Positions 1 through 64,000 of a stretch of 64,000 nucleotides of DNA are shown here, one piece after another. The stretch is from Tortispora ganteri. Lineage: Eukaryota. Position 1 is the stretch's first letter. Each line of letters starts with the position of its first letter. The notes under the pieces are model-generated. The model saw only the letters and a program-made list of their open reading frames with translations. It searched no databases and was not told where the DNA came from. The position numbers and the translations under genes are program-made. The DNA is taken from contig PPNB01000001.1 of the NCBI GenBank assembly GCA_003707115.1, positions 434,001 through 498,000 on the forward strand, read 5' to 3'.

Positions 1-462
1 ATCGACCAATTTAGCTCCGTACATGTTATCACGTATAGTCACTACTGCTCTGTGAGAATCAATGAACTTGATGGAAACGTATTTCGTCCAATCGCTTTGT
101 GGATCGTTGTCTAGCTTGTCTCGAAGCCAATCGAGATCCTCGCCAGGCAGCATGCGGAACACAATCGCTTCTTCCATCGCAGGGTCGTCTTCGCGGTCAG
201 GTGCCTTGGCATCATATCCCTGAATCGGTTCCTTCGACTTCAATCTAATGCGCGGCATGCCGTTACTGTCTGTCCCGCCATTCGCTGAAGCCTTCAACTT
301 CAGTTTGGGTACCTTCACGGCAGGGGACGCATCCCCATTGTTGTCACCGTCATTTGGTCTCTTAGCACCTAAAGATAGTTTAATTTTGGGCATAGACGGA
401 GTTCCAGGCCGTGACCCTTCGCCGTCCGGTTCTTTTTTGCCATCGAGCTTGATTCGGATCAT
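1..462 (-). CDS. TAF7: TFIID subunit TAF7, 5' part (runs off window start)
   Basis: Manual minus-strand translation from ATG at 462: MIRIKLDGKKE...GYDAKAPDREDDPAMEEAIVFRMLPGEDLDWLR...KFIDSHRAVVTIRDNMYGAKLVD, matching the fungal TAFII55 N-terminal domain; open to the edge. Confidence 0.85.
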   Translation of the reverse strand, partial: MIRIKLDGKKEPDGEGSRPGTPSMPKIKLSLGAKRPNDGDNNGDASPAVKVPKLKLKASANGGTDSNGMPRIRLKSKEPIQGYDAKAPDREDDPAMEEAIVFRMLPGEDLDWLRDKLDNDPQSDWTKYVSIKFIDSHRAVVTIRDNMYGAKLVD

Positions 463-976
463 GTAGCTGGTGGTTGATGTCTTTGGTGGTGGCAGCTAGA
501 TCGCTGGTGTCGTTCATGGAGTAGGTACATGGTAACTACTTTAGTATGTGGGTTAGGGTTCACTAAATACTCAACCGGTAATATATAAGATACAGTTATC
601 AAAGCATCAAGAGCAATCCGATCACTACATGCTACTTTGCATTAGAGGGGCCATATATACTAGCTACTGCATGTGTATTTGAGGAGAGAATCCGGTACTG
701 CTGCCAGTGCTACTGAGGCAAACACCAAAAGTGACTCCTCCGTCTCTAGATCTGGATCATTACATCTCGCTCAAGCACCTTCGTTCACTTTCCTCTCTTC
801 AATTGGCCTTATCAGCTTGACTTTGGCCGCATACTCATTATAGTGCAATCTGTCTATTTACTACATTATCATAGCAAAGCTCCCTTGCTATAGTGACTCT
901 CGTTATCAGTACGTTAAGTCAAATCTACAATCCATCTCATAATAAAGTCATTCCTGTATTCATAAATCGTGCATAT

Positions 977-3900
977 TCAATGCCTTCCTCGAGGCTTATA
1001 TTTGTCTTCATTATATTTCTGTGTCTCAGGATCTAGCTGGTTAGCCAGACCCATCAGTGTGTTTGAAACTACCTCCGTTGTACCAATCGCCGGCCGAAGA
1101 AGCACAACAGGTGCAGCTCGCGCTAGTGTGTGTACAAATCCGACAGCTGTCCCTTCTTCTGTGGCATCTTCAGGAAGTGATCCAACAACCTCCCCAGTCG
1201 TCCTTAAACTTTCACCAAACCTCTGGTACGCTCTGCTGAGACCTTGAGAGATCGTCCTAGGTTGATCCGCATAAGCACTAACAGCTTCAACCTCTCCATC
1301 AAGATTCACCAAATTGCGTCCTGAACCGCTCACGTCATCACCGGCACTTATTCTATCTCGACTGCTACCTGCGTATTCACCTCCCAAAACTTCCTCTGCG
1401 CTCTCTAACCAATTGTGCGTCCCCACAGCAAGTTTAGCTCCAAACTTCATCAGTTCATTCGCGGAAGTTCTAACAAATTGACGAGCTCCCCGTTCAGCAC
1501 TTCTTAAAAGTCGCCCGTCCTTTTTATATTCCTCTATGGGAACTGTGATCAACTCTTTAAATCCACTACCAAGTCGAACAACTGCTCGGATAGGTGAGAC
1601 ACCAGCTAGAACTGCACCCAACTGAGTTCTCTGGATGTCTGGAAGCCATATACGGTTAAGCGTCCGAATAACCTGCGGAATTCCTTTAATCCCATATAAC
1701 GTAACTGGTCGCAAAAGTATCTCTGCTTCATCTAGTACAAAAAAATTCATAAGCTCTGTCGTATGTCGCGAACGTAGACCAGCATAATCAATTTTCTTGG
1801 GCTTGTAATCTAGCTTAAGAGAGATATCAGAGATTTGTATCTTTTGAAAAAATGGCTCTTCGTTTTGTTCCTCTAGCTCATTCATCCTATCTGGTTGAAA
1901 CTGGAAAAATCGAGCCATAAACTCAAGAGTATCTTGATCAACATGGAGCCGCAATGGTAAAATATTGGCCCTAATCATCAAATCAAATGCACTCAAATCT
2001 AAGTCAGGTTGTACAATACTCAGGTGAAGGTTCATCATTGGCTGTTGAGGATCACGAGGCCCAGCTGAGCGCATATACGTTACCAGCTTCAGCCATGTAG
2101 ATGTAGCAACATTGTCATAAACTTCGAAATCACGAACTCTCAAGTCAAACCTGCAAACAGTCATATCGTTATCCGGCTTCTCATATATGCGTCCATTTAA
2201 ATTAACACCTCTTAATTCTATTTTCACTTTATGAACCCTGGATCGCTTGAGGTTCAACTTTGATTGTTTCATTAAGGGCAAATTCGTAGCATCCCTTTGG
2301 ACTCCACTATTGGCGCTGGTGCCAACACTTTGACTCGAGAGCCGACTGACGTTATCATAATTGTATCCAGTTATATCCCTTGTCAGTTTTCTATTAATCT
2401 CGCTTGCGTCATGACCCGCGGGAAAACTTATATATATAGAGTTGAATAGTGGCTGTCCTTCAACGACAGAATCATTATCATCTGCCCCAGAATCAGTAGT
2501 CGAGCCGATATCACTATTGCTGTGTTGCTTATACTCTCTTAATCTTCGTCTTTGTATTTTTCGCATATGCGCTTCTCTCACAGCCTTTTCAATAGACCTT
2601 CGAGTGGCTTTCCAGTCATAACCATCGTGAAGGCTCCAGACAAGATTTATATCGTGAATATTGACGCGAATCACATCGTTCACGTGACTATCCGATACTG
2701 AAGCATTTTGGCTGTCTGAGCCAATACCTGCAAAATGAGTTTCGTTGAACTGAGGTTCACCTTCAAAATATACTGAATGAGTAGAATCAGAGACATGTTC
2801 AGGGGCAAAACTAACCCGGCGTTTCGAACCCTTTAAATCTTTCATATATTGATTCTCATTTCTCATAGACACGGACCCTTTGCCTTGAGAAATTACTTCC
2901 GAAAAATCAACATCTAATAATGTATCTGGTTGTTGAGAAGAATTCATCGAGGTAGTAGCTTGCGTTGAGTCGCGAGAATACCCATAATAGTTTTCAATAA
3001 CCTCGTCCTCTATTCGAACAGGTTGCAAATTTGTAGACAGCTGAATGTCTGTCACTTCTTTCTCTAATGCAGAATCAGGAAAAAAGCAATCTGCTACCTC
3101 AGCAAAAGTGTCCACTTCATGACCTGAAGTTCTATACCTTTGCGGATTGTATAGGACTGGAGGCCGCAGAGCTTGCACCAACTCCAATAACGTTGCAGTT
3201 GAATCTGCACATGACTCTATAAATATAAGCTCATTTCCTATATCCACATCTAGTAATGGAGGATGTGAGTTCAGGAATAATTTAGCTGTAGCTGCAACGT
3301 CCGTAAATGAGGCAATAGACACAAACCCACCCTGAAGATAATAAAGGAATAAAGATCTTGCATCAGATATGTCCGTAGAGCACGCTACCTTTGAAACAAA
3401 AAAACTCACATCGTCGATCAAGAGCAACCGAGCCTTCTGCATATGTATTCTGTTACGGATTTCTGATTGAAATTGAGAAGAAACAACAGAACATTCGTTC
3501 AGAAATATCAAAGCTTTAGAATGAGTGCCAAAAGGATTTAGCCCAATTATGCAGTCGTTTAACCAAATTTTCACAGATATCGGAGACTTAACAGGCTCCA
3601 GCGCTGGAATTGAACTAGAAGCGACACGATTCGGTGTTTTCATATGCTTCTGTTCTGATGACATATCCGAAAACAAGGATAGAATATCAGCATAGTACTC
3701 TACCACAGTGTTAGATATAGTCACAGTGCATGTTCCATTGTCCAAAAAATTGACAGAAAGGCTAGGTGATGTAGATGTTAGCAGTGGAGTGGGATATAAC
3801 AGTGTCTTCTCTCCAAACTGATCTAGCTCAACACTATCACTAGATCTAGATATGCATTTGATAGAAATTCCAAATGAAAATTTCATATCACTGTTATGTG

Positions 3901-5980
3901 GTAGAACAAAACAGAGTTGTGAGCCTTCAATTATCAAAGAAGATAAGATTGGAATACCAGCTGTGAAGTGAATATAATCGATTTCTACCAACAACTTGCA
4001 AATCAGTTCTTCGTGAGATGCGCTCATAGCGGGATCCATTGGTGCAAACCTTATATTCTGAGTAGCTGGAGCTGATACTGAAGGTAGTTTAGGATAAATA
4101 CTCTCCAATAAATCACCAATCAGTCGTTGAAGCCTTGTAATTGATTCTTGTGCCGCATTGCCAACACAAGATTCAAAATGTAAGCCTGTATTGGCTCTGA
4201 CTGCCTTTGAATATGTTAATCCAGCAGACAATGCAGAATGTAAACCTGATGCAAACTGACACACTCCCTTCGTTAATTCCACTTGGCAGTCAGCGTAGTT
4301 TAGTTTTATTTTCGGTATGAGTATCTCTCCATTCTTATAGCATGTCCGAGGAAGCAAATGCAAATTAATCTTTTCTGAATTAAGCAAAACCAAGTTAAGC
4401 AAGATCTCTTGTTCCAATTCGAGAACGAATTTTGGTAATCTTGGCAGATTAGTAGTATTTTCTTTTGAAGAAATAGAGGAACTGGACGAATCGATGACTA
4501 GTTCCGAAATGGTATCAGAAAAAATAGAGAATATCTCTAAAAATAGGTCAATTAACTCCAGATCGATTATAACGCTGATGCTAAATGGGATTCGTATGCA
4601 ACAACAATCTTTGTCAGAGAAGATCACAATATCAGGAGAACTATTGGTATAACGTTTGAGATTCAAGATTTCTCTCTCTGACGAAGCGACTGAAATTCTA
4701 TTAATATCACCATTGATTGAAGTCATTCCATTTTCATCTATTAGGCTGTCAATGCGTATATCAGATAGGGAAACCTCAAACCACTGAGTGTCAGGATGAT
4801 TTAACCCTAAAGAGACTTTAAATAACTCTGCCGCGACCTTGTATGTTCTTGTTTGTGTACTTTTCTGTTCTTCTGAAATGATATCAGTTTCAGGCTCCAC
4901 TTTTTCGGATGGTTGCAATGTTTGAAACTTATTAAAGAGCAAAAGAATAGATAACAATAGCGGCCGACTTTCTGGAGGGCAACTGAGTACGATTTTGCCT
5001 AAGGTCAGGTCACAATAGCTGAAATGTTTGTCAAAAATGATAGCCATGCGTGAAACATCTAGGATTTGAAGACCTGATGGGGTACTGCAAGCAGGGGTTT
5101 CAGCAGCTGTGTGCAAATGAGGATCTAGTCTGCTTGCAGAAGGTAAATCCTGAAATGCACTTTGATATAGAGAACTGGCTTCTGCCTTAGAGAAAATAGT
5201 AGAAGTGAGCAAACTTTTATCTAGATATGTATCGTCTGAGGAGTTAGTTCCGGAATCAGAGTGTTCGTCGGATTCTGATCTTTGAGTAATGTCATCTAGG
5301 CGCAGACCAGACAGCTCCAGATGATAGCCATCCTTGACAGTAGAGTCAGTTTTAAATAATAAGGACGTTAGTTGGAAATATAGATTATCATCATCTATAA
5401 GGATGTTTCCAGAGACATCAAATACGGATAATTTCAGTTGACGTAGCAGCGTCTCAATAATGGAAGAGAACATAGGAGTGAGCGAGATGCCGGTGTTATT
5501 ATCATTATTTGTATCGTTATCAGTATCTGGGGCATTCCTGAATGCACCGGGGATATGGATGGTATCAGAGTCTAGCTGAGAAATTGCCTGTATAATTTCA
5601 GTATTATTGTCAAGTATCAGACTGGTGGCAAGATACTCGCTTGCGTCATTGATGACCTCGTCGACATTGTGGGGTACTGATGACTCCGCATATGAAGGCG
5701 AGAGGCTTAGTGTGACGCCTTTTAAGATGATATGTATTGGTTTAACAAATATATTAGACGGTATATCAACGTGAATAGAAGCGACATTACCTGACCTGAC
5801 ATTAAAGCCTGGTATTCTAATACGATCTAGGTTCAGAGTTGACTGTTCTATGTCAATAGAGGAAGACGATCCTAATTGCAGATCTGCAGATACTAGAGCC
5901 AGTTCATCAAACAAGCCTATTTGTCTCAATATATATTTTATCAGTCGTATTTGTACATTATTAGGCAACCATGAACTCAT
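977..5980 (-). CDS. ATG2: Autophagy lipid-transfer protein Atg2
   Basis: 1667 aa; chorein-like N-terminus, ESCADS, LHDGYDW, LPLRLHVDQDTL and LDYKPKKID motifs, ATG_C-like end. Confidence 0.93.
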   Translation of the reverse strand: MSSWLPNNVQIRLIKYILRQIGLFDELALVSADLQLGSSSSIDIEQSTLNLDRIRIPGFNVRSGNVASIHVDIPSNIFVKPIHIILKGVTLSLSPSYAESSVPHNVDEVINDASEYLATSLILDNNTEIIQAISQLDSDTIHIPGAFRNAPDTDNDTNNDNNTGISLTPMFSSIIETLLRQLKLSVFDVSGNILIDDDNLYFQLTSLLFKTDSTVKDGYHLELSGLRLDDITQRSESDEHSDSGTNSSDDTYLDKSLLTSTIFSKAEASSLYQSAFQDLPSASRLDPHLHTAAETPACSTPSGLQILDVSRMAIIFDKHFSYCDLTLGKIVLSCPPESRPLLLSILLLFNKFQTLQPSEKVEPETDIISEEQKSTQTRTYKVAAELFKVSLGLNHPDTQWFEVSLSDIRIDSLIDENGMTSINGDINRISVASSEREILNLKRYTNSSPDIVIFSDKDCCCIRIPFSISVIIDLELIDLFLEIFSIFSDTISELVIDSSSSSISSKENTTNLPRLPKFVLELEQEILLNLVLLNSEKINLHLLPRTCYKNGEILIPKIKLNYADCQVELTKGVCQFASGLHSALSAGLTYSKAVRANTGLHFESCVGNAAQESITRLQRLIGDLLESIYPKLPSVSAPATQNIRFAPMDPAMSASHEELICKLLVEIDYIHFTAGIPILSSLIIEGSQLCFVLPHNSDMKFSFGISIKCISRSSDSVELDQFGEKTLLYPTPLLTSTSPSLSVNFLDNGTCTVTISNTVVEYYADILSLFSDMSSEQKHMKTPNRVASSSIPALEPVKSPISVKIWLNDCIIGLNPFGTHSKALIFLNECSVVSSQFQSEIRNRIHMQKARLLLIDDVSFFVSKVACSTDISDARSLFLYYLQGGFVSIASFTDVAATAKLFLNSHPPLLDVDIGNELIFIESCADSTATLLELVQALRPPVLYNPQRYRTSGHEVDTFAEVADCFFPDSALEKEVTDIQLSTNLQPVRIEDEVIENYYGYSRDSTQATTSMNSSQQPDTLLDVDFSEVISQGKGSVSMRNENQYMKDLKGSKRRVSFAPEHVSDSTHSVYFEGEPQFNETHFAGIGSDSQNASVSDSHVNDVIRVNIHDINLVWSLHDGYDWKATRRSIEKAVREAHMRKIQRRRLREYKQHSNSDIGSTTDSGADDNDSVVEGQPLFNSIYISFPAGHDASEINRKLTRDITGYNYDNVSRLSSQSVGTSANSGVQRDATNLPLMKQSKLNLKRSRVHKVKIELRGVNLNGRIYEKPDNDMTVCRFDLRVRDFEVYDNVATSTWLKLVTYMRSAGPRDPQQPMMNLHLSIVQPDLDLSAFDLMIRANILPLRLHVDQDTLEFMARFFQFQPDRMNELEEQNEEPFFQKIQISDISLKLDYKPKKIDYAGLRSRHTTELMNFFVLDEAEILLRPVTLYGIKGIPQVIRTLNRIWLPDIQRTQLGAVLAGVSPIRAVVRLGSGFKELITVPIEEYKKDGRLLRSAERGARQFVRTSANELMKFGAKLAVGTHNWLESAEEVLGGEYAGSSRDRISAGDDVSGSGRNLVNLDGEVEAVSAYADQPRTISQGLSRAYQRFGESLRTTGEVVGSLPEDATEEGTAVGFVHTLARAAPVVLLRPAIGTTEVVSNTLMGLANQLDPETQKYNEDKYKPRGRH

Positions 5981-6574
5981 TTTAGAAAAAATTTAAGTTG
6001 TGTTTCAATCCGATCAACGTGTCTGAGAGTCTTGCTGACCTCTTTAAGAGTGGCAGGAGTGTGACGGATATCTCGTAGTAGACCAGTTGGGATGTATAAT
6101 CAATTTAAAGTTTCTCAGTAACCAATTATTGCACACTATCCTTGCACATACACAGACTCGCGCAATATTACCACATCCGGTTCTCCATTACTGATTTATG
6201 TTACCGCTCTCTGCATCAAACCTGTCAACATCCAATCGGCCGAATTGTTGTACAATTATTTAATTCCGCCAGAATATCGTGATATATTGGAGTTTACACT
6301 AGTTTTTACTAGTTACCTATCTGGGAGACAATTATCATTTAAGCTTTTCTCCTGCATGCACCAGAACTAGCATTGTGCTTTCTACGTCGACCGCACATTT
6401 TGCTTCGCTTCGCTCGATCGATTTGGATGACATTGCTGGCTCTTCTTTTTCTTTTTGGCGCCTGATTTTGCATATTTCTTACACTTTTTTTATTGCTGAT
6501 TTTCCATCTTTTCTCACTACTCGCCACCGTATAAGCAAAAACAATTACAAGAGTCTCCCACAACAACTGCTAAA

Positions 6575-8350
6575 ATGCACAAGCACGCCAGCGGTCATTC
6601 TCATACGCCGTCAACATCTTTCACACCGTCTGCACTTTCTGCACCCTCTACGCAGCTTTTAGACACATCACCGCTTCTTGAAAATCACCCACCAGAATGG
6701 CACGCTACCATGCAGGTGCGCCTAATACAGGTGTGCCTCTGTCTCAACGTCTTGTTACTCGGTTTTGAACGTACGTCTTCTGCTGCTAGCGCTCCTTCGA
6801 TCGGATCAGACTTTCACGGCTCAAACAAAGTTCAATGGGTTGTCAACGGCTACACTATTATGTCTACTGCTGTCCAGCCCTACTATGGCAGACTCTCGGA
6901 CGTCTACGGACGACGTCAGGCCTTCTTTATTAGCACTGTCCTCTTCTCAATGGGTCAAGTATTCAGCTTCCTCTGTCCGTCCGGCCACAGACACAACCTC
7001 AAGTACCTAGTCTTGTCGCGAATGGTCGCTGGAATAGGCGGTGCTGGGCAGATGTCTATGGCTACTATTATCCTTAACGACATAGTACCCCTCCGTCTAA
7101 GAGGCCTTTACCAAGTCTCTATCACCCTAGCCAACGGGATCGGCGGCATAATCGGCGGAGGTCTAGGTGGCTATCTTGCTCAGAACTGGACATGGCGTTT
7201 CGTGTATCTGTTCCAGGTTCCTGTTGCAATTTTGGCTCTTATACTTGGCTATTGCTTTATTCCCTCTAACACTGACCTCTCTCTTATGCGATCACAAAAC
7301 TACCCTCGCGATGACCGTCCAAAACCAATATTACCTGCCTTTGACTATATAGGCAGCTCATGTTTATTTACCTCATTAGTCTGTCTACTTCTCGGTATAT
7401 CTCTGGGTGGTTCTACACTTCATTGGACAAGCACCTCCAACATCATCTTCTTCTCCGTCTCATATCTGTCCTTTGTCGGATTCCTCTACATTGAGGACCA
7501 ATACGAGATTGCAGAAACAAAATTTCACCGCGCCGCTCCAGTCGGTATACATCCATTGTGGCTTGTTAAATCCGTAAAATCGGCTGCTGTCCTATTCACT
7601 AATTTTTTCTCCGGCTTTGCCGTTTACACCTGTCTATACCTCACGCCCTTGTTCTTTCAGGCAGTTCTATGGGAATCTGTTCAGCTCGCAGGATGGAGGC
7701 TCGTCATTCCTTCGGCTTCAACTATCTTATCTTCTACGCTCACAGGTTTTCTCATGCACAGATTCGGCCTCCTGGCCACCCTGGTAAAATTCGGCGCTTT
7801 CCTTATTGGCCTAGGCACTGTACTCATGTTGCTTCTCTGCGACAAAGTGATAAACTTACCCATCAATGAAGGTTATGGCATTTCACACTCGTTTAGCTAT
7901 CTATCTTACCTCCTGCCGAACCACCTGGGCATCGGTATCATCTTTCCGTCGTCTTTATTCACAATGCTAGCTGCGTGGCCACAGGACCAGCAAGCTGTGG
8001 TCACATGCGCCGTCTACCTCTGGAGAGCATGTGGATCTATTATTGGTATCACTCTTAGCGCTTCCATTATTGACTCGTACATACTGACGCACCTACCTCA
8101 GGCACTCGCCGATAATGGCTTTTCAGCGCCTGACAGGAAAGTACTTGTTGATATAGCCCGTCATGACCTCGAACATATACGGAAACTTGAGCACCCTGTA
8201 CGAAAAATTATCAGTGAAATATACCGTGACGGGCTTGCGAGATGTTTCACAATCTGTACTATTTTTGCGTGTCTTGGTCTGTTCTCATCTCTCTTTACGC
8301 GCGGCGACCGACTGATGCGCCAAGCCGCTGCAACAGCTAGACGGCGTTGA
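6575..8350 (+). CDS. MFS transporter, 14-TM DHA2/VBA-like
   Basis: 591 aa hydrophobic; QPYYGRLSDVYGRR motif A, DIVPLRLRG, WRFVY. Confidence 0.85.
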   Translation: MHKHASGHSHTPSTSFTPSALSAPSTQLLDTSPLLENHPPEWHATMQVRLIQVCLCLNVLLLGFERTSSAASAPSIGSDFHGSNKVQWVVNGYTIMSTAVQPYYGRLSDVYGRRQAFFISTVLFSMGQVFSFLCPSGHRHNLKYLVLSRMVAGIGGAGQMSMATIILNDIVPLRLRGLYQVSITLANGIGGIIGGGLGGYLAQNWTWRFVYLFQVPVAILALILGYCFIPSNTDLSLMRSQNYPRDDRPKPILPAFDYIGSSCLFTSLVCLLLGISLGGSTLHWTSTSNIIFFSVSYLSFVGFLYIEDQYEIAETKFHRAAPVGIHPLWLVKSVKSAAVLFTNFFSGFAVYTCLYLTPLFFQAVLWESVQLAGWRLVIPSASTILSSTLTGFLMHRFGLLATLVKFGAFLIGLGTVLMLLLCDKVINLPINEGYGISHSFSYLSYLLPNHLGIGIIFPSSLFTMLAAWPQDQQAVVTCAVYLWRACGSIIGITLSASIIDSYILTHLPQALADNGFSAPDRKVLVDIARHDLEHIRKLEHPVRKIISEIYRDGLARCFTICTIFACLGLFSSLFTRGDRLMRQAAATARRR

Positions 8351-8406
8351 ATATTCTGAAATATACCCAAGGTCTTATTACATATCTAATTAGTACTTAA
8401 ATTAAT

Positions 8407-11400
8407 CTATTGAAGCAATCTGGCGCGTGTGGCAGTCATAAAGTCGAAGAAAGCGAATTGGCCAGGTTCGATGCCCTTCTCGTAGACAAAAGATGCAGCA
8501 AGATGAGAGCCGAAAATAGCCATCATGTAAGATTCGGGAACGCGTTCTAAGATCTTCTGGAGTCCAACTTCATTAAGGAGTAGTTTAGGCAATGCTTCAG
8601 CTAATACTGCATTTCTGAACTGCGTGTCCTGCCACAAATTGCTTTGCTGTAGTTCCTCGTTCAAGTTGTTGATGGCATAGCTGAGTTTGTCGCTAAGAAC
8701 AGACCTGGGGATTCCAGTGCGCTGATGCTCGTTCCACAGGCACTCGAACTCCATGCGAGCATTGTTCACTACTATCCTTTGTACATCCTTGACGTATTCC
8801 TTGTAGAATTCAGGAGTATCACCCTCAGCAGAGACGCACATGTCCTTGAGGAACTCCTCGTCACTCAAGGCAAGAGAAGCTAATACTTCTAGTGAGCTGG
8901 AAGTGACACCGCCTTTGTTGGTGCTAGCATCCTTAAAGAGCACGACGCCTGCTCTCTCAAGACGGACCTTTGCCTGCTGAGTAATGAAAAGGTTAGCTCC
9001 TTCGACGATCCATTTAACTTTAGGCACATCATTCTCATCAAACAGTTCCTGTACATTGTTGATATCAATAGCCTCGGGGCGTCCGCCACAAGGTACGAAC
9101 AAATCAACATTTCCGCGCAAATGAAATAGGTTGCGAAATCTTGTTCCATCAGGTACTAGCTCGCCAGTAGGCAACGTGACATTCTTATCATCGACAAGAA
9201 CTCTATAGCCGTCCTTGCTAAGTTTGGACACGTCAAAGTCTGAGATCATCTTACGGGATGTTGCAAGACGTATCAGCTCAGTACGGTCCAGTCCGTTGGG
9301 GTCATGCAAGACACCTGATCCATCCACAATAGAGCAGTACTTCTCCTCAGAAAGCAAGATTTCATTAGAGCCAAGATCGCCGTCAGGGCCACCGGTCTGC
9401 ATCTTCGTGACAGTCTTCTGATCGACGTTCAGTTTTCGGTATATACCCTCTACGTATGCGCGCACAGAAAGAGACGTCATGCCGTACTTGTCGTGAGGAA
9501 TACCACCAAGGCTGGCATTCTTTCCAGTAAAAAACGATTTCCACCAAGTCGCACCTCTCTCGCGGGCATGTAAAGTAGCCCAGTTGACCAGTTCAGCAGT
9601 ATTCTCGTCGGGACCCATGAAGAGAATCTCAGGTTTCTTGTAGAGGTCCACAATGGGTTCCTTGATACCAGGAGATGATGCAGGGATAAGCAAGTCAATA
9701 ATCGAGTCGATATACTTCTGGAAAGCTATTACGGACTTCTTCTGGCAGTCGGGATGGAGAAGCACAACTCCTTTAGAACCGCCTTCAGGAATATCCTTGT
9801 TCTTGCGCTGCTGTGTGTTGGCCAGATTGTAGTTCTCGTCAAACATTGACCTGTTGTTGATGTTATAAATCTCAGGGTTCCTACTCTTGACAATGCGAAT
9901 ACCTCCACGCGCAATATCACGGAAACGTAAATGGAAACCTGTAAACTCTTGTCCAATAACTAAGAACATGCCGTAAAGAGGGTCGGGATACTCTGATTCT
10001 GGTAAAAAGCTCGGATCAAAGCGGAAGCTGAGTGCAACTTTGGTAGGAGTATAGAAGTTTGTCTTCAGGATATGTTTGTTAAATACAAACAAAGAGTTCA
10101 GTACCAAAGCTACATGCTCATTACTGGAAACAGCGTTCACAATAGCTTTCAGTTCACTGTCTGTCGGCACTCTAGTGGTTTTCAAACGCTGGTAAGACAG
10201 TGTGGGCAATAAAGACTTGGTCTCACCAAAAGATTGAACGTAATGAGTATTGGCAAATTGCAAGTAGAAGCTTCTAATGGCATCCAGATGAGTAGATAAT
10301 ATGTCGATAATATACTCTCTGGTAAAGGTTTCTTGACGGAGACGACGCTTGATCTTGTTCAATACTTCCATGTGAACAGTCTTAGAAGGATCGAGTAGTC
10401 TCGTTAGCGATGCGTACTCTGAACCAAGGCGGTTAACAAAGTGCTGGATGAAGATGGCAGCACAATGTGCATAGACACTTTCTTGAATAGAAAGCTCGCC
10501 CTTAGCAAAACTGTCGTGGAAAACAGAATTTGGCAGACAAAAAAGTAGAGAAGCCTCCTTGATGACTTGGTGAATTGAATCTTCAATAGGCGGGTACGAT
10601 TTCGAAAGTGTCGCGGGCGTCAAGTAAAGAGTAACGATAGTGATGCCGTTGGAAAACTGCTCAACATACTTGCGGGAAGAAGTTAGGCCGTAGTAGTGGT
10701 ACAGGTGTGATAGAGCAGAAAAATAGCCGCTGGCTGTACCCTGGCGGAACGCAATAATGACACGACGCTCAGATGAACCTTGGATTTCAAAATGGTCAAT
10801 AACAGGACCGGTACGGTGAATAGCCTTTTCGATGATATTTTTGTAAAGTGTCTTAGTGTTCTCTGACGCTTTAGCGTAAAACGCCTTATCAGAAATAACA
10901 GAAAGATCACTCTCGGTTTCTTCGGCGTCAGGCTTGAAAAAATCGCACTTGTAGACAAAGTAGCAGCGGAGCTGCTGCTTAGAAGCAGGCTGAGGTTGGC
11001 CATTTGGAGCACCAATAGGCGATATAGTTCCAGGGGAACGGAAAGTCTCTAAACGATATGCTCTATGAGAATTAGAGATATCTAGATACTTAGAGTCGAT
11101 ACGAGGTTCATAAAGCGTACCGTTGAGGTTGTTGACACCGGGAGTTGAAGTATCAATGTAAATAGCATGACGATCATCCTCGCGATCTAAACGAATCTCT
11201 AAGTTTTTATCTCCGCGTGCAAAAGCAGCAACTTTTGCGCCATAAAGAGACATTATCTGACTGGAAATGCTAGATACCGATTCAGTAGCAAAATAGGCGT
11301 CGTCAATACCGAGATTATTGTAAAACCATTTGGTTTCATTTTCAATCAATGTCTCAGGTATGAATCCTTTAGAATCAAGGTCGTCCATGACTGCTTCCAT

Positions 11401-11577
11401 CTGGCTGACTTTACCTGCAAAAGGCTCAGACACATAACCAGGAGTTGAATCATTGAGCACTTTGACCTGAGAGCTTGAAGATCCCATTGAGATATGAGTA
11501 GGTAAAGGTGATGGACTTCTGGTAGAAGCGTCTTCAGCCTGGACCCTTGCAAGAGTGCGAGGCACAAGACCAGTCAT
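8407..11577 (-). CDS. GDH2: NAD-specific glutamate dehydrogenase
   Basis: GFHLRFRDIARGGIR, KNKDIPEGGSKG, GPDENTA, GGPDGDLGSNE motifs; first ATG at 11577 (the track start is TTG). Confidence 0.96.
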   Translation of the reverse strand: MTGLVPRTLARVQAEDASTRSPSPLPTHISMGSSSSQVKVLNDSTPGYVSEPFAGKVSQMEAVMDDLDSKGFIPETLIENETKWFYNNLGIDDAYFATESVSSISSQIMSLYGAKVAAFARGDKNLEIRLDREDDRHAIYIDTSTPGVNNLNGTLYEPRIDSKYLDISNSHRAYRLETFRSPGTISPIGAPNGQPQPASKQQLRCYFVYKCDFFKPDAEETESDLSVISDKAFYAKASENTKTLYKNIIEKAIHRTGPVIDHFEIQGSSERRVIIAFRQGTASGYFSALSHLYHYYGLTSSRKYVEQFSNGITIVTLYLTPATLSKSYPPIEDSIHQVIKEASLLFCLPNSVFHDSFAKGELSIQESVYAHCAAIFIQHFVNRLGSEYASLTRLLDPSKTVHMEVLNKIKRRLRQETFTREYIIDILSTHLDAIRSFYLQFANTHYVQSFGETKSLLPTLSYQRLKTTRVPTDSELKAIVNAVSSNEHVALVLNSLFVFNKHILKTNFYTPTKVALSFRFDPSFLPESEYPDPLYGMFLVIGQEFTGFHLRFRDIARGGIRIVKSRNPEIYNINNRSMFDENYNLANTQQRKNKDIPEGGSKGVVLLHPDCQKKSVIAFQKYIDSIIDLLIPASSPGIKEPIVDLYKKPEILFMGPDENTAELVNWATLHARERGATWWKSFFTGKNASLGGIPHDKYGMTSLSVRAYVEGIYRKLNVDQKTVTKMQTGGPDGDLGSNEILLSEEKYCSIVDGSGVLHDPNGLDRTELIRLATSRKMISDFDVSKLSKDGYRVLVDDKNVTLPTGELVPDGTRFRNLFHLRGNVDLFVPCGGRPEAIDINNVQELFDENDVPKVKWIVEGANLFITQQAKVRLERAGVVLFKDASTNKGGVTSSSLEVLASLALSDEEFLKDMCVSAEGDTPEFYKEYVKDVQRIVVNNARMEFECLWNEHQRTGIPRSVLSDKLSYAINNLNEELQQSNLWQDTQFRNAVLAEALPKLLLNEVGLQKILERVPESYMMAIFGSHLAASFVYEKGIEPGQFAFFDFMTATRARLLQ

Positions 11578-12386
11578 TGTTTGGTTTGGCAAATTTATTT
11601 TTTCTTTTAGCGTAATAAAGGAAAATTAAACAGGGTCCATCAATTCTGCCCCCTTTTTATATAATCTTACCTAGCCTTTTAGAGCCACTTTTTCCCAAAT
11701 TTGAGTTGTAATTCTAATTAAAGTTAACATTCAACTACGAAAAAATTCTCTTCACTTCTTCTTTTATAATGCAATGTTGGATCCAGTAGTAAGACTTGGT
11801 TTATATAAAAAAGTAAGTAAAATCCAATTCATGTATCATTTGTGCTCTTTTATCTGCAATTTTGTGCTTTTAACTGTCAATATGCGATACTAATGTAAAG
11901 CAAGAGTTGGAAAATCCCTCAACAGTAATGGTCCTTAGATAAACCTTAAAATGTTCATAATACAACCCTTCTATTAGACTTCTATAGTAGTTTTAGACAG
12001 TAATAAACGAAATTTTTATATTAAATACTAAAATACTTTATTAGTATTATATTTTAAAAAAAAAGCTACTATATTTTCATACTAGTGCGAGCAGTTGGTG
12101 ATAAGTAATGACAAAGTTATTCCTCATACCTGCTGTCTTTGCTGTCACTTTTGGGCATCAAACTATCTGTTTAGTGTCGTTCCTGATAAATGAGATTATT
12201 TAATGTCAAAGAAAAACGGTAGTATAAATAAATGTACTTTACATATAATATAGCTAAACCATTATTTTTAACAGTTTCTCAGTATATAATTTATATGCAC
12301 TAATTATTAAAACATCATATGATGATACGAAGCCAAGCGAACTTTGCGTAAATAAGATTTCGAGCAAATACTAGTTTAGGAAGTTA

Positions 12387-12397
12387 CACGTGAGTCA
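12387..12397. promoter_or_regulatory. Overlapping E-box (CACGTG) and AP-1/Gcn4-type site (TGAGTCA) in the GDH2-ADK1 divergent spacer
   Basis: Sequence CACGTGAGTCA; function inferred from yeast consensus sites only. Confidence 0.35.
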
Positions 12398-13089
12398 TCT
12401 TGACGTTGTCGGAACAATAGCTATTTCCCCGCATTTTTTTAGATGTCATCACATCACCCAAAGCAGTCTAAAAGGCTGCTCTAGGCTTGACTTACACTCA
12501 AAGTGCATTATAGCATATTAGTGCACTAAAAATACCCATGGCAGTTAATAAAAAAGTGTATATTTTCCTTAGTGCGGGATCGCTCAGACGCATATCGCAG
12601 TCTATTTCAACGCTAACGTTTCACATGCCCATCCTATCTTTGGGCGTATTGAATTACGCCACTTTCTCTAAGTACATCTTCTCGAGACCTTCAGTTAAAT
12701 GCGATCATTAATGGGGTTTTGCATTACATCAACCGGTAATTCCGTACACTATTTCCTTAGTAGGCTGCTAGGGAGACGGGCCAGATTAGGCTGGTTGGAG
12801 AATGCGTGGAAAAGGGAAAGGGGAAAGAAAAACCAAAAATGTTGTCATAACAACACACCTCTTCGAAGTTGCCGAATATTAGTAGAACATTAGCCCTAAC
12901 GGGACCCAACCAAAGCGAAATCTCGGGGTAGACAAAATACATAACTGTTTAAACCAGGAACCTTACCAAACCAATTCTTTATAGTTCCGGCAGCATAGCA
13001 GTACATTGCATCTAAAGCATTAAACACTCTGATTATTTTAAATATATTAGTGTTGTTCACCGCTAGTACTAATTGACATATTTAACTAA

Positions 13090-13866
<777 letters not shown>

Positions 13867-14220
13867 TGAATTTTTTTCAGTCGACTCTTTTAGTCATCTC
13901 TTATGCGTCGTCTCTTTAAAAATTTGCAGATCTCTTTTCCTCACTCGTAGTTTGCGACTTATCACCCATGACTTTGCTATTCGTATACTTTCCTCCCACA
14001 ATCCTTCAGCTACTCCTACCCTATTATGCCACATTCTAACGACATGCACATCAAGATTTTGATTTCCATATTCAAGTGCTGACTTAAATGTCTCTGATAA
14101 GTTTCAGTATTCACCAATATGCCTAGCTGGATCGCTGCACTTACCGGCTTGTTTCTTACCCTTGACTGTCCACCTCTCTGTATCTATTCCCACTTCACCA
14201 CCCATCGACATCCACCACCA

Positions 14221-14859
14221 ATGAGAAAAGCTTCATTAGACCGCAAAACCAACGAAACCCAAATATCAGTACACTTAAGCCTTGATGGAGGTTCGCTAGA
14301 CGCTGGATCTACTTCTTCTCATGCCACGCAAACGTCTTCCTCTCAGACTATCGCTGTCGAAACTGGTATTGGTTTCCTCGACCACATGCTCCACGCACTG
14401 GCCAAACATGCCGGCTGGAGTCTAGCACTTAAATGTTCCGGAGACCTCCATATAGACGACCACCACAGTGCTGAAGATTCTGCTATCGCCCTAGGAGCCG
14501 CTTTCAAGGATGCCCTTGGTGTCCCGAGAGGTATCAAGCGGTTTGGATCCGCCTTCGCTCCGCTTGACGAGGCCCTCTCGAGAGCAGTAGTAGACATTTC
14601 CGGACGACCCTACGCAGTCATAGAACTCGACCTCAAACGAGAGAAAATTGGTGACCTTTCTTGCGAAATGATTCCACACGTACTGCAGTCATTCGCGCAA
14701 GCCGCCGGTATTACTATTCACATTGATTGTATACGGGGCTTTAACGATCACCACAGAGCTGAATCAGCATTTAAGGCGCTGGCAGTGGCTATCAAGGAAG
14801 CAATATCACTAACTGGCTCTAATGATGTGCCCTCTACGAAGGGCACCTTAAATGCCTGA
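14221..14859 (+). CDS. HIS3: Imidazoleglycerol-phosphate dehydratase
   Basis: [50 protein letters not shown] 14221 is preferred over the upstream in-frame ATG 14119. Confidence 0.96.
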
Positions 14860-15034
14860 ACCTACTAGCTTAAATACAACACTACAATGCTCATCCTGCA
14901 TCTAAGTTTTTTTAAAAATAAAATGACTTAGAAACGTAAGCGTATAGAGCTAACCAACACACTTACGTCTAGCAAAAGTACAAGAGTGCTCAAAAAGGAA
15001 CTTATCCTGCTAATCGTCTCTCTATGCTCGCTGC

Positions 15035-17038
<2,004 letters not shown>

Positions 17039-17252
17039 TGTTAATATGTTTTTTGCTCACAGATACTAATGTGTAAGAACAAGAGGCAAGGTTAGTGGTT
17101 GTTACACAGGAGGCGTATAGATGGTTACTATGCAAAATTGTGGGTGTAGGGTATTTTTTAGGTTCCACGCTCTAGATTTAGCCTACTGTTGCGAAATAGT
17201 AATTGTAGTTATTATGGAATTATTAGCAGGATTTAGAGATTGAATGGGATTG

Positions 17253-18767
17253 CTAGTGGTCTACATCTTCCCAGGGTCGGCCATGGACATCTGCGAGTTC
17301 AGTTTCTGTTAGAACTCTACCGTCAGTGAAATAACCGGCACTAATCTTAGCGTCTATCTCTACGCGAGAGTCTTCAGGGATCATGTCCTCGGGAATGGGC
17401 ACTCGTTCTATAATCGAGATGCCCTGACTGACAATGGCGTCGTGCTTCATGTTAGACATGGAAAGCATTCTATCGATCTTTGTGATTCCCAACCAGTGCA
17501 GAATGTCTGGCATCAGAGCTTGGAATCGCATATCCTTGACGCCGGCGATGTTCTCCGTACGAGTAAAGTACTCTGCAGCCGAATCGCCATATCTTTTGCG
17601 AGCATTGTACACGAGATACTTCGTAACCTCTCCGAGAGCACGTCCTTCTTTGCGGAAGTAAATTACGACCCCAGAGCCGCCGTTCTGGGCTTCTTTCACG
17701 GCCTCTTCAATGCCGAAAAGCAGGTAAGGCCGGCACGTGCAGATATCTGATCCGAATACATCAGAGCCATTGCACTCATCGTGGACTCGAAGCGCAAGTT
17801 TAAAGTTGGTATCTGCAACCTTTGAAACGTCTCCGAATATATAGACTGTCAGTCCTCCAATTGGTGGTAGAAAGACCTTGATGTCCGGACGAGTTATTAA
17901 TTCCGGATAGCTGCCGCCAGTGTCTTCGAAGAGCGCGCGACGGAGTGCTGTTTCTGATATGTTAAAGCGCTCTGCTACCCCGGGCAGATACCACACAGGT
18001 TCTGCGGCCACCTTTGTAACTGCAAGGTCTCCACGATCATTGATGACTATCTTTCCGTCGACCTTAATTCTTCCCGTTGCTACCGCGCGTTCCATTTCCA
18101 CGAGAGACATGTGGGCCTTGGTGATCGCCATTGTTGGGCGCACCTGGAGCGGGGTGCCGTCTGGTGCGGTCCACTTACTAAAAATCCAAGGGGCTACATG
18201 GCCGAATGGGTCAATAGAGACAATTTTCTTGCTGTTGCCCCATTGTGGGAAAGGTCCGAAAACCACGGGTGGCTGCGCGTTCTCATAGTTGGGGATGTGA
18301 TCGACGGGGAGATCGTCGATCGCCACAGCTAGGGCATGGTATATGGAGTAGGAGCCGCCATGTGCACCTATACAGTTGCGGTACTTAACTGCCTCCGGTG
18401 CTCTAGAGGCAATGAGAGGTCCACGGACCATAGCATCGCTATTGCCCCAATGGAGCGGGATGGGTTTGACACCTGACTGGTGTGGATAGGTAGTAAGGAT
18501 TACTCTAGGTCCCCATTTCTGTGAAGTTATAGACGAACTAGCGGTGATCGGTTTGGTAGTCTTGTGCGGAGGTGAATCTGGAGCTTTGACTATGGGTGCA
18601 GGGAGTGTTGGAGTTGGGCTGTCTTTCAGTGAGGCGCTGGTCTTTTGTACGGCGACAGCAGCGAGTGTGTCGACTTTAGCAGCTAATGCAGCCTGTTGTT
18701 GCTTCAATTCGTTCAATGTCGCGAAAATTTGCGCTAAAATATCATTTTTGCCATTAGTATCTGTCAT
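17253..18767 (-). CDS. Urg1-like GTP cyclohydrolase II-domain protein
   Basis: GTP_CH_N-type region (IGAHGGSYSIY) followed by RVHDECNGSDVFGSDICTC and RKEGRALGEVTK; first ATG at 18767. Confidence 0.9.
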   Translation of the reverse strand: MTDTNGKNDILAQIFATLNELKQQQAALAAKVDTLAAVAVQKTSASLKDSPTPTLPAPIVKAPDSPPHKTTKPITASSSITSQKWGPRVILTTYPHQSGVKPIPLHWGNSDAMVRGPLIASRAPEAVKYRNCIGAHGGSYSIYHALAVAIDDLPVDHIPNYENAQPPVVFGPFPQWGNSKKIVSIDPFGHVAPWIFSKWTAPDGTPLQVRPTMAITKAHMSLVEMERAVATGRIKVDGKIVINDRGDLAVTKVAAEPVWYLPGVAERFNISETALRRALFEDTGGSYPELITRPDIKVFLPPIGGLTVYIFGDVSKVADTNFKLALRVHDECNGSDVFGSDICTCRPYLLFGIEEAVKEAQNGGSGVVIYFRKEGRALGEVTKYLVYNARKRYGDSAAEYFTRTENIAGVKDMRFQALMPDILHWLGITKIDRMLSMSNMKHDAIVSQGISIIERVPIPEDMIPEDSRVEIDAKISAGYFTDGRVLTETELADVHGRPWEDVDH

Positions 18768-19129
18768 TTTACGTCTTTTATAGAACAATTGCGTAAATAT
18801 TGGGTCGCAAGCAGGTGTTGTTTTCAACAAGTAATCGCAGATAGGGAATAGCGGTCGGGTTGTAGTGCTTATCTGTTTCCACCCAGCCGTACTAGGAAGG
18901 AGTTGCAACTGCCATTCCAGGAAAGGCCACAAACAGTATTTACGCCACAATATTATAGTATACTATTAAAAATATGTGAATCCAATTGATATGTAAATTA
19001 TACAAATATTCAGACAATTTTTATTTTGTAGTGTATTCATAACAGGCACTATATGAGAGGCAATGTTGAGTCGCTGGTGGGAGACACTGGGGTCGATGTT
19101 TAACACCAGAAAACCTTACATTCGATAGA

Positions 19130-19393
19130 ATGGGCAAGAGGAAGAAAAGTTCAAGAACGCCACAAAAAAGGGTCAGAATACCTTTAGACACCGTATTTTC
19201 GTGTCCATTTTGCAATCATGAGAAGTCTGTTACGTGTACAATGGATAAAAAACTCGGTGTAGGCACGCTGTCGTGTAAAGTATGTGGACAAGACTTTCAA
19301 GCACCTATTAATTCTCTTTCGGCGCCCATTGATGTTTATTCGGAATGGATAGATGCCTGCGAAGCTGTTGCTGATAATGACTTTGACGACTAA
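19130..19393 (+). CDS. ELF1: Transcription elongation factor Elf1
   Basis: MGKRKKS...[12 protein letters not shown]...CKVC...[10 protein letters not shown]. Confidence 0.96.
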
Positions 19394-19494
19394 TAAAGGT
19401 GGCGAAAATTATTTCATCTAATAATGTGACTTTCGTATAACGTAGAAAGGTTGGAAAGTGTGTATAGTAAAAATACTGTATATATGAGTTGTCG

Positions 19495-21486
19495 CTAGTT
19501 GGCTTTGGCCCAGTCTCTGTACCATTGTAAACACTCCTCGTTTGCCACGCTATTACCTGCGACTTTCGGCTCGTATCCACTAACTATCTTTTTCACTAAA
19601 GTCTCGATCTTTTTTCCGTTTGGCGTCATGGGGATATCCGGCGTGTCAATGATCACCGCAGGAACGTGTCTGGCGCTCAAATCTTCTCTTATTGTTGCAC
19701 GAATGCGATTTCTCAAGTCATCCGTAAACGACAATCCCGGCTGCATCTTCAGGAAAAGCAACACAGACTCGTCGTCATCATTCTCTCTGCGTCTGCCGAC
19801 ACAGAGACTGTCCTCAACCTCCTTGTTGAAGAACTTTTCGATGATATTGTAGATTTCACTCGACCCAAATCGCACACCTGATGGCTTTAGTACGCCATCC
19901 GAACGTCCAAGCATGAGGAAACCTTTGGTCTCTGGGTTCTGTTTCAAATAATCTCCATGGTGCCAAACACCAGGGAATGTCTCAAAATAACTCGCCTTAT
20001 ACCGCTCTCCACTTTCGTCGTTCCAAAACATGACAGGCATGACGGGGAACGCTTTTGTGCAAACAAGATCTCCCGGAGTATTAGGTGAAACGGGCTTTCC
20101 AGAATTATCCCACACCTCCATGGCCATGGCAAGACCTGCGCACTGGATCTCACCACGGTGCACAGGCAACAGAAACGATGGTGCGCCAAATAGCGACAGG
20201 ATATCAGTTCCACCAGTGATAGACGCAAGAAGTATTGGTGGGAATGCCTTGTATACGTAGTCGTACGTGCTGGGCGGTAATACAGAGCCTGTCGACGTAA
20301 TGGCGCGAAGTTTCTCCAATCTGAAGTTGTTCTTGGGAAACGCACCACGCTGTTCTAGAACAGTAAGGTACTTGGCAGATGTACCAAAAACCTCGACCTT
20401 GAGTTCGTCTGCTAATTTCCAGAGTGTTTCAGGTCCGTCAGGGACAAAGGGAGAACCATCATAGAGAACAATAGTCGCACCGGAAGCCAGACCGGAGATG
20501 AGCCACTGCCACATCATCCAGCTGCAAGTGGTGTACTGGAAAAAAACTTGATTCAGACCGAGATCTAGGTGAATTTGGTGTTCTTTTTTGTGCTGGAGAA
20601 GCGTGCCTCCTTGGCCGTGGACTATACATTTAGGTTTTCCAGTAGTGCCAGAGGAGTATAGGATGAATAAGGGATGGTCAAAAGCTAGCTGTTCAAAGAC
20701 AAGCTCCACAGATGCGGTCGATTTGATGAATTCATCGTAGATCCATACTTTTGCCGAAGAGTGGGGCACGTCTGCGAGTGATACAGTAGCCGTGGACTGC
20801 GGGACGAGTATAACATGCTCAAGGGACGGTAGAGCAGCTGTTATTTCAGCAACACGGTCAGTAGTATTATGCAGTTTGCCGTTGTAAACTGCACCAATAT
20901 CTGCGATGAGAATTTTGGGGTTTATTTGAGAGAATCTGTCTATAACGGATACCGCGCCGATCTCGGAGCTGGTAGAGGACCAAATAGCACCAATAGATGA
21001 GACTGCGAGGATTGACACAAGCGTAGAGTAGTTATTATTAACAAAGGCCGCAACACGGTCGCCGGTTTGTAAGCCAATAGCGCGGAAAGAGGATGCAGCA
21101 GCCTGGACGTCGGTGCGGAGTTGTGACCACGAGATAGATCGTCGGCCAGCTTCGCCGGCTTCGTACACCGCGACATCGTCAGGATTGGGAGCGGGGACGG
21201 GATAGAGTAAGTTCTGTGCGTAGTTAAGTCTAGCACCGGCAAACCACTCTTTACGTGGGTATAAAGGGGCATCAGCGGACTCTATGACCTTCGTGAAGGG
21301 CTCTGAAGCGACTATGTTGGTGAAGTTCCAGGTTTCTTCCCAGAACTGAGAGACGTTATCGATAGACCAACTATGGAGATCGAAGTAAGAGGTTAGAGGC
21401 ACTCCATATTTCTCCGATATAAGCTTCATAAACTTATAACATTGTGTGCGATCAGGCGCAGGTGGAGTCCAAAGTTCAGTAGACAT
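19495..21486 (-). CDS. Acetoacetyl-CoA synthetase
   Basis: YSSGTTGKPKCIVH AMP-binding motif, SITGGTD, GRSDGVLKPSGVRFGS; likely start MSTELWTP at 21486. Confidence 0.92.
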   Translation of the reverse strand: MSTELWTPPAPDRTQCYKFMKLISEKYGVPLTSYFDLHSWSIDNVSQFWEETWNFTNIVASEPFTKVIESADAPLYPRKEWFAGARLNYAQNLLYPVPAPNPDDVAVYEAGEAGRRSISWSQLRTDVQAAASSFRAIGLQTGDRVAAFVNNNYSTLVSILAVSSIGAIWSSTSSEIGAVSVIDRFSQINPKILIADIGAVYNGKLHNTTDRVAEITAALPSLEHVILVPQSTATVSLADVPHSSAKVWIYDEFIKSTASVELVFEQLAFDHPLFILYSSGTTGKPKCIVHGQGGTLLQHKKEHQIHLDLGLNQVFFQYTTCSWMMWQWLISGLASGATIVLYDGSPFVPDGPETLWKLADELKVEVFGTSAKYLTVLEQRGAFPKNNFRLEKLRAITSTGSVLPPSTYDYVYKAFPPILLASITGGTDILSLFGAPSFLLPVHRGEIQCAGLAMAMEVWDNSGKPVSPNTPGDLVCTKAFPVMPVMFWNDESGERYKASYFETFPGVWHHGDYLKQNPETKGFLMLGRSDGVLKPSGVRFGSSEIYNIIEKFFNKEVEDSLCVGRRRENDDDESVLLFLKMQPGLSFTDDLRNRIRATIREDLSARHVPAVIIDTPDIPMTPNGKKIETLVKKIVSGYEPKVAGNSVANEECLQWYRDWAKAN

Positions 21487-21772
21487 GGTAGGACGAATAA
21501 AAGAGAAGATCGCGAAGGTGGTATGGGGTAAAGAGAGTTTGCGATGGTTGAGCAAACGACACACCCCATTGGGGAGAGAGGCAGAGTCGGGAGTACAACG
21601 GGGGACGCACAGTAACCCGTTACCCTGGTTTGATTTTGGAAGGCGTGGTGCAAAAAAGGGCAAGACGAACCCACCCTTGCATACTGCGTCTGCAGCTTAA
21701 ATAGGGCACGAGGCACACAACTGGTAAAGAAACAGCAGACACTTCAAGACGAGTACTGAATAAGGCGGAAAG

Positions 21773-22327
21773 ATGGTACCACCTAAAGCGAGAAGAATAG
21801 CTGTTGTGGGATCAAGATCAGTGGGGAAGTCGTCTATGACAGTCCAATTTGTGGAGGACCACTTTGTAGAATCGTACTATCCGACAATCGAGAACCAATT
21901 CTCAAAAGTGATCAGATATAAGGGCCAAGAGTATGCGACGGAGATCCTTGACACTGCTGGCCAGGACGAGTTCAGCATTATGAACCAGAAACACTTCATC
22001 GGAGTGCATGGGTACATATTGGTGTACTCTGTCGCGTCCCGGACGTCGTTTGAGACGATCAAGGTGATCAGAGACAAAATTCTAAACAACACTGGCGCTG
22101 ATAATATACCTATGGTTATTGTGGGTAACAAGATTGACCTGCACTTGCAGCGGCAGGTGTCCACGGAGGAGGGCAAGGCCCTGGCAGACGAGTGGGGATG
22201 TGCGTTCATTGAAACCAGTGCACGTCACAACGAGAACGTTGCCAGAGCATTCGAACTCCTGATCGCGGGCATCGAGTCTGCTAACGAGCCCATATCTCAG
22301 AGCTCAAAGGGCTGTTTAATTCAGTAA
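21773..22327 (+). CDS. RHB1: Rheb GTPase
   Basis: GSRSVGKS (Rheb-specific Arg), YYPTIEN, DTAGQDE, GNKID, CaaX CLIQ. Confidence 0.96.
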   Translation: MVPPKARRIAVVGSRSVGKSSMTVQFVEDHFVESYYPTIENQFSKVIRYKGQEYATEILDTAGQDEFSIMNQKHFIGVHGYILVYSVASRTSFETIKVIRDKILNNTGADNIPMVIVGNKIDLHLQRQVSTEEGKALADEWGCAFIETSARHNENVARAFELLIAGIESANEPISQSSKGCLIQ

Positions 22328-22460
22328 ATCAAATTGACTATCTTAAGCATGCCATATCGCGCGTGCGCGTCGTTCTTAAAGGGGTTTCATACATGCACAC
22401 ATACACAAACACTTACATTAGCCTTTTTTTTTCTCCCTCTTAAACCCACCACACAACAAT

Positions 22461-24365
22461 ATGGACTCTTCGCCATCGAAGCGGCGCCGATCGGACGAAT
22501 CTTCAGATGTGCTACCAGATAAGCGACAGAAACAATCCGAATTAAACCGCCAGTTTACTGGATGCTCCTCCTTCCACATAAATTACGACCTCATCGCCAA
22601 ACTCGGCGAGGGCACATTCGGCGAAGTGCATAAGGCCAGAAACAAGTCTACCGGCACCCTCGTAGCCCTCAAGCGTATCCTCATGCACAATGAAAAGGAA
22701 GGTTTCCCTATCACTGCTTTGCGTGAGATAAAGATCCTCAAGTCTCTCAATCAAACCAATATCATCCCGCTTTTAGACATGGCCGTCGAGCCAGGCGATA
22801 TCGCCTCAAGAAAGAAAGCTATTGTATATATGGTTACTCCATATATGGACCACGATCTGGCTGGTTTACTAAGTAACCCAAACGTCACTTTTACTGTCTC
22901 TCAGGTTAAGCTCTACCTCCGTCAACTTCTTTTCGGCGTCAGGTATCTCCACGAGCACCAAATAATACACCGCGACATCAAGTCTGCAAATCTCCTCATA
23001 GATAACGCTGGTTTCCTTAAAATTGCAGATTTCGGTCTCGCAAGACACTTTTATGAGAAACCCCCGGAAAGAGACGCCACAAAAATGAATCCCGCCTCAA
23101 GAGATTATACAAACCATGTCGTCACTAGGTGGTACCGCCCGCCTGAGCTCCTCCTCGGCGACCGCAGGTACACTGGAGCTGTCGATATATGGGGAGTTGG
23201 CTGTATATTCGCTGAGATGTTCAGAAGAAAACCCATAATGCAAGGTGCCTCTGACTTTGACCAGACAATGCTTATCTTTCAACTCTGTGGATCACCCACC
23301 GAGGAAACTATGCCTGGCTACAAGTCGTTGCCTGAAGGCAATGTCGATTACGGCGAGTACAAGCCTTCGATTCATACACAGTTCTCAGACTTAGGTCCTG
23401 AGGGTGTCTCTCTATTACAACAACTTTTCAACTTGAACCACCACGAGCGAATCACCGCAGCTGCCGCGCTCAATCACGTTTACTTCCGTACTCGACCGTT
23501 CACTGCCCGGCGAAAGGACTTGCCAAAGTATGAGTCGTCACATGAGTCGGATAAACAGCGGTTCCGAGCCGAACAAAAAGAACCTCTGCCATCTGTTGTC
23601 AATGACGCCTATGTGCGCGACAAACCGCCCCGAAGAGACTATGATAGTGCAGGACAGTGGCGCAAAAGACCCAATCAAAGAGACAGGTACACTAATTACA
23701 AACGGTTTAATGATGACGAATCAAAATTAAGGCAGGAAGACATGTATGGAGAGGCAACGGCAATCGATAGAAAACAAAACATCGCGTATGCCGACAGGAG
23801 AGGAAGAGATACCTACAAAAATGATTATCGCGCTTATCAAAATGATAAGAGAGCAGAATATCGTGACCGGAAAGAGGACCATCGCTATGACTGGAGAAGC
23901 GACTACTACGATCGACGGGACGAGTATCGAGATGATCGGAGAAACGATTTCCGCGATCAACGAGAAGAGCATCGTGATAACAGAAGGGATAACTATTATG
24001 CACGGCAAGAAGGCTACCGTGAGGACCGGAGAATCTATTACCACATTGATAGACGCGATGGATATCCCGACAATAGGGAAGGCAATCGCGAAGATAGAAG
24101 GCCTCCGCATAGAAACGGACGGGAGAATAATGCTAGAGATGAAGGACTTCCTGTACAGGATTCCAAAGAACTTCCGCGTGAAAATATCACAAAACCTAAT
24201 ACCACAGCTGTGAAACCTGAGATCGCTAGCAACGACCTATGGAATCGAATAGAGCAGAAGCCCACGCCCGGGACAGACCGTGATAGAAAAGCAGGCGGCA
24301 AAGGAAGGAGTCGTGTTCGGTATGACGACGTCAGCGAACCAGGCTTACCGTATGATGATCAGTAA
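22461..24365 (+). CDS. BUR1: Bur1/Cdk9 cyclin-dependent kinase with Arg/Asp-rich tail
   Basis: GEGTFGEV, GFPITALREI, YMDHDL, HRDIKSAN, VVTRWYRPPELL. Confidence 0.92.
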   Translation: MDSSPSKRRRSDESSDVLPDKRQKQSELNRQFTGCSSFHINYDLIAKLGEGTFGEVHKARNKSTGTLVALKRILMHNEKEGFPITALREIKILKSLNQTNIIPLLDMAVEPGDIASRKKAIVYMVTPYMDHDLAGLLSNPNVTFTVSQVKLYLRQLLFGVRYLHEHQIIHRDIKSANLLIDNAGFLKIADFGLARHFYEKPPERDATKMNPASRDYTNHVVTRWYRPPELLLGDRRYTGAVDIWGVGCIFAEMFRRKPIMQGASDFDQTMLIFQLCGSPTEETMPGYKSLPEGNVDYGEYKPSIHTQFSDLGPEGVSLLQQLFNLNHHERITAAAALNHVYFRTRPFTARRKDLPKYESSHESDKQRFRAEQKEPLPSVVNDAYVRDKPPRRDYDSAGQWRKRPNQRDRYTNYKRFNDDESKLRQEDMYGEATAIDRKQNIAYADRRGRDTYKNDYRAYQNDKRAEYRDRKEDHRYDWRSDYYDRRDEYRDDRRNDFRDQREEHRDNRRDNYYARQEGYREDRRIYYHIDRRDGYPDNREGNREDRRPPHRNGRENNARDEGLPVQDSKELPRENITKPNTTAVKPEIASNDLWNRIEQKPTPGTDRDRKAGGKGRSRVRYDDVSEPGLPYDDQ

Positions 24366-24379
24366 GCAATTATATGTGA

Positions 24380-25006
24380 TTACGTGGTGCTTCCTGAGGG
24401 AATTATGTATGTATCGCTGGCGAGTCGGCCAGAGTTTGGATAATGCTTTTGAATTAAATTGCGGGTGATTATTAAGAAAGATCGGTACTTTAATGTTTTG
24501 CATTCTGGGATATTATGCATAGTTTTGTATAAGAGGTGTAAATCGATGATACCGGGTCTCTTATTCAGCATATTTAATTCGTTACACTGATACTTCAAGC
24601 GGTCGTCAATTAATGATTTTATGATATTTTCTAGATGCCAGTCAGGTACCACTAAAAAGTTAGATTTATCTTCATATTGCCATTCGGGTCGTTTGGATAA
24701 TTTGCCGGCCAAGAACAGTTTAATTAAATCGCCTAAAAGAGCTTCTTCTGGACGCAGGAGGAGGTTCAATGCAGGATCTGTGTACCACTTAGCTACCTCT
24801 TTGGATGTCAGAAGCAAATCCGGGTTAACCTTTTCGCATTGTTCAAAGTCGCATAAATATGATTCAAGCAAAATCCGCCGTTGCCTTCGCGATTTAGGAT
24901 GATCCTTGAGGAGTCTATGGAGTCCTTTATGCTTCAGAAGCATACGTGGGTGAAGAAGTGCACGAGAAACTGGAAGCGTGTAATTGGGAGGGTATTGGCC
25001 AATCAC
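24380..25006 (-). CDS. Hypothetical protein; 5' end uncertain (possible short first exon at 25070-25061)
   Basis: 208-codon ORF filling the BUR1-AHA1 gap; GTG start in the track; no family recognised. Confidence 0.55.
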   Translation of the reverse strand: MIGQYPPNYTLPVSRALLHPRMLLKHKGLHRLLKDHPKSRRQRRILLESYLCDFEQCEKVNPDLLLTSKEVAKWYTDPALNLLLRPEEALLGDLIKLFLAGKLSKRPEWQYEDKSNFLVVPDWHLENIIKSLIDDRLKYQCNELNMLNKRPGIIDLHLLYKTMHNIPECKTLKYRSFLIITRNLIQKHYPNSGRLASDTYIIPSGSTT

Positions 25007-25133
25007 AGAAACTACACAGCCTTAATAAAGTTCAAGGCATAGAAGTTTCTGGGTTTCTACCTTCTGCCATTTATATATAAATAGATATAATAGCAGATTA
25101 ACGATACTTTTTCAGCGCAGATACTAAGAAAAG

Positions 25134-26099
25134 ATGGTGTTGCATAATCCTAACAACTGGCACTGGGTTGATAAGAACTGTGTTGATTGGTCTAAGCAAT
25201 ATTTCTCAGAAAAACTGTCAGGACTGAAAAGCGAGAAGGAAGGCATCCAAGCTGAAATTGCCGGATTAGAGGATTTACAAGGCGATGTTGACGTTTCCCA
25301 GCGCAAGGGCAAGGTGATTTCGATTTTTGACGTCAAACTGGTTCTGAAACTTGTGGGTGGCGAAGTAGAATCAGACAAAAAGGCGAAAGGTACGGTGACT
25401 ATTCCTGAAGTCGCTTACGACACCGAACGAGATGAATACGTCTTTGAAACTAATCTTGTTGGCGGTGAAAACAGTGCGTCTGACGCCGTGTGCGATAAAG
25501 TGAAACAACTTGTTCGCACAGATTTATCCGAGAAGATCAGAGATATACTGCAGGCGTTCGGGCCTGAGTTGATCAGAGTACATGGGCAGGATATCCAGCA
25601 TCCTCCCTCTGAGGTTAAGAGCGTGTTTACGGCATCGAACCAGATTCAAGGATCCGGTTCACACAGCTCAGATAGCAGTACTGGCTCCAAGACTAAAGCT
25701 GGTACTGAGACAGTTGTAGTTGAGACCACGTTTAACACCGCTCCCGAAGACGCATTCAAGACATTCACAGAGGAAGAACGAGTACAGGTCTGGGGTAGAG
25801 GCAAACCGAATGTATGGGACGCCAAAGTTGGCGGTAAGTACAGTTTGTTTGGCGGAAACGTAACGGGCGAGTTTAAGAGTCTAAAAGAGGCCGCTGAGAT
25901 TTCCCAGTCCTGGAAGCTTCCAAACTGGAAGAGTTTCGGACAGTTGAACATCACCCTAACACCAGTGCCGGGGTCCCCGGAGACAAAAGTTGTTTTCACG
26001 CTGACAGGAATACCTGTAGGTGACAAGGAAGCCGTTGAAGCCAATATCCACTCATACTATATACAGCCCATTAAGTTGGCGTTCGGATATGGTCTATGA
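25134..26099 (+). CDS. AHA1: Hsp90 co-chaperone Aha1
   Basis: MVLHNPNNWHWVDKNC, VSQRKGKVIS and a C-terminal AHSA1 domain. Confidence 0.95.
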   Translation: MVLHNPNNWHWVDKNCVDWSKQYFSEKLSGLKSEKEGIQAEIAGLEDLQGDVDVSQRKGKVISIFDVKLVLKLVGGEVESDKKAKGTVTIPEVAYDTERDEYVFETNLVGGENSASDAVCDKVKQLVRTDLSEKIRDILQAFGPELIRVHGQDIQHPPSEVKSVFTASNQIQGSGSHSSDSSTGSKTKAGTETVVVETTFNTAPEDAFKTFTEEERVQVWGRGKPNVWDAKVGGKYSLFGGNVTGEFKSLKEAAEISQSWKLPNWKSFGQLNITLTPVPGSPETKVVFTLTGIPVGDKEAVEANIHSYYIQPIKLAFGYGL

Positions 26100-26436
26100 G
26101 ATTGGCATCTAATAATAAACAGACAAATAGAGCAACTTGTTTATCGTAGAGCCATATAAAGCATTAGTAGTCCGATTTCGCACGTCATTGGATAATCTAT
26201 ATTTACTTTCTGAATTCTGGGCCAACCCCTGAACCGATTCGGTGATCAAGAAGTCACGCAGCGATAAAGTTGTTTAGTTGAGTTCAAATAATACCCTGGT
26301 ACCCTGGAGAATATGCAGGGGGTGTCATAGCAAGGTGCTTAAAGCCAATTATAAGGTGCAAATACGAGAGTAAGGATCGATTGAACGAGCATTTATCTAC
26401 CTTTACGGTTATCTATCAGATATATGCATAAGAGTG

Positions 26437-27252
26437 CGCGAAACGAGTCTCTTCGCCCTGGAATGTTACGTTGAGCGCGATTCAGACAACCTGCTTTTTT
26501 ACAGCAGCGTGAACTTTAGTAAATAAATCCACCAATATACCACTTAACAATACTCTAGCAATTGCACAAAAAGCGACCACTAATTCATACTAATCTGGTC
26601 CTACTTGCAGTGCAAGGTGAAAAAGCGATAACGCGGTATATTAAGGGGTAATAAACTGCATGTGTATTATGGTATAGAAGACGAAATAATAAAGTTTTTT
26701 CTATAACCTTATTTAGGAAGCCAATTTTCGTGATCGAGAAATATGCGCGTCCAGTCGTTAATGTGAGCGTACGCGACTAGACCGGACCTAGCGTCAAGAT
26801 ATGATTTTTGTATAAAGTACAGTGAAGTTTAATTTGAACGGCTTTTTTTTACACATACCAAGGAGAAAAGCAGATGCGAATTAGTGTGAGACCGGGGAAC
26901 ATCCCTGGTATATGCGAACGCGTGTATGGCACGTTCCTGTTTCAGCGAATTTGTTGCGATTTGTGCACGAAGTAATTATTAGCAAGGATATCGAGCAAGT
27001 ACAACACGACTTAATTGAGATTGGAATTTTCTCGCGCTGAGAAGCTACGACATAAGGAGAACCCTTGCAATGTAACCGTTGCGTAAGCCAAAAGTAGAAT
27101 TCTGAGGCAGTTGTCGAGCGAAATAAAGTGCTTTAAGGGCTGGACTTGACCAGGTCAGGCAATGATGCAGAGTGTCAGAGAAAACTTTACTATAAAGCAA
27201 TTTACCGGTTTTGGTAATAACCCTAACCTTTCCGCCGCGCTTTTACGCGAAA
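26437..27252 (+). promoter_or_regulatory. Cluster of SCB/MCB-like cell-cycle boxes upstream of the PCL cyclin
   Basis: CGCGAAA 26437-26443, TTTCGTG 26726-26732, ACGCGT 26918-26923, ACGCGAAA 27245-27252. Confidence 0.55.
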
Positions 27253-27769
27253 AGAACGATCTATCATAACAACTGTGCCAGGGATATTACCGAATAAGGA
27301 AATGGCAGGCTGAATTTGCTTAAACTTTATTGCTCTCCAGGGTAGGTCATACCTGCCTCCCCTGAGTTATTACAAACCGCGTCAGAACTATATATAACTG
27401 CTCTATTTGAATTCATTTTTCCTTCTTTCTTTTCTATCAGTATTCACATTTTGCTAGATAACTTTTATTGAACTTACTCTCTGCCTTTGCTGTCGTTTCA
27501 AGTTCTTTGACTGTGTTCCCTTCAAGCTCTCTTTGATTGATTAAGGTTTATAATTCCTTTCATCCCCTTGTTGCTCGAACATCAAACTCACCCCCTGACC
27601 ATTCTTTGCATATATTAAAGAGATTGCTTTTTTTCTCATCGCACGCCTTTTTATTATCGTGCTTTTTCTGTTTTCTGTTCTGCTTCTTTTTAGAATACGG
27701 ACACTTTCCTGATTACATATCATTTTCCGCAACAGAGCTGTCTTAATCTACATTCTGACTACTCCAATA

Positions 27770-28729
27770 ATGGCTTCGATCGATCACACCGCATTAGACA
27801 TCTTTATTAGATCCTCTGTCTCACCCCAGATGGTATCTTACCTTGCATCTGTCGCTTCTGGTGTCATTGACTGCTCTACCAATAGTGCAGCCTCTTCGCT
27901 GCCTTCACCTCCGCATAGCCCAAACGCTGCACCAGCCCCTGCCCTACCTTCGCTTGCGAAGTTCATCACCACCCTCGTCAACCGTTCAAACGTCCAAACG
28001 CCGACCCTCATGTCTTCACTCGTCTATCTAACCCGTCTTCGTGACAGACTACCGGCTATGGCTAAAGGTATGGCTTGCACCTGCCACCGTGTCTTCCTCG
28101 CCTGTCTCATCCTGGCGGCGAAGAACCTCAATGACTCATCTCCAAAGAACAAACACTGGGCTCGATATACTGAAGGGCTCTTCTCGCTTGCCGAGGTGAA
28201 CCTCATGGAACGCCAGCTTCTCTTTTTGCTCAACTGGGACCTCAGAATCACCAACAATGACCTTATTCATCATTTCTCACCCTTCCTGGCGCCCATCAAG
28301 CAGCGTATTCTGGCTTCTCAGTATGCTGCCCCACCTGTTCCTCAGACGCACCAACCTTCTATCTACTCCTCAAAAGCCTACCGTTCATTTGCCTCGCGTT
28401 CTGGCTCATCTTCTTCAATAGAGTCCGTATCAAGCATTGGAACGCCGCTCACTTCGCGCACCTCCTCTCCTGGCGTCCGCATGATCCCCAGCCTCTCATC
28501 ATCTTCCTCTTCCATCAGCTCTGCCGACGAACTATGCACACCCCGGTCGGAAGGCACCTCTCTCCACATCAAAACGAAAATCCCTACAGCGGAGGCGGTA
28601 AATGTCGCCATGGAGCAGAAATACGGCTCGTACCATCACAAAGCCTACCAACCTGTTGAAATGACTAAATCCACCTCTCGCCCAAATCTCCTTTCGAGAT
28701 TATGGCGATCTGACGAAATCTCTATATAG
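27770..28729 (+). CDS. Pho85 cyclin, Pcl1/Pcl2 family
   Basis: [44 protein letters not shown]; Ser-rich tail. Confidence 0.93.
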
Positions 28730-28854
28730 ACAGTGCAACTGGTTTGCAGCGTCTACTGTATTACGAACTACATATCTTATTATGACTTTTATACATCACA
28801 TCTTTACTTTATTACCCGTAAGTTTTTTCTTTTACTGTTAGTCATATTATCTGG

Positions 28855-29226
28855 CTAATCTTCTTCAATCTTTTTCTTCAATTCCTCGGGCAGATCCAAC
28901 CCGACACGCCGTGCTGTTAGTCGGATCCGCTCAATGTCCTCTAACGAGCTCGTCGGATTGTACCGATCCAACAGCGTCTGGTATGTCCGCTGCGCCCGCA
29001 GGTAATTCAGCACCTCGCGTGCATGATTCATACTTCCTGCTTTAGCTTCCCATGCATTTCGCAGCGTCTTTCGCGGATGCTGCTTCGCCTCAGGATGTTC
29101 TGGTACAGTGCTACTGGTCTGTCGGTTCACCATATCCCGGATAGCAGCTGTCTGAGGTGCAACTGACACCGTCGGGTCCTTCAACAGCGACACTTCTCGC
29201 AATAGCTGCCGATATAATGTCTTCAT
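28855..29226 (-). CDS. FMC1: Mitochondrial ATP synthase assembly factor Fmc1
   Basis: LYR motif (LYRQLLRE), YLRAQRTY..LL.RYNP, RLTARRVGLDLP. Confidence 0.88.
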   Translation of the reverse strand: MKTLYRQLLREVSLLKDPTVSVAPQTAAIRDMVNRQTSSTVPEHPEAKQHPRKTLRNAWEAKAGSMNHAREVLNYLRAQRTYQTLLDRYNPTSSLEDIERIRLTARRVGLDLPEELKKKIEED

Positions 29227-29348
29227 TCTTTCTCAAAGAGCTTTATGAAAAAGGTAACAGTTATTTCCGTCGTTGCTACCCTAAATCCTCGTTCGATCAC
29301 CCACCCATACTACCACCATTAGTCCTACTACATCGCTTCTTTTGCTCT

Positions 29349-30782
29349 ATGTCCGCACGTCGTGCAACCATGGAATTCCTTAACTTCGTAAACAACTCTC
29401 CTACACCCTATCATGCCGTTGCTAATGTCGCTGCTATGCTCAAATCTCACGGCTTTGTTCAGCTGAAAGAGTCTGACCCCTCATGGGGACCCTCCCTCCT
29501 CAACAACTCTAAGTTCTTCGTCACCAGAAATGATTCCTCTATTATAGCTTTCACCACTCTAGGCCTGTCATCGCCACTTAACTCTTTTGCCATTGTCGGC
29601 GCTCATACCGACTCCCCCTGTCTGCGCCTCAAACCCGTCTCCTCTAAGATAGCAAATGGTTTCCTTCAAGTCGCAATAGAGACCTACGGCGGCGGACTGT
29701 GGCACACTTGGTTCGACAGAGACCTTTCTGCCGCCGGACGCGTCCTTTATAAGAAAGAAAACCTTATAAAGGCAGGTCTAGTCGCCCTCAAGGACCCCAT
29801 AATGCGCATCCCTACCCTTGCAATTCATCTCAATCGCGAAGCAAGCAATAAGTTCGAATTCAACAAAGAAACTCAATTGCTCCCGATCGCAGGTCTAGTC
29901 AGCAACAATGACGCCGATAAACCTGATTCTTCTGTTGCACAATCAGCAGAATCTGTTCTGCCTGATATTGCTCATCGACACCTGCCAGGACTACTCGAAC
30001 GCGTGGCTAAAGAGCTTGGTATCACTTCTTCCGATATCGTCGATTTTGAACTCGTTCTTCATGACACTCAACCAGCTACCTTGGGTGGTCTTCAGTCAGA
30101 ACTCATTTTTTCACCTCGTTTAGACAATCTCAACTCAACATTCTGTGCAACTGAGGGCTTGCTCAAGGCCTGTGAAGCCAATATTGCTCCCGGTGTAATT
30201 CCATTGATCTCTTTGTTCGATCACGAAGAGATTGGCTCAGAAAGCGCACAGGGTGCTCGCTCTCATTTCCTTAAAACAACTCTTCAGCGAATCTACTATT
30301 CGATAAAAGAGAACGGCGGCGTGCTGCTACCTGACTACGATGCTGTAATGGCACGCTCCTTGCTTCTGTCGGCTGATATGGCACACGGCGTACATCCTAA
30401 TTATGCTTCTAAGCACGAAGACGCACATAAACCGGCATTAAACAAAGGCCCAGTTATAAAAATCAACGCAAATCAGAGATACGCTACAAACTCTATCGGC
30501 ATTGCACTACTACAGAAAATAGCTGGGCTTGAGTCCACACCGGTCCCTCTACAACTATTTGTTGTGCGAAACGACTCTCCTTGCGGTTCTACTATTGGAC
30601 CTGCACTATCAGCTGACCTTGGTATGCCAACATTAGATTTAGGCAACCCGCAGCTCAGCATGCACTCTATACGCGAAACTGGTGGCCGCGATGATATCGA
30701 TCACGCCGTTAATTTGTACAGGAAATTCTTTATGTACTACGGCATAGCTAAGGCAGAAGTTTTAGTTGATATTGAATACTAA
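29349..30782 (+). CDS. APE4: Aspartyl aminopeptidase (M18)
   Basis: SPTPYHAV, GAHTDSP, RLDN, FDHEEIGS, SADMAH, LSMHSIRE; likely start 29349. Confidence 0.93.
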   Translation: MSARRATMEFLNFVNNSPTPYHAVANVAAMLKSHGFVQLKESDPSWGPSLLNNSKFFVTRNDSSIIAFTTLGLSSPLNSFAIVGAHTDSPCLRLKPVSSKIANGFLQVAIETYGGGLWHTWFDRDLSAAGRVLYKKENLIKAGLVALKDPIMRIPTLAIHLNREASNKFEFNKETQLLPIAGLVSNNDADKPDSSVAQSAESVLPDIAHRHLPGLLERVAKELGITSSDIVDFELVLHDTQPATLGGLQSELIFSPRLDNLNSTFCATEGLLKACEANIAPGVIPLISLFDHEEIGSESAQGARSHFLKTTLQRIYYSIKENGGVLLPDYDAVMARSLLLSADMAHGVHPNYASKHEDAHKPALNKGPVIKINANQRYATNSIGIALLQKIAGLESTPVPLQLFVVRNDSPCGSTIGPALSADLGMPTLDLGNPQLSMHSIRETGGRDDIDHAVNLYRKFFMYYGIAKAEVLVDIEY

Positions 30783-30820
30783 CATGGTTGTTCTTATCTA
30801 AACTCGTTTTCTCTACACCT

Positions 30821-31408
30821 CTATGTCTCCTCATATGCTGCGATCTGCTTCTTTACAGCTTGCTCATACAACTCACGGATATCGGCAGGTACGTCGGCCT
30901 TTTTGCCGACAGAATAGTCCACGGTGACAATACATTCCCTGATTCTAGCAGCCACACATTTAGCTTTGTGACTAAAAATAAGACCTCTCAAATAAAAGCG
31001 GTCTTTATCCATTTGTGAGACGCGGTGTAAGCACGTAATTTTGTCAGGGTATTGCACAGGATACTTCCATTCTAAGTCGACCTGTCTAATAATTGGACCA
31101 ACACCTTTGCCTGACATAAATTGGCTGTTAGAGAATTGACCATTGAACATATTCACACGCGCTGACTCAAACCATTTCAAATAAACCACATTGTTAACAT
31201 GATTAAACACATCTTCGTCTCCCCATATAACTTCACGCTCAGGCAAGTGTGGGATACTGAAATCATAGCCACCAGTACTCGTACCATCTAGCTTATTTTC
31301 TCTATCAGCTTCCTTCTTTGCCAATTCTTTCATCCATGTTGCAACGCATCGCCTTTGCGTAGCCCCACCTGCTCTTCCGAGCACCAATATTGATCTCTTC
31401 GCTAGCAT
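30821..31408 (-). CDS. Hotdog-fold (4HBT-like) thioesterase, probably mitochondrial
   Basis: WGDED.FNHVNNVVYLKWFESARV, PV.YPD; Arg-rich N-terminal presequence. Confidence 0.85.
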   Translation of the reverse strand: MLAKRSILVLGRAGGATQRRCVATWMKELAKKEADRENKLDGTSTGGYDFSIPHLPEREVIWGDEDVFNHVNNVVYLKWFESARVNMFNGQFSNSQFMSGKGVGPIIRQVDLEWKYPVQYPDKITCLHRVSQMDKDRFYLRGLIFSHKAKCVAARIRECIVTVDYSVGKKADVPADIRELYEQAVKKQIAAYEET

Positions 31409-32320
31409 GTTTGTTTACTATCACAATAGCACGTCTTTCGATACTCTTATCAGATACTATATCAATTTATACCAACTTCTAGACAATCAAACTAGATCTA
31501 TAAATCTATCTGGTATGTGCAGGTAAAGGCTAACTGGAAGTTAACCGAATACATCGCCATTTACCCCACAGTCACGTGATAACGGCCCAATGTCGGCATC
31601 CGCTTTTTCTGCGCGCGCTGCTGGCGCCCCCATTCGCTCTATATTTTTCTGTATTTACTGTCTATTTAATTTATCTTGCTGATTCCTTATACGAGCACTG
31701 TTTTGGACCATTTTTAACCACATATCAATCTCGTGCACTATATCGTCCTCATTCACTCTCAGAGCCTCAACGTGCTTAGCCATCAGTCTTTCCGTCCCGT
31801 ATAACAGATCAACGCTGCATATCGTTAGTTCGTATAGCAAACCTTTTTTGAAAATACTTCTATTTCATTCTATCAGTCTGTATTCGAGTCTATATACCGA
31901 CAACTGCTGCTTCAGCAGCTGTGTGCTTAAGGCGAAATCGATATCAAGCGTGTTGTCATGGTAACTACAAGAAACAATTTCTTGACCTTCACTTGCGTTA
32001 GATCGCTTCATATACATTGATTGATTATTCTTTCTGCATTTTCCTTGCGCCACCATATATCTAATATCGAGACATATAAACGATCGCTAGTATTTTAACT
32101 GATATTAGGATTTGCGATCTCTGATTGAAACTATTGTGCCGATATTACTTAGTTTGTTTTCAGATTGTTTCGATTTGTTATCAACAACTACCCACTCCTC
32201 TCTGTTAACGTGTTGTTTTGATTACTCTGTGTGACGCATTTTGACTAGTTATTATTGTTTTGTTTTGCTTTTATTTTTTGTGGCTTTGTATCTGTATTTT
32301 GGTTCCGGTTTTTCTAGAGG

Positions 32321-34318
32321 ATGACCGACGCTTTCGTCGGCAGCTTCCATGATGCTCAAGTGAGAGAAGCTGCCGCTGCAAGACAAGCCTCCTCGCCGCA
32401 TCATTATGCCAGAGCTGCCGCTGCCGCTCAATCGGTTCTGCCGTATGCTCATACTCCCGTTCAATCTCACCAAACACTAGCGTCTACAAATTATGCGCAT
32501 AACCAATCCCCATTGTCTAGTTATACCAACTTAGCTGATCGACCGGGCACACCTGGAAGACCTCCTCGAAACGATCAGCCCAATGGCCAATACAATAATA
32601 AATCAAGCAATTTGGTAAGAACTACTGCATCTGCGCCAAGTAATTCCTGGAACTCTTTGGATATGTCAGGCCAAGGCTTACTAAACTTATCCCCTGCCCT
32701 CTTCAACTTCACCTTCTTGGAATACCTATATCTTGGCCACAATAATCTACGAACACTTCCTGCTGGAATTGGAAAGTTGAAATATCTGCAAGTTTTGGAC
32801 TTGACTGCAAACTTTATCGAAACTCTTCCTCCGCAAATTGGCCTTCTCTCTAGCTTGAAAAAGCTGCTGCTGTTCGATAACAATCTTCAAAGTTTGCCTT
32901 CTGAAATAGGAATGCTGTATCATTTGGAACTCATTGGTCTTGAAGGTAACAGTTCTCTTCCTGAAGAAAATATGAAAATACTGAATGAGTCAGGAACTAA
33001 AGCCCTTATTTCGAGCATCAGAGACTCTGCACCTGTTTCGTTACCGCCTGCTCCGCGGGAATGGATTGAACCGGAAATGTCGTCTAACTTGTCTTCACAT
33101 GATGACAGCTCGTCAAGTCTTGGAGGTATTGGGCGTTCAAGCTTAGATGGTACTAAATGGAAATCTCTGCGCATCCCAGCTTCTACTGCTTTGGAAGCAG
33201 GCGCTGCAGTATCTAAAAGGCATCGAACTCCCATAGACGCCAATTCTCAATTTGGCATTATGACCTACAATATTCTGTGCGACAAGTACGCTACAGCTCA
33301 ACTATACGGTTACACGCCATCATGGGCTTTAGCTAACAAGTATCGTCAAGACCATATAAAGCAGGAACTTTTAGCGAGCGACAGTGACATTATATGCCTG
33401 CAGGAAATTGATGTTGAGTCTCATGAAGACTTTTTCCTGCCGACTCTTTCCTCTAAGGGATATGCGACCGTGTTTTTTAACAAAACACGACCGTGGACTA
33501 AGACTGATTCTGAGAAACGTAATATTGATGGCTGTGCTATCTACTTCAAAGAATCCAAGTTCCAATTAGTTGATCAACAGAAGCTTGAATTCAATCAATT
33601 AGCTCTTCGTCGCGAAGATTTGAAGAAGACAGAAGATGTTTATAACCGCGTGATGAATAAGGATAACATAGCTACCGTTGCTCTACTGCTGCACAAGCCT
33701 ACGGGATCAAAGCTGATAGTGGTCAGTGCGCATATCCATTGGGACCCTGCTTACAAGGATGTTAAGTTAGTCCAAGGTGCGCTGCTGCTGGAAGAGCTAA
33801 GCCAATTGGAGAAGAAATTTTACGAAATGAATGTGGCGACACCGGAAGGCCTTGAGGGACCGATGCCGCGCTATGCATCTGCGGACAAAATACCAGTAGT
33901 CATATGCGGTGACTTCAATTCTACGCCTGATTCTGGTGTGTATGAGCTGTTCTCTACTGGTGCTGTTTCTGCGGACCATTCTGACTTAGAGGACCGAGTG
34001 TATGGCAAGTTTACGCAAGAGGGTATTTCTCACCGGTTACCATTGCGGTCTATCTATGCTGGGTTAAACGAATTACCGTTTACCAATTATACTCCTGGGT
34101 TTTCAGGTGTCATTGACTATATTTGGACATCTACTGCGTCACTTTCAGTCGATGCGGTTCTGGGTCCTGTTGATGGTGAATACGCCAAGAGCGTCGTAGG
34201 ATTTCCTAATGCTCATTTTCCCTCAGACCACATCCCGCTTTCTGCGTGCCTGCACTTCAAGTCTCAAAAAGACTCCACTTTGCACAAATCTTATACTAGT
34301 GACGGCGCTAAGAAATAA
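32321..34318 (+). CDS. CCR4: Ccr4 deadenylase (LRR + EEP)
   Basis: LRR repeats, then TYNILCDKYAT, ICLQE, CGDFNS, IDYIW, PSDH. Confidence 0.95.
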   Translation: MTDAFVGSFHDAQVREAAAARQASSPHHYARAAAAAQSVLPYAHTPVQSHQTLASTNYAHNQSPLSSYTNLADRPGTPGRPPRNDQPNGQYNNKSSNLVRTTASAPSNSWNSLDMSGQGLLNLSPALFNFTFLEYLYLGHNNLRTLPAGIGKLKYLQVLDLTANFIETLPPQIGLLSSLKKLLLFDNNLQSLPSEIGMLYHLELIGLEGNSSLPEENMKILNESGTKALISSIRDSAPVSLPPAPREWIEPEMSSNLSSHDDSSSSLGGIGRSSLDGTKWKSLRIPASTALEAGAAVSKRHRTPIDANSQFGIMTYNILCDKYATAQLYGYTPSWALANKYRQDHIKQELLASDSDIICLQEIDVESHEDFFLPTLSSKGYATVFFNKTRPWTKTDSEKRNIDGCAIYFKESKFQLVDQQKLEFNQLALRREDLKKTEDVYNRVMNKDNIATVALLLHKPTGSKLIVVSAHIHWDPAYKDVKLVQGALLLEELSQLEKKFYEMNVATPEGLEGPMPRYASADKIPVVICGDFNSTPDSGVYELFSTGAVSADHSDLEDRVYGKFTQEGISHRLPLRSIYAGLNELPFTNYTPGFSGVIDYIWTSTASLSVDAVLGPVDGEYAKSVVGFPNAHFPSDHIPLSACLHFKSQKDSTLHKSYTSDGAKK

Positions 34319-34448
34319 TAAACAAAATATCTCAAGAGAAGTCCGGTTGTGTAGAGCGCGCTTTCCCCGCCACCCTTTACCATCCCCCACTGCCCAGTTG
34401 CACCTTGCAACCCCACGTTCGGCTGCATTACCAATTTCAACCATAAAC

Positions 34449-35300
34449 ATGAAGCAAGAGTATCTAGAGAAATACGATACATTTTTATTTGATTGTGATG
34501 GGGTATTATGGCTAGGTACACAACCGATTGCCGGTGCGATCGAGGTTGTAGAGCAGTTATTGACGAAAAAGAAACAAGTCTTGTTTGTGACCAACAACTC
34601 TACGAAATCTAGAGAACAGTATGCGAAGAAGTTTGCGCAGTTGGGTTTTAAAGGAGTCACACCCGATAATATATTTGGGTCAGCGTATGCGACAGCTGTT
34701 TACTTGAAGCAAGTCCGCAATATCTCGAAAGCGTTTGTTATTGGTGAATCGGGGCTGCAAAGCGAATTGGAGTCTGAAGGCATTATAGTAGTGGGCGGAG
34801 TGGATCCTGCGCTAGATCGACCTATAGCGCCTGAAGACTACAGTCAAATTAAGCCTGACCCTACTGTTGAGGCAGTAGTCTCTGGACTCGACCATAAGTT
34901 CAACTACCTTAAGATCGCGCATGCACAGGCGCATCTTGAACAAGAATCTACGCTATTTGTGGCTACAAATATTGATTCTACTTTCCCTACAGACGGTAGA
35001 TTATTCCCTGGCGCAGGCACAATTGCGGCGGCTGTGAGCTGTTGTAGCGGCCGCACCCCCATGGCTATGGGCAAACCTTCTCCGCAAATGATGGACGCGA
35101 TCAAAGCCAAAACGCACTTCCAACCAGATAGAGCTCTGATGATCGGCGATAGACTTAATACAGACATAGAATTTGGAAATGAAGGTGGATTGTCGACTTT
35201 ATTGGTCCTCAGCGGTGTGACTACTAAGGAGCAGGCTGAAGCGGCAGTCGAGTTGCAGAAGCCCGATTACGTCGTGTCTAGTATAGCTGATTTGTTGTAG
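34449..35300 (+). CDS. PHO13: HAD-IIA p-nitrophenyl phosphatase
   Basis: FLFDCDGVLW, FVTNNS, GKPS, MIGDRLNTDI; first ATG 34449. Confidence 0.92.
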   Translation: MKQEYLEKYDTFLFDCDGVLWLGTQPIAGAIEVVEQLLTKKKQVLFVTNNSTKSREQYAKKFAQLGFKGVTPDNIFGSAYATAVYLKQVRNISKAFVIGESGLQSELESEGIIVVGGVDPALDRPIAPEDYSQIKPDPTVEAVVSGLDHKFNYLKIAHAQAHLEQESTLFVATNIDSTFPTDGRLFPGAGTIAAAVSCCSGRTPMAMGKPSPQMMDAIKAKTHFQPDRALMIGDRLNTDIEFGNEGGLSTLLVLSGVTTKEQAEAAVELQKPDYVVSSIADLL

Positions 35301-35462
35301 TTTATTATAGTATCATAAACGTGCCGAATGAATGCAAAGAGTAATGCAATGTGAATAAGAGAATGTGAAATTTAAGAAGAGTATATAAAAGAGTGGATGT
35401 AAGAGAATGAAAGGAAGCATGATGCCAGTAACAGATTTAGTTAACATGATCCACAGCCTCAA

Positions 35463-35942
35463 TCATTGACCTGCATGAAATATTGAGACATGGATTTGTT
35501 TTTCATGATATCTCCATATCCGTTCATTGTAGTCGACTTTGACTACGTTGCCGCGCTCGTCGGAGAACTCTAAGGTCGGATTCCCAGATGATCTCCGTGA
35601 ATATACCTTGCATACTGCTGCTTCTATTTCACCTAACAACGTAGCAATCTTGGTAGCAGGATCTTGACCTGAAAGATGAACTGTTCTTGTATCTTTTAAT
35701 AGTGTATCGTGGAGGACTATTTCGAGTTCTACTTTCTGCGAGAATTCCAATGCTTTTATCGCGTTGGATGTATAAGAGTCATAATTGGATTCCAATGGTT
35801 CAGGATCTGTAAAAATCTTGAATGGTTCAGTTCTGTCAATTGCTTCATAGTCTTGCAATGACTTTGTGCTGCTGAAACCAGAATCTCGTCTCTCAGTGTA
35901 TGTGTGTCTATGAATATCAATGAATGTGGGTGATCTGCGCAT
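35463..35942 (-). CDS. Hypothetical protein (159 aa)
   Basis: ATG-started ORF occupying the PHO13-SEC23 gap; no family recognised. Confidence 0.6.
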   Translation of the reverse strand: MRRSPTFIDIHRHTYTERRDSGFSSTKSLQDYEAIDRTEPFKIFTDPEPLESNYDSYTSNAIKALEFSQKVELEIVLHDTLLKDTRTVHLSGQDPATKIATLLGEIEAAVCKVYSRRSSGNPTLEFSDERGNVVKVDYNERIWRYHEKQIHVSIFHAGQ

Positions 35943-36412
35943 AGTAAATGACCGGACAGCCTTAGGTGCACTCTAAAAAAATTATTGAATGATGTGAAAG
36001 CAAAAAACCAACGTGAAACTGTAGATTTTAGTAATTGAAGAATACGAGACCCATAATACGATCTTCGCTATTTATCTAATCTTTCGCCAGCCGTCTTATG
36101 TTAATATGCAGCCTTGACAGCCAGCCGTATTACCCAATTAGGAAAGTTTGGCTAGTTTTAATAAAGTTTATTCTAATTAAAGTTTCTTTTCAGCCAGGTA
36201 CCTTGTTTCACTGTATTCCTGTTCTCATTGAAATAATAATGACTTATTATTTGAATCATGAAACATCTTAGAGCCTTGTATTTCAATAATTGTCTAAAGT
36301 GTGGCGTGCCAGTACCGACCGTCGACAAGCTTTTAAAAATATATGCTTCTTATTGCACTGTATATGCTTACTAAAAAATAAAGTACTAGCATAACAATTA
36401 ATTCTATTGACT

Positions 36413-38828
36413 CTAGCTGCTTCCAGACACAGCAAGCTTCTCAAGATGCGACATAAACGTCTGTAGAGACACATCATCAGTGTGAACGTACGTAGACGTT
36501 CCCATGGTATTGCCAAATCGATTGTTAGACTCCTCGGATGTAGAGGGGTTCAATTTCGAAAGCAAAAATCGAGCTTGCGATCCTCCAGCATCAGTCACCA
36601 CAAACCTAGGCAGCGGAAATCTGTTCACTAAAAGTTCAGCTGCTTCTACTCTAGGTGCTTGTAGCAATTCCCGGAGATATTCGTACTCTTCTTGGTCTTG
36701 GTACCCAGCCTTTCGCCATTGAGCAATAAGCTCACCGTGGAAAATCAGAATATGGAAAAACGTGTCTAGAAGAAGAATCACATCCGGTTTAATAGATACA
36801 GTGTCCAACAGTACAGGCATAGGTGGCTTGTCGGTACTGAAGCATGTCAGAGTAGGCTGGATCATAATTAGACTGTTGCCTACATCCTCCCGGTACAAAA
36901 CGTGACGATAAAAAGCTGTCTCGTCAGGCGAATTGTTAAATACCTGCAAGAATTGGGACCTTCTTAGATGGTAAATAAACTGAGGAAAGAGTCTAAACCC
37001 AGGAGATAGAGAAAACGAAGCAACGTCGTCTTTGCGATAATCTGCATATTTCTGACAGACGCGAATAAGCATTCGATCGACCCAACGAAGTACATCATTG
37101 TGATCATCTGTTTCTGCTTTGAAAACAGCCAATCTTGCCAGCAAAGTGGCAGCTGCCTCTTGATCAAATGATAATGCAATTGAAGGATCTCCTCCAGGAC
37201 TCATCGCTCTAGCAAGAGTAGTGACCCGAAGCCTGAACTGGCCACTCGAGTGAATGTAAGTGGTAATATATTGAATCAAGGCATTTGGTGGTGCATTACC
37301 AGATTGGCTAGCGGTTTGTGAAACAACTTCGAAGAAAGTGGCGTATGTCATCGTGGGGGTGATACCACACATTCTCCAGGCGCGAGTTCCGCCAATTCCA
37401 ACCTCGGATTCAGACACTTGGGTCGTCTTTTTATTCAAAGAGAATACATTGCCTAGTATCCCTTGAATCTTTATATCTTTAGAGGTGATAACTTCCATGT
37501 TCGCCATGAATGCCATATTGAGGTCACCATTAGAGTCCTTGTCAAAGAGACGAAGGAAAGACTGTTTGAACAAACTGCTACTGAATGAATCCGTTAAGAC
37601 CAAACAGCCGCCAGTTGAAGAAGCTAGATATTTCATTTCAGCCATTCCAATTTGATCGTAGCAGCCCGCGAAGATATCTACAGCGTGTCCCGCTAAAGCC
37701 GAACGACGCGCAAGTCCTTCGTAATACTTACAGGCCTTCTTATAGTGCTTTGCATTACCTCTGTCAATATCATGATGAGAACGAATAGGTTCGCGAAGTT
37801 CGGGGCCAACTACCTGTCCGGGACCCTGAGTAGCTGGACCTCCTGCGAAGAGAAGAATGTGGCCAGGGCAATCCTGGAAAGAAGTTTCCATGAAAGATAT
37901 GGCGACATTCATGGCAACGCCAGTGCACCTTAGCGCACGGTGATCGCCCTTGACAGGCCAAGAATCAGGTTGAAGTTCTTCGAGAATGTTAATAAGTTGA
38001 AACTCACAGTTTTGGAGCGGTTGAACAAAGCGCATAGCACTAGCACTAATCTGCTGCGGGCGGGGAGCGCCAGTACCACGGAGTGTGGGGGCCATTAGTC
38101 CGAGTATATCCTGAACTTGCTTCACGCTGTAATCTTTATTTCCACGAAACACATAAGACTTTTTACAGACAGAGTAGCCTAATTCGTAGAGGTGACACAT
38201 TGTGCCAAAAGTCATTAAACCGACCAAAGCATTCTCGGGGAGCAAGTTCAGAGAAACTATGATAGATTGTTTAAGAGCCATTAGCGTATCGGCAGGCTGA
38301 CAAGTATCGACGATAAAGAAGAAGATGGGTGGAGTTGACACTGGACGGGAAAGGAGGTATTCTACCGAGGTGTTCTGAGGCGCCACCTCGAGGGGCAGTG
38401 CGGCCGGAGTGAAATTTTTGTACTGAGGAGGCAAAGGATTGCGATTCAAGCAGAACGGACAAGTCCAGGAGTTGCTTCTGATATCTACAGTACAGAAAGG
38501 ATTGAGAATGGCGCTGCAAGGAGGTTTGCAAGCCACAGGCTCGTAGTCTAGGATAGGAAGATCGGGCCGTTCATGTAGAGGAGTAAACATTGCGCCAATT
38601 GGAACAACAGACCGGTTGGCTTCAATGCGCGTAGATGGAAACACGTTCCAGCTGAAACGCACGCCATCTTTGTCTTCATACTCTTCAAAATCCTGTTAAA
38701 AGTTAGAAGCGGAACGAAGGGTTGAGATATTAAAGTAGGTAGGGCTGCCGTTGTCTCAGTGCGGATGAATTAACATTGAGTTCAAATTTAATACACTTAT
38801 TCAGCGACAAATATCAGTTACTTACCAT
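36413..38828 (-). CDS. SEC23: COPII coat subunit Sec23; exon 1 is the ATG only (38828-38826), intron 38825-38693 (133 nt)
   Basis: Zn finger, trunk and gelsolin domains; ATG|GTAAGT...TTCTAAC...CAG|GAT gives [17 protein letters not shown]. Confidence 0.95.
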
Positions 38829-39007
38829 TTTAAAGGGTCCTGGACGAATATGCACACCGCTTCAAGATGCTGTAGATAGGTGTATACGTGTGCGGTGTCA
38901 AGCAAAGTGCAGTAGGTGTTGTTGCTATGTAACCCGCATAGCAACGGTAAGTGAATTATACAATCTAAATAGATGAATGAGTAAAATAATAGTATAATAG
39001 AGGGTAA

Positions 39008-41917
39008 TTATCGCTTTCTGCAACATCGCCACATGTTTGTCGTGATAACAAACCAAAGACAGCCAAAGAATCTTACGACTGCGATCAAAGCTGTGACTAG
39101 GATCAATGTGAAGAAATAGTAGTGTTTGCGGTCAACAGATGAGTTTACGCGGAAGGTGCCGTCAGAGTTCATGCTTTCTGCACTGATCGCAAATATTAAT
39201 GCGACATTACTCACAAGCCATGCAATCACAAGATTGGTACGAAAACTTCTGTATAAATCATCGGCTGTAGCAGTCGACTTCTTCTGTGGCTCTTTGTATG
39301 GGGTTAAAGCTCTTTTCACAACCTTCTCAAATCGCGAATCTATGTCATCTTGAGACATATCTGTCTCTTCGACCACAGCCAATCGACCATTGATCTTCAT
39401 TGACTTGAGTTCAGGGAGAGAATCGGCCTGCTCTGCGCCTTTCGTGCCCCACGAGACGTCGTGCCAGTTGCAGAATGCGTAGACGTTTAAGATATTCGTG
39501 AAACTTGACGACATGAACATGTATTGCATCATAGAATGTATACAATGAAGGGGGTCCATGTATAGAATTCCTGATAAAATGAAAAGTCCAACGGTAGACA
39601 TGAGTGTGATAATGGTGAGCAACTGAATCGAATCGAATAACGTACTTCCAGTAATTCCCTGCATGAAAGGACCCGGTCCTGAAAAGGCATTATACACTAA
39701 ATAATAAGACAATGTGAGCACATATCCTTGAATCAAACAGAACATCACCGTCATGATATTGTACCAGGTTTTTGAACCTCTTGGTCTGTTTCCAAGCGCC
39801 AGAATAAACGACAGGGCTATCAGCGCGACATAAACATACTTCAGTATCACAGAAATGTACTTTGATACAACATTTGGAAACGGGAAAGGTTTCTGGTCAG
39901 TTCCACCGTATTGGTTAGGATCTGCTGTAAGTTCCATGAGCACAGTTGTTGTGAGATAGAACGCAGCTAAAGCAAACCAGTTCAGAAGCAGGACGATGAA
40001 ATTGTATACCATCTGGAAATGCAAGCCGAATCCACGTAACACATTGTGTCCTGACCGATAGATCCTACCAAAGTGACTGAGAGCATAAATACCAGCAGCA
40101 AATGACCCGTTGAGCCATCGGCGTCGCTGTGATATGAACTCATCGATGCGTTCAGGAACATCTGTTTCTGCTTTAGCGTCTTTAATGTACTTCAAGTGCC
40201 ATTTGCTCTTGGCTTTGAACACTACTTCAAAACAGAGAATACGGTCTTCTGCTAAGAACATATTTTTCTTGAAAATATTCATGCCGTCAACGCCTCGTGA
40301 TCCCAACTTTTTTGCCAGAGAGTGATCTCCTCTGAAATACTGTTCCAGTGGTCGGCCCTCAATAGCTCTGTATCTGTATGCAGAGAAGGCTCCCGGTAAA
40401 ACGCTGATAAATCCGAACCCAGATTCAAGAGGTTTGTCGAGAATGTTGGAGATCTTATATTCGAAGTTTTGAGCCGCGACAATTGGGTTAAGCAGGTTCT
40501 TGCCGTGTTTGCCCAACATTGCGTGGATTTCTCCACATGCACCGCCTAGATTCGGGTCATTATAGAAAGCGGTCCACAAGGCCAAGATAGATTTGTTGTT
40601 TGGTTTTGTTCCTGCGTCAAGAAGAATGACGACCTCCGGTTGCAAAAGTTTACAGAAAGCATTAAACAGCCAACGATGCGAGTTGATCTTCTTGGAGTTT
40701 TTCTGTTTAAAGCAAAATACCATCTGCACGGGCATTAAGCTGTTAGAGTCCGATTCGTCAGGACAAACCAGTTCCATATCAGAAGTAACGGATAGCTGAG
40801 TAGTGTACTCAAAGATGTGGGCAGTTGTTTCCTCACTGTCAATGGTCTTCTTCATTATTCCGTCTTGGTACACACCTATAGTGGCCAGGATATCGAGAGT
40901 TTCCTTATCACAAGGGTCTATGCCATCAAATAAGAGGGTGACGACAATTTTTTGCCACGCAGGGCCGTTATTGTTCCAGAACTCTGACTTTTTTAGTTTA
41001 CAGATATCTCTAATATTTGTCATCACTCCATGCAAACTGCGAGCAACAAGCGATTTGTCTTCGTTGTAGTAGGTGATTGCGATGACTAGTTCAGTAGACC
41101 TGCCGTAATCTAGAGGACGGAGAGAGTATCCCGCAGACAGAGAGAACTCGTCGGGGTCACAGGTTGCGGCAGTATATCTAATATGAGAGAACTCTGTAGT
41201 ATCTGCTTCGATATCCCTGAACTTCGGCAAAGTGGCATTTTTGATCGCAGAGGGCACAGCGTACTCTGCGGAAAATACTTTTCCTTTGACAAGCGACACC
41301 TTTCTAGTGCCGTAGCGTTTTAAAGTAGTTCCGTTTTGGCGTTTGACCCACTGGTCGTTGAAGTTATCAATGCTATCATAATCAGAAGCATCAAGTGAAG
41401 CGTTTGAGTCGAATCTTCGCATAGTGCTGAACCGTTTAAGGGGTATGTCTGTGAGCATTTCTTTACGGCTAGCACCAAACTCGTCCTGATCTGAGATACT
41501 GACGTCTAATTCCGAATAGTCGTCAGAAGCGTAGGACTCTCGCAGCTGGTACCTGTGGTTTGTATTAGGCGAGGTGTCGTTGCGGGACATGTCTTCAGGA
41601 ATGTTTCGGTAATGATAGCCAAGATCAGACTGATTCAGGAATCTTGTGCTGGTGTTAGAGTACTGATACCTTATGGGGCTTGGGGATCTCACCGGAGACG
41701 TAGAGTTAGGCCGACTGAAATTCGGAGAAGGGATGTTTATGGAAGAGGCGGGTGAGTACTGGAATGAAGCAGCAGAAGGTAAAAGTCTTCTGTGTGGTTC
41801 GGGAGTAATAGGAGGAATGTCTTGTAGCGTACTCATATTTGAATCTATGGTATTTAAAGGGCTTTGTGGCTCATTAACATCCTCGTACCATCGTCTGGGG
41901 CTGGCGCTGAATGGCAT
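39008..41917 (-). CDS. Chitin synthase, class III type
   Basis: [56 protein letters not shown]. Confidence 0.92.
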
Positions 41918-43600
41918 TTTTAAGGGTCTAGAGCGAGAAACAAGGCTTTTGAGAGACAGTTATGACTAATCGCAAACCAGTTCTTGCGCAAAATTACAAT
42001 GATAAATAACAAACCCTTTTGCTTATAATACTTTTCTCAAGCAGCTTGTTGCGATCGAAAAAGATGAATAAGTAAATTAAGCATGGTGGTAAGTGTTTAT
42101 TGGTTTCCCGATAAGGTAATACCCAATGTAAATGGAAAGTGCGGCGAAGATAGTTTCTTTTTTAACGGCCAATTAAATAGAGTCCAAAAAAAGAGTAACG
42201 ATCGAAATGGAAGGGAGAAAAAGGTTTTTCATAGTATTATTTGCAAATTCAATAAAATTTATGTAGTGTCACATGTAGGGAAAGAATATGATGTTCTATA
42301 TGTTGTGTACGCCGCCTATAATGTATGGTGGATAGGCTGAGTGGGTAGGCAACAATATATCGAATAGCGCGGCGGATGCGATTCTATTTATGGTCATTTA
42401 CAACGATAATCACGCTTCAATAATGATTGTCGATTGGTCAATTTGCCATTCTGTAGTATACATTCTGAAATAATAAATTATGCCACTATATTTCCAAACG
42501 GCAGCAAGCTTTGTGATACTCATCAAACGGTTCTTACATTTTCTTCTAAAACGCCACTCTTCTCCTGTATAGGTTATTGACCAAATTAACCAAACACAAC
42601 AACACTCTTTAAATATCTAATAAGTTTTTCATCTTATTTTTTTTCTCAGCTACAATGTCAACGATGTGTGACTCGTGAATTGATCTTCTCAAGAATAGAG
42701 TTTAGCAGATCAACACCTTTCGACAGTGACATTGTTCGACAGCTCACACATATGGGCGTGCACTGTATGTAACAGAAACCATTTTGCTGAATTTTTCGAT
42801 GGTAATCGCAATTATCTTCTGTGCTCAAATAATAATACCCTTGTTTTCAGATCAACTCTGCATACTTTGCGTAACTTCTTACTGGCAGTATTCTCTCGCC
42901 TAGAAAACCTTTCATTGCGGAACCCTCAATCTTGGCGTCAAAGTTTGATGCACCTACTCTGGCCCAAAAACTACTGCCAAACAATCGTTCACTGCCATAT
43001 ATTCTTTGAGCTTAATTTAGAATATTTCCACATGGTTTCTGTAAATAAATAACATGGCTATATGAGCCATCGGCACCCCGTTGCAAATACTTACTGTACT
43101 TATTTAACCCTCGATGATTAACGCATCCACATTAAGTATTACGAGAATAACCTTATTATACTAAGAGAAAACTTAATCTGATCCTCCCTCACATTCAGCC
43201 GTAGCCGTTTAAGCGTTTTAGTAAAAGACCGTATACACCCTGCTGTATTACCAACCACCTTTATAGCGCGCACTATTATCGTCCCTCAAATTTTTCTTCT
43301 ATAGTGTATACTTGAACAACCCCACTGTGTCTTTTTATCTACTTTAGCTGAACTCCAGATATCTCATTTCAGGTCGTCCTGCTATTGCGCAAGCCGTTAT
43401 ACGAAACTAAACTGAAAATTATCGTACAAATTACACCTCCCTGGATAAAGCCTCTTGAGCTAACAGTCTTGCTTTTTGTGGGAAAATCTAAGCCGAAAAC
43501 AGAGCTTTGATTCTATTCTGTTCTATCTTCCCTAACCCGCTACCTCTTCTGCTGTTTTACTGCTACTACACGCGAAATCTGCGCTTTCACTTCGCCCTCC

Positions 43601-45271
43601 ATGTCCGACCCTTCTCAACCCGTATTCAGAAAAATCGCTACAAGGGCATGTATACCCTGTAGAAAACTTCACGGCAAATGCGACTCAGTAGAACCAACTT
43701 GTGGGCCATGTACCAAGAGAGGTAATACCGACTGCGTTTACGTTAAGAGCCGCAGAGGAGGCAAACGCCAGCCAGCTGAACCTCATAAAGATCAGCAACC
43801 AATCTCCTACGTGAAAGATCACCATTTGGATCAAGAAGACGAAGATATTGAAATAGCTTCAATGGTAGGCTCGTCTGTCTCTACTTCGACAACCAGCTCT
43901 TTTGGTTCTCACGGCAAACAACAAGACCCTTTGCTAATTTCTCCTGAAGGCGACTCAACTGCATGTAAACTCACTCCCGAAACGAAACTCAAAAACGCCG
44001 TGGCGATCCCACTAAAACCTGAAATTAAAAAGGAAACTTCAAACCCGGTCTTAGAATCTGATCTGATAATTTATTATTATGACTACATTCAGCCGTTCCT
44101 GCCGATCCTTTTCCCCACCCGGGACACTACTCTCGCCAATATACACATCTGGCCTGAAATATCTTCCGCTTTGAGATTCCTCTATTCGAATGAAGAAATA
44201 GGAGAAAACACTGATCTATACGTTGAGAACATTATTAATGACCTATCCAGTTCTATATATGAACCAAACACGCCCGCTGACATAGTGACTCTGCAGGCCA
44301 CTTTCATCTACCTGTTTGCCGCGCAATTGAAATTTCTATCACAATTAAACGTCTTCTTACGAGAAAATATGGAGGAAATATTAACTAACCCTTCAGAACT
44401 TATATATTCCCCGCGCGTGGCTATGATATCGCCAGAAGATCTTCAAATTACTTTGAGATTGATACTCCTTGAGGCGTTCACAATGGACACAACTAATGTA
44501 TACTTCTATCGCATAGAGCCATCACTACCACATTCCTTTCTATTGGACTACCCTGCTCTTGACTTGCCACATCGTTCTTGTCGCTTGCAGCAAGATATTG
44601 CATTGACTTGCCGTCAAGCTATTGAACTTTGTTTGCGAGAACAGGTTTCAAAGAACGAACTGTTCAAGTTGGACTCATTGCTCATGCAATGCCGCGACCG
44701 CCTTCAGAATGCCAATAGCTTATATCCTCCACTAATCGATCCTTCAGGCGAAATAGATTATGGTGTGTTGCACAGCAATCTCATTCTAAATAACTGCATA
44801 ATGTTCACATACCAACCGTTATCTAAACTGCACGAATCTGGCATTGCGCAACTAAATGCTTTTGGTGTAGTGCAAAGAATTAACGTTCAACCTGCACCTA
44901 CAGAGCTAGAAGAGACTGAAAACATGCTAAAATGTGTTGAAGCTGCCTTCAATATCTCGCATATTATTTCCAGTTTGGAGAATCGAATTACACACAATTC
45001 AGTGCTTTGCAGTAGTATAGCTGCTTTCATGGTACTGTTGCGGTACAGTGTAATAATATCTAATCAGGAACCGTCAGGGCATGGTTTCCCTTCGGAGCTT
45101 GAGCTGACGCATTTGCAGATAAGCAACTTGATTCAATATATTGGTTTCCTGAGAGGTCATTCAAGGATGGCTGATGTAACTTTCGAGATCCTCCTGAGTA
45201 CACTTATGACTACGGTTCCGGTTGATGTTTATCACGCATTAGCATTACCTGTTCTTCCACAAGCAGTTTGA
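43601..45271 (+). CDS. Zn(II)2Cys6 transcription factor
   Basis: ACIPCRKLHGKCDSVEPTCGPCTKRGNTDCVY..SRRGG; YYDYIQPFLPIL middle-homology-region start. Confidence 0.9.
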   Translation: MSDPSQPVFRKIATRACIPCRKLHGKCDSVEPTCGPCTKRGNTDCVYVKSRRGGKRQPAEPHKDQQPISYVKDHHLDQEDEDIEIASMVGSSVSTSTTSSFGSHGKQQDPLLISPEGDSTACKLTPETKLKNAVAIPLKPEIKKETSNPVLESDLIIYYYDYIQPFLPILFPTRDTTLANIHIWPEISSALRFLYSNEEIGENTDLYVENIINDLSSSIYEPNTPADIVTLQATFIYLFAAQLKFLSQLNVFLRENMEEILTNPSELIYSPRVAMISPEDLQITLRLILLEAFTMDTTNVYFYRIEPSLPHSFLLDYPALDLPHRSCRLQQDIALTCRQAIELCLREQVSKNELFKLDSLLMQCRDRLQNANSLYPPLIDPSGEIDYGVLHSNLILNNCIMFTYQPLSKLHESGIAQLNAFGVVQRINVQPAPTELEETENMLKCVEAAFNISHIISSLENRITHNSVLCSSIAAFMVLLRYSVIISNQEPSGHGFPSELELTHLQISNLIQYIGFLRGHSRMADVTFEILLSTLMTTVPVDVYHALALPVLPQAV

Positions 45272-45455
45272 TATTGTTTCGGTAACCCAATATATTTCTA
45301 AATTTATATCAGTTTGCTTTTTTTGCGTTCTTATTATATTTTGCCCCCGTAATTCATATAATAAGACAAAGTAGTTAGAAGTATAATCAATTGATTTAAG
45401 ATAAGAACTGAAATTCTCTTTATGTATTAATTGCAAATAACTGTAATAACTGGAA

Positions 45456-45527
45456 GGGCTGATAGTGTAGCGGTGATCATACTTGCCTTCCAAGCAAGTG
45501 ACAGGGGTTCGACTCCCCTTCAGCTCA
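45456..45527 (+). tRNA. tRNA-Gly(TCC)
   Basis: Acceptor GGGCTGA/TCAGCTC-A; anticodon arm CTTGC-CTTCCAA-GCAAG; T arm AGGGG-TTCGACT-CCCCT; poly-T downstream. Confidence 0.95.
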
Positions 45528-46049
45528 TAAAAATTTTTTTTTCTATACTTAAGGGATAGATGAATTATGATACAAGTATGATAATATATTTAATGTAATG
45601 TTTTATCGTATTGTATAAGGGCCTTTTTTCGATGCAATATGTGCGATTGAGTCTCTTACAGGTGTCAGCTTCTGTGTGGGGATAAATCAGATCGACCCAC
45701 CAAGGTGCAGGAAGCGAACATTATATAAATGATGGAGCTAGTTAAACTTATTTAGGGAGATCTAAATTTCTATTTTTTTGTAATAGCTCGATAATCATTG
45801 AAGCGTGTTTGCGGATGAAGAGAAATGGCCTATTTCGGAAACGGCCTTCGAGGTCAAAGGCCGAGGGGAATGGTATGAATCCCGCATTAAATATAAATAA
45901 GAGAGAGATTCAGTGAGGGGCACTGTTTAGATCTTGTAATTATATTGCTTAAAGCATCTAGTGGTGACAGATTGTATATCAAATTATTTGGGAACTGCGA
46001 TCTGTAACAACAAGGTATTGCGAAGAATAATAACATAACTTGTGACATC

Positions 46050-46217
46050 ATGTGTATGGAAACAACCTGTGGAAAATGCAAAGGCAAGACATGGTATGGA
46101 TGTGGTCAGCACATTCCATCGGTCATGGATAATATCGATCCTGAAGAATGGTGCACTTGTGACAAATCTGGATCAAAGTATCCACCTAAGGGAGGTATGG
46201 GCTGCAACATTATGTGA
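46050..46217 (+). CDS. 55-aa Cys-rich microprotein with C-terminal CaaX (not in ORF track)
   Basis: MCMETTCGKCKGKTWYGCGQHIPSVMDNIDPEEWCTCDKSGSKYPPKGGMGCNIM; aligns by eye with the 70-aa ORF at 46360-46572. Confidence 0.82.
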   Translation: MCMETTCGKCKGKTWYGCGQHIPSVMDNIDPEEWCTCDKSGSKYPPKGGMGCNIM

Positions 46218-46359
46218 ACTTTAGACTTTTACTGACATATGATAGAACCGCCACATCGAATGGTGTAATAGCCACCCGATTAATATCTGATTGTTTTGTA
46301 CGTAGCATATATACATATATATATATATATTCTAATATGTATATGTATTAGTATATTTA

Positions 46360-46572
46360 TTATTTTACTGGTTCATTTTTAGTGATCGGAGGGTATATAG
46401 GTTCTCCGACGGGCACTTTGACGCCATCCTGCATGACTAGAGCGGGTATTTTGGGTGTGCATGTACACCACTCCTCTAACGGGATGCTGTCCATGACCTG
46501 CTTAATGTGTAAATGACATCTGCCCCACCACGAACGTCCTCCGCATTCTGTACATTGTGATTCGCGGCACAT
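46360..46572 (-). CDS. 70-aa Cys-rich microprotein, paralog of 46050-46217
   Basis: MC....C..C.G..W.G.C..HI..VMD.I..EEWCTC...YPP pattern shared with its neighbour. Confidence 0.82.
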   Translation of the reverse strand: MCRESQCTECGGRSWWGRCHLHIKQVMDSIPLEEWCTCTPKIPALVMQDGVKVPVGEPIYPPITKNEPVK

Positions 46573-46752
46573 AGTTTAGTACAGCGAATAGGTCTGTCTT
46601 GCACTTCTCCCGGTGCTTCCAAATGGAGAATGGGGTTTCCCCCTGCTGGGAGCGTTAAAGGTGTTTGGTGTCGAACTTTGACAGCACAACAATCTAGACA
46701 TATCACATTACTTGCTGCTGACCTTAGATTTGCGTAGAGAAAAGTTTTCAAT

Positions 46753-48174
46753 ATGCGAAATTTGCTTGCATTTGTCGTTGCTGGTACTGCAATTGCAACA
46801 AAAATCCGAGGCGTGGCCGATGAAAATCTCACACGGTACGAGCCAGACAAGGACGGAATGTGGGCCTGTCTAAGTGTTCCACAGGTGCGCATCCCCGTAA
46901 ACAGAATCAATGACGACTATTGTGATTGTCCAGACGGCTCTGACGAACCTGGAACTTCTGCATGTTCTGGCAGATCTTTAGCGGTGTTCCACTGCAAGAA
47001 CCTGGGCCATATTCCAAGGGATATGCCTGCTTCACGTGTTAACGATGGTGTATGTGATTACGAATATTGTTGCGACGGTTCAGACGAATGGAAAGGTCTT
47101 GTAGACTGCCCGAACAAATGTGCAGAGATAGCAAAACAGTACAAGATTGATCAAGCTCTCGAACGTGACAGACATAAACGAGGCAGTCTGATCAAACGGC
47201 AATGGCTCAACAAAGCCAAAATACTCAAAAACGACTTACAGCAGCAACTGCTCAAAGCCAACCAAAAGCTACATGCCGCTAATGTTGCCCTGGAGCAGGT
47301 TCGTATAGAGGCCGAAGAAGAATCGGTAGTAGACGAAGAATCGGTAGCGAATGCTGTTAGTCGCGCTATATCTCTGCTAGAGAAGTATCGGGACCGCGTG
47401 ACGATGCTAGAGTCGATTTTAAACAATTTCGAACAAGGACCTTCTGATACAGATGGAGAGAGCGCTTCAGATGTACATAATAGAGTTTTCTCCGGGCTGA
47501 AAGCGTACCGCCGATCGTTCCCTGCCGATGCGTCCCAGGAAGAGTCCCCCGAAGCCATTGGAGCTGAACTCCAGGACTTGCTTCTTGATTTAAGTCGTGT
47601 AGATAGAAGTTCTAGCAGCAACTCATTACTTGACAGACTGAGGCGGAAACTACGCGAGGTTCTAGAGAAGAACAAGATTTTACCCAGAGACGAGACAGCT
47701 GCAAACAAGGGCAAGAAATCTGCGAAAAAGGGCCGAAAGCTGAATTCTGCGGAAGAGGCCGTCAGTAAAGCTCAGACTATTGTTGAAGATCTGAGTACAA
47801 AATTAGAAGATCAAAATACTGGCCCGGACGACTTGTTTTTGGCGCTGGAAGGCGTATGTTTTAGCAATGATATGGGAGAATACGAGTATGAGATCTGCAT
47901 CACAGGTTCAGCTTCTCAAAAAAGCAAATTGAGCAAATCATCTATGTCTCTTGGTAGTTTTAAGGGTCACAGAGAGGGTTTTAAATTCTGGTACGAAGAT
48001 GGTGCGAAGTGCTGGAACGGTCCAGCAAGAAGTGTTGAAGTCACGTACTCATGCGGGCCCGAGAACAAGATCTTGTCAGTGCACGAGCCTGAAAAGTGTT
48101 TCTATGCAATCAAGGCCATGAGTCCATTGGCCTGTGATATTTCAAGCGATAAATCTGGCCATGACGAATTATAA
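46753..48174 (+). CDS. GTB1: Glucosidase II beta subunit
   Basis: Signal peptide, INDDYCDCPDGSDEPGTSAC, MRH domain (CWNGPARS), C-terminal HDEL. Confidence 0.93.
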   Translation: MRNLLAFVVAGTAIATKIRGVADENLTRYEPDKDGMWACLSVPQVRIPVNRINDDYCDCPDGSDEPGTSACSGRSLAVFHCKNLGHIPRDMPASRVNDGVCDYEYCCDGSDEWKGLVDCPNKCAEIAKQYKIDQALERDRHKRGSLIKRQWLNKAKILKNDLQQQLLKANQKLHAANVALEQVRIEAEEESVVDEESVANAVSRAISLLEKYRDRVTMLESILNNFEQGPSDTDGESASDVHNRVFSGLKAYRRSFPADASQEESPEAIGAELQDLLLDLSRVDRSSSSNSLLDRLRRKLREVLEKNKILPRDETAANKGKKSAKKGRKLNSAEEAVSKAQTIVEDLSTKLEDQNTGPDDLFLALEGVCFSNDMGEYEYEICITGSASQKSKLSKSSMSLGSFKGHREGFKFWYEDGAKCWNGPARSVEVTYSCGPENKILSVHEPEKCFYAIKAMSPLACDISSDKSGHDEL

Positions 48175-48299
48175 AAGCAGCCATTTTCACTTGTCAGATA
48201 TGTTCATTTCTAAGCTCTAATATGTAGCTCCACCCAACTGCCATCAATCTCCCAAACCTTCATTCTTTGATCGATTTTTTCATCACATTACTAGGAAAC

Positions 48300-49709
48300 A
48301 TGGATGAGGATTACATTGGATTCGAGTCGGACAACAATGAGACATCTTCAAAGCGGAGATTGAGTGATTCTGATGACGCTGAGAGGCGTTCTAAGTTTGC
48401 ACGGGTGGAGGAAACAGTGCCGCCGTGGAAAAAGAACAATGAACCCTACTACGGACGCGGGATAGATATTCTCACTAAAGAGATTTTGGACTTTGTCGAG
48501 TACATTTCGCCTACCGAAGAAGACATAGCTGTGCGCGAGAGAATAATTAAGGATGTTAAGGAATGTGTTAAAGAGCTGTGGCCAGCGGCGACCGTTCAAG
48601 TGTTTGGATCATACGGTGCAGGACTGTACTTGCCCGAGAGTGATATTGATTTGGTGGTGTTTATGCACCAAACAAAACTGAAACGCGGGTCATGGCTGAA
48701 AACACTTGCTAATGCACTGACAAAGAAAGGAAATTGCAAGTCTATTAACGTGATCAGTCACGCAAGGGTGCCGATCATCAAGTTCGTCGACAAGCAGTCG
48801 CATATTCCGGTGGACGTGTCGTTGGACATAAACTCCGGTGTGAGCTCTACAGCTGTTGTTAAAGAGTGGATACGTATAACTCCGGGGTTACGGCATCTTA
48901 CAATTGTAATGAAAACGCTGCTACGGCAGCGTGGATTAAACGAAGTGTACCAGGGTGGACTGGGATCGTTCTCTCTGCTGTGTATGATGATGGCATTCCT
49001 ACGCCAGCACCCGCTCAACCAGAAGGGGAAGATAGACCCTATGGAGAATCTTGGTGTGCTTCTGATTGAATTCTGTGAACTTTACGGGATCAAGTTCAAC
49101 TACAATGCGACATCTATTGCGTGCCACTCCTCTGGCGCGGTAGCATTCACACCTAAAAAGTACGAAATATCTAACATCGAATATGTCAGCCGCGGAAAGG
49201 GAAACCACATATCCTCACGGCTCGTGATACGCGACCCACTCGATATCCACAACAACGTCGCCCGCAGCTCACACAAAATGATATACGTGGAATATTACTT
49301 CCGCGAGCTGTATAACGTACTGTCAATCAGATGCGCCATGCTCGGTCGCGGCGGCTCAACTTACGGTGAAACGACATCACTGCTGCAAGAAGTACTCAAC
49401 CCTGACGATCTCAGACAGCCCGCATACTCACCAAGTCCCGCCAGCCCTGTATCACTGAACGCTGATGACCTAGAAGAGATCGATGCTCTAGACAAGGAAG
49501 ACTCTGAGGTTGGTCCGTCGTCTACAGTGGAAGACTACATTGAAATTGGGTCGGATAGCGACGAGAATGAAGTTATTGAGGAGAACGTGGACGACAGCGA
49601 CGACGCGGTATCAAGAACCAAATCTACGCTCAGTATTGGGGTTCGACGACAATACTGGGCAAACAAAGCACAGCCGCAGGCAACGGATTTAGATCTCAGT
49701 TACGACTAA
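48300..49709 (+). CDS. TRF4: Non-canonical poly(A) polymerase Trf4/5 (TRAMP)
   Basis: FGSY..GLYLPESDIDLV, ARVPIIKF, GGLGSFS, NLGVLLIEF; first ATG 48300. Confidence 0.88.
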   Translation: MDEDYIGFESDNNETSSKRRLSDSDDAERRSKFARVEETVPPWKKNNEPYYGRGIDILTKEILDFVEYISPTEEDIAVRERIIKDVKECVKELWPAATVQVFGSYGAGLYLPESDIDLVVFMHQTKLKRGSWLKTLANALTKKGNCKSINVISHARVPIIKFVDKQSHIPVDVSLDINSGVSSTAVVKEWIRITPGLRHLTIVMKTLLRQRGLNEVYQGGLGSFSLLCMMMAFLRQHPLNQKGKIDPMENLGVLLIEFCELYGIKFNYNATSIACHSSGAVAFTPKKYEISNIEYVSRGKGNHISSRLVIRDPLDIHNNVARSSHKMIYVEYYFRELYNVLSIRCAMLGRGGSTYGETTSLLQEVLNPDDLRQPAYSPSPASPVSLNADDLEEIDALDKEDSEVGPSSTVEDYIEIGSDSDENEVIEENVDDSDDAVSRTKSTLSIGVRRQYWANKAQPQATDLDLSYD

Positions 49710-49917
49710 GTCCTCCGGCCCGATTGCCAAGAAACTGATCTTACTCTCGATCTCAATTAATGGATCTGCTATAGGTGGGTTGGGGCAAACATCCGAACTA
49801 GCCTGATAACGCCTTCAGCGCTGGGTGTTGCCTCATCAAAACCCATATACCTCGACCCACCCCAGACTAAAAACTTTGCTCCCACCAAAACTTCCAAATC
49901 CAGGCCGTTTGTGTGAT

Positions 49918-51480
49918 ATGACAGCGCTAGATAACCACTTGAAACCCTGGGTTGTGCAGAAATACGGCGGTACTAGTATCGGAAAAAGTGCTGTCAGTAT
50001 TGTCGAGAACATTGTCGCGGTGTACTCCAAAGACTACAGGGTAGCCGTTGTATGTTCGGCTCGAAGCACTAATACCAAGGCAGAAGGTACTACCAGTCGG
50101 CTATTACGGGCCACAGATCTCTGCCTTCAGGCCACTCCCTCTCAACTACAGGAAAACGAGCTGCCCGCACACACACAGCTCGTAGAGGCTATCCGCCTAG
50201 ACCACCTGGCGGCCGCCAAACGAGACGTTAAAGATCCGCAGATACGCTCACAACTGGAAGCAGAATTCAACTCACAGTGCGATTCGCTTAATAAAATCCT
50301 GAATGCTGCGCAAGTTATCGACGAAATTTCGGCACGTACTAGAGACTCTGTTATGGGCGTGGGCGAAAAGCTCAGCTGTCTCTACATGACGGCGCTCCTA
50401 CGCGACTTCGGCATTCCGGCTGAGTTTATCAACCTCGATAGAATAGTGCCATCTGACTACAAATCATCGGACGAAGGACTCTCCCAGAACTTCTATGACG
50501 CAATATCTGCCAGAATTACTGACCTCATAAATGAAAAGTGTCCTAACGGCGAAGTGCCTGTCATCACAGGCTATTTTGGCCTCGTCCCGGGATCTTTGTT
50601 GAACGCTGTGGGAAGAGGTTATACGGACCTCTGCGCTGCCTTGACAGCATCTGGATTGCAAGCAAGTGAACTCCAAGTCTGGAAAGAAGTCGACGGTATA
50701 TTCACTGCCGATCCACGCAAAGTTCCTACCGCTAGACTGCTTTCCACCATCACGCCAGAAGAAGCATCTGAATTGACTTACTACGGGTCGGAAGTTATCC
50801 ATCCGTTCACTATGGAGCAGGTCATCCGGCATAGAATCCCAATTAGAATCATGAACGTCGAAAACCCATCCGGTTGCGGCACCGTGATTTTCCCCGATAA
50901 CGAGTCTCGGCGCGGCGAAGAAACGCCGCCCCACCCACCAGCAGCACTCAGCAGAATTGCCAGCGGCTTTTTCACCCAGACGAGTAGCAAACAGCCTACT
51001 GCTGTTACTACAAAGCACAACATAACAGTGATTAATGTTCACAGCAACAAACGCACGCTGTCTCATGGGTTCCTTGCATCTATTTTTGCTATAATGGATA
51101 AGCACTGCCTGGTCGTGGATTTAATCTCTACATCAGAAGTACATGTATCTATGGCGCTTCATTCAGATTCGGAGTATCAGGATTTCCATGAAGCAGTTCA
51201 AAGTCTGCGCAAGCTCGGACACGTGGACGTTATTCGAAAAATGTGTATCGTGTCTCTTGTGGGAAAGCAAATGAAACAGTTATTAGGTATTGCTGGTCGC
51301 ATGTTCACGACGCTGGGCGATGCAGGCGTTAATTTAGAGATGATATCTCAAGGTGCTAGTGAGATTAACATTTCATGTGTCATCCGAGAAGACGAGGAGT
51401 TGAAGGCGTTGAACGTTTTACATCAGCACTTGCTGTGTCAGCCGCTTTTGCACGAATCGGTCTCCTCTTTACGAATATAA
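49918..51480 (+). CDS. HOM3: Aspartate kinase
   Basis: VQKYGGTSIG, GRGYTD, WKEVDGIFTADP, two ACT domains (SQGASEINISC); first ATG 49918. Confidence 0.95.
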   Translation: MTALDNHLKPWVVQKYGGTSIGKSAVSIVENIVAVYSKDYRVAVVCSARSTNTKAEGTTSRLLRATDLCLQATPSQLQENELPAHTQLVEAIRLDHLAAAKRDVKDPQIRSQLEAEFNSQCDSLNKILNAAQVIDEISARTRDSVMGVGEKLSCLYMTALLRDFGIPAEFINLDRIVPSDYKSSDEGLSQNFYDAISARITDLINEKCPNGEVPVITGYFGLVPGSLLNAVGRGYTDLCAALTASGLQASELQVWKEVDGIFTADPRKVPTARLLSTITPEEASELTYYGSEVIHPFTMEQVIRHRIPIRIMNVENPSGCGTVIFPDNESRRGEETPPHPPAALSRIASGFFTQTSSKQPTAVTTKHNITVINVHSNKRTLSHGFLASIFAIMDKHCLVVDLISTSEVHVSMALHSDSEYQDFHEAVQSLRKLGHVDVIRKMCIVSLVGKQMKQLLGIAGRMFTTLGDAGVNLEMISQGASEINISCVIREDEELKALNVLHQHLLCQPLLHESVSSLRI

Positions 51481-51513
51481 ATCATGTTTTTTTTTAAAAA
51501 AAATTTCTTTCCT

Positions 51514-51987
51514 TTAGAAGCCAAATCTAGATAACCCTTCTTCTTCGCCTTCGACTTCTTCTAGTTGGTCTTGTTTAGCAATTCGCCTTAATGCATCTCG
51601 TTTGGAAACCTCAACTAGCTCGCCGGCAATTAGCAGCTCGTCAAGAATGTAGTATGCTCTGTGGAAGTTGAATATTATATCCAGTTCACACACATTGCCA
51701 AAATACTTGTCCATCTGCTCCACATATCGATGGATTATTTCTAATGTGGCAAACTCGTTGTCGGAATTGTCCACGCCTACTGCGAAATATAGCGACGCAT
51801 ACCGTCTATACACTACCTTCGTGTCTTTATACTCAACGAAGTTACACATCTTTGCCTTCCTTGCGAGCACTAGCATCGCCACTTCGCGTGCAGTCTTATT
51901 TTTCTCTTTTTGCGACATAACAATAAACCATTTCGCAAGCCTGACTTTCCCTTGTCTAGAGAACAATATAAGGTACTTGATCGCCAT
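51514..51987 (-). CDS. APS1: AP-1 adaptor sigma subunit
   Basis: MAIKYLILFSRQGKVRLAKWF, YRRYASLYF, YFGNVCELDIIFNF. Confidence 0.92.
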   Translation of the reverse strand: MAIKYLILFSRQGKVRLAKWFIVMSQKEKNKTAREVAMLVLARKAKMCNFVEYKDTKVVYRRYASLYFAVGVDNSDNEFATLEIIHRYVEQMDKYFGNVCELDIIFNFHRAYYILDELLIAGELVEVSKRDALRRIAKQDQLEEVEGEEEGLSRFGF

Positions 51988-52298
51988 TCTACCTGTCCTG
52001 TCGGGTGTTAGGTTCCCACTGGTAGTGTTTCTTTCGCCCAACACTCCCTTGTCGAGACTGTCGTCGACTTTTTACCACCCTATTTTCCGCTATTCTTATG
52101 ATACGTATTCTAAAAGACAAAGCATCCAGGTACTCATTTTTTTGCTATCCGTAGCACCTTTAGCCCCTCATTTGCTACTGATTGCGCAAGGCGCAAAAAT
52201 TTAACTAAACACTATTTAGTACCCTCAGCTTATATTTCTCGTGACATATATTGTCTTCGTAAACAGACAGGTAACTGATCTGTGGAGCAGGGTTAGGG

Positions 52299-52385
52299 TC
52301 CCGCGTAGCTCAGTCGGTAGAGCGTTCGGCTTTTAAGACAATTAAGGCCACCGAAATGTCCAGGGTTCGAGCCCCTGCGTGGGAG
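52299..52385 (+). tRNA. tRNA-Lys(TTT) with a 14-nt intron (52336-52349)
   Basis: Acceptor TCCCGCG/CGTGGGA-G; D arm GCTCAGTCGGTAGAGC; anticodon arm TTCGG-CTTTTA^A-CCGAA; T arm CAGGG-TTCGAGC-CCCTG; 73 nt after splicing. Confidence 0.94.
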
Positions 52386-52474
52386 ATCTTGCTTCTTTTT
52401 TATTTTCTATTTTTTTGGAAATACTATATGGAAAGACTACATGAATTCTCAGTTGAAAGGTTCTTTTTTCTTTT

Positions 52475-52513
52475 ATTCTTTGATTCTTTGATTCTTTGAT
52501 TCTTTGATTCTTT
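52475..52513. repeat. (ATTCTTTG)x~5 tandem repeat
   Basis: Four perfect 8-mers plus a 7-nt partial copy. Confidence 0.9.
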
Positions 52514-52602
52514 TAATCATTAGATTTAGTTAACCAATGGCCTCATTCACCACCCACAGTGTGCATATCTTTACCTAACAGGGTAGTTCGCGTATATCTA
52601 AA

Positions 52603-52646
52603 TGATCCGCCAAGGTTTTGCGTGCAACTATTGATCCGCCAAGGTT
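52603..52646. repeat. 15-bp perfect direct repeat TGATCCGCCAAGGTT
   Basis: Copies at 52603-52617 and 52632-52646; a further CCAAGG at 52649-52654. Confidence 0.9.
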
Positions 52647-52832
52647 CCCCAAGGAATTGCTAAATAAATATATAAATATATAAATATATATATATATTGG
52701 TATTTAGAGATTATAATATATAACATTGCGCTGCGTCATAACAGTGCTGTTTCTGTGTTTTTTACAAAACTGATACAAAAACATGCAGTTATAGATTTAT
52801 AAGTTACGCAAGATCTAAATAAGTTAAAAGGC

Positions 52833-54452
52833 TTAACCAGAACGGCCCTGGAAGTGCTTGAGCTCATCGGTGTCATAGTCATAGACCTCCTTTCCTTCGA
52901 AGAAAGTTTTCTTGACGATGGTTGTAGCAATTTCTTCAGCAGACAGCAAGTCGCGGTCCAAGATGATGAAGTTAGCAAGCTTTCCAGGCTCAATTGTGCC
53001 CTCAGCTTTTTCGCGGCCTACCGCAAAAGCACCATCGATAGTGACGATCTTAACGAGTTGTTCGCGGGTCATTTCCCATCCCTTTCGTCCTTCGAGCAAA
53101 GCCTGGAGCGCAGGGAAGATGTTAGGAGTCTCAGGAGCGAATACCCAATCGGAACCGATAGTGATAAGAGCTCCTTCGTCGCGCAGACCGGTGAAAGGAT
53201 AAACAGACATGGGGTTGTACTCGGGCTGGTAGTCCTTATCGTGCCAGACAGCAGGGGACATTTCAGCGGTGATTCTAAGCTCCTTGTAGCGCTTGAAATC
53301 GTCAGGGTGGACGTCCATATTGTGAGCGATCTCGTGACGAACACCGTTAGGACGTTTAGCACGGATCTTCTCAAAAGTATTTAAAGCATGGCGAGCAGAT
53401 CCCTGTCCGCAGCAGTGTACCTTGCAAGTGCGGCCCTCCTTGTCGAGACGGTCGATAGCCATATCGAAAACCTGGAGAGGAACGAGGATCTTTTTGTAGT
53501 CAGGCTGGTCAGGGTTCTCCTCGTCAAGAGGGCAGTGAGTGAGATGAGGGTACCATGGGACACCATCGAGCCAGAACTTAACCATGTTGGGGTTGAAGTG
53601 CTTGGTGGCATATTTATGGGCGTTGTTGATCGACTTGATGAGGGTGTCGGGAATTTCCTGAGAGAAAGCCCATCCCCAGTAGACGACGTGGGCATCGAGG
53701 TTGATGGTCATTTTTCCTGCCTCGTCGAGAGCTTTAGCTGCTTCCAAATATACAGCGTTAGCAGAGGCTTCCTGCACAGCAGTGAAACCAAAGCGGTTAG
53801 CCATCTTGACACCGTACTCCAACGCCTCAATGTGGGACTCCGGAGTGCCCTTAGGGATAGCAGCCCACATGTTCTTAGCCGCACCTTCTACGAGCTCACC
53901 GGTGATGGATCCATCGGGGCGGCGGACGTAGTAACCGTCCCAGGGATCATCTGGTGGGTTGTCAACATCGTAACCGGCAGCCTTGAGAGCAGCAGTGTTA
54001 GCAAAGATGTTGTGAGTGGTGTATTCACGGATCACAACCGGTTGATCTCCGAAAGCCTTGTCGAGGAACTCACGATCAGGTTTTTCATCGGGGAAGTTAG
54101 CGTAGTGGTAGAAATTGCCGATAAGCCAGTTGCCGACAGTTTCGAGATGGTTGCAAGATCCAGCATAGGCCTTGAAGCGATCTACGACTTCCTTGGGACC
54201 GGCATCGAGGCCGAGTTTGGCTTCGAAGAGCTTCTCCTGGGAAGCGATGAGCAAGTGGCAGTGGGCGTCGTGCATACCGGGCATGACGAACTGTCCCTTG
54301 AGATCGACAACGTTGGAAGGGGCTTTAGCGGTTATTTCCTCGGTGGTGCCTACCTCGCCGAAGGTGCCATCTTCCTTTACAAGGAAGGCTTCAGCCCAGG
54401 GCTTGGAAGGGTCGACAGTGTATACTTTTGCGTTAACGTAAGCGGTGGCCAT
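52833..54452 (-). CDS. Amidohydrolase-3 / YtcJ-like metallohydrolase
   Basis: VDLKG..VMPGMHDAHCH, VKFWLDG, VHCCG, RHEIAH, IGSDW, GTIEPGKLANFIILDRD; no intron. Confidence 0.9.
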   Translation of the reverse strand: MATAYVNAKVYTVDPSKPWAEAFLVKEDGTFGEVGTTEEITAKAPSNVVDLKGQFVMPGMHDAHCHLLIASQEKLFEAKLGLDAGPKEVVDRFKAYAGSCNHLETVGNWLIGNFYHYANFPDEKPDREFLDKAFGDQPVVIREYTTHNIFANTAALKAAGYDVDNPPDDPWDGYYVRRPDGSITGELVEGAAKNMWAAIPKGTPESHIEALEYGVKMANRFGFTAVQEASANAVYLEAAKALDEAGKMTINLDAHVVYWGWAFSQEIPDTLIKSINNAHKYATKHFNPNMVKFWLDGVPWYPHLTHCPLDEENPDQPDYKKILVPLQVFDMAIDRLDKEGRTCKVHCCGQGSARHALNTFEKIRAKRPNGVRHEIAHNMDVHPDDFKRYKELRITAEMSPAVWHDKDYQPEYNPMSVYPFTGLRDEGALITIGSDWVFAPETPNIFPALQALLEGRKGWEMTREQLVKIVTIDGAFAVGREKAEGTIEPGKLANFIILDRDLLSAEEIATTIVKKTFFEGKEVYDYDTDELKHFQGRSG

Positions 54453-57072
54453 TTTTGAGCAGAGCTAAGTGTTGCGAGAAAAAGAAATTCGAGAGAATAA
54501 TGCGTAATTATATATATAAGCAGATGCAGAGCAAAGTAGCGGTCGAAGGTAATAACTGCCAATACAGGTAGAGAGTAGCACGTAAGCGTTTCAAATTTCC
54601 ATTTTGGGTTACTTGGTTAACCAAGCGGAGCAAGTTCCGGGTAGACCGTAACAGTGAATTGAGTTTCGGTGGACCACTCTTAGTGCATCACAGTCTTATC
54701 TATTAACTTTGTTAGTAATCTTATCGGTGAGGAGTTGTGTTACTGGCCAATCATAACGTCTGAGGATCTAATTCAGTCTTTCCACTACTCAATTCGGCAA
54801 TGAGATACCTACAGACATAATAATTATACTTTTGCGAGCTACATCTGTGCACATGAACACTGATTAGTATTAGCAACTGCGTATCGCTGTGCTGCGATCG
54901 AATACTATTACCGCGAGCAGTAACACTAAGAACACACTCAGCAATGATCTGTATCGGGTTTTTGTTTCCTCAAATCCTCACATACAGTGCGCGAAAGATA
55001 TTGAGATAGAGCTAGCTAACAAAATAAAACAGCAAAAACAACTGAGCAGTCTCAGCTCAGCTACTGCCAAGTTCAATCCTCGTGTCGCAACGCTACGAAA
55101 CCGCCATCAACTGTACCTGCAACAACCCGCTCACTACACATTTCCTTAACTGTATCAACCCCAGATTTTTTTATAATCAGCACTAGTATCTTGGCCTACT
55201 TGTTACCCCCATCTTGTTCTACAAACAGCAACTACTGGAGCGCTCCGGATTAGTCTTAACATTCGGTAGCGTGAACTTTCACCGGCATAAAGTTTTCTTT
55301 GTGGCTGTTGCCGCGGGCCAAAATTGCATTTTCTCAGTGGTAGCTGCGAAAAATAATAGAGACAGAAAACCAACAGAATAAAACAAAACTAGCCGGTACG
55401 ATGGAAAAATAGAAATCTAATTTGTTGCTGTTAAACGCCTTAATATCGTACGTTTTCAAGAGTTCGCACTAGACGCTATTGTCTCTCTTGCCCTAAAATA
55501 TTCAATCATAGCCAAATGGACAAGCCAATCAAAAGCCACATATCGTCGCCTAAAAGGCCCGTTTATCTAACAGCGTATCGGAAGAACACCCCACTCCTTT
55601 TACGTGATTCGTCTGCTGCAGAAGTAAATAGGAAGAAGGCGTCCTTGTCGCGTGAATGCCAAGCCGGAGATACTAGCTATCCGTAGTTGTGATTCGGTGA
55701 CTAGGTGGGCTTTTCATATTAAAGTTAACAGCTGAGCTGACCTTAGTAGACGTGCCGCCACATAATACTAGCCCCAACCCGGGGATTATCGGCTTGTAGG
55801 TATGCTGATATTGTCTCAGTACATATTCTTGTTGCATTCCAGTCAGAATATGCCGCATAATGAGCAGTTTGTGTCCAGTCACCGTTCTGGATATATATTT
55901 GCTCAGTGGGATTAAACGATTTCTTGGGTCTATTCAAACTCTAATAAGATCAAAACACCAATACAATAAAGAAGTTCTCGTATGTAGTTAGCTGCTTCTG
56001 AACCTTAAGTTGTCTGTTGCTACACATATGAAATATATTTTCGATGGCAACGTACATCTGAAGGGATCACGTCTAGGATTCAGTATGCTGCGTGTGCATT
56101 TATATGAAAAAAAAACTTGTCTTTTTGTAGCTGTGAAGGGCTCTCTGTATCCGTAGACAGTTGCGGCGCTATGGAGGTTGCTTGTAGAGGCTTAAGGTGA
56201 TGAGATTTGAACTAGTTGAAGCCGCTGTGAAATTTGCAGCGCATACGTAGAGTGACCTTCGGGTAATGGCAGTGGTGTTTATCAATATTAGTGCTACATG
56301 CGTAGATAGTAGGATACGCCAGGTCACACAACATTCGAAATAGCTTCGGATGCGAGAAAGATACATACTTCGGCAACCACCACAATCCCCATGTGGATCT
56401 GTATTTAGATAACTCTAATTGAGTGGAATTATGCGACCTTGACACACTGACACATCGTCTATTTCATCAGTAATACTGTCTGACGCGCATAGAGATCAAT
56501 TAAAGGTTCTATAGGCTGAAAAGAGAAGATTGAGGAAGTTGTTGCGATCCTGGGGAAGTAAGAGAACATAAGATTTAAAGATAAGAGATAGGGAAAGGAC
56601 GTAAATCCTCCATCCGATCGACTTAAAACTCTATGAGAATAATTTAGCTAGTGGGCAATCAGCAAGCGATCGCTAAAGTTGAAGCTAAGCTGGTAACAAT
56701 AGCTTAGAACGCATACAGCTGTACCTGAAGCAGACCGATAATAGTCGCGTAGATGGATGTTAAACTTTGCAGTGGCCGATGTATACGCCTAAAATGGCAA
56801 TAATAAAGATTAAGTTCATGCCGCAATTTCCTAAATAGGATGTTGTTTCCTGCTGCTTATCTTCCTACCGGTTACAGCAATGGGCATCTTATTGCCTATT
56901 TCTTCAATTATCGATTCATGGTCAAACACTATTCGATCTCCGATACTGCTATCAAGATAGTAAGGTTTGACGACTGATCGCATCGTACTCAAATTATAAA
57001 AGGACATGCATGCCCGCATCTATTTAATACTTCCATCGCGCCTTTCCATAAAATCGTCGCCCTACAGCACAT

Positions 57073-58737
57073 ATGAAGGTCCCCGAAATTAACGAAGAGG
57101 TCATCCCAGGTACCGTTCACCTGGTTGATTTACAAGGAACTCTCAATGTCAAGCACGAAGATGGTCACAAGGACATTGTCCTGATCCCACAGCCTACGCG
57201 CGACCCCGAAGACCCGCTCAACTGGTCTAAAAAGCGCAAACTTCTCTGCGCTATGAGTCTTATGATCGCAGTATTCTCGGCCGATGTGCTCACTACTGCG
57301 CTCTCGCCCGCCCTTCTGGTTATTGAAGCAGACACTGGTATTAGCTTATCTACGCTGAATCAGGGTATTGGTGTACAGTACCTATTCTTCGGCTGGGCCA
57401 CCGTCATCTGGCAACCGCTTGCCTTGACATTCGGTCGTCGCCCTGTTATTCTCTTTGGCCAACTCGGCTGTATCCTTTTCACCGTCTGGAGTGCCTACGT
57501 CAAGTCTGGTGGCGAATGGTACGTTAATCGTCTGCTTGCGGGTGCTTTCTATGGCCCTATTGAAACTACGATCGAAATCTGCATTGCTGATATCTATTTC
57601 CTCCACGAGCGCGGTAACTGGATTGGTGCCTACTGCTGGACTCTGTTCAACATTCCTTTCCTTGCTGGTATCGCCGCTGGTTTCATCGCGAGCAACCTCG
57701 GCTGGCAATGGATTCAGTTTATCGCCTCCATTATTGGTGCCGGCTGCTTGATTATCATATTCTTCTGCCTCGAGGAAACTATGTACTACAGACCTCCGGT
57801 ACAAGACGAACTCATCGACATCCTGGCTAGCACAACACACGACATAGAGTCCGCTGGCGGTTCTGTCGCTGCACCTGTTACTGAAAAGGCTGATCCTACT
57901 GAAGTCGATGTCAACCAGGCTAATTCTGACGGCGAATCCGAAGAAGAAACCGTCGTCTACCACAAAAAGACTTACATGGAAAGACTCAAATGCTGGGGTG
58001 CCCGTCATCCCGACCAGCCAAACCATTTCTGGCGCTCAATGTACATGCCGTTCCTTCTTATCAGGTTCCCTGCTATCCTTTATTCAGGTATCACTGTAGG
58101 TGCCATTCTATCTTGGTTCAACGTCGTCAACGCTACTATTGCACTTATTCTTGCCGCACCTCCCTACAATTTCTCTACCAATATGACTGGTGTAATGTTC
58201 ATCGCGCCCGCCATCGGTATCACCATTGGTTCGTACTTCTCAGGATGGGCTGGTGACACTCTTGCTATCTGGATGGCTAGACGCAACGGAGGTATTCGCG
58301 AACCAGAACACCGTATCTGGATTTTCTTGATTCCTTTCATTGTCCATCCGGGCGGCTGTATCCTCTATGGTGTTGGTGCCAATCACGGAATCCATTGGAT
58401 TGGTTTGGCATTCGGCTTGGGCATGATTTGCAGCACTTTCCCCATCGGATCGGCTATTGCCATCAACTATATCATCGATTCATACAAGGAAGTCTCTGGT
58501 GACGGTCTTGTCACTATGATCTGTATCCGTAACTCTATGGGTTTCGGATTCTCCTATGGTGTCACTCCTTGGATCAATGCCTGCGGTGTTCAGGATACCT
58601 ACATTGCGCTTGCCTTTTTGGGTATGTTCTTCTGGGGTATCTCGTTGGTTATGATCTTCTGGGGTAAGAAGATGCGCAAAGCTTCTGCTCGCCACTACTG
58701 GCAGTTTGTCGAGAAGTACGGTCTCAAAGCTCACTAA
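57073..58737 (+). CDS. MFS transporter, HOL1-like
   Basis: IPGTVHL...IVLIPQPT.DP.DPLNWS, FGRRP, DIYFLHERG, RRNGGIREPE.R, YIIDSY. Confidence 0.88.
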   Translation: MKVPEINEEVIPGTVHLVDLQGTLNVKHEDGHKDIVLIPQPTRDPEDPLNWSKKRKLLCAMSLMIAVFSADVLTTALSPALLVIEADTGISLSTLNQGIGVQYLFFGWATVIWQPLALTFGRRPVILFGQLGCILFTVWSAYVKSGGEWYVNRLLAGAFYGPIETTIEICIADIYFLHERGNWIGAYCWTLFNIPFLAGIAAGFIASNLGWQWIQFIASIIGAGCLIIIFFCLEETMYYRPPVQDELIDILASTTHDIESAGGSVAAPVTEKADPTEVDVNQANSDGESEEETVVYHKKTYMERLKCWGARHPDQPNHFWRSMYMPFLLIRFPAILYSGITVGAILSWFNVVNATIALILAAPPYNFSTNMTGVMFIAPAIGITIGSYFSGWAGDTLAIWMARRNGGIREPEHRIWIFLIPFIVHPGGCILYGVGANHGIHWIGLAFGLGMICSTFPIGSAIAINYIIDSYKEVSGDGLVTMICIRNSMGFGFSYGVTPWINACGVQDTYIALAFLGMFFWGISLVMIFWGKKMRKASARHYWQFVEKYGLKAH

Positions 58738-59321
58738 ATGTAAGCATAGCGCCGGTCTCTTAAATAATATATATTTATAGAAACTTTTCGGGCTTGGAGA
58801 ACTTTAACTGTTTTGTTTTGTGTTATTTATTTGCTGTTATAGCTTCCTATACATGGCATTGTTTGTTAAATTTAGAGCTTAAACGCTGAATTGTCTTGTA
58901 GTGTCGAACAAACCATATAGCAACCACATAGCAACCACAAGACAAAAGAGCAGTTTATGAGGTACGTAAACTGTCATACTTCTTCTAGCTGTCAGATTTT
59001 TTATATAATAGAGTTATTGAAACAGTAATCACATTAAGTAAGTATGATATATATATATTATGATAAAATACCTTTTTATGCACTATGAAACAAGCAATTA
59101 AGCAGGATTGACTTGTGCAATGGCGTAAAAACAGTTTGCCTCACCGAAATGTCAATGGTTTAAGGTTTTGGTCGTGATACCCTGCGTTACGCGGCTAAGT
59201 TTCGTGTTTGACCTCTTTCACAATTTCGCGAATTACAGTGCTTCAGATTGTTCTTTGAATATTTTAGATTGTCAAAGAACTTTTTATACTCGAAGATTAT
59301 AAAATAATACATTTATTAGAA

Positions 59322-61757
59322 ATGGAAGCAGGCCAACCAAGAGCGAATCGAAGCGCAAAAGTCCGAAAGACCCGTGTACCTCGTTCAATCGCGACCAGAA
59401 TAACAAGGAGAATAATGCCAACAAATCCAGAACGCATAGCCAACTCTCAGGCTGAAAACTTGGCTGTTTTGGCTACGAGAGCAGAAGCGGAGGCATTGGA
59501 GAAGGAATTAGCGCGTCGAACTAGAGAAGAAGGCAGAGAATCTAGACCAGTATCTACTAAAAAAGCTTACGATTCACAGGTCCGAGCTTACAAGGCATGG
59601 TGTGACTTACACTATATGTGTGAATCTGCAGATGGCCCGAGGTACTATGTAACAAAAGGTAAACTCTTAAGGTACCTTAAAGAGTTGGTAGATGTGGGTA
59701 ACCCCAAGGTTCAAATAACAAATGCGGCCGGTGAAACAGTGAATAAACCATATTCTTATTCTTCTATCGATTCAAAGTTATCCGCATTGATATCTCTTTA
59801 TAACATGCAAGTTGCAGAAGTCGCAGAAGCTAATAGAGGAGGTGCATGGGAACATCCTAGAAGTGCAGATGTCAAAACGCTGCTCAAGTCACTGCAGAGG
59901 ACAGAACATAGCCGTAGCAGAGAGAATTACAACGTGTCACAATATACTAAAGGAACTTATGCCCCGGAGGATTTGGTTCGCATATGTCAGCACCTTGTGA
60001 AAGATAAGCAGCAAAATAGTATTTCTCTAGCGACAGCAATCACTACTTGTCATACACTCATGTACAAAGAAGATTCGTTGAGATTTCTGCGAATTATGGA
60101 CATGAAATTGTGCTATTTGGGGCAAACAGGAGCAAAACAAACGCCTGCATTATCATTTGTTTCCACGAGATCCAAAACAAACACGTCATCCAAGCGCTCG
60201 TCATCAGCTAGCATTAGACACAAAGATGTACGTCGCTGTCAGCATGCCTGGTTGGCTATGTATATGTTCGAGCGGTTTCATTCCAATGGCGAAACAATGC
60301 CTGACTTGTCGGATAACACAGACTTCTATGATCGCGCACTCTTCGCTGATTTCGGATATGGCAAAAGCACTAATGACCCGACTCTGAGCATGCCCTACGG
60401 CTCTCATTATGAAGCGATGAGGACATTGTTCAGGAATTTGGGAATTTCTTCTGATCACATAAAGCATGCCTGCAGGTCAGCTGCCGTGCAAGAATGTGAT
60501 ATGTATTCTGATGTAAATGCCGAAGATATCGAAAGCTTTGGTCAATGGATAGGCGTTGACTTTTCAAACGCGGTAACGTCATCCTATCTCTACAACGTAC
60601 CCAAAAAACCAGTTATGGCCCTGGCGGGATTTCACTATGATGATCAGTACACCATACCAAGAGCATTTTACCGTGCCCCCAGATATATTGAAAAGCTGGT
60701 ATTCCCGTTTATAAATAAGTATACCGATATCTTGGATGCGCAAAGTGGTCAAACAGGCCCGCTTAGAGAAGGGATCAGGGACACATGTTTAGCTGAAGTT
60801 TGTGAGAACAAGGATTCCACTTACCTTCAAATGTTGCGCCAAATTGTAGAAGTTTTTGATTATCTGCGAATGGTTTTGCTCCAAGATGCACCCTTGATTT
60901 GGAATGAATATCCTAGTATAAGAACAACTTGGCATATATGGCAGCTGGATGCTTTCTCGCACCCCGATTACTTCGAGTATGCGTCAAGACAGCAACGACG
61001 ATGTGCAGAGTTTCAGCTGAATATATGCCGATACGACAATTCTGATGACGAAACTGCCCAAGATGTGTTGATGTCTGATCTCTCAATGCAACAATCTATT
61101 GTGAGCATAAGGTCTGATATAGCGCAAATCTTGGAGAACCTCGATACTATCAACAATTCATCAAGCCTTATGGAGGAAGGATTTCTGCGATTAAGTTCTC
61201 AAATAGATTCGTTAGGGCAAGAAATGGATTCGTTAGGGCAAGAAATTAAGACACAGATTAGGAGATTAATGAAGCCGATTCGAGTTACGATTGAATATAG
61301 CGATGACGAACAAGATGACCCTCAACGACGGTTAATGCAATCAACTCTGCCTACCGCAAGTATGGTCTCCAGAGCGCAACCACAGTCACAGCCACAGCCA
61401 CAACCAGAGCAAGATCAACCGCCAGAGCCAGCTATTCCGCCGGTGTCATTCATTATGGCACCTAAATCAGTGAAAGTGATCTGGGAGGAGTATGTGACTA
61501 CTCCAAGAACCAGGCCTAGTATAAAGGACTTGGAACGTCTTTACGGAGCAAACTGGCGGGGCGGTGCAGCCTCAGCTAAGTCAAAAGCATTTACTAGGCG
61601 AAATCATGTGTACAAGGCCATAGAAACCGGACTGCAGAGAGGCATGTCATTAGAAACATGCTTTACTTTGTTGGAGAATCATCGCATAAAAGATGGGAAG
61701 AAACGCGGGTTCGCCTCATCTTTGTTTAATGGTGATATTCCTGAGGAATTATTATGA
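59322..61757 (+). mobile_element. CryptonF-type tyrosine recombinase / Ndc10-domain-II protein with C-terminal GCR1_C domain (intact 811-aa ORF; transposon or domesticated derivative)
   Basis: SAM-like N-domain (RP.ST.KAY...Y..WC; L..YL; SALI.LY..Q; HPR...VK.LL); YR motifs SKTN, KHACR, GQW, SYL..P..P..ALAGF; LR.VLLQD; GCR1_C-like SV..IWEEY...PSI..LE..YG.NWR......F.RR. Confidence 0.8.
61202..61247 (+). repeat. 21-bp in-frame tandem duplication (IDSLGQE/MDSLGQE) in the coiled-coil of the Crypton-like ORF
   Basis: GATTCGTTAGGGCAAGAAAT occurs twice with a 21-nt period. Confidence 0.85.
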
Positions 61758-62811
61758 TCTAAAGGTCACGTATGCAACAATACAACAATTATATCTACTT
61801 TTCGCTAGTAACCCCGAGGTTCACTACTGAATCGCTACAAAAATCATCAGAGTTGACATTTAAATACGACCATAAGAGTTTGCCTATATTGTAAAACCAG
61901 AGACAGATATTATCTTTATATTATAATCATATGAACTTTTTTTTTTACTTTTTTTTTTCTAGTTAACGTATGTATCACGTGATTTTAAAATTCTCTGCAC
62001 TTCTAATTGTGCCGGACGTATTTCGGCCGTAACGTTCGGTTCTGCGGCCCCACAGACCTTGCCAACGCTCGTGAATTGTCGGATGCAATTCACCGAAATC
62101 ACTCAAACGATAGTTGTACAATTTAGCTCAATTTGTTGCACCCAATTGCCCCTCACTGTTGCAGGTTCCCCTCATGAAACAGTTCGTTGCCAAGCTACTA
62201 TGGGTTTCAAGGTCATAATCAGTATCGAATCGCTGTTTCCAATGTATACGCTGCTATATGTAGGCCATGTACTCCAATCTCTCTAAAATCATGTTGACTG
62301 TCTGTATTTTATAGACACGGATCGGCATTGTGCTACGAGACATTCAGCATCTATCTCATTGGTGGGTGATCTTACACGTGACCCATCGCTTAATGGCACC
62401 CTACCAATAATAAGGTTAAAGTAACCCCCCCTCCCCCATGTAGGTACTCTTCGGAACAGCTTCGGCAGTAAATATGTCTGTATATCGCGGCCAGTGCGGC
62501 TAGATAGAAAGATAAAACGCGCTTATAAACCCCATACTGTTCTACAAACAAACAGACAGGCAGATAAGTAGGCAAGCTGGTCGAGATGGCGACAATTGTG
62601 TGATTGTAATTGCTGTCACCAAGTATATATAAGGTTTAACTTTTGTGTAATTTATCCACTAAAATGCGGGGATGGTCTTACAGTACTACGCTGGAAAGGT
62701 TAAAAGCAGGTACAAGAAGGTGCAGTTTCCTGCTGTCCGGAAGCAACAATAAGTATAAATAGTGGCATATTGCCCATTTCACCCTGACATAAGATATACT
62801 ACAGATCAAAC

Positions 62812-64000
62812 ATGGGAATTGACACTGCTGCACTCAAGGAGAAAGCTGACGCTGCATTCGAAGCCGCTGTTAACAACAAAGATGCCCCCGTCGCTGGTAT
62901 CGTAGCCGGTGTCACCGACCGCAATGGCGACATATACGAGGGACAAGCCGGATACAGGAGCCTAGAGACCAAAGTACCTATGGATCAGGACACACTGTTC
63001 TACCTCTGGTCGACCACGAAGGCACAAACTGCTGCTGCCCTCCTTCACTTGTACGATCAAGGCAAGATCGACTTCCAGGACCCTGCTAAGAAATATGTCA
63101 AGGAGCTCGAGAATGTCGAGGTATTTGACGGTTTCGATGAATCTGGCAACCTAAAGACGCACCCTGCTAAGACAGACATTACTATTCACCATCTTCTGAC
63201 CCACACAGCTGGTTTCGGCTACTTCTTCTTCAACGACGAGTACCTCGAAATCCTCCAGAAGACCGGCAAGTGCAACATCACCCAGAACACCGTTCATTCC
63301 ATTTCCACCCCTCTGCTCTTTGAGCCTGGCGAAGCATGGAATTACGGTGTCAACATTGACTGGGCAGGAATAGTCTTAGAGCGCGTCTCTGGCATGCGTC
63401 TAGGTGATTATCTCAAGAAGTACTTCTACGAGCCGCTCGGCATGAACGACACAAAGTGGGATCGCACTGAGGCCGACTTAGCCCGTCAGGCTACTCATTA
63501 CCAGCGTGGAAAAGATGGTAAGCTGACTCCCTTGCCTGAGGTCATGCCACTGAAGGGCGAGCAGCATATGGGCGGTCATGGCGCTATTGGCACCGTCCGC
63601 GACTACTTGAAATTCCTGCGCATGTGGTTGAACGAAGGACGCGCGCCTGACGGCACTCAGATCCTTAAACCAGAGACCGTCAAGCTTGCCATGGAACCCA
63701 AGCTCACTACCCAGAAAATCAACAACATCAAGACAAGTCACCCTGACTTCACTAACGATGTTGAGTTTCCTCCAGATGCCGACCTCAATTGGAGCTATGG
63801 ATTCTTAGTCAACCAGGGTCCCTTCCCCACAGGTCGCCCTGCTGGATCTAGCTTCTGGGCTGGTCTTGCTAACCTTTACTTCTGGATCGACACCAAGAAC
63901 GGTATTGCAGGCTACTATGCTTCACAGGTACTGCCGTTCAATGATGTCACTTCTGCCCCTGCCTTCTACGCTCTCGAAGGCGCTGTTTATTCATCTCTCT
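62812..64000 (+). CDS. Beta-lactamase-fold (family VIII) serine esterase, nearly complete; runs off window end (not in ORF track)
   Basis: Manual translation MGIDTAALKEK...GVTDRNGDIYEG...WSTTKA (SxxK)...LLTHTAGFGY...PLLFEPGEAWNYG...MGGHG...TGRPAGSSFWAGLANLYFWID...QVLPF; no stop before 64000. Confidence 0.92.
   Translation, partial: MGIDTAALKEKADAAFEAAVNNKDAPVAGIVAGVTDRNGDIYEGQAGYRSLETKVPMDQDTLFYLWSTTKAQTAAALLHLYDQGKIDFQDPAKKYVKELENVEVFDGFDESGNLKTHPAKTDITIHHLLTHTAGFGYFFFNDEYLEILQKTGKCNITQNTVHSISTPLLFEPGEAWNYGVNIDWAGIVLERVSGMRLGDYLKKYFYEPLGMNDTKWDRTEADLARQATHYQRGKDGKLTPLPEVMPLKGEQHMGGHGAIGTVRDYLKFLRMWLNEGRAPDGTQILKPETVKLAMEPKLTTQKINNIKTSHPDFTNDVEFPPDADLNWSYGFLVNQGPFPTGRPAGSSFWAGLANLYFWIDTKNGIAGYYASQVLPFNDVTSAPAFYALEGAVYSSL

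What the first reader, a model, noticed from the sequence alone, without database searches (positions are those of the whole stretch)
59322..61757. Intact CryptonF-like tyrosine recombinase with an apparent Arg-to-Lys change in the first catalytic motif
Seen: an uninterrupted, intronless 811-aa ORF keeping K (SKTN), HxxR (HACR, 60465-60476), W (GQW) and the Tyr nucleophile candidate (SSYL, 60585). Where Cryptons have LxRGExxR it reads LMYKEDSLR (Lys at 60066-68, aligned by eye). Known: CryptonF proteins join a YR to GCR1_C, and yeast Ndc10, Gcr1, Msn1 and Hot1 derive from them. Inference: a possible independent, full-length domestication intermediate (Ndc10-like DNA-binding protein) in a lineage not expected to have point centromeres, or an atypical active element.
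Basis: partly seen in the sequence, partly recalled or inferred. Interest (0 to 1): 0.75.

Follow-up and report, generated by a model that had tools for sequence, protein, structure and literature searches.

The report
Crypton transposon copy with mutated recombinase
This intact gene is one copy of a small family of Crypton "jumping genes" in a budding yeast close to Tortispora, and this copy alone has lost a key catalytic arginine, so it looks like a weakened transposon rather than an old domesticated host gene.

Summary
Bases 59322-61757 (+) are an uninterrupted 811-codon ORF with Pfam NDC10_II plus GCR1_C, the CryptonF architecture. The model folds like Ndc10 and Cre.

The Arg-to-Lys call is right. 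A family HMM and a 61-sequence alignment both put K249 on the first catalytic Arg (R in 58 of 59 homologues), and a weak alignment to Cre puts that family Arg on R173. Contigs of another copy in the same organism, and of the copy in a related yeast, read AGA-GGA (Arg-Gly) where the window reads AAA-GAA (Lys-Glu). Lys, His, second Arg, Trp and Tyr are all kept.

The domestication reading is not supported. In the related yeast, the two neighbouring genes sit about 560 nt apart on one contig, an empty site. Its copy of the ORF lies on a different contig. The window's own organism holds at least one more copy, about 12% diverged.

Most likely this is a roughly 3.1-kb, low-copy CryptonF element whose recombinase is impaired at Arg I. 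A young exaptation or residual activity is not excluded. The element termini remain undefined. Kojima and Jurka (2011) found no Crypton insertions in Saccharomycotina, which makes this a modestly interesting new host record.

The parts
59322..61757 (+). Intact 811-aa ORF (P0001): CryptonF-type tyrosine recombinase fused to a GCR1_C DNA-binding domain
   Evidence: AF2 model has mean pLDDT 81.2. Foldseek best hits are Ndc10 4aco (7e-8) and Cre 1ma7 (1.5e-5, TMt 0.64).
59490..61001 (+). Recombinase region (aa 57-560): core-binding domain, catalytic domain and the conserved helical extension shared with Ndc10 domain II
   Evidence: Family HMM match of 343 bits over aa 57-560. Pfam NDC10_II covers aa 176-550. 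The A1 profile hits Ndc10/Cbf2 in the PDB at E=2.4e-26.
60066..60071 (+). Codons 249-250, AAA GAA = Lys-Glu, at the family's invariant Arg-Gly (Arg I of Box I; Cre R173 position)
   Evidence: Sibling copies read G at 60067 and 60070, giving AGA GGA = Arg-Gly. The window's letters are carried by contigs at about 84x, the single-copy depth.
60174..60176 (+). K285, the beta-hairpin catalytic Lys (Cre K201 position by family motif GKTNQ)
   Evidence: K in 57 of 59 homologues. The Cre K201 equivalence is by motif and recall, not by a printed alignment.
60465..60476 (+). H382-A-C-R385, the HxxR motif (Cre H289/R292)
   Evidence: H in 53 of 59 and R in 58 of 59 homologues.
60546..60587 (+). W409 to Y422: Trp (Cre W315) and the tyrosine nucleophile (Cre Y324)
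   Evidence: W in 59 of 59 and Y in 57 of 59 homologues.
61452..61685 (+). GCR1_C DNA-binding domain (aa 711-788)
   Evidence: Pfam E=7.9e-16. By my own count from the alignment printed, 96 of 101 residues of aa 711-811 are identical to the T. caseinolytica homologue P0002.
58922..61932 (+). Minimal span over which other copies align to the window at 80% identity or more (same organism and related yeast); the repeated unit
   Evidence: tables 2, 7 and 8. Summed contig depth rises from about 80 to 150-172 over 58913-61922. The relative's copy aligns over 58922-58957, 59049-59167 and 59290-61932.
58832..62379 (.). Outer limits of the insertion relative to the empty site of the related yeast; net extra DNA is about 3075 nt
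   Evidence: One 200,231-nt contig covers 56452-58746 and 62380-62431, with 558 nt of its own between them against 3633 nt in the window. The joint 58831>62380 has only 24 nt on one side.
58887..58895 (+). Candidate left terminal direct repeat TGAATTGTC (weak)
   Evidence: 9-mer shared with 62072-62080, P about 0.09 in shuffles, with AACGCT adjacent on both sides. The same organism's run contigs read other letters at 58889 and 58890, so it is unconfirmed.
62072..62080 (+). Candidate right terminal direct repeat TGAATTGTC (weak)
57073..58737 (+). Host neighbour: MFS transporter gene. Its orthologue in the relative is adjacent to the other neighbour, with no element between them
62812..64000 (+). 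Host neighbour: beta-lactamase-family serine hydrolase gene, which runs off the window

Best explanation
The ORF is the single gene of a roughly 3.1-kb CryptonF DNA transposon. The element belongs to a small, diverged family in a Tortispora-like budding yeast. It sits between an MFS transporter gene and a serine-hydrolase gene, at a site that is empty in a related yeast, so it arrived there or was cleanly lost from the relative after the two lineages split.

CryptonF proteins are thought to excise and reinsert the element by tyrosine-recombinase chemistry, with the C-terminal GCR1_C domain helping DNA binding. That mechanism is inferred from the family and was not shown here.

This copy keeps the Lys, His, second Arg, Trp and Tyr of the active site. 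It has two private G-to-A changes that turn the invariant Arg-Gly of Box I into Lys-Glu. By analogy with Cre R173K and Flp R191K, this should leave a protein that still folds and binds DNA but cleaves, synapses or ligates poorly.

The copy is therefore probably non-autonomous or only weakly active. Its open frame reflects either a recent change or residual function.
For: - Architecture and fold.
- Family size and length: known CryptonF elements are 1.8-6.0 kb with 1-24 copies (supplementary file 1 of PMC3212892, read). Here the net insertion is about 3075 nt.
- Empty site: in coded runs X3 and X7, one 200,231-nt contig carries both neighbour genes with 558 nt between the anchor points. The copy of the ORF lies on other contigs of 11,826 nt and 38,043 nt, with 278 differences and 16 gaps over 2643 nt.
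- Independent annotation: the T. caseinolytica orthologues of both neighbours (91% and 93% identity) lie on a 3,117,240-nt contig. The only close homologue of the ORF (P0002, 83% identity over aa 487-811) lies on a 3,113,199-nt contig.
- More copies in the same organism: summed depth about doubles over 58913-61922, and 17 of the 45 contigs laid are under 99% alike. Examples are 50 differences in 419 nt and 49 differences in 395 nt. Contigs with two different loose ends lie behind 58957 and 58965.
- No diverged contig covers the flanking genes, so this is not contamination or a diverged haplotype (table 2).
- Arg I. Sibling copies read Arg-Gly.
- Effect of Lys at Arg I: Cre R173K shows no in vitro cleavage or recombination, is defective in synapsis and is only weakly active in vivo. 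Flp R191K makes no recombinant products (passages of PMC2943603 read).
Against: - No near-identical copy was seen, so recent transposition is not shown. The empty site could reflect loss in the relative.
- The termini are undefined. The only candidate direct repeat has P about 0.09 and is not supported by the run contigs.
- All evidence on copies comes from assembled contigs, not reads. X1 and X2 look like one data set, and so do X3 and X7.
- An 811-codon frame with no break is hard to reconcile with long neutral decay.
- The 35 listed differences split 20 synonymous to 15 non-synonymous.
- Two hits on the two most conserved residues could mean selection for a non-catalytic role.
- Cre R173K keeps some in vivo activity, so 'crippled' is an inference.
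- One fast alignment put R254 in the catalytic column instead.
Confidence: 0.62

Rival explanations
1. Young exaptation. The copy at this locus is being kept by the host, or by the element family, for a catalysis-independent job. It could be a sequence-specific DNA-binding protein or a dominant-negative repressor of sibling Cryptons. On this reading, loss of Arg-Gly is the first step of the path that produced Ndc10, Gcr1, Hot1/Msn1 and Cdg1.
For: - The 811-codon frame is intact despite two changes in the most conserved dipeptide.
- Listed differences to sibling copies are 20 synonymous to 15 non-synonymous.
- The GCR1_C domain is 96 of 101 identical to the T. caseinolytica homologue (my count).
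- In a quick tree, P0001 is sister to two unnamed proteins (P0003, P0008) that have lost several catalytic residues.
Against: - The locus is not syntenic with the relative and is one of several copies.
- There is no evidence on fixation or expression.
- Purifying selection between transposon copies is also expected from selection on active lineages.
- The two G-to-A changes lie 3 nt apart and could be a single mutational event.
Confidence: 0.17
2. Still-autonomous atypical element. The Lys-bearing recombinase is active enough in vivo to move the element, as Cre R173K retains in vivo recombination.
For: - Five of the six active-site residues are present and the frame is intact.
- The site is occupied here and empty in the relative.
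Against: - Lys at Arg I occurs in 0 of 59 homologues.
- The neighbouring invariant Gly is also replaced, by Glu, putting a negative charge next to the scissile-phosphate contact.
- Flp R191K gives no products.
- No near-identical daughter copies were seen.
Confidence: 0.15
3. Ancient single-copy domesticated host gene, an Ndc10-like kinetochore or transcription factor conserved in the lineage.
For: Pfam NDC10_II and GCR1_C hits. The best PDB sequence and fold matches are Ndc10.
Against: - Empty site in the relative, a copy elsewhere, and extra copies in the same genome.
- The catalytic set is almost complete, unlike Ndc10, where the aligned motif positions are lost (alignment).
- Typical catalytically complete CryptonF proteins hit the same Pfam models more strongly, for example P0024 at 1.9e-64.
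Confidence: 0.04

Closest known systems
CryptonF transposons of fungi and oomycetes (Goodwin et al. 2003, recalled; Kojima and Jurka 2011, PMC3212892)
   Same: - One ORF joining a tyrosine recombinase to a C-terminal GCR1_C domain.
- Unit of about 3 kb.
- Low copy number.
- No long terminal or inverted repeats detected.
- 52 of the 61 aligned rows carry the full R-K-H-R-W-Y set.
   Different: - The host is a Saccharomycotina yeast, where Kojima and Jurka reported finding no Crypton insertions (passage read).
- This copy has Lys-Glu for the invariant Arg-Gly.
- The 6-bp terminal direct repeats typical of the family could not be identified.
- The closest full-length relatives are only 26-30% identical.
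Ndc10/Cbf2 of the CBF3 point-centromere complex (PDB 4aco, 6gys, 3sqi)
   Same: Best sequence-profile hit (E=2.4e-26) and best fold hit. It shares the recombinase-like domains, the helical extension and a GCR1_C-like C-terminus.
   Different: - Ndc10 has lost the catalytic residues. The aligned positions read LSFEE for LLRGE and lack HxxR and Tyr.
- Ndc10 is a single-copy host gene (recalled).
- The present ORF keeps 5 of 6 catalytic residues, is multi-copy and is non-syntenic.
Cre recombinase R173K and Flp R191K (laboratory mutants)
   Same: A conservative Lys at the Arg I position of an otherwise intact tyrosine-recombinase active site.
   Different: - Those are engineered single changes in distant family members, whereas here the adjacent Gly is also changed to Glu.
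- The effect on this protein was not measured.
Crypton-derived yeast genes Gcr1, Hot1/Msn1 and Cdg1 (PMC3212892)
   Same: GCR1_C domain, and a host in the same subphylum.
   Different: - Those genes share only GCR1_C with Cryptons, or have a degenerate recombinase part.

Membership tests
CryptonF transposon | Protein with a tyrosine-recombinase domain followed by a GCR1_C domain | tested here: met
   Pfam NDC10_II plus GCR1_C. Fold matches Cre, Flp and XerH. Family HMM scores 343 bits.
CryptonF transposon | Complete catalytic set R-(K)-H-R-(W)-Y | tested here: not met
   This copy reads K-K-H-R-W-Y. Sibling copies read Arg at the first position, so the family meets the criterion but this copy does not.
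CryptonF transposon | Repeated, dispersed copies and presence/absence of insertions | tested here: met
   At least one further diverged copy in the same organism, and an empty site plus a copy elsewhere in a related yeast. This is contig-level evidence only.
CryptonF transposon | Short (about 6-bp) terminal direct repeats, no TIRs or LTRs | tested here: inconclusive
   No long direct or inverted repeats flank the ORF. One 9-mer candidate has P about 0.09 and conflicts with run contigs.
CryptonF transposon | Excision and reintegration catalysed by the encoded recombinase | not testable with these tools
   This needs an excision or integration assay.
Ndc10/Cbf2-type domesticated gene | Catalytic residues lost | tested here: not met
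   Only Arg I of the six is changed.
Ndc10/Cbf2-type domesticated gene | Single-copy gene kept at a syntenic locus across species | tested here: not met
   empty site, other copies; different scaffold in T. caseinolytica.
Ndc10/Cbf2-type domesticated gene | Partner CBF3 genes (Cep3, Ctf13, Skp1 assembly) and point centromeres in the genome | not testable with these tools
   No whole genome is held for this window.

The most novel reading that the evidence does not exclude
Tortispora-like yeasts may hold a Crypton family caught in the act of being tamed. On this reading the window copy is a full-length protein that has specifically lost catalysis (Arg-Gly to Lys-Glu) but is kept open by selection, as a DNA-binding regulator or as a dominant-negative repressor of its siblings.

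In T. caseinolytica the sole close homologue is annotated only as a 324-aa GCR1_C protein, and its recombinase half may be broken. That would be a living model, inside Saccharomycotina, of the route that produced Ndc10, Gcr1 and Hot1/Msn1.
Probability: 0.15. Interest if true: 0.7.

Novelty: new member of a known kind. Interest (0 to 1): 0.42.

Why it matters
Budding yeasts carry several essential or important genes that descend from CryptonF transposons: Ndc10 of the point centromere, Gcr1, Hot1 and Msn1. Yet the 2011 survey that established this found no Crypton insertions in the subphylum. A Crypton family with presence/absence differences between close species of an early-branching yeast lineage fills that gap. 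It also offers natural material: full-length, catalytically altered and possibly truncated copies for asking how a recombinase turns into a DNA-binding host protein. The Arg-to-Lys copy on its own is most likely just a damaged transposon.

Tried and rejected
- No whole genome is held for the window, so copy number could not be counted directly.
- The word-indexed protein search with the whole ORF returned nothing, and phmmer against the PDB returned nothing. The exhaustive search and the profile search then found relatives.
- The exact sequence of P0001 is not in the protein collection.
- No RNA holder was listed for the stretch, so nothing can be said on expression.
- Earlier findings of this scan returned nothing by place or by sequence.
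- The fast MAFFT --auto run gave a register with R254 in the Arg column. I rejected it on the evidence.
- The search for terminal direct repeats was inconclusive.
- An 11-mer at 58749-58759 matches the left flank of sibling copies but lies outside the size-based limits of the insertion. It is left unexplained.
- The look-up of the hydrolase orthologue returned no accession, so gene adjacency in T. caseinolytica rests on contig length only.
- dN/dS could not be computed properly, because only 40 of 836 variant rows and 12 of 54 indel rows were printed.
- Whether 60154 C>A (TCA to TAA, codon 278) is a true stop in the sibling copies cannot be told, because the list was cut at that row.
- Literature searches for Cryptons in Saccharomycotina or Tortispora found no report later than PMC3212892. 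Subscription journals are not covered.
- Structure-level placement of the K249 side chain was not possible, because the tools return no coordinates.

Full report
**The observation.** Bases 59322-61757 on the + strand are one open frame of 811 codons. Pfam finds NDC10_II (aa 176-550, E=4.7e-22) and GCR1_C (aa 711-788, E=7.9e-16). This is the domain pair that defines CryptonF proteins (Kojima and Jurka 2011, PMC3212892, passages read). The window carries only this one copy (tblastn and blastn of the locus against the window).

**The host.** The window is a compact fungal chromosome segment with ATG2, GDH2, adenylate kinase, HIS3, actin, chitin synthase, Sec23 and others. The two neighbours of the ORF are an MFS transporter gene and a beta-lactamase-family hydrolase gene. 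They are 91% and 93% identical to proteins of Tortispora caseinolytica NRRL Y-17796. The host is therefore a close relative of that species: Trigonopsidales, Saccharomycotina.

**Relatives of the protein.**
- An exhaustive search of 1.84 billion representatives gave 782 hits at E<=0.001.
- The best is P0002, a 324-aa T. caseinolytica protein that covers only aa 487-811, with 270 of 325 residues identical and one 2-residue gap.
- Every other hit is at most 30% identical.
- In a 61-row alignment, 52 rows carry the full R-K-H-R-W-Y set. These are ordinary, catalytically complete CryptonF-type proteins.
- A quick FastTree of the recombinase core puts P0001 beside two unnamed proteins, P0003 and P0008. 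These read R-T-D-R-W-N and R-D-D-T-W-F and sit on long branches.

**Fold.** The AlphaFold2 model has mean pLDDT 81.2 and pTM 0.66. Foldseek against the PDB gives Ndc10 (4aco, 7e-8), then Cre (1ma7, 1.5e-5, TM 0.64 on Cre's length), Flp and XerH. The alignment profile hits Ndc10/Cbf2 by sequence at E=2.4e-26 and Cre at E=0.44.

**The catalytic register.** Four lines of evidence agree that K249 stands where the family has its first catalytic arginine:
- The family HMM, built without P0001 and its three nearest relatives, aligns P0001 "HTLMYKEDSLRFLRIMDM" to the consensus "shamllrgenvRkleLaDl" with high posterior probability. That places K249 on the Arg of the LLRGE motif, R254 on the second conserved Arg and D260 on the conserved Asp.
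- Alignment A1 agrees. R is at that column in 58 of 59 homologues (1 Pro), and G is at the next column in 53 of 59.
- HMMER's alignment of the family profile to Cre puts HxxR, W and Y on Cre H289, R292, W315 and Y324. A weak, non-significant stretch puts the family's LLRGE Arg on Cre R173.
- Contigs of other copies, laid on the window, carry G at 60067 and G at 60070. With the window codons AAA and GAA, that makes AGA GGA, Arg-Gly.

The window's own letters at those sites are carried at about 84x, the single-copy depth, so Lys-Glu is not an assembly error.

One result pointed the other way. MAFFT --auto on 129 sequences put R254 in the Arg column. I reject that register because it breaks the spacing to the conserved Asp and contradicts the sibling copies.

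The other five active-site residues are intact: K285, H382, R385, W409 and Y422.

**Is it a host gene or a mobile element?** One stretch of 9 kb (55000-64000) was laid with contigs of four coded public runs at 80% identity or more.
- Runs X3 and X7 are from related organisms, coded B and C. Their contigs look identical, so they count as one witness.
  - A 200,231-nt contig covers the MFS gene (56452-58746, 255 differences) and the hydrolase gene (62712-64000, 162 differences).
  - That contig has only 558 nt of its own between window positions 58746 and 62380, where the window has 3633 nt. This is an empty site, with about 3075 nt extra in the window.
  - The same runs carry the ORF on other contigs (11,826 nt and 38,043 nt). 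These align over 59290-61932 with 278 differences and 16 gaps, plus parts of the upstream region.
- Runs X1 and X2 are from the window's own organism (0.92 of the sampled words) and again look like one data set.
  - Summed contig depth rises from about 80 in the flanks to 150-172 over 58913-61922.
  - The assembly is shattered there, and 17 of the 45 laid contigs are less than 99% alike.
  - Examples are 50 differences in 419 nt and 49 differences plus 5 gaps in 395 nt on a 1428-nt contig at full depth.
  - Contigs with two different loose ends lie behind 58957 and 58965, and a 96-nt deletion variant suggests more than one extra copy.
  - No diverged contig covers the flanking genes. The extra sequence is therefore a repeat of the element, not contamination or a second haplotype.
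- Named annotation gives independent support. The T. caseinolytica orthologues of both neighbours lie on a 3,117,240-nt contig, and P0002 lies on a 3,113,199-nt contig.

A unit of about 3.1 kb with one ORF, in a few copies, matches known CryptonF families. These are 1.8-6.0 kb with 1-24 copies (supplementary file 1 of PMC3212892).

**Limits of that evidence.**
- The copies seen are about 10-12% diverged, and no near-identical pair was seen. Recent movement is therefore not shown, and the empty site could be a clean loss in the relative.
- The termini are not fixed. Similarity between copies runs at least from 58922 to 61932, and judging by the 30-nt loose ends a little further left. The size estimate places the ends near 58860-58890 and 61930-61970.
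- The only candidate terminal direct repeat is TGAATTGTC at 58887 and 62072, with P about 0.09. It lies outside that estimate on the right, and the run contigs contradict it at 58889 and 58890.

**Constraint.**
- Of the 35 differences printed inside the ORF (59438-60154), 20 are synonymous and 15 are not. This is fewer replacements than chance would give. The printed rows are a cut subset, 40 of 836.
- Against P0002, the C-terminal half is 83% identical, and aa 711-811, which hold the GCR1_C domain, are 96 of 101 identical (my count). The neighbours are 91-93% identical to their orthologues. The ORF is thus constrained, but less so than ordinary host genes.
- One printed difference, 60154 C>A, would turn codon 278 into TAA in the sibling copies, unless the next base also differs. 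The table ends at that row, so this stays open.
- That possible stop, the 324-aa gene model of P0002 and the 16 alignment gaps together hint that the recombinase half of the relative's copy may be broken. This is an inference only.

**What the Lys should do.** In Cre, R173 contacts a non-bridging oxygen and the 5' leaving group. R173K shows no cleavage or recombination in vitro, is defective in synapsis and is only weakly active in vivo. Flp R191K accumulates covalent intermediates and gives no products (passages of PMC2943603). Here the adjacent invariant Gly is also replaced by Glu. I therefore expect a folded, DNA-binding but catalytically poor protein. This is inferred, not measured.

**Verdict.**
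- The best reading is a copy of a low-copy CryptonF transposon with a private, probably disabling change at Arg I (confidence about 0.6).
- A young exaptation or repressor role (about 0.17) and residual autonomy (about 0.15) remain open.
- The host record is the more novel part. Kojima and Jurka reported no Crypton insertions in Saccharomycotina, and four full-text searches found no later report.

Noticed in passing
window 62812-64000 (+): Apart from a 93% identical protein on the 3,117,240-nt contig that also holds the T. caseinolytica MFS orthologue, the named hits printed for this beta-lactamase-family hydrolase gene are bacterial. They are about 45-51% identical ('methyl acetate hydrolase', Geodermatophilus, Eremiobacterota and others). 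This looks like a bacterial gene acquired by this yeast lineage.
   Followed up: partly
P0002 (T. caseinolytica ODV90740.1) against window 60780-61757: The only close homologue in the public annotation is a 324-aa model that starts at a Met aligned to R486 and holds only the helical extension and GCR1_C. The recombinase half is unannotated. A printed variant (60154 C>A) would make codon 278 a stop in the sibling copies.
   Followed up: partly
window 58749-58759: The 11-mer AGCGCCGGTCT, 12 nt after the MFS stop codon, matches the sequence that lies directly left of the shared 5' end in sibling copies (loose-end consensus). It sits about 130 nt outside the apparent left end of this copy. It is unexplained and could be chance or a preferred target motif.
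   Followed up: partly
window 58889, 58890, 58907: Contigs of both runs of the window's own organism read other letters than the window at these three places, at full depth, right at the presumed left end of the element. This is either a strain difference or an assembly path through a repeat.
   Followed up: no
window 58913-58939 and 61201-61242: There are two small tandem duplications. One is an 11-nt unit upstream of the ORF that is absent from sibling copies. The other is a 21-nt unit inside the ORF (IDSLGQE/MDSLGQE) that is also present in P0002.
   Followed up: partly
coded runs X3 and X7, contig of 335 nt on window 59108-59167: A short piece of the element's upstream region stands at 252-301x, against 94-173x for single-copy contigs of the same runs. 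The relative seems to hold extra fragments of this part.
   Followed up: no
window 52299-52385 (+): ARAGORN reports an 87-nt tRNA-like gene with an unassignable anticodon. It may be an intron-containing tRNA.
   Followed up: no
P0003 and P0008 (unnamed contigs): These are two full-length NDC10_II plus GCR1_C proteins, the closest full-length relatives of the ORF (30% and 26% identical). They have lost several catalytic residues and end in a similar IP-x-EL tail. They are candidates for domesticated Crypton genes in other yeasts.
   Followed up: partly
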